Of a stretch of 64,000 nucleotides of DNA, positions 1 through 64,000 are shown in pieces (position 1 is the stretch's first letter; the number at the start of each line of letters is the position of its first letter). The stretch lies in contig CAWCTR010000020.1 of assembly GCA_963798485.1 (NCBI GenBank), positions 41,361 to 105,360 of the forward strand, written 5' to 3'. The notes beneath the pieces are model-generated. The model searched no databases, was not told the origin of the DNA, and worked only from the letters and a program-made list of their open reading frames with translations. The stretch is from an uncultured delta proteobacterium. GTDB lineage: Bacteria; Desulfobacterota; Desulfomonilia; UBA1062. A program made the position numbers and the translations under genes.

Positions 1-1
1 T

Positions 2-139
2 GACCTCATCAAGACAGACCCGGAGGTGAACCCGGATCAGGACGGTATCCTCACCTGGGTCATCGACATGGAGCCGAAGCAGAAAAAGAAGGCTGTTTTC
101 ACGTTCTCCATCATCGGGAATGCCCATGACATAAAGTGA
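2..139 (+). CDS. 3' end of a gene entering the window, DUF4139/MuiA-like C-terminus
   Basis: Open frame DLIKTDPEVNPDQDGILTWVIDMEPKQKKKAVFTFSII ending at TGA 137-139; G-x-L-T-W pattern resembles DUF4139 C-termini. Confidence 0.5.
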   Translation, partial: DLIKTDPEVNPDQDGILTWVIDMEPKQKKKAVFTFSIIGNAHDIK

Positions 140-194
140 TTTGAGGGATATGAATGAACCGTAAACGTTGGGACTAGGCCTTATACGGAGGCGG

Positions 195-842
195 TTAGAA
201 ATCGCATATCAACTTATCCGCCTTTCCCTTAAGTATTTGCGCCTCTGCCTTCTGTCCTATGCGATCCAGCAAGTCGGTGGTTCGCAGGGAGGGAATTTCA
301 TATTCCGGATGGAGTCGGGCGGCGAGCTCGAAGGTTTGTATTGCTTCCATCACCTTTCCCCTTTTCACATACTGTTCCCCGAGCATAATCCAAGCCTTCA
401 GGGAATCGGGCTTGAGCTGCAATGCCTTCTGCAGCCGGGATATCAGATCGGTCGCAATCGTAGCGCTGAAAAGATACGGCAGGTAATTCCCCGGCTCAAG
501 CCCTGCCGCCTCTTCAAAGTACCGGTTGGCTTGAACCGGATCATTCCGGACTTGCATAAGGACCAAACCGTCATGGAGTAAAAGCTCGAAGCGAGATGAT
601 CGGAGCTGAAGATGTCGATCGAGAACATCTGCTCCTTCTGCTCTCGACCATTTTTCAAAAAAGTCGTGGCCCGATCCGGCTGCAGAGTCCGGAAACGGAT
701 CGCAACCATAGAACTCCAGACGCTCCCGGACATGGTCTTTCTGCATACGGTTCTGCCGGACATACGAACGTGCAATCCGCGCAAGCTTTCTATCTGAGCA
801 ATAAGAGCAGGTTTCGTCATCAGTTGGGATTGATTTTCTCAT
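195..842 (-). CDS. Tetratricopeptide-repeat protein
   Basis: TPR-like helices (LQKALQLKPDSLKAWIMLGEQY; EAIQTFELAARLHPEY); start uncertain. Confidence 0.6.
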   Translation of the reverse strand: MRKSIPTDDETCSYCSDRKLARIARSYVRQNRMQKDHVRERLEFYGCDPFPDSAAGSGHDFFEKWSRAEGADVLDRHLQLRSSRFELLLHDGLVLMQVRNDPVQANRYFEEAAGLEPGNYLPYLFSATIATDLISRLQKALQLKPDSLKAWIMLGEQYVKRGKVMEAIQTFELAARLHPEYEIPSLRTTDLLDRIGQKAEAQILKGKADKLICDF

Positions 843-867
843 GTACTGATTTGAGAGAGTAAATATT

Positions 868-944
868 TGGTCGGGACGAGAGGATTTGAACCTCCGACCC
901 CCTGAACCCCATTCAGGTGCGCTACCGGACTGCGCTACGTCCCG
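868..944 (-). tRNA. tRNA-Pro(GGG)
   Basis: Reverse complement CGGGACGTAGCGCAGTCCGGTAGCGCA-CCTGA-AT-GGG-GT-TCAGG...GGTTCAAATCC...CCCGACCA folds as a cloverleaf with encoded CCA. Confidence 0.96.
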
Positions 945-1059
945 AAACCGCCATTCTTGCTAGCACAGCCATCTTTGGGGTGTCAAGGACAAGGCGATTT
1001 ATTTGGCTTGCAGCTTACGGTGCCGGGCAGAGGGCAAAGACCTCGAACCCTTATGAGCC

Positions 1060-2265
1060 CTATGTCTTTGGCTTTGCGCCCCGCTTGGTTGTTTGAGCGA
1101 CATCCAGCTGCCTGGAGAAGTAGTATCTCATGACCTGCCGGGAGAGTGTGTCTGCCTCAATCCAGAAATATCCGTTGCGAATGAGCAGGCATCCGATGGT
1201 GATGGCCTCGTTGTTGGTGCGGTTCTGTGCATACCCGACAAACCAGTTTCTCCGACCCTGTGGCTCGTTTCCATCAATACTGCCGCTCTTGGCGCCGATG
1301 GTGAGATCTCTCAGGACCCTGTCCGATCCGATATGTCTGAAGGCCTTGGCAACCGTACCGCACCTGGCCGTTCGTTCCATCATGAAGGCAAGGTTACGAG
1401 CTGCTCCCTCACTCATGGCCTGTATACGCTCCTCATCCTCGGACCTGACGAGCCGGGGGGTGACCATAGAGCCTTTATTCACTGCCGAGCTCACCATCTG
1501 TGCAGCATGAACCGGCGATATTTTTGTCTGTCTGTTGAATCCGCAAGCAAGCTCAGCAAGGTTGTATTCACTCTGGGGGAAAAAAATGGTACTCGGTATG
1601 CACTCGATCTCTTTAAGTGGTGACTTCCAAAAACCAAGTTTCATGGCTGTCAGGTAGATAGGGGCCTCTCCGAGATGGAGCATGCCGATCTTGGCAAAGA
1701 CCACATTATTGGAGTGTGCAAATGCATCAGCCAGGGTAATATCGGCGGTCCACCGGTCTTTCCTGTCCTTGAGCTGGTTCTTGTAGAGGGTATGGGCATT
1801 GCCTGTATATGAAAAAACGCTATTGCTGTTATAACCTCCCTGATCCATTGCAGCCACAGCAGTTACCAGCTTGAAGATGCTCGCCGCATGATTCGTATCC
1901 AGGCAGATGCTGCAATCCTGTCCGGAGGGTTTCTTGCCATACATGGCAAGGATGTCCCCGGTACGGGCGTCCATGACCACGATTGCACCGTAATAGACTT
2001 TGTACTTGACAGCTTCCTCGGCGATAAACTGCTGGAGGCCCCAATTGATAGTCAGATTCTGCCTTTTGATGACGTCCTGATCAATATAGGCGAGATCCTT
2101 TTTAGAAAGCGCGGCCTTCTTTTCCTTCACCGGAACCATCTCCGCCCCCCCTTTGTTGCCGGGCATGAAAAAGAGAGATCCGATGATCAACAGGAAGGGC
2201 AACAGGAGATAGCGAAGGCGTAGGTACCTCCGTTTTTCCCTCTTCGGCAGAGGATATTCGTCCAT
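1060..2265 (-). CDS. Penicillin-binding protein (single TM helix plus transpeptidase domain)
   Basis: SxxK (ASIFK), SxN (HSNN) and KSG motifs; likely start at MDEYPLP (2265) because the longer ORF overlaps pheA. Confidence 0.8.
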   Translation of the reverse strand: MDEYPLPKREKRRYLRLRYLLLPFLLIIGSLFFMPGNKGGAEMVPVKEKKAALSKKDLAYIDQDVIKRQNLTINWGLQQFIAEEAVKYKVYYGAIVVMDARTGDILAMYGKKPSGQDCSICLDTNHAASIFKLVTAVAAMDQGGYNSNSVFSYTGNAHTLYKNQLKDRKDRWTADITLADAFAHSNNVVFAKIGMLHLGEAPIYLTAMKLGFWKSPLKEIECIPSTIFFPQSEYNLAELACGFNRQTKISPVHAAQMVSSAVNKGSMVTPRLVRSEDEERIQAMSEGAARNLAFMMERTARCGTVAKAFRHIGSDRVLRDLTIGAKSGSIDGNEPQGRRNWFVGYAQNRTNNEAITIGCLLIRNGYFWIEADTLSRQVMRYYFSRQLDVAQTTKRGAKPKT

Positions 2266-2491
2266 TGGAAATTGTCTTATCATTATATATCTTATTTCGG
2301 CATATTGCACAGAGATATGATAGATGTCAATATTCACGGCATCACCACAAGACTCTCCCTTGATAAACCTTGTACCTTCTGATAGTCTTTTGGGCTCATC
2401 TGCATATGAATCGTATGTGAAAATAGGAAAGTGTGCGATGTATTGTACGGATTCCCCAGGTAGGGCCATGAATGAGGCGTAAGAAATATCT

Positions 2492-3568
2492 ATGAAGAAT
2501 GAAATAGAAGATATCAGGGCCAAAATCGACGCCATTGACGACAAGATCCTCAAACTCCTCCAGGGCCGATCTATGCTGTCCGTGGAGATGGGAAAGATCA
2601 AGCGTGCGGAGAATAAAGTCATTTTTGATCCATCGAGAGAAGAAGAGATAATCAGCCGCATTGATGGGAAATGTGAAGCACCACTGACCAGGCCTATGGT
2701 AGAGGGCATCTTTCGCGAGATATTCAGCGCCTCCCGATCTCTCCAACTGCGACAGAAGGTGGCCTATCTTGGTCCGGAAGGAAGCTTCTCGCACCAGGCG
2801 GCCTTCAGCGTATTTTCACTTGACGGTGACCTCATACCATTCAAGGACATAGAAAAGGTCATCCAGTCTGTTGCCTCATCGAGGGTGGATATCGGCGTAG
2901 TGCCTGTGGAAAATTCCACAGAGGGTATGATCAACCGCACTTTGGATATGATGGCAACTACCCGGCTTTGTGTAATCCAGGAGTTCATGCTTCCCATTCG
3001 GAACTGTCTGCTCGCCAATATTCCCAAAGAAAATATTCGCAAGGTGTTCTCACATCCCCAGCCGCTTGCCCAGTGCAGGGTGTGGCTCTCATCAAACCTG
3101 CCCCAGGCGGAGATCATCGAGACCACGAGCACCTCGGAGGCTGCAATGGCTGCACGGTCTCACGAGGATGGGGCTGCTGTTGCTTCGTCAATGGCCGCAG
3201 AGCTGTATGGGCTTTCCATCTTTGCCGAGAATATCAATGATTTCCGAGAGAACATTACACGGTTCTGGGTAGTCGCCCGTACGGCCGCACCGATATCCGG
3301 CAATGCAAAGACATCCATTATCGTCACCCTCGATAACCGACCCGGCGCCTTATATAACGCGCTGGGCGTGTTCGCGCGAAAGGGGATCAACCTCACCAAG
3401 ATCGAGTCGCGGCCTTCAATGAAGAGCCCATGGGAATACCTGTTCTTCATCGACTTCCAAGGGAATCTCATGGATGAAAATGTAAAGACGACTATTGAAG
3501 CGATTAAAGAATTCACCAGGGATGTGATCATCCTGGGTTCCTATCCTGAAGGGAGAACGCTTCCATGA
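2492..3568 (+). CDS. pheA: Chorismate mutase/prephenate dehydratase (P-protein)
   Basis: N-terminal CM domain (IRAKIDAIDDKIL), YLGPEGSFS, PVENSTEG, NITRF, ACT domain with LTKIESRP. Confidence 0.95.
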   Translation: MKNEIEDIRAKIDAIDDKILKLLQGRSMLSVEMGKIKRAENKVIFDPSREEEIISRIDGKCEAPLTRPMVEGIFREIFSASRSLQLRQKVAYLGPEGSFSHQAAFSVFSLDGDLIPFKDIEKVIQSVASSRVDIGVVPVENSTEGMINRTLDMMATTRLCVIQEFMLPIRNCLLANIPKENIRKVFSHPQPLAQCRVWLSSNLPQAEIIETTSTSEAAMAARSHEDGAAVASSMAAELYGLSIFAENINDFRENITRFWVVARTAAPISGNAKTSIIVTLDNRPGALYNALGVFARKGINLTKIESRPSMKSPWEYLFFIDFQGNLMDENVKTTIEAIKEFTRDVIILGSYPEGRTLP

Positions 3569-4653
3569 AGACTGTGGAGCCCAATGAGTGGGTCTTCACC
3601 ATCCCTGAATATGTTCCCGGCAGGTCAAAGGAAGAGATCACCAGACAGTACGGCGCTGCAAATCCCATTAAACTTGCATCCAACGAAAACCCGTTGGGTG
3701 CAAGCCCCAAGGCCCTTGACGCCATCAGAGAGGCCATGGCGGCCTCCCACCTTTACCCGGACCCTGATTCAAGAAATCTTCGAACAGCAGCGGCGCGATT
3801 CTTTGGCTGCACGCTCGAAGACATCGTAGCCGGGAATGGCTCGGATGAAATAATCGACCTCATCTGCCGGGCATATCTGAAGCCGGGGGATGAGGTGATT
3901 ATCCCATCGTGCACCTTCAGTTATTATCGCATCGCCTCTTTGGCATGCGGCGCTCACGTAGTCGCCTCCACCATGAAGGATCATTGTATAGATATAACCG
4001 CCATTGAGGCTGCCTTAAGCCCCAAGACCAAGGTCATCTTTATTGCAAACCCCAACAATCCCACAGGTACGTATCTCAAGGGAGTTGAGCTCGTGAGCCT
4101 TGTCAATGCCATACCGGAAAATGTCCTTTTAGTCATTGATGAGGCTTATGGGGCCTTTGCAAGGGCAAATGATTACCTGAGCGCCATATCTCTCACAAAA
4201 AGCACATCAAACCTTATTACTATCCATACCCTTTCAAAATCCCATGGACTTGCAGGTCTCAGGGTGGGATTCGGTATTGCATCAAAGGCAATCCTTAACG
4301 CTATGCTCCGCATCAAGCCTCCGTTCAATGTGAACATCCTTGCTCAAAAGGCGGGAAAGGCGGCACTGAACGACGATGCCTTCTTCAAGAAGACCCTTTC
4401 TCATACCTGGGACAGCCTGGATACTTTTTATGCTGCTTTCGAAAGACTCGGCTTATCATATATCAGGTCGCAGACAAACTTCGTCCTGGTGCATATCGGC
4501 AAGGATTCACCCAGGGTCTATGAGGATCTTTTAAAAAGGGGCATCATTACCCGCTACATTGCAAACATCGGGCTTGACGAGTATCTCCGGGTAAGCATCG
4601 GGTTGCCCGGGGAAAACAATGCATTCATTGAAGCCCTTGAAGAGGTCTTATGA
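3565..4653 (+). CDS. hisC: Histidinol-phosphate aminotransferase
   Basis: KLASNENPLG, NPNNPTG, DEAY, TLSKSHGLAGLRVG; ATGA overlap with pheA. Confidence 0.93.
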   Translation: MKTVEPNEWVFTIPEYVPGRSKEEITRQYGAANPIKLASNENPLGASPKALDAIREAMAASHLYPDPDSRNLRTAAARFFGCTLEDIVAGNGSDEIIDLICRAYLKPGDEVIIPSCTFSYYRIASLACGAHVVASTMKDHCIDITAIEAALSPKTKVIFIANPNNPTGTYLKGVELVSLVNAIPENVLLVIDEAYGAFARANDYLSAISLTKSTSNLITIHTLSKSHGLAGLRVGFGIASKAILNAMLRIKPPFNVNILAQKAGKAALNDDAFFKKTLSHTWDSLDTFYAAFERLGLSYIRSQTNFVLVHIGKDSPRVYEDLLKRGIITRYIANIGLDEYLRVSIGLPGENNAFIEALEEVL

Positions 4654-5477
4654 AGGTAACGATCATAGGCCTCGGGCTCATTGGTGCATCCATCGCGAAG
4701 GTCCTTCAAGGCACCACCCATATCACAGGCATCGACATGAGCAGCCGGGTTATACGGCAGGCACTTGAAGAGGGCGTGATATCAGATGGCGGTACCGACA
4801 TGGCTATAGCCTCGGGGAGCGACCTGGTGATTATCGCCGTGCCGGTAGGAAGCATAGTGGATGAAGCATTAAGGGTGATCAGATATATCGACGAGAATAC
4901 TGTCCTGACCGATACAGGTTCCACAAAGGCCACCATCGTCTGTCGCATTGACAAGGTCTTCCCCTCGTTCGTGGGATCCCATCCCATAGCAGGCAAGGAA
5001 AATCCGGGTTATACCTATAGCCAGGCTGACCTGTTCAAGGATGCTATGACCATTATCACCCCGTCGGCATCAACACGTCAGGGGTGCATCGCTAAGGTTA
5101 AGCAACTGTGGGAGACATGCAACTCCAGAACCCATATCATGGACCCTGTGAAACACGACCAGCTCATGGCCATCATCAGCCATATGCCCCACCTTTTGAG
5201 CTATGCATCCATGAGCATGGCAGGCGATCTTCATATACACAAACAACTCTTGGGCGCCGGTTTCCGGGACTTCACCCGCATTGCCGCCTCAGACCCCCTC
5301 ATGTGGAGGGATATCTTCCTGGAAAATAAGGATAATATCCTGCCCCTGATAGATAAATACTTAGAAGAGCTGAAGTTCATCAGGACCCTCATTGAAGAGG
5401 GAAAGACCAAAGACCTGGAAAAAGCATTATCATCTTACGCACAGATCAAGAGAGGTTTGTATGTCAATTCACGGTGA
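4650..5477 (+). CDS. tyrA: Prephenate/arogenate dehydrogenase
   Basis: GLGLIG Rossmann motif, DTGSTK, HPIAGKE, HD...SHMPH, GFRDFTRIA. Confidence 0.92.
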   Translation: MKVTIIGLGLIGASIAKVLQGTTHITGIDMSSRVIRQALEEGVISDGGTDMAIASGSDLVIIAVPVGSIVDEALRVIRYIDENTVLTDTGSTKATIVCRIDKVFPSFVGSHPIAGKENPGYTYSQADLFKDAMTIITPSASTRQGCIAKVKQLWETCNSRTHIMDPVKHDQLMAIISHMPHLLSYASMSMAGDLHIHKQLLGAGFRDFTRIAASDPLMWRDIFLENKDNILPLIDKYLEELKFIRTLIEEGKTKDLEKALSSYAQIKRGLYVNSR

Positions 5478-6705
5478 GATCACCCCTCCCCCGGACAAAT
5501 CCATTTCTCACAGGGCCTTCATGCTTGGAGCCCTGGCTGACGGTACTACTACCATAAGGAATTCCCTGAATTCAGAAGATATCAAGAGTACACGATCCGC
5601 CCTTGCTGCACTTGGTGTTGATATTCAAAAGGATGGAGACATATACCGGGTAAAAGGATCACAGATCAAGGAACCGATCCAGGTCATTGATGCCGGCAAT
5701 TCCGGGACCACAGCCAGGCTCATATGCGGCATCCTTGCCGGGCTGGACGGCATAATCACCCTCACAGGGGACAGCTCGCTTGTCCAGCGTCCCATGGCCC
5801 GTGTTATCAAGCCGTTAGAGCTTATGGGAGCGCGTTTTATGGCCCGCAAGGGCGGGTATCTGCCCCTGTCTATTAAGGGCGGCAGTCTAAGGGGGATCTT
5901 CCATCCCATGGAGATATCTTCCGCCCAGGTGAAGTCCGCCCTGCTTCTCGCCGGATTAAAGGCCGACGGACAGACCACCGTGAACGAGCCGTCACCAAGC
6001 CGTGATCACACTGAACGCATGCTTGGATACTTCGGGGCGACCTTGAGCCTCAGCCAGAAATCCGTGACTATAAAGGGCGGCCAGAAACTTGAGGCGCGTG
6101 ACATCATTGTCCCTGGAGATCCATCATCCGCTGCCTTCCCGATAGTATGGGCAGCCGCCGTGCCCGGCTCGGAGATTATTGTACGTGATGTATGTTTAAA
6201 TACAACCCGAACAGGATTTCTTGCAGTACTTGAGCGGATGGGTGCTCAGATCGAGAGGGGCAACGTACAGGTCAGGGCCGGAGAGCCGGTGGGTGATCTC
6301 ATAATACGTGGCTCCGAGCTCAAGGGCACTACTATAGCCGGTGATGAAATCCCCTCCCTGATCGACGAGATCCCCATCCTGGTAGCGGCTGCCGCACTGG
6401 CCTCAGGCACCACGGTCATCACTGATGCCAAGGAACTGCGGGTGAAGGAAACAGACCGCATTACCGCCATGGCGCAGGGCTTGTCACGGCTCGGCGCACA
6501 TGTTGAGGAACTCGACGACGGTCTCATTGTCAAGGGACTCTCACAACTGTCCGCAGGCAACATCTCAACATTCTCCGATCATCGGATCGCCATGTCGTTC
6601 TTCATCCTTTCCAGGGCTTCGGGAATTGACATCCGCCTCGATAACTCTGAGTGCGTGAATATCTCATATCCCACATTCTTCACGGACATGGAGAGGCTGA
6701 AATGA
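5461..6705 (+). CDS. aroA: 3-phosphoshikimate 1-carboxyvinyltransferase (EPSP synthase)
   Basis: DKSISHR, GNSGTT, SAQVKS, RDHTE, ELRVKETDR, DHRIAM; start at MSIHGE (5461). Confidence 0.96.
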   Translation: MSIHGEITPPPDKSISHRAFMLGALADGTTTIRNSLNSEDIKSTRSALAALGVDIQKDGDIYRVKGSQIKEPIQVIDAGNSGTTARLICGILAGLDGIITLTGDSSLVQRPMARVIKPLELMGARFMARKGGYLPLSIKGGSLRGIFHPMEISSAQVKSALLLAGLKADGQTTVNEPSPSRDHTERMLGYFGATLSLSQKSVTIKGGQKLEARDIIVPGDPSSAAFPIVWAAAVPGSEIIVRDVCLNTTRTGFLAVLERMGAQIERGNVQVRAGEPVGDLIIRGSELKGTTIAGDEIPSLIDEIPILVAAAALASGTTVITDAKELRVKETDRITAMAQGLSRLGAHVEELDDGLIVKGLSQLSAGNISTFSDHRIAMSFFILSRASGIDIRLDNSECVNISYPTFFTDMERLK

Positions 6706-7364
6706 CTTACCGCACCATTACCATAGACGGACCTGCAGGGAGCGGAAAATCAAGTGTTGCAAAAGAAATAGCGAGAAGACTCAAATACACGTTTCTTGAT
6801 ACAGGCGCCATATACCGCGCCGCTGCTGTCGTCGTTGAAACGGCAGGCTGTGATATTCACGATGACAAAGAATGCGCCTCTGTCCTTGCAAAAGCTGACC
6901 TCAGGATAACAGCAGGGAAGACCTTTGCAAACGGTAGAGAGGTGACTGATGAGATCCGGTCTCACCATATCAGTGAGTTGGCCTCGGCAATTGCAGCTTA
7001 TCCTTCCGTACGAGAGGAATTGCTTGGTATACAAAGGGCCTTCAAGGGAAACACCTCTCTGGTAGCAGAGGGAAGAGATACGGGAACAGCGGTATTCCCC
7101 GATGCCGACATTAAATTCTATCTGGATGCCACACCCGAGGAACGGGCCAGGCGCAGACACGCTGAATCTGCAAGCAAGGGCATTGATATACCAATAGGGC
7201 AGGTCCTGCTTGATTTAAAACGGCGCGATAAACGCGACTGCACGAGGACGGCCTCACCATTGACTATACCTGAGAACTCATTTGTGGTCGATACGACACA
7301 CCTAAATTTTGAAGAGGTAGTTGAGAAGATCCTCTTAATTATTAATGAGAGGTTAACCGATTAG
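6702..7364 (+). CDS. cmk: Cytidylate kinase
   Basis: IDGPAGSGKSS, LDTGAIYR, EGRDTGT; ATGA overlap with aroA. Confidence 0.95.
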   Translation: MTYRTITIDGPAGSGKSSVAKEIARRLKYTFLDTGAIYRAAAVVVETAGCDIHDDKECASVLAKADLRITAGKTFANGREVTDEIRSHHISELASAIAAYPSVREELLGIQRAFKGNTSLVAEGRDTGTAVFPDADIKFYLDATPEERARRRHAESASKGIDIPIGQVLLDLKRRDKRDCTRTASPLTIPENSFVVDTTHLNFEEVVEKILLIINERLTD

Positions 7365-7583
7365 GAGTCGGTCCTGCTTGCCTGAATCCTCCAAAGTGGC
7401 ATCTTTACGCATCTCTAACGCCATATGGTCAAGAATCTCTCTTGAAAAATTTATAACATCCTTGTTTGTGAAACCATTACGGATGAGTTCCTTGTAAAGG
7501 CTCTTAGCAAGGATCTTAGTAGCCCTCGTCGTATCCATATTTTTCAAAATAATATCAAGATTACCCTTTGAGTTCATATTCAA
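7353..7583 (-). CDS. Small hypothetical helical protein
   Basis: 76-aa ORF with AGAGAGG RBS-like sequence and an upstream sigma54-type promoter. Confidence 0.65.
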   Translation of the reverse strand: MNMNSKGNLDIILKNMDTTRATKILAKSLYKELIRNGFTNKDVINFSREILDHMALEMRKDATLEDSGKQDRLLIG

Positions 7584-7608
7584 TCCTCTCTCACTTGACC
7601 CATATTAA

Positions 7609-7624
7609 TGCATCCACCATGCCA
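7609..7624 (-). promoter_or_regulatory. Sigma54 (-24/-12) promoter
   Basis: Minus strand TGGCATG-GTGG-ATGCA versus consensus TGGCACG-N4-TTGCW, with exact GG/GC spacing, 26 bp upstream of the small ORF. Confidence 0.6.
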
Positions 7625-7801
7625 AGTATGATAATTGTTAATTTAACGTTAATATATCAATGGTTGCTTGTTCAATTGCTTAAGCTTCCTTAACTTTGCT
7701 GTGGAAATTTTGCAATAGGTGAATAGCTGTTCATACTGTGCATATCCTCCCCAGGCCGATCTAGAGAGACTTCACTTCTGCTGATGAAAAACCACACAAC
7801 C

Positions 7802-9088
7802 CTAAAAGATCTCACTGGTCAGAGTCAACTGATCGCTGTTGGCTTTGGTCTTGGGCCTGCGGTACCTCCTGCGCCTCTTTTTCTGGATCTTTCCCATGCC
7901 ATTGCTGAAAGGGAATTTCTCATTAAAGACAGCGGCAAAGGCACTCCCATCATGAACGATCCGACCCAGCGTAATAAGGGCAAACATCTCGTCCGCGTCT
8001 TTATAACTGGCCTTCTTCGCCAGGGACCATCTCATCCTTCCTGTCTGCATCGCAGACATCATCTGCTCCAGAATCTCCAGGGCATGGACCATATTCGACC
8101 TCAATGCCTTTGGAATGACCACGAGCACCTGTGAGCCGGCATACTCCTCGGTAAGCAGGTTCATCTTGTCTCTATAATTATGTCCTTTTTTATGAATAAT
8201 CCGGCAAGCCCAGGGCCAAAAGAACAAACCATATGACACAACCTGTGATGGAGGCTCTCCTCTCCTGAGCGCCCCATCGAGAATGTCCAGCAGTCTCAGA
8301 AACTCTTCCCTTACCTCTTGGGATTCTTCGACAATTTTTCCCACCTTACCCAGGATGATGGAAAGCAAGGAGCAGGCTGCCATCTTGCGAATAAAATCTC
8401 CGGCAAAACCGGAGGTAAGATCCTTGTTCAACTCTTCGTACAACCTGGAGCCGGAGCTCGCGGCCAGGAGATGCCGGTTCGTTTCAATGGCTTTGGCTGT
8501 TTCATGTTCAATAGTAAAACCTTGGCGAGAGGCATATCTGAGAACCCTCCACATCCTCACCGGGTCTTCAGAATATCGCACAGCCGGGTCACCTATGATG
8601 CAGACCCTCTTCTGCTTGATATCTTCAAGACCGCCTACATAATCGATGATCGAGAAGGTATTGATGTCATAGAACAAGGCATTGATGGTAATATCTCTCC
8701 GGAAGGCGTCTTCCTGAGGTGTGCCGAATGTGTTATTGTGATCAGACTCGGCCTCCTGGGTTGCCTCCGGCTCTTTCCTGAAGGTGGCTACCTCGATTAT
8801 CTTGTTACCCTTGAACCGGATGTGAGCCAAGCGGAAGCGTCTGCCAATGAGAAAGCAGTTGGCAAAAAGCTTTTTTATCTGGCCTGGCCTGGCATCGGTA
8901 GCAATATCGAAGTCCTTGGGCTTTTTGCCAAGGAGAAGATCACGGACTGCACCGCCTACCATAAATGCCTTGAATCCGTTGCGTGAAAGCCTGTAAAGCA
9001 CCTTCAATGCATCAGGATCGATCTCTCTGCGGGATATTTGGTGATAGGCCCTGGGTAGGGTGAACGGCTCTTTACTCTGTCTCTTCAT
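7802..9088 (-). CDS. pcnB: Poly(A) polymerase I
   Basis: VGGAVRDLLLG..PKDFDIAT, LIGRRFRLAHIRF (PAP signature), RRDITINAL, EDPVR, Arg-rich tail. Confidence 0.92.
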   Translation of the reverse strand: MKRQSKEPFTLPRAYHQISRREIDPDALKVLYRLSRNGFKAFMVGGAVRDLLLGKKPKDFDIATDARPGQIKKLFANCFLIGRRFRLAHIRFKGNKIIEVATFRKEPEATQEAESDHNNTFGTPQEDAFRRDITINALFYDINTFSIIDYVGGLEDIKQKRVCIIGDPAVRYSEDPVRMWRVLRYASRQGFTIEHETAKAIETNRHLLAASSGSRLYEELNKDLTSGFAGDFIRKMAACSLLSIILGKVGKIVEESQEVREEFLRLLDILDGALRRGEPPSQVVSYGLFFWPWACRIIHKKGHNYRDKMNLLTEEYAGSQVLVVIPKALRSNMVHALEILEQMMSAMQTGRMRWSLAKKASYKDADEMFALITLGRIVHDGSAFAAVFNEKFPFSNGMGKIQKKRRRRYRRPKTKANSDQLTLTSEIF

Positions 9089-9299
9089 TCTGGTTGTCTT
9101 CGTCCGGCCTTCCCTCTATGCGGTATGATTCACTTGCCCAGCCGATAAGGTCAAGGCCCTTACAGACCCTAGAACAAAACGGCCTGTAAGGGTTCCCATC
9201 AAAGGGTACTTCCTGTTTACAGGCAGGGCATCTGACCATCCTTTTCACAAGCTTATACTCATTCTCTTTTACCACATAGGGCTCATACTTTATTTTCAT
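9072..9299 (-). CDS. yacG: DNA gyrase inhibitor YacG
   Basis: CPAC...RPFCSRVC..LDL..WA; true start may be 9239 (MVRC). Confidence 0.85.
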   Translation of the reverse strand: MKIKYEPYVVKENEYKLVKRMVRCPACKQEVPFDGNPYRPFCSRVCKGLDLIGWASESYRIEGRPDEDNQNEETE

Positions 9300-9451
9300 A
9301 TTTAAAGTAAATTGTTTTGATTATTATATTTTACTCTTGAGTTCCCTACCCATTGTGTGAATTATCGGCAGGATTTTCTTTTAATAATTCCTATTGACTA
9401 AAACAATAAAAGAATGATTTGGTAATTACAAGTAAAACAACAGAAGATGCA

Positions 9452-10099
9452 ATGCTAAAAAAGATTAGAAGAAAACGCCAGATTTTACGCAACAGAACCG
9501 TCATCCTACGGTCTGCCCGAGAGCTCTTCCATAAAAAGGGTTTCTATGGAACCACCATGGAAGACATCGCCCAGCACTCGGGATTTGACAGAAGGACCAT
9601 TTATAATCACTTTAAAAACAAGGAAGATGTCTTTGCTGCATTGATATCCAGCATCCTGACGGATATTGATGCCGTCTTTAATGACGTATCCGCCGAGATC
9701 GGCTCTCCGCTGGATAAACTCAGGGGGCTTGTCTTAAGCCTTCTGGATCTGTACATCGATAATTCCCAGCTATTAAACATCTTCATGTCTGAATACGAGA
9801 CGAACGAGATCAAGAAGAGACAACACCTCTCTGTGTACACCCTCAAGAATATCAGCGCCTATAAAAAGATCGAGGCACGTCTCGTTGCTATGATTAAAGA
9901 CGCCCAGGAAGTAAACCTAGTGGTAAATGTCCATCCGTATATACTCGCGGGTATGCTTAATGAGCTGATATTAAGGAGCGTCATTGTCCTGCACAACCAG
10001 AAAAACGCCATACGCAAGAAAGATATCATCCACGATATCTTTGAGCTCCTTGGCAAGAACGTCATGAAGGCGCCTATTATATCCCCTGACAATGAATAG
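9452..10099 (+). CDS. TetR/AcrR family transcriptional regulator
   Basis: ILRSARELFHKKGFYGTTMEDIA...TIYNHFKNKED helix-turn-helix. Confidence 0.9.
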   Translation: MLKKIRRKRQILRNRTVILRSARELFHKKGFYGTTMEDIAQHSGFDRRTIYNHFKNKEDVFAALISSILTDIDAVFNDVSAEIGSPLDKLRGLVLSLLDLYIDNSQLLNIFMSEYETNEIKKRQHLSVYTLKNISAYKKIEARLVAMIKDAQEVNLVVNVHPYILAGMLNELILRSVIVLHNQKNAIRKKDIIHDIFELLGKNVMKAPIISPDNE

Positions 10100-10152
10100 A
10101 CCTTCTTCTTAATCCCCAATCCGAATACCTAAGTCATCATCCCTTGAACATA

Positions 10153-10186
10153 AAGAGAGGGGTGAGTTAAACCCTCACCCCTCTTC
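10153..10186. terminator. Hairpin between convergent tetR and groL, probable intrinsic terminator
   Basis: AGAGGGGTGAG-ttaaacc-CTCACCCCTCT inverted repeat. Confidence 0.65.
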
Positions 10187-10212
10187 GAGTTTGCTACGTA
10201 CAAGCCTTTTTG

Positions 10213-11865
10213 TTACATCATGCCGCCCATACCACCCATGCCGCCCATGCCGCCCATATCGGGCATGCCGGGTGCACCTGATCCCTTTTCATCAGGGATC
10301 TCGGCAATCATGACCTCGGTGGTGAGCAACAACCCTGCAACTGAAGCTGCATTCTGCAGGGCCGAGCGTGCAACCTTGGTGGGGTCGATGATACCGGCCT
10401 TCACCATGTCTTCATATTCCTCGGACTCGGCATTGAATCCGACATTGCCTTTGAGGCCCTTCACCTTTTCCACCACAATGCCGCCTTCCATGCCTGCGTT
10501 CACTGCGATCTGACGAAGAGGCTCTTCCAGGGCCTTCTGAATGATCTTTACGCCGAACTGCTGTTCGCCGGGCAGATCAAGCTTGCCCAGCTTCTCGATG
10601 CAGCGCAGCAGCGCCACGCCGCCGCCCGCGATAAAACCCTCTTCCACGGCTGCACGGGTGGCATGGAGTGCGTCTTCTACACGGGCCTTCTTCTCTTTCA
10701 TCTCAGGCTCGGTAGCGGCTCCCACCTTGATTACTGCGACACCGCCGGCAAGCTTGGCAAGCCTCTCTTGAAGTTTCTCGCGGTCATAATCAGATGACGT
10801 TTCTTCGATCTGGGCCTTGATCTGGCTGATCCTTGCCTGGATCTGTGCCTTTTTGCCTGCACCCTCAACGATGGTGGAGTTATCTTTGTCGATAATGATC
10901 TTCTTGGCAGTTCCCAGGTCGTTCATGGTCACTGACTCGAGCTTTCTGCCGAGATCTTCCGACACAACCTCGCCGCCGGTAAGAATAGCTATGTCTTCCA
11001 GCATGGCCTTACGCCTGTCTCCGAAGCCCGGAGCCTTGACAGCGGCGCACTTGAGCGTACCCCTGAGCTTGTTAACCACAAGTGTTGCGAGCGCCTCGCC
11101 TTCGATGTCCTCAGAAATGATAAGCAGCGGCTTACCCTTCTTCGCGATCTGCTCCAGCACAGGGATAATATCCCTCATATTGCTGATCTTCTTATCGTAG
11201 ATAAGGATCACCGGTGCCTCGAGCACCACTTCCATACGCTCTGCATCGGTAACGAAGTAGGGTGAGAGGTAACCCCTGTCGAACTGCATGCCTTCCACCA
11301 GGTCAAGGGTGGTGTCCATGCTCTTGGCCTCTTCCACGGTGATGACGCCTTCTTTGCCGACCTTGTCCATTGCATCGGCAATCAGGGCGCCCACTTCATT
11401 GTCGCCATTGGCCGAGATGGTTCCGACCTGCTCGATCTCCTTCTTGTCCTCAACCTTTCTGCTCATCTTCTTGAGTTCTTCAACAATCGCTGAGGTAGCC
11501 TTATCGATGCCGCGCTTAAGATCCATGGCGTTCATGCCGCCTGCCAGATACTTCAGGCCTTCCGTATAGATGGCCTGGGCCAGGACGGTAGCCGTAGTGG
11601 TTCCATCTCCTGCTATATCGGAGGTCTTGGAGGCCACTTCCTTGACCATCTGGGCACCCATATTCTCAAACTTGTCCTTAAGTTCGATCTCCTTGGCCAC
11701 ACTCACGCCGTCTTTTGTGACAAGCGGTGCCCCAAAGGCCTTATCAAGGATTGCATTGCGGCCCTTGGGGCCGAGAGTAGCCTTGACTGCATTGGCGAGC
11801 TTGTTCACGCCGCTTACAATTTTATTCCGTGCTTCCTGATTATAGATTATCTCTTTGCCTGCCAT
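10213..11865 (-). CDS. groL: Chaperonin GroEL (copy 1)
   Basis: [32 protein letters not shown]-repeat tail. Confidence 0.98.
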
Positions 11866-11882
11866 TTCATCTTCCTCCTTGC

Positions 11883-12170
11883 CTACTGGATAATCCCGAG
11901 GATGTCTTCCTCTCTCATGATGAGCAGTTCCTCACCCTCGATCTTGATCTCGTTCCCTGCATACTTAGAGAAGAGCACCCTGTCACCCTTTTTCACATCG
12001 AGGGGGATGACTTTCCCATCCTCGGTCTTCTTGCCGCCACCAGCGGAGATGACCTCTCCCATCTGGGGTTTTTCTTTTGCCGTATCAGGGATGATAATTC
12101 CCCCTTTGGTCTTCTGTTCCTCTTCGATCCTCTTGACGAGAACTCTGTCGTGCAATGGCTTAATCTTCAT
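11883..12170 (-). CDS. groS: Co-chaperonin GroES (copy 1)
   Basis: [10 protein letters not shown]...[13 protein letters not shown]; RBS GAGGAAAGGA. Confidence 0.97.
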
Positions 12171-12193
12171 TCCTTTCCTCCAGACTCTGATTG

Positions 12194-12220
12194 TTAGCAC
12201 TCACTATAAATGAGTGCTAA
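12194..12220. promoter_or_regulatory. CIRCE element (HrcA operator)
   Basis: Perfect TTAGCACTC-N9-GAGTGCTAA upstream of groES copy 1. Confidence 0.97.
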
Positions 12221-12469
12221 TCTCGTAGCAAGGATTATAGGTAAGTTCAAGGCTCAAAATTACTTTGTTCCATGAACCATTCATGATTTACAGATACTAT
12301 ACGGTTAAATAATCCATATCCTAAAGATATCAGTAAATTGCTGCTTCTTTCCCTTAATTACTTACTCAATGATCTTAGACATAAACTCCGGCAAAGGCCG
12401 ATTTGACAAATAAGCACCCTGTGTGCAAGATGACCGGGTCCATTAATCAAGAAAAGGGGAATATCAAAG

Positions 12470-13210
12470 ATGAGCCTGCTATCGAAAAAGCTGTTGTTCG
12501 GCATGTCTCTGATTATCTTGTCTGTCCTTTTTTATATCCTGGACTACCTCTTATTCAGTGATGCCCGGGATCTCATCTTTTATACCATCATGGACATTGC
12601 ATTCCTGTTCATCCAGGTATTGCTCGTTACCATCATTATCCAGGAACTCCTTGATATAAGAGAAAAACAGGAGCGGATGCAAAAACTCAACACCGTCATT
12701 GGGGTCTTTTTCAGCGAGTTCGGGACCGATCTCCTTTCCTATTTTTCCGATCTCGACCGCAACCTTGGCACCATCAGAAATGATTTGCTTGTCTCTGTAC
12801 AGTGGACTGATGAACAATATTCCAACGCCATGAAGCGACTCGGCAGTTATATATATAAAGTGGAACCCGAAAAGCTCGACCTTGAAAGACTCAAGCAATA
12901 CCTCCTCGGGAAAAGGGATTTCCTGCTTATCATGATGGAAAACCCCAATCTCATGGAACATGAGCGCTTCACCGAGCTCCTGCTGTCGGTCTTTCACCTT
13001 GTGGAGGAACTCAAGCTGAGAAAAACCATAGAGGAACTCCCCTGCGAAGACTGCGACCATATAGCAGTCGACATTAACCGTGCATATCAGATGCTTGTCA
13101 GGGAATGGATATCCTACATGAAACATCTCAAGGACAACTTCCCTTACCTTTTCTCACTGGCCATGCGCACAAACCCCTTTGACCAGGATGCATCGGTTAT
13201 TGTGAGCTGA
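12470..13210 (+). CDS. Hypothetical membrane protein (two N-terminal TM helices)
   Basis: 246-aa ORF with RBS GGGGA; hydrophobic N-terminus and helical C-terminal domain ending RTNPFD. Confidence 0.75.
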   Translation: MSLLSKKLLFGMSLIILSVLFYILDYLLFSDARDLIFYTIMDIAFLFIQVLLVTIIIQELLDIREKQERMQKLNTVIGVFFSEFGTDLLSYFSDLDRNLGTIRNDLLVSVQWTDEQYSNAMKRLGSYIYKVEPEKLDLERLKQYLLGKRDFLLIMMENPNLMEHERFTELLLSVFHLVEELKLRKTIEELPCEDCDHIAVDINRAYQMLVREWISYMKHLKDNFPYLFSLAMRTNPFDQDASVIVS

Positions 13211-13305
13211 ACTTCAGATGGGGAACCATTGATCATATGAATCATATGTGTTATTCCCCCCAAAAGGTATTGAAATGAAGTAGCCGTTTCTTAAGGAATA
13301 CGGAG

Positions 13306-16300
13306 GTGAACGTGAGCTTTCTTGGTATTGATGTGGGGAGCTCCTACATTAAACTTTGGTACGAAGATGTCAGCGGTTCTGTCATTACTGCTCGAAACAT
13401 CCACCACAGGGGATCACCCCAGAGTACTGTAATCAACGAGTTGTCCTGCCTGAACCCTGAGCCTATGTTTCTCAGTTTCTCAGGCAACCTGGCCGGGCAG
13501 GATATTATGGGATGGCACCATGAAGGGCTCCTGTCAGAGATTGATTACCTGAGGAAGATGTATCCCAGCAGACAACTGCTCATCTTTGGTGCGGAGAAGA
13601 TTGAACTCGTTAATTTTGACGAGAGCGGGCACATCCTTTTTTATCAGACAAACCCTTCATGCGCCGCAGGAACAGGCTCATTCCTTGACGAGCAGATGCT
13701 CAGGCTTGGTCTCGACTTCTCTGATCTGCCTCATATCGCTATTGACGAAAGTGCCCCCCTTGTGGCCACGAGGTGTGCCGTTTTTGCAAAAACCGACATT
13801 ATCCATCTTCAGCAGGATGGGCATACTGCATACTCCATATACAACGGGCTGTGTAAAGGCCTGGTGCTGAGCAGCCTTAAAAGCGTGTTCGGCGGCAATC
13901 TTCCCAATGGCTCCGGCATCATTGCCACCGGGGGCTTGCTTGAAAATCTCCATATCCGTCATTATCTCAAGCAGGTCTTCCCCATGATACAGATCGCCCA
14001 GGACCCGGCGTTCACCAGGGCGCGCGGCTTAAGCCTTGCTGCACGGCTTCATGGACAAAACTTCACCGGCTTCATGACTATCCTTAAGGAGCACACCCCG
14101 GGCAAGGCCCGTTCTTCAGCCCTTCGGCCACTGAAACTCAAAAAGAGCGCCTTCCCGGCTACAGAGATGACCCGCCGTACGGATAACTACGGAAATGAGA
14201 TCTGGCATGACCTGTGTGAAAACGAATCTTTAGAGGTCTTCCTCGGGGTGGACATAGGGTCCACCTCAACAAAGGCAGTGCTCACTGATACCAAAGGTAC
14301 TATCAGGTTGGATATCTATACCAAGACTTCAGGCAACCCTATCGAGGCAACAAAAAGGATTTTTCAGGGGATATTATCGGTTCAGAAAGACCTTCCGTGC
14401 TCCATTGCCATCCATGGTTGCGCAACCACCGGCTCAGGGAGGAAGCTCATAGGCACCATCATCGGTGCGGACCTCATTGTCAATGAGATCAGCGCCCATG
14501 CCAAGGGAGCCCTCACCCTTGATGAAAACGTCAGTACCATCTTCGAAATCGGCGGCCAAGACGCAAAATTTATCCGTATTGAGAACGGCCGCATTGTTGA
14601 TGTAAACATGAACTATGTATGCGCTGCAGGCACCGGATCTTTCGTGGAGGAACAGGCCAGGACCCTGGACATGAGCCTCGATGAGATCAGCGCCAAGGTA
14701 ATGGGGGTGATCCCCCTGCCCAATTCCGACCGCTGCACGGTATTCATGAACCAGGAGATCACCAGACAAATCTCATCAGGATACCCCAAGGACCAGATCA
14801 TGGCAGGCGTGCTGATGGCAGTGTTCAAGAACTATGTCAGCAAGGTCGTAGGCAACCGCAACTATAATAAAGATAAAATCGTCTTCCAAGGTGCGACAGC
14901 CCGCAACAAGGGACTGGTAGCGGCACTGGAACAAATCACCAATGCACAAGTCATGGTCTCAGAGTTCTGCCATGTCATGGGTGCTTACGGTGCAGCGCTT
15001 CTCACCAAGGGGAAAGGCCTTGGAAAGACATCCTTCAGGGGTCTTGTTATCCCTGATGTCTCTATTAAGGAGAAGGCGTGCAAGGGGTGTGAGAATACCT
15101 GCAGGATCACTTTTGTCAAGGCCGGCACTGAAAAGACGAGCTGGGGATATATGTGCGGCAGGGAACCTGGTGCACAAAGCGAAGAAAGGAAGATCAACCA
15201 GAGCGTTAAAATCAGGGATGACCTCCTCAAGGGCTATAAAACCGCACTGCAAAAAGGAACGCACGCCTTTAAAATGCCTGCCCTTGGTTTGTACGAGGAA
15301 TTCCTTCCCCTGCTCACAGAGGTAGCATCCGCCTGTGACTTAAGCATTGAGGTGTGCTATCCCGGGAAAAATGAAATCCAAAAAGAGCTTTCTGCAATCG
15401 GCTCAGGGGATTTCTGCTATCCCATCAAGGTCGCCATGGCCTGCGTCAATGTCCTTCTCAAGGAAGATCCTTCGAGCAGGATATTGCTTCCATTCCTCAT
15501 ACAGGACATCAAGGATGATTCTATCCACCCGCGCAGCTACTACTGCCCGTTCATCACTACCGTGCCGAGCTTTTTCAAGGACAAAACCCTTTCCTCACGG
15601 GTATTCACCCCTGAGATCGACTTAAGCAGAAGCATTCCCTGGCAGGCACGGCAGATATGGGACTTCCTTAAACGCTCCGGAATTGATGGGATAAACCCGT
15701 TCAAGATCATAACCGGGATCAGACGGGGGATGGAGAAACTGGAACAGCATCGCAGGGAACTGACATCAAAGGCAACCTCGATCCTTGATGATGTCGGGGA
15801 TGAAAAGGCAATCGTGCTCCTCGGCAGGCCCTATAACCTCTACCACAGGATACTCAATCTTGGCATACCTGAACTCATCGAGTCTTTAGGGTACCGGGTG
15901 ATCACCATGGATGCCATCCCGGATGACATCACAAACAAGGATATCACAGGCTTATACCCGGATATGTACTGGTATCAGGGACAGAGGTTGCTGAAGAAGG
16001 CACTGAGTATCCGCAACATGCCGAATCTCTTCCCGCTCATGATATCCAACTTCTCGTGCGGACCTGACTCGTTTATCCTCACCTATTTCGAAGAGATCTG
16101 CAGCGATAAGCCATACCTCATCCTCGAACTGGATGAGCACGGCTCGGCAACAGGCTACCAGACGCGGATCGAGGCCTTCATCGATATGATCGAGCAGCAT
16201 AGCGGCTGCAGTATTCAAGCCCCGCATATCTCAAAGTCCGCAAGGATACGTTACAGTATTGAAGATATCAGGCACAACACCAAGGTCTGGATACCCCAGA

Positions 16301-17547
16301 TCCACCCGTACATACCCCAACTGTGGTCTGCCATGTTGAACCACTACGGCTACGAAACAAACGCCATGGGCGAGGAGACTGCCGCCGAATGCACGGCAGG
16401 CAGGGCATTATGCCGCGGGAGCGAGTGCCTGCCGGCAGCGGTTACTACCGGTAAGTTTCTCTCGGTAATCAAAGACGGCCCGGCAAACTGCCACCAAACC
16501 CTGTTCATGCCCCGGGCAGAAGGCCCTTGCAGGTTTGGTCAGTATGCAACACTCCAGTCCATGATCTTTGACCGGGCAGGGTATAAAAATATCAGCATAT
16601 TCTCTCCCACTTCAGAGGACGGATATACCTTTCTTACGCCCAGGATGGAGATGGATATCTGGAAGGCTATCTGCCTGGGTGATGCCTTGTTCAAGCTGCG
16701 GTGCCGGGTATTGCCCTATCATAAACACCCGATCATGGCAGAGGCCCTCATCAAGGAAGTCCTTGATGAAATCTGCGGCCTGATCCGCACAGGCAAAGAC
16801 TGGAAGGTGGCCCTGTCATCGCTGACAAACACACTCAGCATCGATTCGGGACTCGATCAACCGTTAAAACCGCTTGTGGGTATTGTGGGCGAGATCTTTG
16901 TTCGGCTCAACAGCTTTTCCAACCAGCACATCGTGGAGACCGTGGAGGCCAATGGCGGCGAGGTCTGGTTATCACCCTTTTCGGAATGGATTCATTATGT
17001 CCGGGACATCCTTGCCATGAGATCAGGGCCCGTTAAGAAGCTTGGCACGCGCATTAAGAACCATATCCTCCATAGGGTTGAGAGGGACATCATATCCCTC
17101 TTCTCACCGGTGCTCGACCATAGACATGAGCCTTCCATAGCAGCGGTCATAAGCAAGGCCAAGAGATTCATCCCGCCGACCTTCGAGGGAGAGGCTATCC
17201 TCACGATTGGAAGGGCCAAATTGTTTGCTGAACAGGGGGCAAGCCTTGTGGTGAACTGCTCGCCCTTCAGTTGTATGCCTGGAAGGGTAACTTCGCACCT
17301 GTTCCAGACCTACCGGGATTATTTCCAGGTACCGGTGGTGAACCTGTTCTTCGATGGCACAGGCGATATTTCGAACCAGGTGGGGATCTATCTGAAATCC
17401 ATAACCCAGGCCTATACAGAAAAGCGCCCTATGCCCTCCACAATCTTCCAAAAACCAGGGAAGAAGCCTGCAGCCACTCCGTGGGCAAAGGTTATGGGTG
17501 ACTCCCTGCAGGAAGATATCTTTGATGATGAATACAGGAGCAAGTAG
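13306..17547 (+). CDS. Acyl-CoA dehydratase activase-related protein (two BadF/BcrAD ASKHA ATPase domains plus DUF2229-like region), copy 1
   Basis: GIDVGS and GVDIGSTSTK, two CAAGTGSF motifs, EIGGQD, SCGPDSF, DEH..TGYQTRIEAF. Confidence 0.9.
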   Translation: MNVSFLGIDVGSSYIKLWYEDVSGSVITARNIHHRGSPQSTVINELSCLNPEPMFLSFSGNLAGQDIMGWHHEGLLSEIDYLRKMYPSRQLLIFGAEKIELVNFDESGHILFYQTNPSCAAGTGSFLDEQMLRLGLDFSDLPHIAIDESAPLVATRCAVFAKTDIIHLQQDGHTAYSIYNGLCKGLVLSSLKSVFGGNLPNGSGIIATGGLLENLHIRHYLKQVFPMIQIAQDPAFTRARGLSLAARLHGQNFTGFMTILKEHTPGKARSSALRPLKLKKSAFPATEMTRRTDNYGNEIWHDLCENESLEVFLGVDIGSTSTKAVLTDTKGTIRLDIYTKTSGNPIEATKRIFQGILSVQKDLPCSIAIHGCATTGSGRKLIGTIIGADLIVNEISAHAKGALTLDENVSTIFEIGGQDAKFIRIENGRIVDVNMNYVCAAGTGSFVEEQARTLDMSLDEISAKVMGVIPLPNSDRCTVFMNQEITRQISSGYPKDQIMAGVLMAVFKNYVSKVVGNRNYNKDKIVFQGATARNKGLVAALEQITNAQVMVSEFCHVMGAYGAALLTKGKGLGKTSFRGLVIPDVSIKEKACKGCENTCRITFVKAGTEKTSWGYMCGREPGAQSEERKINQSVKIRDDLLKGYKTALQKGTHAFKMPALGLYEEFLPLLTEVASACDLSIEVCYPGKNEIQKELSAIGSGDFCYPIKVAMACVNVLLKEDPSSRILLPFLIQDIKDDSIHPRSYYCPFITTVPSFFKDKTLSSRVFTPEIDLSRSIPWQARQIWDFLKRSGIDGINPFKIITGIRRGMEKLEQHRRELTSKATSILDDVGDEKAIVLLGRPYNLYHRILNLGIPELIESLGYRVITMDAIPDDITNKDITGLYPDMYWYQGQRLLKKALSIRNMPNLFPLMISNFSCGPDSFILTYFEEICSDKPYLILELDEHGSATGYQTRIEAFIDMIEQHSGCSIQAPHISKSARIRYSIEDIRHNTKVWIPQIHPYIPQLWSAMLNHYGYETNAMGEETAAECTAGRALCRGSECLPAAVTTGKFLSVIKDGPANCHQTLFMPRAEGPCRFGQYATLQSMIFDRAGYKNISIFSPTSEDGYTFLTPRMEMDIWKAICLGDALFKLRCRVLPYHKHPIMAEALIKEVLDEICGLIRTGKDWKVALSSLTNTLSIDSGLDQPLKPLVGIVGEIFVRLNSFSNQHIVETVEANGGEVWLSPFSEWIHYVRDILAMRSGPVKKLGTRIKNHILHRVERDIISLFSPVLDHRHEPSIAAVISKAKRFIPPTFEGEAILTIGRAKLFAEQGASLVVNCSPFSCMPGRVTSHLFQTYRDYFQVPVVNLFFDGTGDISNQVGIYLKSITQAYTEKRPMPSTIFQKPGKKPAATPWAKVMGDSLQEDIFDDEYRSK

Positions 17548-17690
17548 AAGATACAAATAGAAGATAATAATGACCACTACAAAATGGAAAGCGATTATGA
17601 AGGCGCAATAAGCAGTTCGCTAACAACACCACCCATACCATATCAATAAACAAGGTCCGCCTTATAATTCCTATATCTTTATTAATCTAA

Positions 17691-17713
17691 TGGTCGGGCA
17701 GTGGGGATTTGAA
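17691..17713 (-). repeat. tRNA-Pro 3'-end fragment (att-like copy 3)
   Basis: TGGTCGGGCAGTGGGGATTTGAA, 21/23 identical to 26615-26637. Confidence 0.75.
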
Positions 17714-17911
17714 ACACGAAACCGTATTGTATCTAAGCCACTCCACAGGCCGCTGCGTGAGAATCACGTGAAAGTTGAAAATTAGTTGGCTGAGAAAATT
17801 CTTGAATACCCCCTCCCCTGACAATAATATGCTGATACAATAAATACGTTATTATTGAGATTGACTCTTTCTCCGATATGATATACGTGTATAGCATAAG
17901 GGAGAGAACCT

Positions 17912-18136
17912 ATGCTTGCTATCCGACTTCCCGCAGAAATTGAAGACCGACTTGAAGCCCTGGCAAAAGCCACCGGACGGACTAAGACCTATTATGCCAG
18001 AGAGGCAATTCTTGAGTATATTGACGACCTGGAAGATGTCTACCTTGCCGAGAAACGGCTGGAAGATATCCGAGCAGGCCGAACAAAGACCGTTCCGCTC
18101 GAAAAGATCATGAAACGCCATGGCATGGAAGGTTGA
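17912..18136 (+). CDS. RelB-like ribbon-helix-helix antitoxin
   Basis: MLAIRLPAEIEDRLEALAKATGRTKTYYAREAI RHH; acidic EDVYLA segment; overlaps the toxin gene. Confidence 0.88.
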   Translation: MLAIRLPAEIEDRLEALAKATGRTKTYYAREAILEYIDDLEDVYLAEKRLEDIRAGRTKTVPLEKIMKRHGMEG

Positions 18137-18392
18137 GCTTGACCCCGCAACAGTGCGGGATTTAGACCGCCTTGATAAGCAAGTTGCCCGACGCATCCTC
18201 AGTTTCTTATATGAAAGGGTTGCTCAACTGGACGATCCACGCAGCATCGGCCAAGCGTTGCAGGGTTCCAAATTTGGAGAGTTCTGGAAGTATCGCGTGG
18301 GTGACTGGCGAATAATCTGTAAGATAGAAGATAAACGAATAATTGTGTTAGTTCTCCGTATTAGACATAGAAGTAAGGTATACAGGCCCTAG
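18120..18392 (+). CDS. RelE/StbE-family type II toxin
   Basis: DDPRSIGQAL...FWKYRVGDWRIIC...IRHRSKVY, a RelE signature. Confidence 0.9.
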   Translation: MAWKVELDPATVRDLDRLDKQVARRILSFLYERVAQLDDPRSIGQALQGSKFGEFWKYRVGDWRIICKIEDKRIIVLVLRIRHRSKVYRP

Positions 18393-18425
18393 AAAATCCA
18401 GGTCACCATGGAATCGATAGTAAAC

Positions 18426-18529
18426 TGGCCGGGAAGCGGGGATTTGAAGACTATTCCCTTGATTATAAACCGTCATCAGGCCTAATTCTACAGACTCGTA
18501 CAGGATTTATGTCCGAGACTTGTCCGAGT
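18426..18529. repeat. att-like repeat: tRNA-Pro 3' fragment plus conserved arm (copy 2)
   Basis: Core 22/23 identical to the tRNA end; 87/104 identical and gapless versus 19971-20074. Confidence 0.85.
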
Positions 18530-18718
18530 CAAAATCATGAGATATTAAGTTCATTATTGAGAGTAAATTAATAATGATCCGTCATGACTCCTTATCGAAT
18601 ATCATGGTGACTTCATAAGTGCCGTAGCTTGATGTCATGCATGTTGTTTATAGTTGTAGTGATTCGAATAAATTAGATTTATCTTGCATCCTTGCAATTT
18701 GGAAGGTAGTATTCCAAT

Positions 18719-19885
18719 ATGCAAGGTATTTACATTCCCAGATCTCTAGAAAACGATGTACGTCGTGGACTTGAGGAATTCCCGGCTGTGGCAGTCTTGG
18801 GTCCGAGGCAGTGTGGTAAGTCAACCCTGGCAAAGCATGTTATTGAGAGCTTCCCGCAGAGTATCTATCTCGATCTCGAACGTCCGTCCGATGGGCGCAA
18901 GCTTACCGATCCCGAACTGTTCTTTGATCACTATAAGGACAGGCTCATCTGCCTGGATGAGATCCAACGTCTCCCAGAAATCTTCACCATATTAAGAAGC
19001 ATGATCGATGAAAGAAGGAGGCCTGGTCAATTTCTCATTCTTGGATCAGCTTCTGGTGATCTGCTCCGGCAAAGCTCGGAGAGTCTCGCAGGTCGTATTG
19101 CCTACCTGGAATTGGCACCTTTCAGTATTAATGAAATATCTGATCGACCTGTGAGTACTCTCTGGTTACGCGGAGGGTTCCCCTCAGGCTTGCTTTCTAA
19201 TGATGATCAGTCAAGCTTCCGCTGGCGACAGAATTTTGTTCGCACGTTTCTGGAACGTGACATATCCCAGCTTGGAATCCGGATATCTTCAGCCTCAATC
19301 GAGCGTCTCTGGCGCTTATGCGCACATTATCATAGTCAGCTGCTCAATCTCTCGGCCATTGGGAGTTCTCTGGGGATAACCCATCATACCGCCCGTTCCT
19401 ATATCGATCTTCTCAGCAAGACCTTTATGCTCAGGGTACTTCCCCCGTTTGAGGCAAATGCAAAGAAAAGGCTTGTGAAGTCGCCGAAAATTTATATCCG
19501 GGACAGCGGACTGTTGCATACATTACTGGGAATTCGGGAATATGAAGATCTGTTGGCACACCCTGTATTCGGGGGATCTTGGGAAGGTTTTGTTATTGAA
19601 AACATACTGACTTGTTTGCCTGACTGGAATCCGAGTTTTTATCGTACCTCTGCTGGCGCGGAAATAGATCTTGTGCTTGAGAGAGGCAAACATAGGATTG
19701 CCATCGAATGTAAGGCATCATCTTCACCGTCAGTCACGAAGGGATTCTGGTATGCCCTCGATGATATTCAACCCGATGAAGTCTTGATTGTGGCTCCGGT
19801 CAAGAAAACGTACCCCATCAAAGAAGGAGTGATGGTTATTCCTTTGCAAGAGCTTGTGCAACACCTGATGAAAAAATCCCCATGA
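18719..19885 (+). CDS. AAA+ ATPase with DUF4143 (PD-(D/E)xK-like) C-terminus
   Basis: GPRQCGKST, LDEIQR, ESLAGR, KRLVKSPKIY..DSGL, EIDL...IECK. Confidence 0.9.
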   Translation: MQGIYIPRSLENDVRRGLEEFPAVAVLGPRQCGKSTLAKHVIESFPQSIYLDLERPSDGRKLTDPELFFDHYKDRLICLDEIQRLPEIFTILRSMIDERRRPGQFLILGSASGDLLRQSSESLAGRIAYLELAPFSINEISDRPVSTLWLRGGFPSGLLSNDDQSSFRWRQNFVRTFLERDISQLGIRISSASIERLWRLCAHYHSQLLNLSAIGSSLGITHHTARSYIDLLSKTFMLRVLPPFEANAKKRLVKSPKIYIRDSGLLHTLLGIREYEDLLAHPVFGGSWEGFVIENILTCLPDWNPSFYRTSAGAEIDLVLERGKHRIAIECKASSSPSVTKGFWYALDDIQPDEVLIVAPVKKTYPIKEGVMVIPLQELVQHLMKKSP

Positions 19886-19992
19886 AGGATTTAAGAAAAT
19901 TATTTGAAATGTATCAGGCTCTTCTCATCGAGAATGGAGCCCTGAAGAAAGAAAATCAATTATTGAAAGATGGTCGGGAAGCGGGGATTTGA
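19882..19992 (+). pseudogene. 5' fragment of a homolog of the 21225-24080 helicase gene, truncated at the att repeat
   Basis: MKDLRKLFEMYQALLIENGALKKENQLLK is 21/29 identical to the helicase N-terminus; ATGA overlap with the ATPase stop. Confidence 0.8.
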
Positions 19993-20074
19993 AGACGGTA
20001 CCCTTCGCTGCAAACTTTCATCAGCCCTGCTTCTACAGACTCGTACAGGGTTTCTGTCCGAGACTTGTACGAGT
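19971..20074. repeat. att-like repeat: tRNA-Pro 3' fragment plus conserved arm (copy 1)
   Basis: TGGTCGGGAAGCGGGGATTTGAA is identical to 26615-26637, followed by an arm with three YTGTMCGAG-like motifs. Confidence 0.9.
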
Positions 20075-20090
20075 TCAATTGAATAGTTTA

Positions 20091-20144
20091 TTATACCGGA
20101 GAGTCGACTTGAATCCCCACATCCACAAGGGACTTCGGATTTTG
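20091..20144 (-). repeat. Degenerate tRNA-Leu 3'-half fragment
   Basis: About 40/54 identical to 26337-26389, including CTTCGGATTTTG. Confidence 0.6.
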
Positions 20145-20339
20145 GTTTCGTTAAAGCAAAATATCAAACCCCTTGATCTTAGGTCTTATTTTCCGTAATA
20201 CCTTAAATTTAGGTCAATTTATGATTTCAATCTATTCCCTTACAGTCTATCAGTTCTCACATTTTTCCTTGGATTCTAGCACAATTTTAGCACAGTTATG
20301 GCGTATGTTAAGTAGCAGATATTATATCTAATCACCATA

Positions 20340-20979
20340 AATCATAAGAAGACAGACAGGATATACCGGGAAGAAGGGTTATCGTTGAGGAGAAAGAAGA
20401 GGAAGAAGCTCCTAGGAATAAGGGTTGCCCCTGAATTAGCTACGAGAGTGAATGAGGTATGGTCCATGGATTTCGTGTCAGATGCACTTGCATGCGGCAG
20501 GAGATTCCGAGTGCTGACGGTTGTGGACGATTATTCCCGATTGTCACCTGGACTTGAAGTAGCCTCATCGCTTCCTGGGCAGAGGGTAACAAGATTTCTT
20601 GACCACGTGAGCTTGAACCATGGATATCCAGAGCGTATCCGTGTGGATAATGGGCCGGAGTTTCTTTCCACGAATTTTACCGCCTGGGCTTTGAAGAAAA
20701 GGATACGGATTGAATATATCAGGCCGGGCAAGCCTTCAGATAACTGCTACATTGAGAGCTTCAACGGTAAGTTCAGGGACGAATGTCTCAACGAGAACTG
20801 GTTTCTGAGTATCAAGGAGGCCAAAGAGATCATTGAAGGATGGAGGGCCGAATATAACGAGATCCGCCCGCACAGTTCCCTAGGGAACTGTACTCCTTGA
20901 GTTTTACAGGGAACACCAGGCCGTGCTAAAAAGAAAAAATACTTGCCTTGGAAGTGGCCTAGTCAACGGGGTAAGGTCA
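20340..20979 (+). mobile_element. IS3-family insertion sequence remnant (truncated OrfB plus right end)
   Basis: [14 protein letters not shown]...WSMDF...DNGPEF...[14 protein letters not shown]...RPHSSLG DDE core; no OrfA; early stop after NCTP; probable terminal repeat ending GGGGTAAGGTCA at 20979. Confidence 0.85.
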
Positions 20980-21224
20980 AATATACCGATATGGGAGAAA
21001 TCAAGGCACGCGGTCGCAAACGTCTTGCCGTAAAACAGAAAAAGCCAAAGTCCTAATGCCGCTGATGTTCACGATAGTGTTGTGTTCACAATTAATGAAC
21101 GATGATGGATCGTGAACTACATCAATTAACCAAAATTGATGCAGCCCATATTTAATCAATTTGCACTATTTCATGTAACTAAGGCTCAGCATCCATTGTC
21201 TCTGGTTTGGATCTCATAGTTTAG

Positions 21225-24080
21225 TCAATGATTCAGGGATTCACTCGATAGCGACAAGCTTTTCATCAGCTCATGGGCAATGTTTGGGCTTTCGAGCCGC
21301 ATAATGCTTTCTTCAGCACTCCCAAAGCTCAAAAGATTGATACTCCCATACCAGATGATTCTTTGGTCCAATGCAGAAAATTTCTGGTGGATATTGGATT
21401 TGAACACCAATTGGACACCGGCTTTTTTCAACAAATCCAGGACTTCCTCCAGAGCTGTTCTGTTCTTGTCCTTAAAATCGGAGGCCGGTCTTGTCACAAC
21501 TACCACCTTAACGCCTTTCTCCAGCGCAGCACCTAAGTGTTGCAGCATCTGAAGAGCACGTCTCTTCGTAACAAATGGGCTTACGATCAGGACCTCTCTT
21601 GAAGCATTCATCAAATCATTACTGTATACGGGAAGAAAATTGCTTTTATCGAAAATGATGTTCACGGATTCATCGCCAAGGCTTTCCGCCTTCGCGGAAT
21701 AGCCTATGGACGCATATCCGGCAAGTCTTTTACCATACATTTTTTCCAGCATCCTTACATGGATATCGACGTAGTCGTAAATCCGGACCTCCTTTTTGTC
21801 TTCAAACAAACGATGCAGCCTGCCTGCGTATTGCTGCAATGTCCCTTTCCATGATATGGGCATGGCTAGAAATAAAGTGTCCAGGCGAGGCTCGTCAAAA
21901 CCTTCGCCTATGTATTTGCCGGTTGCAACCAGAGTTAAATGCTTATCAGCAGGCACATTGGTTATCCTAGCAAGCACCTCTCTCGTTTCTTTAACTCCGC
22001 GCCCGCCCGTTAGAGTCATCACGTCCGGTATCTTTTCACTCAACATCTTTGCCAGCAATTCGACATGGGCGGTTCTTTCAGTCAAAACGAGTGAATATCT
22101 TCTTTCAGAAAAGTTTTTAATCACATCATCGATAATGAATTGGTTCCTGAATTCATCTTTGGTTATCTCGGTATATAGTTCCTGGATCGAAAGGCCCTTT
22201 TCATCCTGTTCAAACGGTATCCTGAAGCCGGTGAATCTGGGAATTATGTAATGTGCGAAAGGTCTTTTTTCCGCCTGAGATCTGGCGTCAACCCTGTACC
22301 TGACCGGCCCGCAATGCATAAAGATAATAGGATGGTGTCCATCCTGCCTTGTAGGGGTAGCCGTCAATCCATACACATATTTCGCCTGAACGGCTTTAAG
22401 TATCTGCTCAAAGCTGAATGCCGGGACGTGATGGCATTCGTCCACGATCACCATACCATAATTCCTGACAAGATCTTTTACTTCACCGCTGTTGTTCAGG
22501 GACTGCATAATCGCAATATCGATGATGCCACTCGGATTATCCTTTCCTGCTCCTATCTGGCCGATCAGGCTTTGCTTTTTCTTTCGTCCCCGTCTTTTCT
22601 CCAATACCGGGAGTTTCTCTTTAATGTTCAAGAACTCGGACATCCTTGATGTCCACTGAGAAAGCAGCTGTTGCCTGTGTACTAATATCAGAGTGTTTGT
22701 CTTTCGTTCTGCAATCAATTTGGCTGCTATAACTGTTTTTCCAAATGCTGTTGTTGCAGAGAGAACGCCATGATCATGCTTCATCATCTCATCCAACGAA
22801 AGCTTCTGTTCTTGTCGAAGTTCACCTTTGAATGAGACATCAATGTATTTCCCGGAATTTGTATGATCAGATAAGACCACTTCAGCAGCCGCCTCAGCGA
22901 GTAGGCTTGTAACATCGGCTTCACATCCTCTCGGCAGGCACAGGTATTCCGGTGTCTCATCTGAGCACGAAATGACCCTCGGTTTGTTATAGGTTGGCAT
23001 TCGCATAGCCTGGGCTTTGTAAAAATCCGGATTCTTAAAGGCAGCAAGCCTTTTTAAAGCGTTCAATGCCTTCTGTGAAATACCTAATTTCTTGATGTAG
23101 AACATGTTCGCTCTTACGAGCTCGACCTTTTTGGGAAAATCATCCTTTGACCATTTGATCCGACTCGGCTCCCATGGTTTCACCTCTTCTTCATCATCTT
23201 TCTTCAGAACCCCAAGCTCACTCCCATGGCAAAGCTTTGATATCAGCATGCCAACATCTGATTCAGACAGTTTCCTTATTCTGTTCAAGAATCCCCATTG
23301 GTCTTCGTAGGGATGGAAGCCATCATCAATGAAAACGCTGTTCCCTTTCTCCCGTGCTTTCTTCTGCAGCGGGAGCGCAATGAGGTTGCCGAAGCCGCCC
23401 TTCGGCATTGTATCCTGGTTGGGGAAAAATCGGTCATAGGATTTGAATGTGATTTCGTGACGTCTGCCCATCGAATAAGTCAACAGAGCCGTGCCGAACT
23501 TTCGTGCAACGCTCGCGGATATGGGGTCTGTGAAGAAAAACCATGCATGGGCACCATTACCAGAACGAGAACGCTCAACGACCTCGGGGATATCGAATTC
23601 CTTACAGACATCCCTGAGCGTGGAAACATCTTTTTGCCAGCCGTCGTCGTCAAAGTCGATCACCAGAAAACTACACATTTCATCTTGTCGCAAAGGATAA
23701 ATCCCCACAACAATGTTCCCCCTCAAATGACCCTCAATAACTTTCTCGCTCAAGGCAACGTATGATTTATTCGGGCATTCTGAACATTTTACAGCAGGCT
23801 TCCTGCAGGTGCCTGATCTCCATTCATTCAAACACACCGGCGTATATCCGGATCTGCCTTCTCTATTTTCCCATCTCCTGGCATAAATATCGTCTCTCCC
23901 TTTGAACAGGGACATAAACAATCTGATTTTTTCTAAGGGATTAGGGTCAACATGACTTTCTGCCTGCACCGGTTCAGTGATGCCCAACCTGACCTTCAAT
24001 AACTCATTCTCTTTCTTCAGGGCTTCATTTTCGACGAGAAGAGCCTGATACTTCTCAAGCAATTCTCTATAACCCTTCAT
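21225..24080 (-). CDS. AEP-primase-like (TOTE-type) + SF2 DExH helicase + PLD-nuclease fusion
   Basis: DFD and RSGNGAHAW primase motifs; TTAFGKT, DECHH, TAT, EGFDEP, QQYAGR helicase motifs; HQKF..D...GSIN PLD motif. Confidence 0.85.
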   Translation of the reverse strand: MKGYRELLEKYQALLVENEALKKENELLKVRLGITEPVQAESHVDPNPLEKIRLFMSLFKGRDDIYARRWENREGRSGYTPVCLNEWRSGTCRKPAVKCSECPNKSYVALSEKVIEGHLRGNIVVGIYPLRQDEMCSFLVIDFDDDGWQKDVSTLRDVCKEFDIPEVVERSRSGNGAHAWFFFTDPISASVARKFGTALLTYSMGRRHEITFKSYDRFFPNQDTMPKGGFGNLIALPLQKKAREKGNSVFIDDGFHPYEDQWGFLNRIRKLSESDVGMLISKLCHGSELGVLKKDDEEEVKPWEPSRIKWSKDDFPKKVELVRANMFYIKKLGISQKALNALKRLAAFKNPDFYKAQAMRMPTYNKPRVISCSDETPEYLCLPRGCEADVTSLLAEAAAEVVLSDHTNSGKYIDVSFKGELRQEQKLSLDEMMKHDHGVLSATTAFGKTVIAAKLIAERKTNTLILVHRQQLLSQWTSRMSEFLNIKEKLPVLEKRRGRKKKQSLIGQIGAGKDNPSGIIDIAIMQSLNNSGEVKDLVRNYGMVIVDECHHVPAFSFEQILKAVQAKYVYGLTATPTRQDGHHPIIFMHCGPVRYRVDARSQAEKRPFAHYIIPRFTGFRIPFEQDEKGLSIQELYTEITKDEFRNQFIIDDVIKNFSERRYSLVLTERTAHVELLAKMLSEKIPDVMTLTGGRGVKETREVLARITNVPADKHLTLVATGKYIGEGFDEPRLDTLFLAMPISWKGTLQQYAGRLHRLFEDKKEVRIYDYVDIHVRMLEKMYGKRLAGYASIGYSAKAESLGDESVNIIFDKSNFLPVYSNDLMNASREVLIVSPFVTKRRALQMLQHLGAALEKGVKVVVVTRPASDFKDKNRTALEEVLDLLKKAGVQLVFKSNIHQKFSALDQRIIWYGSINLLSFGSAEESIMRLESPNIAHELMKSLSLSSESLNH

Positions 24081-24084
24081 ATAT

Positions 24085-24561
24085 TCATCGCTCCTGTAAC
24101 CACTTCTTTCTTTCCGTCTTTAGTTCTTGTGTCATGGATTTGATCATATTCGGACCAATCAATACTTTCCTGTCAGCTATGAGCCCATCGCAAACAAGAA
24201 AGCCTTCATATGGTAATATCGCTGTGTCAATGACAATCCAATCCGGAATTAGCTCTTCCAATGGAGTTGTCAGAGCCTTGACACATAACCAAGTGTTATC
24301 CAAACGCCTGAATGCATAGCCTTGCTTATACTTCTTAGCATAGATGAACATACCGTAGATTGAGCTTCTTACAGCAAGAACAAAAGACTCGTTGTATGAA
24401 GAATCGAATGCATAACACTTGTTGAACTCTTTCTTATAGAGCTTGTTGCGAGCCTCAATATAGTCGTTGATGTCCTCCATTGGTTTGGCTGCAATAGTGA
24501 CAAGAAGGCGTTTGTATTGCATAAGAAAAGTACTGGCGTGTGAAGGATCAATTAGAGCCAT
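24085..24561 (-). CDS. Hypothetical protein in the island operon
   Basis: 158-aa ORF, co-oriented, ending 4 bp before the helicase start. Confidence 0.7.
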   Translation of the reverse strand: MALIDPSHASTFLMQYKRLLVTIAAKPMEDINDYIEARNKLYKKEFNKCYAFDSSYNESFVLAVRSSIYGMFIYAKKYKQGYAFRRLDNTWLCVKALTTPLEELIPDWIVIDTAILPYEGFLVCDGLIADRKVLIGPNMIKSMTQELKTERKKWLQER

Positions 24562-24605
24562 ATTTCATACCGCTTACAGTTTTTCTTCCTTCTGTTTATT
24601 CATTA

Positions 24606-25520
24606 TTATGTCCATGGTCCCCCAGCTTCCCAGAACTGTTTGAATGGCTTGTTCTGAGATGCAGCACTAAGCGGCGGAATAAGAAACTCTTGGAGTCTCT
24701 TAACAACTTCAGACAGGACAATTGTTTGTTTCCATCCGATTCGAGAGAGGAAAACATTCCATTGTTTGTTTCTATCTTCATCTCGTGCAAATTCCTCGCT
24801 GAGGCCGATAGGAAATTGTTGGGGAATTGACGTCTTCCTTCTTTCAAAGGTAGCTTTCATTGCCTGCACAAGACTTGCGCCTTTGAAAGAGAAACTCCGG
24901 GATAATACCCACATATCGAAATAATCTTTCATCCGAGAATTTTGCATACCCAAGGATACTATCGTCTGAGTTTTTTCTGAGATGACGCTTTCCATTGGAT
25001 ATGCCCTGATCCTTGGTGCAGGGAGGTTGAGAATGGTTGGATAGTCTACTTCTTCCGGTGGTGGTGCTACTGCATCACCAAACCCTACATCAACCTGTAT
25101 TCTTATCCGCGCACCTGCCAAGTATGCAAAGAAGAGCATTCTTTTACCGGTATACTCCTGATCTTCTCTGATATCCGTCACACTGAAACTATCCTGGTCA
25201 AAGGTCAATCCATCCGGTTCGACTTCTGTTGTGCAGATTTCCTGAAAAAGATTGATTATCTGTTTATCAGAGAGATCTCCATAACCGAGAAGATCAAGGT
25301 CGCGAGTAGGTCGGTGAACACCACCACCCCAGATTTCAAGCAGAAGAGCACCTTTGAGAATAAATCTATCGACGAAGGGTGAAACCCCAATACGGTATAG
25401 AAGGCGCTCAAGCGCATAGCGAGTAAGCACCAGGTCAAAAGGATCACCAGCCTTCCTTGAGACATTCAAAAGCCTCTCCCTAACCGATGCGGCAATATTA
25501 GTAGGAGATATCTTGCTCAT
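24606..25520 (-). CDS. AbiEii-family nucleotidyltransferase toxin (type IV TA)
   Basis: FILKGALL...RPTRDLD, SEK, NSRMKDYFD. Confidence 0.92.
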   Translation of the reverse strand: MSKISPTNIAASVRERLLNVSRKAGDPFDLVLTRYALERLLYRIGVSPFVDRFILKGALLLEIWGGGVHRPTRDLDLLGYGDLSDKQIINLFQEICTTEVEPDGLTFDQDSFSVTDIREDQEYTGKRMLFFAYLAGARIRIQVDVGFGDAVAPPPEEVDYPTILNLPAPRIRAYPMESVISEKTQTIVSLGMQNSRMKDYFDMWVLSRSFSFKGASLVQAMKATFERRKTSIPQQFPIGLSEEFARDEDRNKQWNVFLSRIGWKQTIVLSEVVKRLQEFLIPPLSAASQNKPFKQFWEAGGPWT

Positions 25521-26125
25521 AGGAGGGCCTGAATGTAAGGCTTCATTACCTTTTCTACCCTACAGATCCGGCTGTACTTCCAGATCTCATCCATCGTGCA
25601 TTTACGTTGAGACCAGCAATCTTTCAGTGCCTCGAGGGCAACATCGGTACCGATCTTGTTTCGATATTTAAAACAGTCTGCAACCGTTTTAGGCGCATCA
25701 TAAACCTTTACCTGAACACCATCTATAACATGCTCCTCAATCCCCTCAGTAAGAGCCTGGGCAGAGAAGCGGACAAATCTGATGGATGGATAATCCACTT
25801 TGGGGAGCCTGGATTTACGATCAATGACCATCCACACCTCAAATGGAGCCTGTGATGTCAGACCATGGAAACTCAGAGCTGACAGTAGGCATAGAATTCC
25901 GTTAGGGACACGCTTAGCAGCTTCAGCGAATGTATGATGCTCGGTAACATGGATACCAGGGAGGGTATAAAGCCCTCTTCCTATCTTTATTATCAATCCT
26001 CTCTGATAAAGGCGCTGAAGGTACGTTCTTGGTATGGATCGAACATCCAGATCGCGGGGACGGAGCACGCCTTTTCGTTTGATGAGTTTCAGGACTTCTT
26101 CCGACTGGCTCTTTTTCATTCCCAT
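25517..26125 (-). CDS. AbiEi-family antitoxin/transcriptional regulator
   Basis: wHTH ending IGRGLY, CLLSALSFHGLT, KTVADCFKYRNKIG; 4-bp overlap with abiEii. Confidence 0.92.
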   Translation of the reverse strand: MGMKKSQSEEVLKLIKRKGVLRPRDLDVRSIPRTYLQRLYQRGLIIKIGRGLYTLPGIHVTEHHTFAEAAKRVPNGILCLLSALSFHGLTSQAPFEVWMVIDRKSRLPKVDYPSIRFVRFSAQALTEGIEEHVIDGVQVKVYDAPKTVADCFKYRNKIGTDVALEALKDCWSQRKCTMDEIWKYSRICRVEKVMKPYIQALL

Positions 26126-26129
26126 ATAT

Positions 26130-26177
26130 TGTTACATTATGTTGGCACTTGTCAATATATGCCTACACTATGTAACA
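26130..26177 (-). promoter_or_regulatory. abiE promoter/operator: 18-bp inverted repeats flanking a TTGACA -35
   Basis: TGTTACATTATGTTGGCA and TGCCTACACTATGTAACA (15/18 inverted match); TTGACA on the minus strand at 26150-26155. Confidence 0.7.
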
Positions 26178-26336
26178 TTAATTGGCTTAACCAAGCTTAT
26201 TAAATGAAGGTTTATCTACAAAGAGTCTTCGGTTATCGATTGAAGTAATGGATGGGATTAAGAAGCCGTTTAGCACAATTTTATAATAATCCGAAGTGCC
26301 TTTTGGTAACTGCTGACTCGTAACTTATGGAATTCA

Positions 26337-26391
26337 TGGTGCCTGAGGGGGGACTCGAACCCCACACTCGCAAGGAGCTTCGGATTTTGAG
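26337..26391 (-). pseudogene. 3' half of a tRNA-Leu(CAA), att-like fragment
   Basis: Minus strand CTCAAAA anticodon loop, variable arm, GGTTCGAGTCC T-arm, ...CAGGCACCA; no D-arm or 5' acceptor strand. Confidence 0.8.
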
Positions 26392-26614
26392 ACCAAAAAA
26401 TAAATATTTGCGAGACTGATCACCAATTAAGGCCAACAAAAAACATATTTCAGCCGATACTAGTCGGACTCCTTAGTGAAACAGACATGTTAATGAAAGG
26501 TTATTATAGTTACAAAGGGAAGGTAAATTAACATTAAATTAGTTAGTTGCAGCAGGTAGCGGGGATTTATTTAACTCATTCCTATATAACTAATTGATAT
26601 TATTATAGTTATGA

Positions 26615-26691
26615 TGGTCGGGAAGCGGGGATTTGAACCCCGGACCCCAGCGTCCCGAACGCTGTGCTCTACCAGGCTGAGCCACTTCCCG
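26615..26691 (-). tRNA. tRNA-Pro(CGG)
   Basis: CGGGAAGTGGCTCAGCCTGGTAGAGCA-CAGCG-TT-CGG-GA-CGCTG...GGTTCAAATCC...CCCGACCA. Confidence 0.96.
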
Positions 26692-26747
26692 AAACCAAGG
26701 TCTATCTATAGAAAAGAATCACTTTCTAAGTCAAGCACGTTTGCTCT

Positions 26748-27518
26748 TTATCGTTTTTTGTTTTCAAAGGTGATAAAATCCTCGCGCATCACACGATGAT
26801 CCATCTGGCTCTTTACATCCAGGGGATACTCTCCATAGTTGAATGCCCATAGATCCTTGCCTAGCCTCTGCAACGGTATGGCAAACTCCAGCTTGAAGAA
26901 GAGCTCACTCCTGTCTCGGCCGGCCTGCAGTGTATCATTCCTACCGCCGGCACTGATAAACAGGGACTTTATAGGCTGTAACTGGATCATCATGGACATC
27001 CCGGTCATGTCCTCCCTGTCCTTGCCTGCAAAATAATAAAACCCAGGCCATACAGAGACAAAGGGGGCATTCGGGACAGGAATACCGAAGGTAAGGTCAA
27101 TCCCCTGCAGTGCCTCTTCGCCATTATTTTCATTCGAAACAGGCAGGTAGAGGTTCATGTGTCCGGAAAAGTTTGCATGGTACACCTCAAGGCCGGTACC
27201 GAATCTCTTAAGGTAATCGTTCGAGGTATAATCATAGAAAAGGTTCCAACCCCCGACCACCAATCCGCTCAACATCGGCTGCCTTCCTCCAACCCCGAGA
27301 TCAAGGCCGGGTTTTCCACCATTTAATGTAAGCATGGGCTGTGAGAACAAGGACATGGAATCGAGCTGCGCGAGCCACACAAAGGCATCAGCGTAATAAC
27401 AGGGGTTCGACTCGTTGGATACCTTCAAGCCCCCCCCGGTCCAAATAAGATCAGGCGCGCCCGCATAAAGCATGGACCCGGCCAGGCAGAATATGATAGC
27501 AAAAATCAATTTCTTCAT
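26748..27518 (-). CDS. Outer-membrane beta-barrel protein, inverse-autotransporter beta-domain-like
   Basis: Signal peptide; LGVGGR, GWNLFYDY, RFGTGLE, NLYLP, terminal V.RE..I. Confidence 0.6.
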   Translation of the reverse strand: MKKLIFAIIFCLAGSMLYAGAPDLIWTGGGLKVSNESNPCYYADAFVWLAQLDSMSLFSQPMLTLNGGKPGLDLGVGGRQPMLSGLVVGGWNLFYDYTSNDYLKRFGTGLEVYHANFSGHMNLYLPVSNENNGEEALQGIDLTFGIPVPNAPFVSVWPGFYYFAGKDREDMTGMSMMIQLQPIKSLFISAGGRNDTLQAGRDRSELFFKLEFAIPLQRLGKDLWAFNYGEYPLDVKSQMDHRVMREDFITFENKKR

Positions 27519-27575
27519 CTCAACACCCCCTCATTCAATTCTTGATCGCTCAAAAAGCTTCATACACATTATACA

Positions 27576-28592
27576 TCAACTATCCCACATTGGTATGATA
27601 CCGGCACAAATATCCTCCGGTTTCAAAATGGTCAAGGTCTCACTGTGGAGCATGCCCATATAATTGATCTGACTCGTATCGAATGGCGGTATACTTACCC
27701 TCGGGCATATCCTGATATGAGGCGTGAACAGGTTATTGTCCTTGAGAAAGTATATGGACATGTTCAGGCTGCTCATGTTGAGAGAATCGATATACCTCAT
27801 GACATTCAAGATACCGCTCACCAGATCTTGCAGGAGCTCTCCATGGATTTCTTCCGGTGATCTTAAGCCGCCTAGAACCCCGATAATATCAAAGACCCCC
27901 ATGGGCGCAAAGGCCACAATCCATGAGATATCTTTTGTAAAGGCAATCATCCGCTCCCCCCTCTTCCTTTCCTCCTCAACGAAATCGGGCCAATAATTGC
28001 GCCCATGCATTTCCTGATACTGGGAAAGGCCGTAAACCGCGGAGGTATAATAGTTGGTGGGCGAACTCGTTGCAGCAATCTGGAGGTGTGGATGTATGAT
28101 GGAGCCGCCGGCCAAAGGCATATAATTCCAGTTCACTGACTGGTAGATCATATCGGGCTGCCTGACGTTTACATCTAAGAGATACTGGAAACAGCACTCG
28201 AACGCATCTGTCATGATCTTGGATGTAAATCCATTCAACCCCATATAATGTTCCCTGGTCATTATGGTGACCGCACCGTTCTCGTCATAAGGGAAGGCGT
28301 TGGGAACGCATAATGCATTTCCACGTGAATACCTTTCCCTGCTTGCCAGGTCGGGGTGGAATTTTGGTGTTACCTGCTCCTTAACCTCCGGGCAGAACGG
28401 GCAAAACTGCCTGGATCTCGCAATAAGGACTGAGAGGTCAGACTTTTTGATTTCCCTGATGGGAAAATCCAGGATGCGGCTTGAATGGCCGGTAAGCGGA
28501 TCGTACCTTACTTCGAAATGTCGTTCGACCTCCGCATATCCCTGAGTGGGGTCTAAAAAACGTGATGTTTTTAATACCTTAACAAATTCCAT
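27576..28592 (-). CDS. Galactose-1-phosphate uridylyltransferase family protein
   Basis: RYDPLTG, CPFCP, PNAFPY, GGSIIHPHLQ. Confidence 0.8.
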   Translation of the reverse strand: MEFVKVLKTSRFLDPTQGYAEVERHFEVRYDPLTGHSSRILDFPIREIKKSDLSVLIARSRQFCPFCPEVKEQVTPKFHPDLASRERYSRGNALCVPNAFPYDENGAVTIMTREHYMGLNGFTSKIMTDAFECCFQYLLDVNVRQPDMIYQSVNWNYMPLAGGSIIHPHLQIAATSSPTNYYTSAVYGLSQYQEMHGRNYWPDFVEEERKRGERMIAFTKDISWIVAFAPMGVFDIIGVLGGLRSPEEIHGELLQDLVSGILNVMRYIDSLNMSSLNMSIYFLKDNNLFTPHIRICPRVSIPPFDTSQINYMGMLHSETLTILKPEDICAGIIPMWDS

Positions 28593-28721
28593 TAGATATA
28601 CCTTTACACTATGGCAGGCTGAGGGTCAAGGGCATTAGCCCAGTGAACTTTAGGTGTTTCCTCAGCTAAAAGGTTATGTTTCCTTGATCAATACGCCTTG
28701 TCCCGGTATAATTTCGTCCAG

Positions 28722-29366
28722 ATGAAAGATACCCTGATTGCAAGAAAGAATATGGTTGACGAACAGCTTGTAAGACGCGGTGTAAAGAATCAAAGGGTGC
28801 TGAATGCCTTTCTGGAGGTACCGCGGCATAAGTTCGTGGAGGAATATCTCAAATACAAGGCATATGATGACTATCCGCTGTCCATCGGCTACGGCCAGAC
28901 CATATCCCAGCCCTACATGGTTGCACTCATGACCGAGGCTATCAATCCTCAACCTGCAGAAAGGATCCTTGAGATCGGCACTGGGTCAGGGTACCAGGCT
29001 GCAATTCTCTCTCGCCTCTGCTCTGCGGTTTATACCATCGAGCGCATAAGCGCACTGGCGTCCCGTGCCAGAAAGGCCTTGGATGATCTGGGTTACTTCA
29101 ATGTCCATATCCGTCTTGGCGACGGCACCATGGGACTGCCCCAGGATGCACCCTATGACGGGATCATTGTCACAGCAGGTGCCCCACGAGTACCTGAGTC
29201 CCTGATAGGACAGCTCAGAGAAGATGGCAGGCTCATCATTCCGGTTGGCGATGAGGGCATCCAGGACTTGAGACGCATCATCAGGACCAAGGATGGCGTT
29301 ATGGAGGAATCGCTTGGCGGCTGCAGGTTTGTAAGGTTGATCGGGAAGAACGGATGGCAGGGATGA
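28722..29366 (+). CDS. pcm: Protein-L-isoaspartate O-methyltransferase
   Basis: VPRH.F, GQTISQPYMVA, LEIGTGSGYQAA, APYDGIIVTA. Confidence 0.95.
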   Translation: MKDTLIARKNMVDEQLVRRGVKNQRVLNAFLEVPRHKFVEEYLKYKAYDDYPLSIGYGQTISQPYMVALMTEAINPQPAERILEIGTGSGYQAAILSRLCSAVYTIERISALASRARKALDDLGYFNVHIRLGDGTMGLPQDAPYDGIIVTAGAPRVPESLIGQLREDGRLIIPVGDEGIQDLRRIIRTKDGVMEESLGGCRFVRLIGKNGWQG

Positions 29367-29397
29367 AAAGACGGTATCCAGAACTCCTGAATATCGC

Positions 29398-30009
29398 TTA
29401 ACCCCTCCCATCCCATCTGCTGAAATTATCAAGGATCTTGAGCCCAGGACTTCCGCTTTTTTCCGGGTGGAACTGCGTGGCAAAGACATTCCCTTGTGAA
29501 ACAGCAGAAGCAAACGTGATCCCGTAGGACGTCCGGGCAACCACGTCCTGCATGTTGTCAGGATCCGGATAATAGGAATGCACAAAGTAAAACCATGCGT
29601 CACTGTCTATTCCATAAAAGAGGGGATGGTCTCTGGTCTTGACGATGGTGTTCCATCCCATGTGTGGTATCTTCTCACCCATATCAGGGAATTTTCTGAC
29701 TGTGCCTGATATGATGCCGAGGCAGAATGCAGAGTCCTCCTCACTGGAATCAAAGATAATCTGGGTTCCGAGGCAAATGCCCAGGAAAGGAGTGCCGCGC
29801 GCAATCACCTCATTTATAACTTTGTCGATCTTGAGTTCGCGTATTGTCTCCATGGCCTTGCCGGCCGCCCCAACCCCTGGGAAGATTACCCTCTCGGCAT
29901 TCATGATCTCACTGGGGCCGGCAGTGATGGCACAGGAAATTCCCAAGTGGTTGAGCGCCCTTTCAACGGATCTCAGGTTACCGGCTTTATAGTCTATAAT
30001 GGCGATCAT
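29398..30009 (-). CDS. hisH: Imidazole glycerol phosphate synthase glutaminase subunit
   Basis: IDYKAGNL.SV, PGVG, GICLG, PHMGWN, YFVHSY, QFHPEKS. Confidence 0.95.
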   Translation of the reverse strand: MIAIIDYKAGNLRSVERALNHLGISCAITAGPSEIMNAERVIFPGVGAAGKAMETIRELKIDKVINEVIARGTPFLGICLGTQIIFDSSEEDSAFCLGIISGTVRKFPDMGEKIPHMGWNTIVKTRDHPLFYGIDSDAWFYFVHSYYPDPDNMQDVVARTSYGITFASAVSQGNVFATQFHPEKSGSPGLKILDNFSRWDGRG

Positions 30010-30019
30010 GAAAGGTTCA

Positions 30020-30502
30020 TTATAATGCTATCCAGGCCCCGATATAAGCTATCACGAGCCCTACAAGCAGTGCAATAGAGCCGACCTTCGTCCTGGTTTC
30101 TGCGTCCGTGAGCAGACCCAGATAGCCTGTGAATTTTTCCTGCTTTTCCTGCGAGGAATTCAGCATGGGTGCAATCATGCGGATGGTGTCGAGGATCTTT
30201 GCAAAGGTGGTTTCTTTCACCAGCAACACAATGCAGCTTGCAATTATTACTATGTACCCGTTCAACATCATAAAGGTGCCCAGGATAAACCCGGAAACCC
30301 CTATCCTATGCTGGAGATCATGCGTGGGCATCTCAAGATGAATGGGCGCAACTACCTCTTCGTGATGACCCTCACCACACCCGAATATCATCATGGAACC
30401 GACCAACAAGACCATGAGAAGACCGGTTTTAATCATCTTCACAAAAAGGCCTCCGAATTCAATTTGATACGCACTATACCTGTAGCTTTTATTTTGTGTC
30501 AA
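30020..30502 (-). CDS. Hypothetical membrane (lipo)protein
   Basis: Lipobox-like IFGC plus further TM segments; true start probably ~20 codons downstream. Confidence 0.6.
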   Translation of the reverse strand: MTQNKSYRYSAYQIEFGGLFVKMIKTGLLMVLLVGSMMIFGCGEGHHEEVVAPIHLEMPTHDLQHRIGVSGFILGTFMMLNGYIVIIASCIVLLVKETTFAKILDTIRMIAPMLNSSQEKQEKFTGYLGLLTDAETRTKVGSIALLVGLVIAYIGAWIAL

Positions 30503-30564
30503 CTCTCTTTAAAGTCAAAGAGCCCTTTATACCGAACAAGTAATAAGACCATACCTACAGGAGG

Positions 30565-31947
30565 GTGACCCGCGTGGGTGAATTTGACGATCTTATAAAG
30601 GAATTTGTAACCGAATCTAAAGAACATATCGCTGACATTGAGGACGATCTCATAAAGATCGAGGCCGACATGGAACAGGTGGACCCCGAGGTCATTAACC
30701 GGGTGTTCAGGGCGGCCCATTCCATCAAGGGCAGCTCGAAATTTCTGGACCTCAACAATATCGGCGATCTCGCACACAAGATGGAGGACGTACTCAACCT
30801 CATCCGCTCAGGAAAGCTGGTACCAACCAGCGATGTGGCCGGGCCCCTGCTTATAGCTGCTGACATGTTGAAAAATATGCTGGAAGATGTGACCTCCAGC
30901 AATGATATGGATATCTCAGAGCATCTCATATTGCTCCAGAATATCCTTACCACAGATGCCGCATTTCAGAAGAAATCTCAGAAGCCGGGAAACGCCGTCC
31001 GTTCGGACGATACTCTTTCAATCTTCGACATCAACATGGATATCATCAAGACTAAACTCGACTCGTTTCAAGTCTTTATCCTGACCATAGATACAGCCCA
31101 AGGCGATATAGACCATATCATGTCCGAACTCAAGAATTTGGGCGAGGTCATTGCCCAGAAGACTACGGCGGACAATAAACTTGTAATGCTTTTTGCCACC
31201 ATAATGGAGTCCGACATGGTCCAGCTCTCCTTGGGTCTCGACAAGGATTCGTTCACCCAGGTGACGGAAGGAATGCTCAACCCAAAGGCCAGGCAGACAC
31301 CTCAACCTAAGTCTGAAGCCCAGGATAACCCGGCACCAAAACCGGTCCCGAAGGCCGCCAAACCAGCGAGCACGAAACCGATTGTCGTGAAAGAGACACA
31401 AGATGATGCGCGTGAATACAGATCTATATCGTATGATGAGTCTGTGGCCAAGCAGATGATCGACTCTCTCAAGAAGGATGTGCAGGCTGCCAAGGAGGAA
31501 GAAAATACCTCGTTTATCACCTTCACGCTCGACAGCGAACTCTATGCCGTACCTATCCAGACTATCGAGGAGATAATCGGCCTACAGGAGATGAGCCTGC
31601 TGCCCAATGTCGCGAATTTCATCAAGGGTGTCATTAATCTTCGTGGTGAGATTGTCCCCATCATGGACCTCAGACTCAAGTTCGGCCTCGAAGCCAAAGA
31701 ATATACCCCCTTCACCGTTTTCCTCATCGTGAGGGTAGACGAACGGCTCATGGGTATGGTTGTAGACAATGTGGCCGATGTGCTCGTCATCGAGCCGACC
31801 AAGGTCCAGAAAAAACCGGCATTCTCAGCCAAGATCTCTACTGATTTTATAAACGGTGTCTATAAGGACACCCAGGAAGACCTGGTGATACTGGTGGATG
31901 TTCCTTCCCTCATCAAACCTGAGGAGTGGGATTTGGCATATATCTGA
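30565..31947 (+). CDS. Hpt-CheW fusion (CheA-like, lacking kinase core)
   Basis: FRAAHSIKGSS Hpt, Pro/Lys linker, CheW domain (GVINLRGEIVPIMDLR). Confidence 0.85.
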   Translation: MTRVGEFDDLIKEFVTESKEHIADIEDDLIKIEADMEQVDPEVINRVFRAAHSIKGSSKFLDLNNIGDLAHKMEDVLNLIRSGKLVPTSDVAGPLLIAADMLKNMLEDVTSSNDMDISEHLILLQNILTTDAAFQKKSQKPGNAVRSDDTLSIFDINMDIIKTKLDSFQVFILTIDTAQGDIDHIMSELKNLGEVIAQKTTADNKLVMLFATIMESDMVQLSLGLDKDSFTQVTEGMLNPKARQTPQPKSEAQDNPAPKPVPKAAKPASTKPIVVKETQDDAREYRSISYDESVAKQMIDSLKKDVQAAKEEENTSFITFTLDSELYAVPIQTIEEIIGLQEMSLLPNVANFIKGVINLRGEIVPIMDLRLKFGLEAKEYTPFTVFLIVRVDERLMGMVVDNVADVLVIEPTKVQKKPAFSAKISTDFINGVYKDTQEDLVILVDVPSLIKPEEWDLAYI

Positions 31948-31959
31948 TCTTATATCAGA

Positions 31960-32448
31960 TCAATGTTTTTTAGGCATAATGAATGAGTAGATAAGTAGGC
32001 CCACCATACCACTTGAGATCCAGGTGTCTGCCATATTGAAGGTGGGCCACTGAAACCGCCCAATGTGAAAGAGTAAGAAATCCACTACCTCACCCCACAG
32101 GAGCCTGTCTGTAAGGTTTCCCAGGGCACCGGCGATGATCAGGCTGAATATGGCCTTGAGCATCCATGAATCCTCACTCATCCTCCAGAAAAGAATGAAC
32201 ATTGCACTGCATGCAATTATAGTGATGACTGCAAAAAACAGGGTCCGGTAGGACATTGGAAGTCCTTGCAGCATGCCGAAGGCTGCACCGGTGTTCCTGG
32301 CGTGGATAATGTTGAAGAACCTGGGGATCACGATAAAACTCGAGCCGATCTCCATGCGGGTGTAGATTAACCATTTGGTCCACTGGTCTATAAGATAACA
32401 GGGAAGAGCCAGGAACCCTATCCACACTGCCATGGTCTTTATCTTCAT
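31960..32448 (-). CDS. lspA: Lipoprotein signal peptidase II
   Basis: DQWTK, NTGAAFG, GALGNLTDR, VVDF, FNMAD. Confidence 0.95.
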   Translation of the reverse strand: MKIKTMAVWIGFLALPCYLIDQWTKWLIYTRMEIGSSFIVIPRFFNIIHARNTGAAFGMLQGLPMSYRTLFFAVITIIACSAMFILFWRMSEDSWMLKAIFSLIIAGALGNLTDRLLWGEVVDFLLFHIGRFQWPTFNMADTWISSGMVGLLIYSFIMPKKH

Positions 32449-32693
32449 TTCATTTCCTATTCCTGTTCTTTTCTTGCTTAAGATAGTAAGATAGATTGTT
32501 CAATACAGTCATCACAAAGCACAAACAACCGTGGCACGCAAGATCAAAGAACTTTATCAAAAGGCTTAAGCCTGATTCTTATGATTCAAATTTGTAACCT
32601 GCCTTGAGATATGCCTGTTTCATCCGACAAAGTCTTAAGAGCCCTTATCACGCTATCTTGTAAGAGCGACAGCATCTGAAGGAGGTAAGTTTC

Positions 32694-33542
32694 ATGAAGG
32701 TCATAAAAACATCTTTTGTTCGTATTTTTTTCCTCATTCTGATGTGCTTTTTCATGAGCAGCATGGCCTTTGCAGAAAAAACTCTGGTAGTTGCTGTCAA
32801 TGCAAACTGCCCACCCATGCAGATAAAAGACGGGAAAGGGAACGTGAGCGGTTACGAGATTGATCTCTTGAAGGCCCTTGCTGCCGAGGCCGGTTTTAAG
32901 GTCAAGCTGGTGAATGTTCCATGGAGAAACATCTTTAATGAACTGGGTGCAGGCAAATACGATGCAATTATGGCCTCTGTAAGCATTACGGATGGGAGAA
33001 AGGAGAAGTATGCCTTTTCCGATCCCTATTTTACGGCCGAGCAGATCCTCCTTGTACCCAAGGCAAAGGCAAGTGATAAACTTCAGGGTAAGACAATGGC
33101 TGTCTTCAAATTAACAACAGGCGCTGAAGCGGTCAGAAGCACCCAGGGCTGCAACATTACATACTATACGGTTGATGAGACCGAACAAGCATTCAAGGAC
33201 TTGTCAAAGGGCTTTGTTGACGGCATTCTCTGTGACTCGCCGGTGGCCTATAATTATGCCGCCAAGTACAATGGCAAGTTCGCCCTTAAGGGTGACGCAT
33301 GTGCGTTGGCAAAAAAATCAGCGAACGAGGATTATGGGATAGTAGTCAAGAAAGGCGACACTGAAACCCTCGACCTCATTAACAAAGGCCTCAAGGCGGT
33401 TAAAGAAAAGGGCATTGAAGCAAAAATCAAAGACAAGTGGTTCAAGGATATCCTCCTTGCCTCCGGAGTAAAGACTCAAGACTCTATCCTGGCTTCCGAG
33501 ATAATGACAGGTCCCCAGAATTCACCGGCGTCTGGTAAATAG
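32694..33542 (+). CDS. Polar amino-acid ABC transporter substrate-binding protein
   Basis: Signal peptide, GYEIDL, SITDGRKEKYAFSDPYF, EDYGIVVKKG. Confidence 0.88.
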   Translation: MKVIKTSFVRIFFLILMCFFMSSMAFAEKTLVVAVNANCPPMQIKDGKGNVSGYEIDLLKALAAEAGFKVKLVNVPWRNIFNELGAGKYDAIMASVSITDGRKEKYAFSDPYFTAEQILLVPKAKASDKLQGKTMAVFKLTTGAEAVRSTQGCNITYYTVDETEQAFKDLSKGFVDGILCDSPVAYNYAAKYNGKFALKGDACALAKKSANEDYGIVVKKGDTETLDLINKGLKAVKEKGIEAKIKDKWFKDILLASGVKTQDSILASEIMTGPQNSPASGK

Positions 33543-33571
33543 CATCATGGTTTAAGCGCGTATTCAGCATC

Positions 33572-33612
33572 AAGGGCCTTCTCCGGCTGCTCCGGCCGGA
33601 GAAGGCCCTTTT
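33572..33612 (+). terminator. Rho-independent terminator
   Basis: 16-bp perfect stem AAGGGCCTTCTCCGGC/GCCGGAGAAGGCCCTT followed by a T-rich run. Confidence 0.85.
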
Positions 33613-33684
33613 CTCTATTTACTCTAAAAAAATACTGCCATCCAAAATTAATAAATTCTGGTAAAAGGATCGATAAGAAGTCTT

Positions 33685-35364
33685 ATGAGAATTATATATC
33701 TGACAGATATCCATGGCGATTTTGAACGGGTGAAGAACCTGCTCTCAGAGACGGTTGCACAGCTCTATATCCTATCCGGTGACATCCTAGACATCCCTTT
33801 TTACAATATGGAGACCTCCATTAGGTATTACGAACTCCAGTCATATTTCCACGGTCTGAGAATGAGCATGAAAGAGGAAGACAAGCTGCTGGAGGACTTT
33901 GTAGATCAACTCCTGGAGAGCCCCGATGTCACTGAAGAGATCGAGGAAAAGGGGACCAAGTACGAGCAATACACCATCCGGGCCCGCAGGGTGATGCAGC
34001 AGAAATATAAGGTTCTGAAGAACATCATATCCATGAAGAAAAAATCGCGCGTATTGTGCCTGCCCGGGAACTATGACATGGACCTCAAATACACGGCACT
34101 GCATGACAATGATCTGCATCTGCACTGGTACAAGCTGGATGACTTACGCATATGCGGCTACGGCGGCGCCGAGGTCTGGACACCGGGTATCCCCGAACGA
34201 TACATTGTAAGGTACCAGGCAGGCATGAACACATACGGGAAAAGAAATGGGAAGAAAAACGAGATGTACCCCTTTTTCCGGGTGGTAAAACCAGATATCA
34301 TAGTGGCCCACCAACCGGCTTACGGGGTGAATGACAACACAACGGCGGGCGGGGCCTTTGGTTCGCCTGTATTGCGCAGCTACTGCGACGATAACCCGGT
34401 CATGCTCTGCCTCACCGGTCATGCCCATGATTCCTGGGGTGTGGCCTTTCATGAAAACACCTTGTATCTCAACCCCTCCAACTTCGGGGAGGTAACCGGA
34501 CCTACGGGGGAGGTAGCTGAAGGAGGGTTCTTTTACCAGATCGAGACCGAACATCTCAAGGTGAAGGGTATCATCTTTAAAAAATTCTACGATGGCAGGA
34601 TATTCGACATAGCCGATTACTATCCCGAAGGGAAAAAATGGGTAGAGAAGATTATCGACCACGACCGCTACGAGGCACTGAAGAACAGAAAGAACTATGA
34701 TATGAAGGATATCAAGTACTCACATATCCCCCAGATACAGCTCTTCAAGGAGATCAAACAGTTCTTCAGGATGTTCCAGACCCCTGAGACCGAAGCGCGC
34801 GTCGACAAGCTTGAGGAGGTGGCACAGCTGCTGGAAGACAAGATACCGGGCGACATCGCCATGGATGTCATGGGCTCGGTGAACATGGGAACCTCACAGG
34901 CCGGATCCGATATCGACCTGGTTTTATATCTGAGGTGCGGCCCTTCCTGCACCAAGGGCCATGATGAATGCGAGTTCTCTCAGAATGCGCAATCCATGAT
35001 CAAGGAATACTTGGGCCATGAGTACGAGCCCCATTTTCTGGATTGCATCGATTTGGGCCAGGTGGAAAAGAGCATCATGGAAAAGAACTATGAAAGTGAA
35101 ACCCTCCAGCGCTTCGTCGCCTACCGCTCCATCTGCCGCCCCATTAATTATCGTGTCATTGCTCCTATCGAGGACATGCTCAATCAGGACATGATATTTA
35201 AGAAAGAGATTGAAGGGAGCATCCAGTCTTATATACAAATCTTCGCCAATACATCCGAGCACGTAAGGTCGCTCAAGAAATATGAATCCCGGCTGAACGA
35301 ACTCGGGATAAAGGTGCCCGAATCAGTCAAACGAACGATTAAGCAATATTTGAACGAAAGCTGA
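33685..35364 (+). CDS. Metallophosphoesterase fused to a Pol-beta-type nucleotidyltransferase domain
   Basis: TDIHG, SGDILD, PGNYD, AHQP, TGHAH; C-terminal GSVNMGTSQAGSDIDLV. Confidence 0.8.
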   Translation: MRIIYLTDIHGDFERVKNLLSETVAQLYILSGDILDIPFYNMETSIRYYELQSYFHGLRMSMKEEDKLLEDFVDQLLESPDVTEEIEEKGTKYEQYTIRARRVMQQKYKVLKNIISMKKKSRVLCLPGNYDMDLKYTALHDNDLHLHWYKLDDLRICGYGGAEVWTPGIPERYIVRYQAGMNTYGKRNGKKNEMYPFFRVVKPDIIVAHQPAYGVNDNTTAGGAFGSPVLRSYCDDNPVMLCLTGHAHDSWGVAFHENTLYLNPSNFGEVTGPTGEVAEGGFFYQIETEHLKVKGIIFKKFYDGRIFDIADYYPEGKKWVEKIIDHDRYEALKNRKNYDMKDIKYSHIPQIQLFKEIKQFFRMFQTPETEARVDKLEEVAQLLEDKIPGDIAMDVMGSVNMGTSQAGSDIDLVLYLRCGPSCTKGHDECEFSQNAQSMIKEYLGHEYEPHFLDCIDLGQVEKSIMEKNYESETLQRFVAYRSICRPINYRVIAPIEDMLNQDMIFKKEIEGSIQSYIQIFANTSEHVRSLKKYESRLNELGIKVPESVKRTIKQYLNES

Positions 35365-35463
35365 CCAGAGGATTTACTTTTTCTCATAATGGAGCTATAG
35401 GGATCTAATGCTCACTTCTTATGACTGCCAAAACCAACGAGAACGCATCCTAGGACATATACG

Positions 35464-36183
35464 ATGAAAAACTATCTTTATAAGCTCGTCATATATAACG
35501 TAACAGACCTGTGCTATAATAACTGCCTGAATTACTTCCCTTCAGGGTCCCGAATTCTGGACGTAGGTATCGGCAATGGGATGATGCTTCGTAATTACCA
35601 TGGACTGATTAAATCCAAGAACTTCTCAATCGTAGGCATCGACATCAACAAAGACTATCTCAGCCACTGCAGCAGTCTTATCAGAAATTGCCGGCTTGAA
35701 GACCATATCCGGATTTTTCACGAACCCGTAGAAGGCTATGAACCTCCTGAGGAGGCTTATTTCGATTACATCCTCTTCAGCATGAGCTTCATGCTTTTTA
35801 ACGATCAGGAACTCGTGCTCGACCGCGTAAGGAGATGGCTGAAACCGGGAGGAAAAATACTCTTTTTCCAGACCATGTTCCACAATCGTTCACTGTTCAT
35901 GGAGTTTATCAAGCCAAAGCTCAAGTATGTCACCACCGTAGACTTCGGTCGGGTGACTTATGATGACGGTTTCTTCGACCTGCTCAGAAAAAAGAAGTTG
36001 AACATCGACGAAGACAGACTCATCAAAAGAGAATGGTTCAAGGGCGAGTACCGGCTCATTATATCAAGCCCTGGAAACGGCAAGGCTGTGGAAGGTGTGC
36101 TGAAGAGTGCGCCCGGAATCAGGCCTACTTTTCTGAATCCTGTTCCGCAGAGAAAAGCGGAAAGGAAATCAAAAATAATCTGA
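35464..36183 (+). CDS. Class I SAM-dependent methyltransferase
   Basis: ILDVGIGNG, VGIDIN, FDYILFS, LKPGG. Confidence 0.85.
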   Translation: MKNYLYKLVIYNVTDLCYNNCLNYFPSGSRILDVGIGNGMMLRNYHGLIKSKNFSIVGIDINKDYLSHCSSLIRNCRLEDHIRIFHEPVEGYEPPEEAYFDYILFSMSFMLFNDQELVLDRVRRWLKPGGKILFFQTMFHNRSLFMEFIKPKLKYVTTVDFGRVTYDDGFFDLLRKKKLNIDEDRLIKREWFKGEYRLIISSPGNGKAVEGVLKSAPGIRPTFLNPVPQRKAERKSKII

Positions 36184-36206
36184 AGTTAAGAACCTTGGTA
36201 AAGATA

Positions 36207-36677
36207 ATGACCCAGGGATTCTTTAAGAAATATGTCATCTCACCCATTATTTCTCTATTGAAGCAGGGTCTTACGCCCCAGATACTGGCGATGAGCATGA
36301 CAAGCGGCATCATCATTGGAACCTTCCCCCTTGTTGGCACCACCACTGCAATCTGTACTATGGCGGCAATCTTGTTTCGCATGAACCTCCTTGTGATTCA
36401 GCTTGGCAACTGGCTGGTATACCCCATCCAGCTCTTGCTTATCGTGCCCTTTATCGTACTGGGCGAGCACCTTTTCGGGTCGCCATCCACCCTTGACCCA
36501 ACTCACATAGTAACCTTGCTTCATACCGATCTCTGGACAACCCTTAGACTCTTCTCAAAAATGATCCTGCACGCGGCCATTGCATGGATGATCTGTGCGC
36601 CCTTTGCATTTGCAGCCATTTATATAGTACTCAAAAGCCTCTTCAAGTTTCTCCATACCCGTATGGTACAGGGCTGA
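36207..36677 (+). CDS. DUF2062-like membrane protein
   Basis: QGLTPQILAMS...GTFPLVGTTT...NWLVYP; start at MTQG. Confidence 0.75.
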   Translation: MTQGFFKKYVISPIISLLKQGLTPQILAMSMTSGIIIGTFPLVGTTTAICTMAAILFRMNLLVIQLGNWLVYPIQLLLIVPFIVLGEHLFGSPSTLDPTHIVTLLHTDLWTTLRLFSKMILHAAIAWMICAPFAFAAIYIVLKSLFKFLHTRMVQG

Positions 36678-36679
36678 GT

Positions 36680-37237
36680 ATGAAGCAAACGGACCGCATT
36701 CTTCTCCATGTGTGCTGCGCACCCTGCTCTACCGCTGTAGTGGAGAGGCTTCAGGAACAAGGCTATGATATTATTTTGTTCTTCAGCAACTCCAACATCC
36801 ACCCGAAAGATGAGTATGACAAACGCCTGGCTGAGGCCGGAAAAATCGCTTCAATTCAAGGACTGGAGCTTATTATAGACGAGTATGACCACCAATCATG
36901 GCTGGACCACATACACGGCCTTGAAAACGAGCCCGAGCGTGGAAAGCGTTGCATCAAGTGCTTTGAGTACAACCTGAACAGGACTGCTATTATGGCGCAG
37001 CAGCTCGGCATCCCAGGCTTTACCACTACACTCACGGTAAGCCGACACAAGTCATCCAGAGACATCTTTTCCATTGGAAGCACCCTTAAGGGTTTCCTGG
37101 CCATGGACTTTAAGAAGCAAGACGGCTATTCCCGCAGCATTGTTCTTACCAAACAGTTTGAGCTCTATCGCCAGGGGTATTGCGGGTGTGAGTTCAGTAA
37201 AAGCAAAATGAATCCGGTAGAACTTGATATCGTCTAA
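36680..37237 (+). CDS. queH: Epoxyqueuosine reductase QueH
   Basis: LLHVCCAPC, NIHP..EY, RCIKC, FTTTL.VS, YRQGYCGC. Confidence 0.92.
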   Translation: MKQTDRILLHVCCAPCSTAVVERLQEQGYDIILFFSNSNIHPKDEYDKRLAEAGKIASIQGLELIIDEYDHQSWLDHIHGLENEPERGKRCIKCFEYNLNRTAIMAQQLGIPGFTTTLTVSRHKSSRDIFSIGSTLKGFLAMDFKKQDGYSRSIVLTKQFELYRQGYCGCEFSKSKMNPVELDIV

Positions 37238-37317
37238 AAAAGCTGGGGGTTCAAGAATCTGATTCTTCATAGTAAATGCATTTGACAGGTGTAAAAAAAT
37301 TCTAGGAGGCATCTCCA

Positions 37318-37542
37318 ATGGCCGGAAAAATATTCTATAGAGAGCGGACAAAGGCAAAGGAAGGCGAGAAGAAGCCCAGGTTCTATCTGGTTGCCGTGGC
37401 TGGACTCGATCTGAGATTCCATGCTAAGCATGTGCGCAAGGCTGAACTTGACCGGATTGCAAAAGAACTCGGGGCAGAGCTGATCCTCCTTGAGCGTGAT
37501 GAGGAAGGAAAGTACGGCACTGAAGATGTGGAGATAAAATAG
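37318..37542 (+). CDS. Small hypothetical protein upstream of the Mo-storage-like gene
   Basis: 74-aa ORF with AGGAGG RBS. Confidence 0.7.
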   Translation: MAGKIFYRERTKAKEGEKKPRFYLVAVAGLDLRFHAKHVRKAELDRIAKELGAELILLERDEEGKYGTEDVEIK

Positions 37543-37585
37543 CCTGTTAAATCTTTTCGAATTACCACTACTGAAAGGTGATTGC

Positions 37586-38419
37586 ATGTCCCTGGTAAGA
37601 GAAAGAGATGGTAAGCGCCTGCATATAAAGAGCAGGCTCATGGGCGAGAGCCTGGTGAGGAAATCGCTGTATGATGATATGGACATACCTCCGCAGCTCC
37701 GGTTATTTCCTGACGTGAATGTGGTGAAGATCGGCGGCCAGTCCATATGTGACCGTGGGATTAAAGCCCTACCTGCCATCATCAAGGAAATCGCCTCTGT
37801 GAAGAAAAAGCACAAAATCCTGCTCACTACAGGCGGCGGTACGAGGAGCAGGCATATCTACACCATCGGCATAGAGTTGGGCATGCCCACAGGTATCATT
37901 GCCAAATTCGCCAGCACAATATCCGAGCAGAACGCCCTGCTGGTTGCTACGCTTCTGGCCCCGTGGGACGGCATCCGCATTCATCAGGACGACATCCTGA
38001 AACTGCCTACATATTTTTCACAGGGGTGTATACCGGTCACCCACGGCATGCCGCCTTATGACTATTTCGCGCTCCCCCCGGAACACGGGAGGCTGCCGAT
38101 GCACCGGACCGATGCAGGAACGCTGCTCATGGCCAATCTCATCGGCGCCAGAAGCTGCATACTGGTCAAGGATGAAGATGGCCTCTACACAGACAACCCC
38201 AAGACCAATCCAAAGGCAGACTTTATCCCCGAGATCGGGGCCAAAAAGCTCATGAAGATGGATCTCGAAGACCTGGTCATCGAGCGATCATGCCTGGAGA
38301 TCCTCCAGAACAGCGAGGCTCTGGACAAGATCCAGATCATCAACGGGCTCAAGAAGGGGAACATAACCAAGGCGCTTCAGGGCAGGCACGTCGGTACCAT
38401 TATCTTCAAAGAAAAATAA
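37586..38419 (+). CDS. Molybdenum storage protein-like (amino-acid/uridylate kinase fold)
   Basis: VVKIGGQSICDRG, TGGGTRSRH, GMPPY, P.HRTD, KDEDGLYT resemble MosA/MosB. Confidence 0.8.
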   Translation: MSLVRERDGKRLHIKSRLMGESLVRKSLYDDMDIPPQLRLFPDVNVVKIGGQSICDRGIKALPAIIKEIASVKKKHKILLTTGGGTRSRHIYTIGIELGMPTGIIAKFASTISEQNALLVATLLAPWDGIRIHQDDILKLPTYFSQGCIPVTHGMPPYDYFALPPEHGRLPMHRTDAGTLLMANLIGARSCILVKDEDGLYTDNPKTNPKADFIPEIGAKKLMKMDLEDLVIERSCLEILQNSEALDKIQIINGLKKGNITKALQGRHVGTIIFKEK

Positions 38420-38618
38420 TCATACCTATAGGAATCATATGGAAATCTTTCTATCCTGTTCTGGTTGTATTATCTTACTGGAGGTATGCCGTTGTTGGGT
38501 CTTGCTCTAGATATTTAAGAGGCAGGAGGGGCGGCATATTTGAAACCGAGTTAGGTGATTGTTTTGTGAAGATGTATGGGAGAAAGCGGAAGATTTTTAG
38601 AGGAGAAACGGGATATTT

Positions 38619-40067
38619 TTACATTTCCCCGAATGCTGCCATATCCTGCAGGAAAAACTTCGCAGGCTGGATTCCAAGCACTGAGGAGGGTATGCTCTTC
38701 ACGATGTTCCTTCGAGGTAAACTTTTATTCATGCCTTGAGCTGCAAGATTGACCATTTCACCCTCGGTCATGCCGCCTTTACCATCATCCACGAGAAGCA
38801 CAAGCAGGGGGAGGGCCTTTTCGGATTCGTCCGGGTAATCCATGACCAGACCGATTTCGCCGCTGTCCAGTTCTACGACTGAACCGATAGGGTATATGCC
38901 GATCATGAATATGAAGTTCTTCAATAAGATCGTATCGAAATTTTTCTCCCTCTCGCTCCACATGCGCCTCAAGGCTTCATTATGGGTGAATGCCCTGGGA
39001 CGGTATCTTCGATCCGAGGTTAGTGCCTCATATACATCCACGATATGCAAGATATTCCCAAAAAGACTCATTTTCTTCATAAAATGGGTTTTGGGATATC
39101 CGGAAAGATCGGGGTTCAGATGATGCTCGAGAGGCCCGAGAATTATCTTCGATTTCAGGGAATGAGGTGCTTGTAATTTGAGAATTTTCCTCACACCTAT
39201 AAGTGGATGTTTTCTCATTATATCCCACTCCTCATTATTCAGCTCACCGGGTTTGAGAAGGATATCTTTCGATATTTCCACCTTCCCCAAGTCATGAAAT
39301 AGTCCGCAGACGACAAGGTGTTCAAGCAAGACCTGAGACAAACCCAAATGTCTTCCCAGGGATGTGGCAAGCAAGGCGACATTTACAGAGTGGGTATAGG
39401 TGTAATCATCGTAGTCTCTGATCGTAGACAGCCCCAGCATGAGGGTGCTATCCTCCTCGACCAGATCCACAATGGTCTGGGCAAGACGTCTCGCCTTACG
39501 AACACCAGCAATGCCCTTTGAGGCTTTCTCAGCTATTTCTTTCACTGATTCCAGAGCATGATAGTATGCATACCAGGCCTTCTCTTTTCCCTGCATACCA
39601 AGATCCTTCGGGCCTCCCTCCTGTTTCCTGAAGATCTCCACCCATGAGAAATCATTTCCTTCCAGTTGTTGATCGAGCCAACCAGCAGGGTCTTCGTGTG
39701 CAACCGATGCGTTGAGGATACGTGTAAATGCAACGAGATCCTCGGGTAAAACGCTTCCAAAAGATGAAAGAAAACTTAGACCTCTGAGTCCGCGCTCAGA
39801 GAAATATTCCAACATCTCATTGATGATGTGGAGGTTCTCCCTTTGAAAAAGAATTTTTTCGTCTTGTATATGGAATCTTCCCCGCCAGATCTGGATGGTT
39901 ACGGCCTCTTCTCGAGACAAATCAGAAATGGCGTTATTGAATTGTGTAACACAGTCCTTGATTAATTGATTGTTATCCTGGTGAATCCTTACGGTATTGA
40001 TGATATGATACAAGGCCGTTATCAGCCTTCCTTCCAAAAGTCCAGGTTGTGTCTTTTGATCCGACAT
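38619..40067 (-). CDS. HD-GYP domain phosphodiesterase
   Basis: YTYTHSVNV, HDLGK, HHLNPDLSGYP, DVYEALTSDRRYR; start at MSDQK (40067) after GGAGG-like RBS. Confidence 0.88.
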   Translation of the reverse strand: MSDQKTQPGLLEGRLITALYHIINTVRIHQDNNQLIKDCVTQFNNAISDLSREEAVTIQIWRGRFHIQDEKILFQRENLHIINEMLEYFSERGLRGLSFLSSFGSVLPEDLVAFTRILNASVAHEDPAGWLDQQLEGNDFSWVEIFRKQEGGPKDLGMQGKEKAWYAYYHALESVKEIAEKASKGIAGVRKARRLAQTIVDLVEEDSTLMLGLSTIRDYDDYTYTHSVNVALLATSLGRHLGLSQVLLEHLVVCGLFHDLGKVEISKDILLKPGELNNEEWDIMRKHPLIGVRKILKLQAPHSLKSKIILGPLEHHLNPDLSGYPKTHFMKKMSLFGNILHIVDVYEALTSDRRYRPRAFTHNEALRRMWSEREKNFDTILLKNFIFMIGIYPIGSVVELDSGEIGLVMDYPDESEKALPLLVLLVDDGKGGMTEGEMVNLAAQGMNKSLPRRNIVKSIPSSVLGIQPAKFFLQDMAAFGEM

Positions 40068-40072
40068 GTTTT

Positions 40073-41866
40073 TTATGCCGCCTTTAATTTTGTCAGGTCT
40101 TTTTTGATTTTCCGTACTATACGACGCACACTTGGATAAAGACATCGGCCGGCGTCTTCCAATACCTGCCGCGCCTCTTTCATCCCCAGTATGCTCAGTG
40201 CCATTGCAGCGCCATTTCGATGAGCTGCCCTCCAGAAGGTGGGCATCCATCCCCAACCGAGCAGGGTTCGACGAAGAAAAGGTATGGATCGTGATGAACC
40301 ACATTGCCCCAGCGTTATAAAGCAAGCAATGACGTGCTCGTTATCGGTACTCTTGAATTTTCGGTGTTCAAGGTAATCGAGAAGGAGCCCCTCGGTAATA
40401 CGGTCCCGCGACTGGCCTATTTGTCTCAGGATCAGACGACGGATAGTCTCGTCTTTATCATCGATGAGCTTAAAGATATCCTGAATACGGGCAGGACCTC
40501 GCTGCAGTAGTCCCTTTACCGCCTCTAGGCGAACATATTCCGACTTATGGTGAACCAGTTTCAGCAAGACCTTTGTAGATCGTTCTCCCTTCAGATTAAC
40601 CAACACATGGACAAGCATTTGGACAAGCTTCTCATCCGGGCTTTTGAGCAGAGATTCCAAGATACGAGGATCTCGTGACGCCAGTGAGCTCATCACATCC
40701 AAAAGCACGTGCCGATGCTGTGAGGAATGATTCTGCAGCAGAATGATGCTGAGTGTATCGATCGCATCTGGTTTTAAGAGCTTGAGAATCTGCTCGATCT
40801 TTTTTACTTGGACTGGTCCCATATCCTCCCATATGGCCTGTAAAGGGCTCAGAGCCTGAGAACTGGAGACGGCAAGAAAAAAGTCTTCGATTAATGGTGA
40901 GGCCCAGGGTATCTCCGCAGTACATGTATCATGGACGTACTGTAAGCTTTGCAGGATCTTGAGCGTAATATCGAAGTCTCTTCGAGTCAGTGAGGCTTTA
41001 AACTCTTCCTCCATCACATCAAGAACAATCTTGAAATTCTCTTGTTCCTTATTCTCAAGGAGGCTATCCAAGAGTGCATCCAGATACTCAGTCGGGGCCG
41101 CCTGTTCCTCACGACGTATCATTTCTTGAACCTTTACCTTCTCTTCCGGGGTAGGTAAAAGTGAGGCCTGATCAATGGCGGGGTCGGTAAGAGTCTCCCA
41201 ATCCACTAATTTGTTTTCTCTAAGCGATACCGAAACCTTCTCTCCCTTATCAGTTAAAATCGTAAGGTCCACTTCTCGTTCACCTGATTTATTTCCTCTC
41301 AGCGATGTCGAACCGTTATCCCAGTCATCAAAGGAAGGTGTATAGTTTGTGTCTTGTCCTGATCCCCATGAGTAATTTGCGACTTCGTATCTGATATGAG
41401 AAAATTTAGATTCCCAAAAAGCTGTTACGATATCGCCTTCTGGGTCATTGGATAATATTCTGTACTCGTGGACAATCCTTAAGAATTCTTTTAGTTCCCC
41501 GGGGTCTATTCCACCTGTGAATTCCAGCCATCGGATACCATCGCGAAAGAGGGTAAAAGGTAACGCACCCTCCTCACGAGGTTCTGAATGAATTATTTCA
41601 CCTTGGTAAACAACCCGGTCACTTTCTATTTCGAGTCGCAGATCTCCGTATTTATGCAGATATGTCTCAAGTTGTGAGTGGAGCTGTTTAATGGCGTTCA
41701 TACAAATGGTGTGGTTTTCGGGATATAAAGAGTATTTCTTCCTGGCGAGAAGAAGGGTTGCGAGCACTTTATTGGCCGCCTCAGACTCCTCTTGCTTAGG
41801 GCATAAACTCACAGCCTTTGATCGTTCATCTTCAGAATCCATCTTCAACACATCCTCCAATAGCAT
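40073..41866 (-). CDS. HEAT-repeat protein
   Basis: C-terminal HEAT-like repeats (LVHHKSEYVRLEAVKGL; LIDDKDETIRRLIL); 5 bp from the HD-GYP gene. Confidence 0.8.
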   Translation of the reverse strand: MLLEDVLKMDSEDERSKAVSLCPKQEESEAANKVLATLLLARKKYSLYPENHTICMNAIKQLHSQLETYLHKYGDLRLEIESDRVVYQGEIIHSEPREEGALPFTLFRDGIRWLEFTGGIDPGELKEFLRIVHEYRILSNDPEGDIVTAFWESKFSHIRYEVANYSWGSGQDTNYTPSFDDWDNGSTSLRGNKSGEREVDLTILTDKGEKVSVSLRENKLVDWETLTDPAIDQASLLPTPEEKVKVQEMIRREEQAAPTEYLDALLDSLLENKEQENFKIVLDVMEEEFKASLTRRDFDITLKILQSLQYVHDTCTAEIPWASPLIEDFFLAVSSSQALSPLQAIWEDMGPVQVKKIEQILKLLKPDAIDTLSIILLQNHSSQHRHVLLDVMSSLASRDPRILESLLKSPDEKLVQMLVHVLVNLKGERSTKVLLKLVHHKSEYVRLEAVKGLLQRGPARIQDIFKLIDDKDETIRRLILRQIGQSRDRITEGLLLDYLEHRKFKSTDNEHVIACFITLGQCGSSRSIPFLRRTLLGWGWMPTFWRAAHRNGAAMALSILGMKEARQVLEDAGRCLYPSVRRIVRKIKKDLTKLKAA

Positions 41867-41954
41867 GCTGCCTTGAAACTTTTGCCCTCGTTCTATATTT
41901 TCGGATTAAAACTTTAAAAACTGTAATTTTTTTTATTACAGAATCGTATCGGTA

Positions 41955-42165
41955 TTGTTTTTACTGTGGGCAGGGCTAGCCCTGATGCCAGGTGGAATGG
42001 GGATGCTTTTTTCAATGGGCGTGGTAGGGAAGCTGTTCGAGAAGAGCAATCTCAGGCTGATAGTGGGTGCGGGCTTCTGCGTGATTGCCTATTTTATGCA
42101 CATGTTGACGGGATTCAATCTCTTTGTTGATTATGGAACCGTCGCCTGGACAAGGTTTGTTATGG
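41955..42165 (+). pseudogene. Internal fragment of a DHA2/EmrB-type MFS transporter
   Basis: AGLALMPGGMGMLFSMGVVGKL...FNLFVDYGTVAWTRFV; only ~70 codons, running into the tupC 3' end. Confidence 0.6.
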
Positions 42166-42197
42166 ACCCTATTCAAAGATGTAGAGTATCCGATTTT

Positions 42198-43307
42198 TCA
42201 ACTTAACGCAGATGAAATATGGGGGCTTTTAATGACATGTACGGCAGTGGCCTTGAAGGAAACAACAGCCTGCTTTTCGGGCTCCAAACGGAGGTCTTCT
42301 ATTGCCTGTTGAGTCACATGGGCGCAGAGCATGAAGCCGCAGTCGATCTGGACCCTGAAGAACAGCCCAAGGGGCTGGACCTTCATGACCCTGCCATGAA
42401 AGACATTACGGGCGCTTGATTCCGATTCATAGCTGTCAGGAAAGACTGTCACATGTTCGGGGCGAATAAAACACATGACCTTTTCTCCCGGAACAAATGC
42501 GCCGGTGACAAAGATATTCTTACCATTGATACTCACATCAAGCATGCCCCCGTAAGACTTGGTCACTTCTCCCTTGAGTATGGTTTCCATCCCTACGAAT
42601 GCTGCGACAGCTTCATTGACCGGATGGCGCATCACCTCAGCCGGAGGGCCTGACTGGACGATCTTTCCACCATCCATCACTGCGATACGAGCTGAAAGCC
42701 TTAAGGCATCCATACGGTCATGGGTGGCCATGATCGCAGTGGTATGCTTGATGCGCATGGCATGCCCCAGGTCCTCGATGATGGACTCCTTGGTGGGTGG
42801 ATCAAGCGAGGCAAAGGGCTCGTCTAATAAGATCATTCCCGGATCTGTGGCAAAAGCCCTGGCAAGGCTTGTGCGTTGCGCCTCGCCGCCTGAGATCTTG
42901 CGCGCCGACCTGGATGCGAGATGGGCGATGCCGAAGAGCTCCAGGTTTTCCTCTACCACCGGGCGGATTCGGGCCTTCTCCATTCCACGGATCTTCAACC
43001 CCGAAGCCACATTGTCATACACCGTAGCATCGAAGAGCAACGGATCTTGGAACACCATTGCCAGGCACCTGCGAAAAGCAAGGAGCTCAGCGCGGTTTTT
43101 CACCTTCTTCCCATAGAAGAGGAGCTCGCCGGAGTCGTACCTCATAAGACCGGCCAGGCTCAACAACAGAGTGGACTTGCCTGTCCCGTTGGCGCCGATG
43201 ATGGAGAGGAATTCTCCGGCCTCAACAGAAAGTTCGTGAACATCCAGCACAGGGACACCGCCGCGGCTGACCTTCAAACCGCACACCTCGAGGATTTTCC
43301 CGCTCAT
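42198..43307 (-). CDS. tupC: Tungstate/molybdate ABC transporter ATPase with TOBE domains
   Basis: GANGTGKST, ISGGEAQR, LLDEP, SARNVF.G and FKATAV TOBE motifs. Confidence 0.85.
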   Translation of the reverse strand: MSGKILEVCGLKVSRGGVPVLDVHELSVEAGEFLSIIGANGTGKSTLLLSLAGLMRYDSGELLFYGKKVKNRAELLAFRRCLAMVFQDPLLFDATVYDNVASGLKIRGMEKARIRPVVEENLELFGIAHLASRSARKISGGEAQRTSLARAFATDPGMILLDEPFASLDPPTKESIIEDLGHAMRIKHTTAIMATHDRMDALRLSARIAVMDGGKIVQSGPPAEVMRHPVNEAVAAFVGMETILKGEVTKSYGGMLDVSINGKNIFVTGAFVPGEKVMCFIRPEHVTVFPDSYESESSARNVFHGRVMKVQPLGLFFRVQIDCGFMLCAHVTQQAIEDLRLEPEKQAVVSFKATAVHVIKSPHISSALS

Positions 43308-44002
43308 CTCGGCCGCTCCCTTTGCTGGACACTCGTAAGGATTGCGTTGATGATAAAAGTGAAGATGAGCAATATCACCCCTAAGGCTATGGCGATGTCA
43401 AAATTGCCCCGACCGGTCTCCATGACCGTGGCCGTCGTCAACACCCGCGTATAGCCCTTGATGTTGCCGCCCACCATGATGGATGCACCGACTTCGGAAA
43501 TGACTCCTCCGAATCCGGCCATCACCGCTGCCAGAAGCGGCAACCTTGCCTCCTTTATGAGCATCCAGATCATCTGAAGTCTGGTTGCACCAAGGGCCAG
43601 AATCTGGAGCCTCAGGCTTTCGGGGAGCTTCTGAATGGAGGCCAGCGTAATCCCGGCCACGATGGGTGTCGCGATAACGGCCTGGGCGATTATGATGGCC
43701 GTGGGGGTGTAGAGCAACTCCAGCATTCCGAGCGGGCCATTGCGCCACAACAGGATCGAGACGAACAGACCCACCACGACAGGAGGCAGGCCCATGCCGG
43801 TATTGATAAGGCTCACTATGAACCTGCGTCCCGGAAAACGGGTAAGTGCTACAAATGTGCCGGAGGATATGCCGATGAAAACGCTTATGAACGTGGCCAT
43901 CCCCGATACTTCAAGCGAAAGCCACGTTATCCCGAGCACCTCATGGTCGAATGTGACAAGGAGCCAGATAGCCTTCCTGATTCCTTCAAGGATCAAATCC
44001 AT
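43304..44002 (-). CDS. tupB: Tungstate ABC transporter permease
   Basis: MGLPPVVVGL, GPLG, SEVGA...GGNI...TRVLTTA. Confidence 0.9.
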   Translation of the reverse strand: MDLILEGIRKAIWLLVTFDHEVLGITWLSLEVSGMATFISVFIGISSGTFVALTRFPGRRFIVSLINTGMGLPPVVVGLFVSILLWRNGPLGMLELLYTPTAIIIAQAVIATPIVAGITLASIQKLPESLRLQILALGATRLQMIWMLIKEARLPLLAAVMAGFGGVISEVGASIMVGGNIKGYTRVLTTATVMETGRGNFDIAIALGVILLIFTFIINAILTSVQQRERPR

Positions 44003-44106
44003 GCATCTATCCTCCGTAGCCCCGCAGAAAATATCCTATACCCGTGATGCATGGGTGGGGAAATTTCAGTCAGGGTACGCCCTGCCTGAAATGGATGACC
44101 GCGGGT

Positions 44107-44958
44107 TTAATCGAATTCGGGTTTGCCGGCATCAGGGAAGAAAAGCGGGCTACCGTACTTGTCCACACCAAACTTGCCGATGATCTCCTGAACCTCTTTT
44201 GTGACCATGAATTCATCGAATGCCTTGGCGGCATGCGTGTTGACCTTGGGGAACTTGGCCGGGTTGACCTCGATGACGTGGTAGATATTCAGGAGGACCT
44301 TGTCTCCTTCCACAAAGATGTCCATGCCGAGATTTTTCTTGAGTGACAGGTAGGTCCCGCGGTCGGCCAGGGTATAGGTCTTCTTCTCAGCCGATACATT
44401 CAGGGTCTGGCCCATGCCGAGCCCGGTCTGCTGGTACCATTTCTGTCCTTCAGGGTTGATCCCGGCTGCCTTCCAGATATCTTTCTCCTTGGCATTCGTG
44501 CCTGAGTTATCCCCACGCGACATGAAGATAGCACCCTTGGCGGCGATCTGCTTGAAGGCCTCGGCCGCCGATTTCATTCCCTTGATCCCGGCCGGGTCGG
44601 ATGGCGGTCCGACTATGATAAAATCATTATGCATGACAAGCCTGCGGTTGACGCCGTTTCTTTCACTCATAAACTTCTTCTCAGCAGCTGGTGAGTGCAC
44701 CAGCAGGACATCAGCCTCGCCCTTTTCGCCCATTGCCATGGCCTGGCCTGACCCTACTGCAATGGTCTTTACGAAGAAACCGGTCTTCTTCTCAAAGATC
44801 GGATTGAGCACATCCAGCAGGCCCGTGTCCTGGGTGCTGGTAGTGGTGGCCAGGATGAGATTCTTCTGATCTGAGGCAGCAACATCAGTGGTCCCTGCAA
44901 ACACAACTGCCAGACATAACGACAATAGCCATACATACAAAAGGTTACGCATTTTCAT
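44107..44958 (-). CDS. tupA: Tungstate ABC transporter substrate-binding protein
   Basis: ATTTS..DTGLL, VGSGQA, SRGDNSGT, DRGTY. Confidence 0.92.
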   Translation of the reverse strand: MKMRNLLYVWLLSLCLAVVFAGTTDVAASDQKNLILATTTSTQDTGLLDVLNPIFEKKTGFFVKTIAVGSGQAMAMGEKGEADVLLVHSPAAEKKFMSERNGVNRRLVMHNDFIIVGPPSDPAGIKGMKSAAEAFKQIAAKGAIFMSRGDNSGTNAKEKDIWKAAGINPEGQKWYQQTGLGMGQTLNVSAEKKTYTLADRGTYLSLKKNLGMDIFVEGDKVLLNIYHVIEVNPAKFPKVNTHAAKAFDEFMVTKEVQEIIGKFGVDKYGSPLFFPDAGKPEFD

Positions 44959-44976
44959 GATTGACTCCTCTAAAAT

Positions 44977-45120
44977 TTATTTCGGATAAACAACCTTCCC
45001 TGTCTCTCTGTCGCTGTATCCCTTCATCATCTCAAGCAGATCACTGAAATGATCCGACCTTATGAATTCTACAAATGCCTGTACATGGCGATCAAAGAAG
45101 GTCTCCTCGAAAATAATTAC
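44977..45120 (-). pseudogene. C-terminal remnant of a PBP-like (Mo/W-sensing) regulator
   Basis: Startless frame VIIFEETFFDRHVQAFVEFIRSDHFSDLLEMMKGYSDRETGKVVYPK* with an in-frame stop immediately upstream; lies just before tupA. Confidence 0.6.
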
Positions 45121-45363
45121 TTATCATTACCATAAATCATAGATATGCACCAAGACCCTGTTCATCTTTATTCTTTGTAAGACCTCATGGTATTCGGGGA
45201 TAACTTTGTACTTAGACAACAACCAGGTAAGACTCTCCTGAACGATTATGAAATAAGTATTAAATGGCTGGTTTATTATATTGGCCCGTCCTGTACGGTT
45301 AGGGAGTTCCTATCCGAAACAGGACCTGGCCGGGCATGGGAAAATGCCGCAATAAGAATAAGA

Positions 45364-45861
45364 TTATGACTCGGCGCCGTCGGGTTGAGGTTCTGCCTTG
45401 ACTGCCTCAGGCTCGGCCTTGGGTTCTTTTGCCTTGGTTTTCTTTTCGGCCTTGGGTTCCTTCTCTGGCTTGGGTTCCTTCTCTGGCTTAGGCTCTTTTT
45501 CGGGCTTAGGTTCTTTTTCGACCTTAGGTTCTTTCGGGGCCTTTTCAGACTTGGCCTTCTTTTCCTTCTTGGGGGCCGGGGCCTCTACAACCGCCTTTTT
45601 ACCCTTTCCCTTCGCGACCGGGGCGGCCTTCTTTTCTTCCTTGATCCTGGCCATTTCCTTGATCTTTTCATCCTTGGCTCGAATAGCCCTTAACCTGGAT
45701 CCAGTATCCTTGATTTTTGCCTTGATCTTGCGGACCACGGTATCCTTATCAATCTTTGCTGCGCTAACACCTTCGCTCTTCAGGACCTCCAGGCGCTGGT
45801 TCAGCTTAAGTTCCCACTGCGCCTTCTGAGATTCCCTGACATTCTTCAACTTGGACGCCAT
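45364..45861 (-). CDS. Basic Lys/Glu/Pro-rich protein with EKEPKP repeats
   Basis: Start MASKLK after AGGAG; coiled-coil N-terminus, tandem 18-nt repeats. Confidence 0.75.
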   Translation of the reverse strand: MASKLKNVRESQKAQWELKLNQRLEVLKSEGVSAAKIDKDTVVRKIKAKIKDTGSRLRAIRAKDEKIKEMARIKEEKKAAPVAKGKGKKAVVEAPAPKKEKKAKSEKAPKEPKVEKEPKPEKEPKPEKEPKPEKEPKAEKKTKAKEPKAEPEAVKAEPQPDGAES

Positions 45862-45970
45862 TGCTACTCCTTTCACCTGATATCGTCTGCCGCCATGGCT
45901 TACAAAGCATACACAATCCAATTTTGGCAAGGGTTTCCTGTGTAGCACAGATTAAAGGCATATTCCAGAA

Positions 45971-46654
45971 CTATGAAGCTATGTCATTTGCCTTATTCCA
46001 TCTTCTATAAATCACCGGGAACAAGGCAAAGATACCGAGCAAGGCAAGGGAGGTGAGCACCCTGGGGCCGGCTACCTGGCCGATATTCTCGATACTGGCC
46101 AGGCTTGCCCCAGCATTGGCATAGACAAAACTGCCAGGGAGGATGCCTATCACGGTCCCCGCCAGATAGGTCCTAATTGAAAGACCGGTTACCCCGCAGG
46201 CAAGGTTCACCAGAAAGAAGGGGAAAAGTGGAACGAGTCTGAGAAACAACAGGTAGGAAAGACCGTTCCCCGTTAAACCCCTGTCAAAGGCCTTCATCTT
46301 CTTACCGAACCGATTGATAACCCAATCCCTGAGCAGGGTGCGCGCCAGGAGAAAGGCCAGCAGAGCACCTGTGGAAGCCCCTATATTGACCCAGAGAACC
46401 CCCATGACAACCCCGAATATGGCGCCCCCTGCAAGGGTCAAGATTGCGGCCCCAGGAAGTGAAAGTGCGGTCTGCACGATATAGATCAGGATGAACCCTA
46501 TGGTGAAGGCCGGTCTGTGGGCCTGATAGGCAAGTATCAGGGATTGTCTGTTCTCCTTCAGACTAGACAGGGTCAGAAATTGCTGCAGGTTAAGGAGGTA
46601 GAAGGCAGCAATGGCTCCTGTCACCAAGAGGAGGACCATAATCCTTTTCTTCAT
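45971..46654 (-). CDS. TVP38/TMEM64 (DedA/VTT) membrane protein
   Basis: LSLPGA.ILTLAGGAIFG, LRLVPLFPFFLVN. Confidence 0.9.
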   Translation of the reverse strand: MKKRIMVLLLVTGAIAAFYLLNLQQFLTLSSLKENRQSLILAYQAHRPAFTIGFILIYIVQTALSLPGAAILTLAGGAIFGVVMGVLWVNIGASTGALLAFLLARTLLRDWVINRFGKKMKAFDRGLTGNGLSYLLFLRLVPLFPFFLVNLACGVTGLSIRTYLAGTVIGILPGSFVYANAGASLASIENIGQVAGPRVLTSLALLGIFALFPVIYRRWNKANDIAS

Positions 46655-46841
46655 ATCCAGTACCATAGACTTACTCGGGTTTCTGCACAAGCGTAAGCTT
46701 GTTTTCAGCAACTATAAGCGTTGCAAATATGGCAAACCTCCTTGAATTTTTTATTCCTGAAATAACATAATATATTCAAGTGACATGGCTTCCCACTCGA
46801 TGGAATGCCGGTCATTAAATTAAGGTAAAGGAGGAAAGTTC

Positions 46842-47453
46842 ATGAAGGTGCTGGTTGTATTCTATTCCATGTACGGACATATCTACCAAATGGCCCAGGC
46901 CGTTATGAAAGGTGCGCACGAGGTCGAGGGGGCGGTGGTGGAACTGAAGCAGGTCCCGGAGACGCTGCCTGATGAGGTCCTTGATAAAATGGGGGCTCTT
47001 CAAACCCGTAAGGCATTTGCCCATATCCCTGTCTGTACGGCCGGTGAACTCGCCTCCTATGATGCCCTCATCTTCGGTGCTCCGACAAGATTCGGCAATA
47101 TGTGCGGCCAGATGAGGCAGTTCCTCGATGCAACAGGCCAGCTCTGGGCTAAAAACGCGCTGGTCGGCAAGGTGGGCAGTGTATTCACGAGTTCTGCCAC
47201 CCAGCACGGCGGCCAGGAATCAACTATTCTGAGCTTCCACACCACCCTGCTCCATCATGGGATGATCATCGTAGGCCTGCCGTATTCCTTTGGCCTGCAG
47301 ATGGATATCCATGAGATAACAGGGTGTTCACCCTATGGGGCATCAACCATTGCAGGAGGTGACGGGAGCAGGCAGCCGAGTACCCATGAGCTCACCGGGG
47401 CACGCTTCCAGGGTAGGCATGTGGCGACTATTGCTGCCAAACTATTTGGTTGA
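46842..47453 (+). CDS. wrbA: NAD(P)H:quinone oxidoreductase WrbA
   Basis: [25 protein letters not shown]. Confidence 0.95.
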
Positions 47454-47473
47454 CCTTCTCTTTTATGAGATAA

Positions 47474-48475
47474 CTATAACCGCAGCCTCTTCTTGAGCTC
47501 CTTGATGAGTGCCAGGCAGACTTGGTTTGCATCCGCCTGAATAGCGACATCAGCCATCTTCATCATAGTGGCGTTGGGGTTCTTGTTGACCGCGATGATA
47601 AACCCGGCATCGATGATGCCGGCCGTATGCTGGATGGCACCGCTTATGCCGAAAGAAAGCAGGACCTTGGGCCTGATGTGTTTATCCGCCTGCCCCACAA
47701 GGGCGTCATCGTCCGCCCATTTGGAGTAGACTACCGGCCTCGTGGCCCCCACTTCACCCCCAAGAATCTTGGCCAGGTCATAGAGGTTCTTGAACTTGCT
47801 CCGACTCCCCATGCCCCTACCGCCGCACACAACAACCGCAGCCTCTTCGAGCTTCTGGCTTGCTGGCGGTTTGCGCTCGGAGTTGATAAGGCGGATACGA
47901 TCCTTAGGAAGGTCTTTGGGAAGTGATATCCTTACAATCTCCCCTGTTGCCCGGTAGTTATGGGGGATCTCCTGGAAGATTCCCGGCCTCACCGTGGCCA
48001 TCTGAGGCCTCTTCTCAGGGGTGACGATCTTGGTGAGCAGGTTGCCGCCAAAGGCTGGTGCTGTCTGCACAAGAAGGCCATCCTCGTTGATGTCAAGGCC
48101 TACACAGTCGGCAGTCAGCCCTGTTCCGAGCCGTTTGGCTACCCGGGGCGCATACTCTCTGCCGAATGTTGTGGCCCCCACCAGTATAATCTCGGGCCTG
48201 CGATCTTTGGCAAGGCGCTCCATAAGGGTGACATAGAGGTCGGTAGAATAGTCTTTGATGGACTCATCCTCAATAACATAGACCTTCTGTGCCCCATGAG
48301 CGATGTATTCGCCCACCCATTCATCCACCTGGTGGCCGAACACGGTGGTGCAGACACATGCACCCAGCTTGGATGCAAGGTCAGTGGCCCGCGAGAGGAG
48401 TTGCAGGGTTACCCGGTTCTGGAAATAATTGCGATAGTCCCCGAATACCCAAATCTCAGGTGCATGCAGTGTCAT
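47474..48475 (-). CDS. etfA: Electron transfer flavoprotein alpha subunit
   Basis: GLTADC, PAFGGN, RPQMATVRP, GGRG, GISGAIQH. Confidence 0.92.
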   Translation of the reverse strand: MTLHAPEIWVFGDYRNYFQNRVTLQLLSRATDLASKLGACVCTTVFGHQVDEWVGEYIAHGAQKVYVIEDESIKDYSTDLYVTLMERLAKDRRPEIILVGATTFGREYAPRVAKRLGTGLTADCVGLDINEDGLLVQTAPAFGGNLLTKIVTPEKRPQMATVRPGIFQEIPHNYRATGEIVRISLPKDLPKDRIRLINSERKPPASQKLEEAAVVVCGGRGMGSRSKFKNLYDLAKILGGEVGATRPVVYSKWADDDALVGQADKHIRPKVLLSFGISGAIQHTAGIIDAGFIIAVNKNPNATMMKMADVAIQADANQVCLALIKELKKRLRL

Positions 48476-48483
48476 AGACTCCC

Positions 48484-49305
48484 CTAACCTTCCCACTTGA
48501 GATCTTTTCTGATGACGCCGCCTATCCTTGTCTCAAAGCGCTCGAAGAGTTCCTCCACGATTTTCTTTGGGGCGCCCTTGAGCACGATGTTCTCCTTTTC
48601 CGCCCTTGGCGTATACACGTCAATGATCTTGGTAGGAGAACCCTTGATGCCGATGACAGCCGGATCAAGTCCCAGGTCTGATGCGCTCACCGCAAGGATG
48701 TTGAGATCTTCGAAGGCGTCCTGCAATCCGGACAGAGGGATATAACGCGGCAGGAAATGCTGGGTGTTCACGCTCACCAGGCAAGGCAGGTCCATCTCGA
48801 GTGTTTCCAGGAAGTTGTCGGAAAACCGTTTGACCCTTAGGCTCCTGGAGTTCAACTCCAGATGATCCACATAGGATATTTCAGGTATGTTCAGCTCCTC
48901 GGCAAGCTGCGGTCCTACCTGGGCGGTTTCGCTGTCCGTTGTGTGGCATCCGCAAAGGATAAGATCAAAATCAGGGCAGAAGATCTCAATGGCCCGTGCC
49001 AGGGTATAGGATGTAACATGGGTATCCGCACCCGCCATGGCCGCATCGGTGAGCATGAGACACCGATCGGCCCCCATGGCGATAGCCTCTCTGAGGATCT
49101 CCTCTGCTATGGGAGGTCCCATGGTAATGGCGGTGATATGCCCTCCATGCTGCTGCTTAAGGGTAAGCGCAGCCTCAAGTGCATGCTTGCAGGCAGGGTT
49201 CATCATGCCGTCCGCAAGGTCCCTCCGCAGCGTCCCGCTCTTGGCATCCCAGGGCAGCTCGGTCGCCATGGGGACCTGTTTGATGCATACAATCATCTTA
49301 ACCAT
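48484..49305 (-). CDS. etfB: Electron transfer flavoprotein beta subunit
   Basis: VCIKQVP, MGP, AMGAD, DSETAQVGP, GSPT. Confidence 0.92.
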   Translation of the reverse strand: MVKMIVCIKQVPMATELPWDAKSGTLRRDLADGMMNPACKHALEAALTLKQQHGGHITAITMGPPIAEEILREAIAMGADRCLMLTDAAMAGADTHVTSYTLARAIEIFCPDFDLILCGCHTTDSETAQVGPQLAEELNIPEISYVDHLELNSRSLRVKRFSDNFLETLEMDLPCLVSVNTQHFLPRYIPLSGLQDAFEDLNILAVSASDLGLDPAVIGIKGSPTKIIDVYTPRAEKENIVLKGAPKKIVEELFERFETRIGGVIRKDLKWEG

Positions 49306-49323
49306 TAAAGTGTTCCCCTGCCC

Positions 49324-50472
49324 TCACATCAGCTCATTCATCACGGCCCGCGAGATGACCATTCGCTGGATCTCGCTGGTGCCTTCATAGATCTCGGTGA
49401 CCTTGGCATCCCTGAAATACCGCTCCACGTCATATTCCTTGCTATAGCCATAGCCGCCATGTATTTGCACAGCCTTATTGGTTACCGTTGAGCTTACCGT
49501 AGAGCTGAAGAGTTTGGCCATGGCCGCCTCTTTGCCGAAGGGCTTGCCGGCATCCTTCAAGGCACATACCCGATAAACCAGGAGCCGTGCCGCATCAATA
49601 TCGGTGGCCATGTCTGCCAGCATGTTCTGAATGGATTGAAATGCTGCAATAGGCTTCCTGAACTGCTGGCGCTCCTTGGAATATTTAACCGAGGCCTCAA
49701 AGGCAGCCTGGGCTATGCCGAGAGCCTGGGCTGCAATACCGATTCGTCCCGTATCAAGGGTCGCCAGGGCGATCTTGATCCCGTCGCCGATCTTGCCCAA
49801 GAGGTTCTCCCGAGGAACACGGCAGTCCTCGAAAAACAGAGAAGACACAGGGTTTGCCCTCATGCCGCAGAGATCTTCGATCTCTCCCACGGAATAACCG
49901 GGCATATCTTTTTCCAGGATGAATACACTGGCGCTACGTGCCGGTTCAGCTGCATTGGTAACGGCAAAGATGAGCGGCAGCGAGCACACCCCCCCATTGG
50001 TGACGAAGATCTTGGTACCATTGATGATGTATCCGCTGCCGGATGCCACTGCATGGGTCTCAACACCCGATGCATCCGAGCCTGCATTTGCCTCGGTCAA
50101 GCAAAAGGCGCCGATGCCCTCTCCGCTTGCAAGTCTGGGGACAAAGCGCTCCTTCTGTTCGTCCGTTCCGAAACGCAGGATGGGATATAAACCCACACTG
50201 TTATGAACAGTTACACATAGCCCCATGGCGCCGCTGACACGGGATATCTCCTCTACGGCAATGGCGTAGCTGATACTGTCGAGGTCAGCCCCGCCGTATT
50301 TTTTCGGGGCTTGAAGTCCGAAAAAGTTCAAGGGCTGCATCTTCTCTACAACTTCCCAGGGGAAGCGGGCATCCCTGTCTATCTCATGGGCAATAGGTCC
50401 GAGCTCCGCCTCGGAAAATTCACGGACCGCCTTGCGGACCAGCTTGTGCTTCATACAGGGATCTAATCTCAC
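49324..50472 (-). CDS. Acyl-CoA dehydrogenase (butyryl-CoA dehydrogenase-like)
   Basis: FCLTEANAGSD, GRIGIAAQ, QIHGGYGY, EIYEGTSEIQR; GTG start. Confidence 0.93.
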   Translation of the reverse strand: MRLDPCMKHKLVRKAVREFSEAELGPIAHEIDRDARFPWEVVEKMQPLNFFGLQAPKKYGGADLDSISYAIAVEEISRVSGAMGLCVTVHNSVGLYPILRFGTDEQKERFVPRLASGEGIGAFCLTEANAGSDASGVETHAVASGSGYIINGTKIFVTNGGVCSLPLIFAVTNAAEPARSASVFILEKDMPGYSVGEIEDLCGMRANPVSSLFFEDCRVPRENLLGKIGDGIKIALATLDTGRIGIAAQALGIAQAAFEASVKYSKERQQFRKPIAAFQSIQNMLADMATDIDAARLLVYRVCALKDAGKPFGKEAAMAKLFSSTVSSTVTNKAVQIHGGYGYSKEYDVERYFRDAKVTEIYEGTSEIQRMVISRAVMNELM

Positions 50473-50638
50473 GTTATGCTCACCTATTTATCCGATTTCT
50501 TAAGCGTTAAGCCAACGACTTGGCGCGAACCATAGCCTAAAAAAGGTCATAATTCAAGGGTTCGACAAAGTGTTTATAAAAAGAACTCTTCAAGAATAGT
50601 TCTAAGCTCATTTGGTCAATTTACAGAATTTTATACCT

Positions 50639-51997
50639 TTAACGGGCTTTTCTTATCTTCAGGGATTCCGGGCTTGGAGTTTCTTTACAACAGGACACAA
50701 AGCAGTTTCTCTTTTCTTTTGCCTTGTACATGGCGCAGTCGGCATTCTTCAGGAGGATATCCGCATCCTGTCCATCTTCAGGATAGGTGCTGGCACCTAT
50801 ACTTGGTGTCACAAAATCAATCTTAATACCTTGGATAGTATAGGGTTTTGATAAAGTCTTTAGAATCCTTGCAGCAACCTTTTCAAGATTGGTCTTTATA
50901 GGACCGCCAAGAATTATGGTGAATTCATCCCCCCCCAGCCTGCTTACGTAGTCCGTATCACGAAGGATCTCAGTCAGACGTGTCGCTACCTGCATAAGCA
51001 GCTTGTCACCCACTTCATGGCCATAGACATCGTTAACCTTCTTGAAGTGGTCAAGGTCTATGAACAGGACTGACCTTACGTTCTCATAACGTTTGGCCTC
51101 ACGGAGTACCTCGTCCAACTTTTCAAGAAAGGCCTTGCGGTTATGCAGTCCGGTCAGCGCATCGTGGTAAGCCAGGTATGCAAGCTCGTGTTCTGTTTTC
51201 TTGCGATCAGTGATATCCCTGACTATACCGCAGAAACCGACAGGGTCTCCGTCCCTGTTTCGCTGGAGAGAAACTGACGCCTCGACATACATTGCTGATC
51301 CATCGTTCCTGACAAGTTCCCAGTCAAATGATTTGGTGGGAGTGCCGGAAACAAAGACATTGTGAAACGTTTCGAATACGCGCTTCGCATTGGCATCATC
51401 GACATATTTCTTATAGCTGAGCCCAACGCACTCATCGTATGCATACCCGAGTTGTTGTGGGATGTTGTCGTTAAAGAAGGTAAAGCTTCCCCCAAGATCC
51501 ACTTCAAAATATCCATCCTCAATAGAATCAAGGATTGACCGGAACCTTATCTCGCTCTCAATGAGGGCCTGTTCGGTCTCCAGCATATCAGTTACATCCC
51601 GTGCAATACCCTGGATGGTCTTGGTACCATCGGGATACTCGGCAATGTAGTTCTTGTGCTCGACAATACGCTTCCGGCCTGTCTTTGCAACCAGCTGGAT
51701 GAGCCCCTCATCGCGCCCATGTTCAACTACCCTGCTTAGATAACTATGAAACTGCTTCTGATACTTTTCCGCTAAAAGGTCTTTTACGTTATGACCAACC
51801 ATTTCTTCTCTGCTGTAACCCAGAAAACCCACAAACCGGGGGCTAATACCAACAAAGACACCATTAAGATCATGTTCAAAGATGAACTCGTTTACACTGT
51901 TGTAAATTTCAGTACATATTTCCGAACTGTTACAGGACGCCCTGTTGACTTGGTCGATCTTTTGAGCGATCTCCTCATAGATAAGCTTGTCGAACAA
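50639..51997 (-). CDS. PAS-PAS-GGDEF diguanylate cyclase
   Basis: Two PAS/PAC domains, HDALTGL.NR, DLDHFK.VND.YGH, RLGGDEF. Confidence 0.93.
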   Translation of the reverse strand: MFDKLIYEEIAQKIDQVNRASCNSSEICTEIYNSVNEFIFEHDLNGVFVGISPRFVGFLGYSREEMVGHNVKDLLAEKYQKQFHSYLSRVVEHGRDEGLIQLVAKTGRKRIVEHKNYIAEYPDGTKTIQGIARDVTDMLETEQALIESEIRFRSILDSIEDGYFEVDLGGSFTFFNDNIPQQLGYAYDECVGLSYKKYVDDANAKRVFETFHNVFVSGTPTKSFDWELVRNDGSAMYVEASVSLQRNRDGDPVGFCGIVRDITDRKKTEHELAYLAYHDALTGLHNRKAFLEKLDEVLREAKRYENVRSVLFIDLDHFKKVNDVYGHEVGDKLLMQVATRLTEILRDTDYVSRLGGDEFTIILGGPIKTNLEKVAARILKTLSKPYTIQGIKIDFVTPSIGASTYPEDGQDADILLKNADCAMYKAKEKRNCFVSCCKETPSPESLKIRKAR

Positions 51998-52232
51998 TTT
52001 ACATCACTCCCTGGTTAGGGCATGGATTACAGTTAAATAAAAGCACACTGACCCCTAACATCCGCATAAAATGGACAATGCCTTCAGATTCATCTTAAGT
52101 CTCCTGCAATTTTATACATCGCAATCGTAATTTGTATCGGAAAAACAATATTAAAAGATTATGATTTTTCATGATATCGTTAATAAGAAGACATTGCTCC
52201 CCTTGACTTGGCACGTATGGGGCTTATCATAG

Positions 52233-52309
52233 AGGGCAAGCCTTGGGATTACATTTCAAAGGGAATATTCCCATAGACCCTCGCTTGAAATGTACCCGAG
52301 GCTTTCTTT
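52233..52309 (+). ncRNA. Candidate small hairpin RNA
   Basis: TTGACT-N16-TATCAT directly upstream; long two-part stem followed by a T-rich tail. Confidence 0.35.
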
Positions 52310-52327
52310 GAAGATGGTGTTTATCTA

Positions 52328-52645
52328 TTATTTATCACGGTGGGGTTTGCGATCCATTTCGTAATGGGCATCAAGGATCTTCTTGACTGTAGATCCCTTC
52401 TTTTTAAGGACTTTGGAACCACGGGTGATCTTGCACAGACTGATCCGGTATCGTGATGCGATGCTCCTCTGGGTCTGGCCGTCATAGAGCTCTTTAAGGA
52501 GTTGCCATCTCAAGGTAAGGTCGCGGAGTTCTTTTTGTGTAAAGATCTCCTCGAAGAGGGTAACCATCTCCTGATAATCCATGATCTCGGCAAAGACCTT
52601 TTCAAGCTCATGTGCCGGATCCTTGGTGATCTTGCCTGTTGACAT
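52328..52645 (-). CDS. TrpR/YerC-family repressor-like protein
   Basis: FTQKELRDLTLRW...TQRSIA...SLCKITRGS. Confidence 0.85.
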   Translation of the reverse strand: MSTGKITKDPAHELEKVFAEIMDYQEMVTLFEEIFTQKELRDLTLRWQLLKELYDGQTQRSIASRYRISLCKITRGSKVLKKKGSTVKKILDAHYEMDRKPHRDK

Positions 52646-52768
52646 AACAAAAGACGTAACTGAAAGGCCATGGTGCTGTCAAAGATTTTTTACCTGCATT
52701 GATAACTAGGATGTATTATATCCATTCCCTAGTGAATAAATACAATTCCATAACTTAAGGATATTTAT

Positions 52769-53524
52769 ATGAAACTGATCTCATGGAATGTTAACGGCCT
52801 CAGGGCAGCCCTCAAGAATAACTTCATCGAAAGTGTTAAAGACATGAAACCGGATATCCTGTGCCTTCAGGAGACCCGGGTCTCCAGGCATGAGATTAAT
52901 GTTGACCTTAATGGCTATCAACAGTATTTCAACAGCGCGAAAAAAAGGGGATATTCCGGAACTGCCGTCTTCAGCACTAGCCCACCCGAATCCGTAACCT
53001 ACGGATTAGGCATAGACGAGCATGACAGCGAAGGCCGTGTCATTACCCTTGAATTCAAAGACTTTCAACTGGTGAATGTCTACACCCCCAATGCCCAGCA
53101 TAAGCTCTTACGCCTCGATTACCGCCAGAAATGGGACGCTGATTTCCATTCGTTTATAAAGGAACTGGATCACAAAAAGCCCGTGATCTTCTGTGGCGAC
53201 CTGAACGTAGCACACAAGGAGATCGACCTTAAAAACCCCAAGTCCAACCAGCACAACCCCGGGTTCACCATCGAAGAGAGGCGTGGCCTTGACAGGTACA
53301 TTGAAAGCGGCTTCATCGATACCTTCCGTGAGTTCAACCAGGAGTCAGGCAACTATACATGGTGGTCTTACCGGTTCAATGCCAGGGCTAAAAACATTGG
53401 GTGGCGCATCGACTACTTCTGCATCTCAAAGGAGCTCAGGCCGCGGCTCAAGGACGCCTTCATCCTCAAGGATGTCATGGGTTCCGACCATTGCCCTGTT
53501 GGGATTATCCTGGAAGAACCCTAG
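52769..53524 (+). CDS. xth: Exodeoxyribonuclease III
   Basis: SWNVNGLRA, LQE, GDLNVAH, YTWWSYR, GWRIDY, SDHCP. Confidence 0.95.
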   Translation: MKLISWNVNGLRAALKNNFIESVKDMKPDILCLQETRVSRHEINVDLNGYQQYFNSAKKRGYSGTAVFSTSPPESVTYGLGIDEHDSEGRVITLEFKDFQLVNVYTPNAQHKLLRLDYRQKWDADFHSFIKELDHKKPVIFCGDLNVAHKEIDLKNPKSNQHNPGFTIEERRGLDRYIESGFIDTFREFNQESGNYTWWSYRFNARAKNIGWRIDYFCISKELRPRLKDAFILKDVMGSDHCPVGIILEEP

Positions 53525-53964
53525 AGTGTTTCCTCTGATTCAGCAACCTCACCGCACCATGAGAGGATCTTATCTCGGATGGAGTCCCTGATCTGCCTTA
53601 ATTGTTCTATCTTCTCATCTTCAGTCCCTGTCAGATTTGATGGATCAGGAAAACTCCAGTGTATCTGTTTGATGAGCCCGAGGAATACAGGACACTGCTC
53701 GGCACTAGCCTGGTCGCATACGGTGATAATGTAGGAAAATACCTCGCCTGTTTTATAGACATCAAAGACACTCCTGGGCTTGTTATCTGAGATGTCGATC
53801 CCTGCTTCGTGCATTACCTTTACAACCTGCGGCGTTACTTCCTTGGCCGGGGTAATGCCGGCACTCTCTGCCAGAAACCTGTCGCCACAGAGGTGGTTCA
53901 AAAAGCCTTGGGCCATCTGGCTCCTGCCACTGTTATGCACACATACAAAGAGAACTTTTCTCAT
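53521..53964 (-). CDS. arsC: Arsenate reductase ArsC / LMW-PTP family protein
   Basis: CVHNSGRSQMA, TVCD, CP.F, HWSFPDP. Confidence 0.85.
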   Translation of the reverse strand: MRKVLFVCVHNSGRSQMAQGFLNHLCGDRFLAESAGITPAKEVTPQVVKVMHEAGIDISDNKPRSVFDVYKTGEVFSYIITVCDQASAEQCPVFLGLIKQIHWSFPDPSNLTGTEDEKIEQLRQIRDSIRDKILSWCGEVAESEETL

Positions 53965-53993
53965 AGGTTTTACTACCTTAACTGATTATTCTT

Positions 53994-54749
53994 CTACCGG
54001 CTGAACTTCTCTCGTTCCACAGTATCAGGCGCCACACCAAGCTTCTGGAGATCATTGAGCGCAGATTCCATCATGGGCGGCGGGCCGCAAAGGTAAAAGG
54101 CTGCATCCCTGCCAACACCGTGCATCTTCAGAATATCTTCATTTAAGCGGCCCTTTTCGTAAAAAACATTGGGGTAGAGTATATCAACATACCTGTTCAC
54201 ATCGTCATCACGGCTCAGGCAGTGAACAACATTAAGGCTGAGTTCCCTGGACATCTGTTTTATCTCATCCGAAGAAAAAATATCATCGCTGGTCTTGTTG
54301 GCCCAGAAGAGTATTACCTTGTTAGGCGCCTTGATATTCCTGAAGTGCCGGAGCACACTCAAGAACGGTGTTATGCCTACTCCTCCGGCGATCATGACAA
54401 TGGAGGGCTTCGCATCGATATCCTTGCAGAACACCCCTAAAGGTCCCATGCACTTCACCGGTGCACCCGGCTTCAGGTCGCCGATGGCCGAAGTAAACTT
54501 GCCTTCCTTTTTGATTGTCAGGTGTAGCAAGGCATCTTCAGGAGCCCCTGAGATCGTGAACGGATGAGGCTCGCTCCAGCCTTCAGGCCTCATGATTCGA
54601 ATGGAGGCATACTGTCCGGCCTTTCTGAGCATAAATCCTTCGTCGGATCCTTCCAGGTAAAGGGAGTTCGAGTCATGGTTTTCCGGGACAACCTTGACCA
54701 CCTTGCAGATGTTCTTCTGTTCCTGGCCTGCTATGGGTATATCCATCAC
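53994..54749 (-). CDS. FAD/NAD(P)-binding oxidoreductase (FNR-like)
   Basis: AGQY, HPFTIS, GPLG.F, AGGVGITPF, YLCGPPPM. Confidence 0.85.
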   Translation of the reverse strand: MMDIPIAGQEQKNICKVVKVVPENHDSNSLYLEGSDEGFMLRKAGQYASIRIMRPEGWSEPHPFTISGAPEDALLHLTIKKEGKFTSAIGDLKPGAPVKCMGPLGVFCKDIDAKPSIVMIAGGVGITPFLSVLRHFRNIKAPNKVILFWANKTSDDIFSSDEIKQMSRELSLNVVHCLSRDDDVNRYVDILYPNVFYEKGRLNEDILKMHGVGRDAAFYLCGPPPMMESALNDLQKLGVAPDTVEREKFSR

Positions 54750-54856
54750 ATTCCCTCCTCACATAGTGCTTGTGAATATATCCTTATATGTTCATATTGC
54801 AAATAAGACATCAGATGCATTTTACAATAACCATATCACAATTGTCTCTATAAGTA

Positions 54857-54915
54857 TTGACATCTGAGAGATGATCTATTAATTCATATTAGCACTCATT
54901 AATGATGAGTGCTAA
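54857..54915 (+). promoter_or_regulatory. Sigma70-type -35 and CIRCE element of groESL copy 2
   Basis: TTGACA at 54857; perfect TTAGCACTC-N9-GAGTGCTAA at 54889-54915. Confidence 0.95.
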
Positions 54916-54954
54916 TAGTTTCAAGCAATCTCTTCTTCTAAAAGGAGGACTATA

Positions 54955-55245
54955 ATGAAGATTAGACCATTACATGACCGGGTTATTGTCAAGAGGATCG
55001 AAGAAGACCAGAAGACCAAGGGCGGCATAATAATTCCCGATACCGCCAAAGAGAAACCCCAGATGGGTGAAGTGATCGCAGCAGGTCCGGGAAGAAAATC
55101 CGAGGATGGAAAACTCCTGGCGCTCGATGTAAAAAAAGGCGACAAGGTGCTCTTCTCAAAGTATTCTGGCAACGACATCAAGATCGATGGGGAAGAGCTG
55201 TTAATCATGAAGGAAGATGACATCCTTGGTATCTTTACGAAATAA
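54955..55245 (+). CDS. groS: Co-chaperonin GroES (copy 2)
   Basis: [10 protein letters not shown]...[13 protein letters not shown]; AGGAGG RBS. Confidence 0.97.
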
Positions 55246-56892
<1,647 letters not shown>

Positions 56893-56903
56893 TATACCAA
56901 ACG

Positions 56904-56938
56904 AAAAGCGGAGGCGGCATTAATGCCGCCCCCGCTTT
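56904..56938. terminator. Bidirectional intrinsic terminator
   Basis: AAAGCGGAGGCGGCAT-TA-ATGCCGCCCCCGCTTT between convergent genes. Confidence 0.8.
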
Positions 56939-56956
56939 ATCTCCTGTTTCTGTCCA

Positions 56957-59900
56957 CTATTTCCCCAAATATTGCGCGAGTTGATCCATACCCTGTAAGT
57001 AATGCCTTGAATCCCTCTCCAGAAAAGTAAGATAGGGAATAATAGACCTGTTTTTTGCACTCCATGTGCCGTCATATGAGATAGTTACAACCGGAACGCC
57101 GGTCGTTTCTTCGATCTTCTTCGTCATGGCCTGCGTTACTAATGCCGGGCAACAAAACGCCGGATCCGTCTGGACAAACAGGGAAACTTCGGGATGATAT
57201 TTCTTGATGTAGTATGTCTTCAGAATGTTATCCATCGATTCTCCTGTATGTTCAGTCAGGAGGTTGAATGGCGCAAGGATCTTCTGGATTGAATCATTGT
57301 ATTCGTGGTCAGGCTCCTGGAGAATCTTCTTGAAATAATGATAGTATCTCCTCTCAAGGAGCTTCAGTGCGGCATAGTAAGCCCTTGATGATAGGGTAAA
57401 GAAATAATAGCCCTCAGTTATCCACTTCTTGAAATAGGGATAAGCGATCATCTTCATATAGGCGCTGTATGGTGTGGTAATGACCTCTCCCCCGTGCTCT
57501 TCGATGAAGTGGATAAGATCCTGGTTGGCAAAATCATTGTCCCTAACATAGAAATCGCCAAAGATGGCCACCTTCGGCCGTTCTTCATGTTTTCGGGGAA
57601 TTGCCTCAAAGAGGGATATCACCTCTTTGAGGGCTCGCTCCTTCGATCGCACCCCAAGGAAGGCCCCAGAGAGAAGAGTAAGACCTTCAGCTATGGCCCT
57701 ATCCGTCATCCCCTTTACGGTTTCATACGGTCTGATCTTGCATCCGACCTTCCTGAGCAGGCCGCCGAACATGAAGGCAAGGTAAACATTCACCGTGGCA
57801 CGCAGAGAAATATCCATCATGGAGAACTCTCCATGATAAACCCTCGCATGCTCCATCCCTTGGCCATAGTTATTTAAAATATACTTGATATGGTGCGGGA
57901 TCATCTTCAGGTTGCATGCAATCTGCCCCCTGCAGATCCATAGGGTGCACTTGCTGGGATCAAGCCCCTGCTTTTGAATTGAATCAATGAATTCCTGGGC
58001 TAGGATATTGATGGGTATGCATTGGCCGGTATTGTATTTAAGACTTTTCCGGAGGCTTGTCTGGCTCTCGTCGATCAGCCGTGCATCGATCCCTTCCCTT
58101 TGAAGTGAGGCAACAATCAAGGCACAGCTTAAATGATCCCAGTTCGGAAAGAAAAGTGTATGGCCGTTAAAGGATCTTACAGGGACAATATCCGTGAAAG
58201 GTGCGCCTTGTCTATCGGAGAGGTTTGTACTGAAGTGATGCTGGAACGCCCGGATTGATGCCTCGATCCGGGTCTCGTAGCCGACATTGGAATCATGCTC
58301 ATCGAGTTGAAGGATGAGATATGGTTTGCCGTATGAATCCAAAAGCTTCTTGAAGTATTCAACGGCAAAAGAATCAGGAGTGCATCGAAATGAGGTGACG
58401 AAAACAGGATATAATCCGTCGGTGACAGCCGCCAGATCAGCGGCATGAAGGATATTGGCTGCATGTTTCCAGGGAATCTCATCCAGGAGATCTTTAAGAG
58501 GCGCTCTGACTTCATGCTGCTTCAGGGGAAGCATATCATGCGTGAATATCTTGACCCCTTTTGATGAAAATAGATCGATGATCCCCTTGTTCATGGCCGG
58601 GGAGAGGATGGTATAGGGCCTTCCAAGGAGCACTACAGCCATCCTATCCGCAGTAAACTGTTTGCGATATTGTTCAGACAGCTCTTCAAGAGCCCTCTCC
58701 TTGAATTCAAGGGCATTGTCGTAGGCGGCAGAGACCTCAAAAAAATTGATCTTTCCACTGATTATGGTTTTCAACATACGATAGAGCTGCACCTTTGCAT
58801 GAAATCCATTGTAGAGGTACTTGACAAGGGGCATCAGTATCCTGTGCTTCTCATTTGTGAATACGGAAGCAACTAGAGAAGGGGCATACTGGGTATAGTA
58901 GCAATACTGCCGCCTGATGTCCTTTGCCTTTACCCGTTCTTCCAAATAAAATGGCAGAAAGATGTAATCCGCCGCCGTAAGGAGATGACTCACATGGCCA
59001 TGAAGTGCTGACATGGGGGCACAGAACTCAGCACCTGAAAGCTTTTTACCTTCATGCAAGGCATTCATGTAGTCCTTACTTGTTATGGTCCTTATGGAGA
59101 GTGCTTCAAAGAAATGCTGCCAGAAGGCCAGGTCTTCCATGAGGTGGAGTGCGGCAGGTATCCCTATAGTGAATTGTTTTTCATGGCCCTTCTTCTTAGG
59201 TGTTGAAAATGCCTTTGACCTGACCCTGATAAGATCAAATCCGGAGGTGTTGTTGTTGACATGCCGCCTGGTCTGATAGTCCCTCCCGCACAGGAAACCA
59301 TACGCATGATCCTCGCCATCAAGGGTTGCAATAGTAAGCTTGCAATGGTTGGTACACAGAGAACAGACCTCCGAGCGTATTGGGACTTGTTTGGCATACA
59401 GGCCTAATCCTGAAAAATTATCCGATTGTATTCCCTCATCAGAGAGCAGGAGCGCAACCCCCATTGCCCCTGTAAGATGGCAGTACTTTGAAACATGGAT
59501 GGACTTGCCGAGCCTTTGCTCAAAGGCTGCTACCAATGCCCTGTTCTTTGCCGTAGCACCCTGGAAGCATATGATCTCACCGATGCTTGCCTCAAGTGCC
59601 ACCTTAGTGAGGTAGTTTTCGCAGACCGAGTAGAGGGCTGAGGCAAGCGCTTCATCGGGAGAATACCCCTCGTTCAGGTAGTAGTTCATGTCCCGTTCCA
59701 TAAAAACCGTGCACCTGTCCGATGACATGGGAGATTGTTTCCCTTCGGTCCTGGCCGAATACTCATCGAGAGGACAACCCATCCGCTTTGCCTGTTCCTC
59801 AATGAAGCTCCCTGTGCCTGCAGCACAGACGGTGTTCATGGCGCTGAAAGTGACTGACTTGTCCCTGATGGTTGTAAACTTTGAATCCTGGCCGCCTATC

Positions 59901-61192
59901 TCGATAATGGTGTCTACGTCGGGTTTAAGTTCACAGGCAGACCGGGCATGGGCCGTTATCTCATCTATGACTAAGTCTGCATTTATGATCTTGCCTATGA
60001 GCTTTCTGCCTGAGCCTGTGGTACTTGATCCGAGCACTTCGACGGCAATCCCTTCTACGGTAATGAGATCATCAATTGCCTCAAAGACAGCGCTTATAGC
60101 ATCCACCGGTCTGCCGACCGTCCAGGTATAAAACCCTGCCATCACCTCATTTAGCTTGTCTAAAAGCACTGCCTTGGTGCTGGTGGAACCTATGTCGATG
60201 CCGAGATAGACACGATATGTTACTCCTCTTGTCAGTTTTCGATATATATCCACCTCGACAAGACCAGGGGCCTTTCTCGTCCGGACTTGATACTTGTAAT
60301 GTCCGGTACCCTCAAAGTCAGGATACTCGGATAACTTTAACTCCAACGGCCCTTGGGCATATGTTTTCTGAGGTTTTTCGTCCCTGATCAGGTCTGATGG
60401 GGAGTTGATATCCATATCCTCATCACCCCCTTCCCGTGCAAGTCTTATGGCAGCTCCATACGCCCCGTAGAGGTGTGATATGTCATCAACAAGGAGATCC
60501 TTGCCTATAAGGTTCCTGATGTGTTTGAGCACGGCAGGGTTCTTTGATACCCCGCCGCACACCACAATGGGTTCATGCGGCCCTTCCCCGGGAAAAAGGG
60601 TCTCTACGATATTCTTAGCGAGTCCGCAGCAAAGCCCGTCGCAGATCTCTGAAAGGCTGTACCCCTCCTGCTGCGCATGGATAAGGTCGGTCTTTGCAAA
60701 GACCGCGCATCTGGATGCTATCTTGGGGATGGCCCCGGTGTTGGCTGATGCTATTGCGCAGAGCTCTTCTATTCTCCCAAGGCTGAGCCTGGATGCCTGT
60801 TGATCGAGGAAGCTTCCCGTTCCTGCAGCGCACGAGGAGTTTGTTTTGCAGTTTCTGTATGTGCCGTTCTCATCAAAGACAAGCAGGGAGAATTTCTCTC
60901 CGCCAATATTCAAGAGGGCCCCCGCGTTTCTGTGAAGCTGTTGTAATGCAGTGATGAGGCACACCTGGTTGTCATAGTCCTTCATCGTCTTGACAAAATA
61001 TGGCGTCGATGAAGTGGCCCCGACCCGGGAGATGTGTGATAAGGGCACTCCTTCAAGTGAGGTGCAAATTGCCTTGGCGATCTTGCCATGATGAAGTTGA
61101 TATCTAGCCGTTACGATCTCATACTCAGGCGTGATCTCCACAATACTGACAGCGACTGACCCGGCATCTATACCAAGTGTGTTCCCTTTCAT
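56957..61192 (-). CDS. Acyl-CoA dehydratase activase-related protein, copy 2
   Basis: GIDAGS, GIDIGSTSTK, two CAAGTGSF motifs, EIGGQDSK, DEHDSNVGYETRIEA; start at MKGNTL (61192). Confidence 0.9.
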   Translation of the reverse strand: MKGNTLGIDAGSVAVSIVEITPEYEIVTARYQLHHGKIAKAICTSLEGVPLSHISRVGATSSTPYFVKTMKDYDNQVCLITALQQLHRNAGALLNIGGEKFSLLVFDENGTYRNCKTNSSCAAGTGSFLDQQASRLSLGRIEELCAIASANTGAIPKIASRCAVFAKTDLIHAQQEGYSLSEICDGLCCGLAKNIVETLFPGEGPHEPIVVCGGVSKNPAVLKHIRNLIGKDLLVDDISHLYGAYGAAIRLAREGGDEDMDINSPSDLIRDEKPQKTYAQGPLELKLSEYPDFEGTGHYKYQVRTRKAPGLVEVDIYRKLTRGVTYRVYLGIDIGSTSTKAVLLDKLNEVMAGFYTWTVGRPVDAISAVFEAIDDLITVEGIAVEVLGSSTTGSGRKLIGKIINADLVIDEITAHARSACELKPDVDTIIEIGGQDSKFTTIRDKSVTFSAMNTVCAAGTGSFIEEQAKRMGCPLDEYSARTEGKQSPMSSDRCTVFMERDMNYYLNEGYSPDEALASALYSVCENYLTKVALEASIGEIICFQGATAKNRALVAAFEQRLGKSIHVSKYCHLTGAMGVALLLSDEGIQSDNFSGLGLYAKQVPIRSEVCSLCTNHCKLTIATLDGEDHAYGFLCGRDYQTRRHVNNNTSGFDLIRVRSKAFSTPKKKGHEKQFTIGIPAALHLMEDLAFWQHFFEALSIRTITSKDYMNALHEGKKLSGAEFCAPMSALHGHVSHLLTAADYIFLPFYLEERVKAKDIRRQYCYYTQYAPSLVASVFTNEKHRILMPLVKYLYNGFHAKVQLYRMLKTIISGKINFFEVSAAYDNALEFKERALEELSEQYRKQFTADRMAVVLLGRPYTILSPAMNKGIIDLFSSKGVKIFTHDMLPLKQHEVRAPLKDLLDEIPWKHAANILHAADLAAVTDGLYPVFVTSFRCTPDSFAVEYFKKLLDSYGKPYLILQLDEHDSNVGYETRIEASIRAFQHHFSTNLSDRQGAPFTDIVPVRSFNGHTLFFPNWDHLSCALIVASLQREGIDARLIDESQTSLRKSLKYNTGQCIPINILAQEFIDSIQKQGLDPSKCTLWICRGQIACNLKMIPHHIKYILNNYGQGMEHARVYHGEFSMMDISLRATVNVYLAFMFGGLLRKVGCKIRPYETVKGMTDRAIAEGLTLLSGAFLGVRSKERALKEVISLFEAIPRKHEERPKVAIFGDFYVRDNDFANQDLIHFIEEHGGEVITTPYSAYMKMIAYPYFKKWITEGYYFFTLSSRAYYAALKLLERRYYHYFKKILQEPDHEYNDSIQKILAPFNLLTEHTGESMDNILKTYYIKKYHPEVSLFVQTDPAFCCPALVTQAMTKKIEETTGVPVVTISYDGTWSAKNRSIIPYLTFLERDSRHYLQGMDQLAQYLGK

Positions 61193-61477
61193 AGCATCAA
61201 ACCCCTTTACTTTCATAACCCCGGCAAATAACGGCTGGTGTCTCACATTATACATTTTATATACTGTATTTATTTACATTTCTTTTACGTTGTTCTGTTT
61301 ATAACAAGAAGATCTGAGAATGCAAGGGCTAATGATAGTGATTATTTCTAAAGACCTTGTCATCTTATCTCTGTGACGAAACACTAGGTACTAGACAATA
61401 AATAAAAGGTGCCCCTGTAAGGAAGGGCAACCAGACAGGAGCACGAGAAGAGCCTACTATTGATCCTGATGATTTCT

Positions 61478-62989
61478 CTAAAAGCTACACCTCAGTCTGG
61501 CAAATATTTCATTATTCCCACTATACTGTCCGAAAAGTGAGTCATCATATTTCCCGCCAATTAAAATCGCGCCGATAGTTCCCTGGAGATTATCTGTGAA
61601 GTTATACTTCAAGGAGGGCTTAACAATAAAATCTTGGAACTCAATACCATATGCGACTCTTATATTAAATTCCATGGTGTTCTGGAGAAAAAACTGTTTG
61701 AAGAGGAATGTCAGCATTGTGTCTAGCCCGTCCTTGTTAAAGTAAATGGGCTCGCTTTCATCATAATGAGGGATGAATTGTTGGATGCACTGCACACTCA
61801 CGCTCGTGTCTCCATAAATGTAATCCAAGCCGAGGCCATATTTCATCGAATCCTCTTGAATAGGCACATTCGGATCAATGTGGAATACCTGTACATTATT
61901 TTTACCACCGGAAGCCAAGTATTCTTTTATGAATTCTGTAAAGATCTCGTCTTGTCTCTCCTTTGTAACCAACTGGGTCAGGACTGTATCAAGTTTTCTA
62001 TTAAAGTATTGATTCTCGAAATATGCATACTCACCGCGAAGGGTAAATGAGCTGATGGTTGAGGTAAAATCAAAACCAAACACATTCATCCTGTGTATCT
62101 CGGGAACCATTGTTACCTTGGCATTGACTTCATAATCCAGGGCAAGGGGGTTGTTTAGTTTCACGGTAAGATCTACAGGTGCATCCATCACCGGCATAGG
62201 ATCATACCCTGTGAAATAGCTGCAAGAGATATCCCATCCAGCAATATACTTCGATACTCTGACTCCCAGTTCAGAATTATCCAATCTGACCGGAGGCAGA
62301 TCGATATCTTGGTATGAGGTATTAACTGGAATATCACCAACTGCATTGTTTGTTTTTATGACATCAGGCGGCTTCAGAGCCTTGGGAAACCACCTCTCAT
62401 CAGGCTGTGGGAGACGATATGGCACATATACTGGAATCCATCCAAGCTCTACATTCGCCAAATCCGAATATACATCCATCTTCATCGAAGGGACACCGAT
62501 CTTGCGCTCAATCTCGTCGTTGGTTCCTCCTTCGGTTAGATCCTCGGTATTCAGGATATCAGTAGGGCTTATCTCATCGAGTCTGCCCCATGCAAATTTC
62601 TGTACACCCAACCGGAAATCCGCCTTCCCAGTATAGATATCAACATAAGCCTCATTGAGGTTTACATATGGATTTTTATCTTGGTATATCCGATCGAACT
62701 GATTGAACAGAGACTTGTTTCCCGGGTTCATCACCTTCCCATCGTCAACGAATTGCAGGAAAATCTTTGATGATAGCCATGAAAATGCGCTTGCTTTCAA
62801 CTCAAGTCCAAGTTCTTCAGATGGTTTCTCTTCGGGGCTGTCCTTGTTCAATGCATCGATTGCGCTTCCTTCCAGATATCCATTAAGAGAAAGCTTTCCT
62901 TCTTCTCCCTCGTACTGAAAGGCCCCTGCTTTTATGGATGTCAACGCAATCCAGAGAAGAGATATCAGGACTGCCTTAATAAGTCTCAA
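61478..62989 (-). CDS. Outer-membrane beta-barrel protein (DUF1302-like)
   Basis: Signal peptide, EAYVD, G.Q..AWG..D, FGQY, C-terminal Phe. Confidence 0.7.
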   Translation of the reverse strand: MRLIKAVLISLLWIALTSIKAGAFQYEGEEGKLSLNGYLEGSAIDALNKDSPEEKPSEELGLELKASAFSWLSSKIFLQFVDDGKVMNPGNKSLFNQFDRIYQDKNPYVNLNEAYVDIYTGKADFRLGVQKFAWGRLDEISPTDILNTEDLTEGGTNDEIERKIGVPSMKMDVYSDLANVELGWIPVYVPYRLPQPDERWFPKALKPPDVIKTNNAVGDIPVNTSYQDIDLPPVRLDNSELGVRVSKYIAGWDISCSYFTGYDPMPVMDAPVDLTVKLNNPLALDYEVNAKVTMVPEIHRMNVFGFDFTSTISSFTLRGEYAYFENQYFNRKLDTVLTQLVTKERQDEIFTEFIKEYLASGGKNNVQVFHIDPNVPIQEDSMKYGLGLDYIYGDTSVSVQCIQQFIPHYDESEPIYFNKDGLDTMLTFLFKQFFLQNTMEFNIRVAYGIEFQDFIVKPSLKYNFTDNLQGTIGAILIGGKYDDSLFGQYSGNNEIFARLRCSF

Positions 62990-62992
62990 TAG

Positions 62993-63781
62993 CTAGTTTC
63001 CCCTTGCCATATATCTCGCGGTGAAAATATCGTCCTTCAGTCGAGAATCGTATACAATATTATTCAAATCAATAATTGTGGCCCTTCCATTTTGTACATT
63101 GTGCATCTCAATGTGGGTGGGTGTATTGATCCCCTTGATGTTTTTCACATTTTCAAAGATGCCTTGCTTCTGATACTGTCCTTTAGTGTCATAGAAATCA
63201 GCCTTGGAAGGTATGAAGTTTCCCTTCCTGATCCAAACGATGACTTTACTATAGAATTCTACTTTCTTGGGTATGGCTTCAATCACATAACACAACTCTC
63301 CCTTCACGGGTTCATCTTTGATAAGGTTGTAGGTATAATCATCAACATCTTGGCTGCCCATATCAAAAAACGTTAACTCCGTGCCCATAAAGCTTTCTCC
63401 CTTGCCGCTTGAACTTATCTGTCTTACCCGCTGGAGGGCCGGAAGATAAAGCCACTGCTTGTCTTCTTTCTTTTCATTGGTCCATACAAGAAAGCTCGTT
63501 CCTCTGACATCAGCAGGGGAATTAAAAAAGACAATGGATTTCGATTTGTTGTTTCCATAACGTTTCACGAATGCATTCAATGACCTCTCCCTCTTCTCCC
63601 CCTTCTTATTCATCAGGACCATGAGCATATCTGCTTTACTGTCCTTGGCTTGATCTAGAAGGTCTTCGGATTTTTTAACGATCTGATAAGCCGTCATATC
63701 AGCAGATTGTGCTGGGGTTGCATAAGTCAAAGACAAAGCAAAAAATACAACGATTGCAAAACCAGTATATTTGCATTTCAT
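62993..63781 (-). CDS. Outer-membrane lipoprotein-sorting protein (LolA-like)
   Basis: PADVRGTSFL, QWLYLPAL.RVRQI, SFMGTE.T..D. Confidence 0.85.
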   Translation of the reverse strand: MKCKYTGFAIVVFFALSLTYATPAQSADMTAYQIVKKSEDLLDQAKDSKADMLMVLMNKKGEKRERSLNAFVKRYGNNKSKSIVFFNSPADVRGTSFLVWTNEKKEDKQWLYLPALQRVRQISSSGKGESFMGTELTFFDMGSQDVDDYTYNLIKDEPVKGELCYVIEAIPKKVEFYSKVIVWIRKGNFIPSKADFYDTKGQYQKQGIFENVKNIKGINTPTHIEMHNVQNGRATIIDLNNIVYDSRLKDDIFTARYMARGN

Positions 63782-64000
63782 TTATTGGGCCTCCCTTTTG
63801 CTCTTTTTATCGTGATACCTTCTCTAATAAATCATGATTGATCCTCTATATACCCTGATTCTAAATGAATTCTATCAGTATAGCGCCCCATATTCAGTGC
63901 TTCAATCTGAGGTTTTTGTACAGGCATCCTCATCAAGCCTTCCAAGCCCTCGCCCCTTTCTTTTGCCTTCTGAATGAGGAATTCCGGTTTCACCATGAAT

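Follow-up and report, generated by a model that had tools for sequence, protein, structure and literature searches.

Islands that carry tyrosine integrases and target tRNA genes include a sublocation class that reaches from the T-loop to the 3' end of the gene. CIMEs, in the part of PMC5704250 drawn on here, are defined together with their accretion in tandem with ICEs and IMEs, and were first described for ICESt1 and ICESt3 of Streptococcus thermophilus. The array considered here lies in a window of 64,000 nucleotides (the whole stretch of DNA analysed) on contig C20 of genome G000; it is probably a series of decayed integrative elements accreted in tandem, in the manner of CIMEs, and by now probably immobile in its host. 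Its three units are delimited by direct copies of a 23-mer that is the reverse complement of the tRNA-Pro(CGG) 3' end, T-loop to CCA:

26615–26691, minus strand: tRNA-Pro(CGG) (ARAGORN; Rfam tRNA, 64.3 bits)
26615–26637: att core, the 3' 23 nt of tRNA-Pro(CGG), on the attL side of the array (pattern search)
19971–19993, plus strand: att copy 1, 23/23, boundary of units 1 and 2
18426–18448, plus strand: att copy 2, 22/23, boundary of units 2 and 3
17691–17713, plus strand: att copy 3, 21/23, outer boundary of the array

The rise in mismatches with distance from the tRNA, given in a preliminary description of this DNA, was reproduced by pattern search: all copies are on the plus strand, with 0 mismatches at 26615 and 19971, 1 at 18426 and 2 at 17691. 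Repeat-to-repeat spacing is 6644 bp for unit 1, 1545 bp for unit 2 and 735 bp for unit 3, in agreement with the earlier figures of about 6.6, 1.5 and 0.7 kb, and the gene content by Pfam is as had been claimed. Identity of the copy at 19971 extends to 25/25 nt, i.e. 2 nt past the tRNA end. The mean chance expectation for the 23-mer is 0 matches (100 shuffles); a further match, at 868 with 3 mismatches, belongs to the tRNA-Pro(GGG) close by, and genome-wide matches with at most 3 mismatches are confined to those named and two other tRNA genes. DNA to the left of att copy 3 is homologous to the tRNA-downstream flank in empty-site relatives, and the flanks of G000 and these relatives align up to the outer repeat; in G003 the flanking ORF and the tRNA are 153 bp apart, and G007 has no array at the site. 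Relative to these empty sites the array is an insertion. The reading of the repeats as att scars, left when elements integrated site-specifically into the 3' end of the tRNA, is supported; four direct att copies at the end of a target gene are also what is expected of CIMEs.

Unit 1, next to the tRNA, holds the following features:

26519–26614: tRNA-proximal arm, AT-rich and non-coding, with the core-like half-site AGCGGGGATTT
26337–26392, minus strand: tRNA-Leu(CAA)-like relic inside unit 1, 3' 56 nt, anticodon loop to CCA
25517–26125, minus strand: AbiEi antitoxin/regulator (Pfam AbiEi_4, 4.7e-10; PADLOC AbiEi, 2.7e-88)
24606–25520, minus strand: AbiEii nucleotidyltransferase toxin (Pfam AbiEii, 4.1e-43; PADLOC, 1.2e-114)
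24085–24561, minus strand: 158-aa ORF with no assigned function (hypothetical-protein clusters only in Atlas)
21225–24080, minus strand: TOTE-type protein, 951 aa, with AEP primase-polymerase, SF2 helicase (ResIII/Helicase_C) and PLD nuclease
20330–20900, plus strand: IS3-family OrfB (DDE transposase), 5'-truncated, a deletion scar, ORF at 20385–20900 (rve_3, 1.6e-29; rve, 1.2e-19)
19994–20075: distal arm, with tandem arm-type repeats AGACTCGTAC (20037) and AGACTTGTAC (20061)

The AbiEi and AbiEii genes are adjacent and overlapping, and their Pfam and PADLOC matches predict an AbiE system. The TOTE-type protein matches AEP-TOTE (1.6e-103, over profile positions 1–227 of 230), ResIII (1.4e-24) and PLDc_2 (2.2e-12) in Pfam and PrimPol (9.8e-93) in PADLOC; this fusion of AEP-TOTE to a helicase and a nuclease is that of a TOTE conflict system, the assignment being by the Pfam PF22548 label. 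Loci related to the protein number 324; within the examined flanks of its homologs a second 22-nt copy of a tRNA end occurs at a single tRNA-bearing locus (L072), and a homologue of the 158-aa ORF, which has no Pfam or PADLOC match, was found beside none of the 80 homologs examined by tblastn. Unit 1 is a scarred mosaic that contains the truncated IS3 transposase, of which the genome has no intact copy elsewhere, and the tRNA-Leu(CAA) relic, 89% identical to the true gene (C27:12505–12560) and the cause of a depth spike beside the tRNA. In the 489-bp gap adjoining the tRNA, Rfam returned the tRNA itself only. The proximal arm is kept beside the tRNA-Pro(CGG) of G013 (78% over 74 nt).

Unit 2 is visibly truncated at the repeat, and consists of three features:

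19882–19968, plus strand: start of a second, diverged TOTE gene (29 codons), stopping at the att copy
18719–19885, plus strand: AAA_14-DUF4143 ATPase (DUF4143, 1.8e-46; AAA_14, 1.2e-29; PADLOC PDC-S01, 8.4e-96)
18449–18530: distal arm, with repeats AGACTCGTAC (18492) and AGACTTGTCC (18516)

The ATPase belongs to PADLOC candidate system PDC-S01, and its stop is overlapped by the ATG of the TOTE stump; the stump aligns gap-free over 87 nt to 24080–23994 (inverted match, 89% over 57 nt). G013, unlike unit 2 with its 29 codons, has a TOTE gene that runs toward the tRNA. The stump, the transposase ORF and the tRNA-Leu(CAA) fragment of unit 1 are all absent from the preliminary description. Integrases of this kind cross over at the T-loop. 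An integrase-mediated secondary-site event behind the truncation was set aside, as the junction falls where the core ends in CCA and not at the T-loop; a microhomology deletion (8/10 nt) would fit better. The strict pattern of the unit 1/unit 2 junction gave 0 further matches in genome contigs, and the sole looser match in metagenome contigs (L135) lacks a full core and looks like chance. The distal arms of units 1 and 2 are 84–87% identical.

Unit 3 is the smallest, and its features are as follows:

18120–18392, plus strand: ParE-family toxin (Pfam ParE_toxin, 1.5e-16)
17912–18136, plus strand: RHH (CopG/DUF6290) antitoxin (Pfam DUF6290, 3.5e-07; RHH_1, 3.7e-05)
17714–17775: distal arm, with tandem repeats TGCGTGAGAAT (17754) and CACGTGAAAGT (17765)

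The overlap of the RHH gene with the ParE_toxin gene predicts a ParDE-like type II toxin-antitoxin (TA) pair. The defence-type cargo asserted in the preliminary description is recognized by PADLOC for AbiE, PrimPol and PDC-S01, and by Pfam for this pair. Unit 3 recurs with its arm in G010 (0.67 kb, the same size, both genes intact), L134 and L136, with ParE copies 87–90% identical in amino acids; its arm type is present in these three and in G011 and G019. Independent decay to one minimal unit is unlikely and therefore at least unit 3 would spread as such; some unit-wise spread may thus be allowed for it.

The att sites share an architecture of core, spacer and tandem 10–11-nt arm repeats; in intact islands (G002, G061) the arm repeats stand on both sides, whereas the three G000 units have them on the distal side only. 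At least two arm-motif types occur among the G000 units, and their motif pairs are found nowhere else in the genome. That an integrase elsewhere in the genome might be linked to the array's arm did not hold: none of the resident integrase islands has arm motifs matching the units, and the two integrases closest to that of tRNA-Pro (C7, 75% identical; C8, 67%) have different arm motifs and different targets. The units are without a recombinase, as had been noted: contig C20 has no tyrosine or serine recombinase (PF00589, PF00239), tblastn of the G002 integrase against 17000–27000 reached no better than E 1.9, and phmmer with 22 integrases found no remnant among all window ORFs of at least 50 aa. 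Relaxase and T4SS genes were likewise absent by Pfam from the array's main ORFs, and the array is in this respect, with no integration or transfer genes inside it, like a CIME.

Relatives supply the states that G000 does not. G002 carries at the same tRNA-Pro(CGG) site a 16-kb mobilizable island, which is called an IME because it encodes an integrase, a MobA/MobL relaxase and a T4SS coupling protein, along with Fic; the integrase (414 aa) is intact, abuts the tRNA and uses the same att core. An intact integrase with the same core also abuts the tRNA in G061, and pieces of integrase pseudogenes remain at the same att in G005 and G019. Integrase-less units between exact repeats are also present: an NTase pair of 1.3 kb in G011, an AAA_14-DUF4143 unit of 1.5 kb in G019 and, in G002, a Phd-ParE unit of 0.8 kb that has arm repeats on both sides and an arm motif differing from that of the neighbouring IME. 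The preliminary description had set its own reading against full-size islands that simply eroded, with no same-sized cassettes elsewhere; full-size islands do exist, in G002 and G061, as do eroded integrases, in G005 and in G019, but the absence of same-sized cassettes fails for unit 3. Within the order 43 genomes hold the core, of which 9 have extra copies and only 2 an integrase at the site; this last count, the recurrence of unit 3 and the two-sided arms of the G002 Phd-ParE unit are counterpoints to decay.

It is hypothesized that, in this Syntrophales/Smithella-like lineage, the 3' end of tRNA-Pro(CGG) is where elements of a single tyrosine-integrase family attach to the chromosome, and that three such elements inserted there in succession. 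Every insertion would have rebuilt the tRNA end from its own copy and displaced the earlier copy outward; because each insertion pushes the earlier copy outward, the RHH-ParE unit would be the oldest and outermost, with the most decayed repeat, and the suggestion that the newest unit adjoins the tRNA fits this order of repeat decay. Each unit would then have lost its tRNA-proximal module, which in intact relatives comprises the integrase gene and proximal arm-type repeats, and the remnants would have kept addictive or defensive cargo (RHH-ParE; AAA_14-DUF4143 with the TOTE stump; AbiE with TOTE). We infer this loss by deletion and do not see it directly, because no integrase remnant is detectable in the G000 units. 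Decay from an integrase-bearing ICE or IME is consistent with the truncation of unit 2, the scars of unit 1, and the IME and pseudogenes at the same att in relatives; the remnant-free G000 units and the lack of a unit 3 parent in the genomes searched stand on the other side. The array is probably fixed in G000, because it has no cognate integrase, its arms are one-sided and its cores are decaying.

Circles and joints were looked for in contigs only, no sequencing run containing at least half of the locus; among the contigs compared, no circle or deletion junction falls at an att boundary, and the joints listed (20662>20757, 21792>22420 and 26604>26346, the last with 11 nt between) are all away from unit boundaries. 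X4, which looks like the same strain with 0 differences on the flanks, has contigs that bridge the repeats at 17691 and 18426; it has almost no cover over 19840–26349 and no contig joining across unit 1, and is evidence on unit 1 neither way. In three metagenomes gene pieces of unit 1 are about 97–99% identical, and flank pieces there about 89–93%, a gap that suggests recent transfer and does not imply that the pieces are linked; it is a further counterpoint to decay.

Another reading holds that some of the small att-flanked units found at tRNA-Pro genes, in the Syntrophales and in neighbouring lineages, are true minimal integrative modules, recombinase-less and repeatedly acquired, also across classes, through the integrases of co-resident or co-transferred elements. 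This proposal is tentative and considered rather unlikely; its clearest candidate is the 0.7-kb RHH-ParE unit, composed of a tRNA-derived core, one arm with putative integrase-binding tandem repeats, a conserved upstream stretch and an addiction pair. For unit 3 only, it is also conceivable, though unlikely, that a one-armed CIME spreads by accretion and cis-mobilization with a neighbouring IME, combining the proximal arm of the IME with the distal arm of unit 3, and stays in place once the IME exits or decays. Core and distal repeats without proximal ones are what composite excision needs, IMEs of the same att family exist in the group, and co-transfer of a CIME with an ICE is described in the relevant part of PMC5704250; unit 3 is outermost in G000 and the sole unit in G010, its similarity between these genomes is 77–82% compared with 70% for the flanking genes, and it reaches 81% nucleotide identity in L136, from a different class. 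Against this, the motif ACGTGAAAGT has 0 matches on the integrase side of the core among 185,579 species genomes, a composite that includes a matching IME did not turn up, and in G002 the arm motifs of IME and small unit differ. L132, tried as a parent of unit 3, is without the core.

Distinctly unlikely is the model of the preliminary description, an integron-like stockpile in which minimal cassettes that never had an integrase are moved in trans and defence genes gather at the tRNA end. Small units without an integrase, each set between exact repeats, in four relatives (G002, G010, G011, G019), the recurrence of unit 3, which L134 carries as two diverged tandem copies, the two-sided arms of the small G002 unit, and resident integrases related to that of tRNA-Pro, with 13 nt of T-loop/T-stem common to the C7 target and tRNA-Pro(CGG), speak for it. 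Against it, the units are not uniform minimal cassettes, since unit 2 ends in a gene stump and unit 1 is a scarred mosaic; proximal arm repeats are absent from all G000 units, as is a resident integrase island with their motifs, and the two arm-motif types imply at least two integrase specificities and not one shared system; there is also neither an integrase next to the array nor a common promoter, genes are found on both strands, the outer cores decay, and att-boundary joints are lacking among the contigs compared. It is highly improbable that the repeats came from the tRNA 3' end by local duplication or by unequal recombination, in place of site-specific integration: in G019 the duplicated stretch does run on for 64 nt past the core, to the tRNA-downstream side, but unit contents differ, an attP-type arm with tandem arm repeats stands after every repeat, just as it does in islands that bear an integrase, and relatives have clean empty sites.

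The locus is a clear, well-delimited case of defence and addiction genes that pile up at a tRNA hotspot and outlast their carrier elements, the known route being that successive tRNA islands lose the insertion enzyme and bacterial genomes collect such genes. Mobile elements are barely described in the host's uncultured syntrophic lineage, and across the relatives a single site takes many forms: it is empty, holds a full IME, keeps an integrase pseudogene or has integrase-less remnants. The comparison also reveals that the att architecture is modular, with an arm-repeat motif that changes among element lineages. If the RHH-ParE unit does move without its own integrase, the CIME concept would extend toward recombinase-less cassettes at tRNA sites; if the minimal-module reading is true, tRNA ends would be open sites at which addiction and defence genes gather.

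Like integron cassette arrays, the array is a row of small recombinase-less units, TA genes included, at one site. Integrons are characterized by intI, attI and Pc, and by attC-bounded cassettes that are mostly promoterless and co-oriented, attC being an imperfect inverted repeat; here intI, attI and attC are absent, the contig has no tyrosine recombinase, the anchor is a tRNA gene, the boundaries are direct tRNA-end copies with attP-type arms of at least two specificities, genes occupy both strands, and the RHH-ParE gene has its own conserved upstream stretch. Xer-dependent dif modules and IMEX (Acinetobacter pdif), so far as the sources drawn on describe them, are also small recombinase-less modules that lie between recombination sites and often hold TA or accessory genes; they are moved by a recombinase encoded elsewhere, using XerC/D sites and host Xer, mostly on plasmids, whereas the cores here are tRNA-derived att sites of the lambda-type integrase family and trans action is hypothetical. 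With tRNA-targeting tyrosine-integrase islands and IMEs the array has in common a duplicated tRNA 3' end and the core and arm-repeat architecture, the integrase abutting the tRNA in relatives; the G000 units differ in having no integrase and no proximal arm repeats. From CIMEs, as far as the cited account covers them, the array differs in its uncultured Thermodesulfobacteriota/Syntrophales group, its tRNA-Pro(CGG) target, its TA and defence cargo only, the presence of three remnants together in a genome without a functional partner, and a 0.7-kb one-armed RHH-ParE module that recurs across genomes, known here from sequence. It resembles them, within the same account, in its attL/attR flanks at the 3' end of the target gene, its lack of integration and transfer genes, its probable stacking by later integrations at the same att, and the related functional IMEs at the same site in relatives (here G002); the array fits known biology as it stands.

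The plus strand at 26615-26637 is the reverse complement of the tRNA-Pro(CGG) end, from T-loop to CCA, and this 23-nt att core recurs in a single orientation at 26615 and 19971 (0 mismatches), 18426 (1 mismatch) and 17691 (2 mismatches) when the window is searched with up to 3 mismatches. At 19971 the identity with the tRNA end extends to 25 nt. A fifth match in the window, at 868, belongs to the other proline tRNA; across the 4.3-Mb assembly the same threshold gives one match beyond the window copies, in a tRNA-Val gene, and 100 shuffles gave 0 matches to the 23-mer. The tRNA genes and the cargo of the three units are as follows.

868-944: tRNA-Pro(GGG), by ARAGORN
26615-26691, minus strand: tRNA-Pro(CGG), by ARAGORN
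Unit 1, 6644 bp: AbiEi, AbiEii and a 951-aa AEP-TOTE/SF2 helicase/PLD protein (Pfam and PADLOC); a 158-aa ORF without assignment
Unit 2, 1545 bp: AAA_14-DUF4143 protein, the PADLOC candidate PDC-S01 (Pfam and PADLOC)
Unit 3, 735 bp: RHH antitoxin gene overlapped by a ParE-family toxin gene (Pfam and PADLOC)

The direct tRNA-end repeats, the unit sizes and the cargo named in the preliminary description are all borne out by the mismatch search and by Pfam and PADLOC. Its statement that no unit carries a recombinase likewise holds; matches to PF00589 and PF00239 are absent from the whole contig (C20) and number 23 and 5, respectively, elsewhere in the genome.

Two of the units are visibly incomplete or composite, through three features that the preliminary description does not mention. 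Immediately left of the 19971 repeat, at 19882-19968, a second and diverged TOTE gene is represented by its first 29 codons, which align over 87 nt without gaps to the start of the full-length gene (24080-23994); the ATG overlaps the DUF4143 stop codon, and the att copy begins straight after the fragment. Unit 2 is therefore a stump, because this second TOTE gene breaks off at the att copy. Unit 1 is a scarred mosaic, since it contains a 5'-truncated IS3-family OrfB transposase (ORF 20385-20900), of which the source genome holds no intact copy, and at 26337-26392 a relic of a tRNA-Leu(CAA)-like gene, comprising its final 56 nt, which match the genuine gene on contig C27 at 89% identity and have the orientation of tRNA-Pro. 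This relic accounts for the very high metagenome contig depth at 26337-26392 and suggests that some of unit 1 formerly belonged to a tRNA-Leu-attached element or island; Rfam finds nothing further in the gap beside tRNA-Pro(CGG). Two places on other contigs of the genome resemble a stretch within the unit-1 distal region (20153-20309) at 75-77% identity: C7:627728-627884, which lies immediately upstream of tRNA-Lys(CTT), and C13:17210-17336.

Species-representative genomes contain 324 loci related to the TOTE protein; the analysis covered the best 80, at 60-77% identity. Among these, tblastn places AbiE-like genes beside TOTE in 8 of 80 and AAA_14-DUF4143-like genes beside it in 10 of 80; in 4 of these 10 the ATPase gene is immediately upstream and read in the same direction as TOTE. 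Both partners found in units 1 and 2 are thus recurrent. Across loci L050-L129, an AbiEi/AbiEii pair and an AAA_14-DUF4143 ATPase take turns in the slot upstream of TOTE. An opposite-strand tRNA gene lies within about 1.3 kb past the TOTE stop in 8 of the best 80, and in four loci (L050, L116, L127 and L129) a convergent tRNA-Asn is only about 100-140 nt from the TOTE end. The position next to the tRNA, there occupied by TOTE, is usually the integrase slot. An integrase-like ORF is found within 10 kb of TOTE in 6 of the best 80, and with this proximity to tRNAs and integrases TOTE looks like common cargo of the tRNA-proximal island end. A metagenome contig (X1) omits 627 nt within the TOTE gene (21792-22420), and the TOTE homolog of the related genome G013 (L038) is short by about 626 nt (window 22195-22820), at coordinates about 400 nt off the X1 gap. 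In three metagenomes, short contig pieces from unit-1 genes reach about 97-99% identity with the window and flank pieces, compared separately, about 89-93%, which hints, as far as such comparisons reach, that unit 1 may have been transferred recently among relatives of about 90% identity.

The same tRNA site in related genomes ranges from empty to occupied by islands with an intact integrase.

Occupancy of the tRNA-Pro(CGG) site in related genomes (of the same genus unless marked)
G003: empty, with 153 bp between a conserved BcrAD/BadFG-type ORF and the tRNA
G007: closest relative, flanks 90% identical, without the array
G002: exact repeats delimiting a 0.8-kb Phd-ParE unit and a 16.2-kb island
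G010: single 667-bp unit with two intact genes, an end-to-end homolog of unit 3
G011: nucleotidyltransferase unit, 1.3 kb
G013: TOTE gene oriented toward the tRNA, then a homolog of the window 26519-26614 arm
G005: two pieces of integrase pseudogene adjoining the tRNA
G019 (other genus): AAA_14-DUF4143 unit, 1.5 kb, with an integrase C-terminal remnant just outside the outer repeat
G061 (other genus): intact integrase, 66% identical, of the family of the G002 enzyme

Flank alignments of G002 with G003 and of G011 with G007 extend up to the core. The tyrosine integrase (414 aa) of the G002 island stops 15 nt short of the tRNA, and the island also encodes a MobA/MobL relaxase-helicase, a T4SS coupling protein and Fic; with integrase, relaxase and coupling protein it is an integrative mobilizable element (IME). 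The direct repeat in G019 (L036 589-2376) spans 87 nt, comprising the core and 64 nt of tRNA-downstream sequence, and is 94% identical. The core (up to 2 mismatches) is present in 43 of 52 genomes of the order, in more than one copy in 9 of those 43, and an intact integrase occupies the site in 2 genomes of the order. Contigs end exactly at the tRNA-Pro(CGG) core in G061 (L044, L046, L047) and G065 (L048, L049); such breaks are the signature expected of multi-copy att arrays, so nine array genomes is probably a lower bound.

Alignment of all unit ends gives a common plan: the core, about 30 nt up to ...CAGG, and two tandem 10-11-nt arm repeats, putative integrase-binding motifs that vary with element lineage.

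Arm-repeat motifs and their placement
G002 island: ACGGGGYAA, both arms
G002 small toxin-antitoxin unit: TACACGGCACT, both arms
G061 island: ACGGGACAG, both ends
Unit 3, G010, G011, G019 and locus L134: ACGTGAAAGT, distal only (checked for unit 3 and G010)
Units 1 and 2: AGACTYGTMC, distal only

Where an island carries an integrase gene, its proximal repeats fall within the 3' end of that gene or directly beside it. All three units of the array have arm repeats on the distal side only, as expected if a module of integrase plus proximal arm was lost, and within the source genome the motif pairs are confined to the array. The account with the best support, and probably the correct one, is serial integration and subsequent integrase-module loss: elements would integrate one after another, site-specifically, into the tRNA end, would then lose that module, and would leave remnants resembling cis-mobilizable elements (CIMEs), persisting through the addictive or protective genes carried.

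Unit 3 bears on a more novel reading, in which minimal recombinase-less modules are gained via integrases of co-resident or co-transferred elements. The G000 (source genome) and G010 copies are 77-82% identical and the flanking genes 70%. On a Syntrophaceae contig (L134) the end of a G000-like copy is followed by an att core and a G010-like copy of shared arm type, the latter with ParE interrupted by an internal TAG and an IS next to it. A Desulfomonilia contig (L136, 5210-6102) carries the module with a degenerate core and the unit-3 arm type (protein identities to unit 3 of 92% for RHH and 90% for ParE); a 3' fragment resembling tRNA-Pro(GGG) lies 190 nt away, so the module may have an association with that tRNA as well. 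An att-like 23-mer (up to 4 mismatches) occurs in 3 of the 80 ParE-related loci examined. In all three copies keeping a proximal core (G000, G010 and the first L134 copy) ParE stops about 17-36 nt short of it; independent decay to so constant a boundary is unlikely, which argues that the RHH-ParE module spreads as a unit. The recurrence of this one-armed module keeps the more novel reading alive, if as an unlikely one. The simplest explanation of its spread would be cis-mobilisation alongside a partner IME, requiring no more than core and distal arm; a partner with the matching arm motif on the integrase side of the core was found in 0 of 185,579 species genomes, and this explanation is quite improbable.

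The two resident integrases nearest the tRNA-Pro enzyme have different targets and different arm motifs. Within C7:385756-387040, the one on contig C7 (75% identical to the G002 island integrase) abuts an unusual 86-nt tRNA-Cys(GCA)-like gene, and that on C8 (67% identical) lies near tmRNA. The C7 target shares 13 identical nt of T-loop/T-stem with tRNA-Pro(CGG), from which cross-reaction is conceivable; nothing supports it. Within C8:116247-119759, a 19-nt copy of the tmRNA T-loop core (118456-118474) adjoins the convergent integrase (118542-119759), a 1.85-kb integrase-less unit lies between tmRNA and integrase island, and more core copies occur about 62 kb off (C8:180803-180899). A unit proximal to the island is the order expected if the resident integrase inserted it.

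The integron analogy drawn in the preliminary description fails on integron-defining features: intI, attI and attC are all missing from the array, its genes lie on both strands, and at least two arm specificities occur among its units. The array probably belongs to a known kind, that of decayed integrative elements in tandem accretion at a tRNA hotspot.
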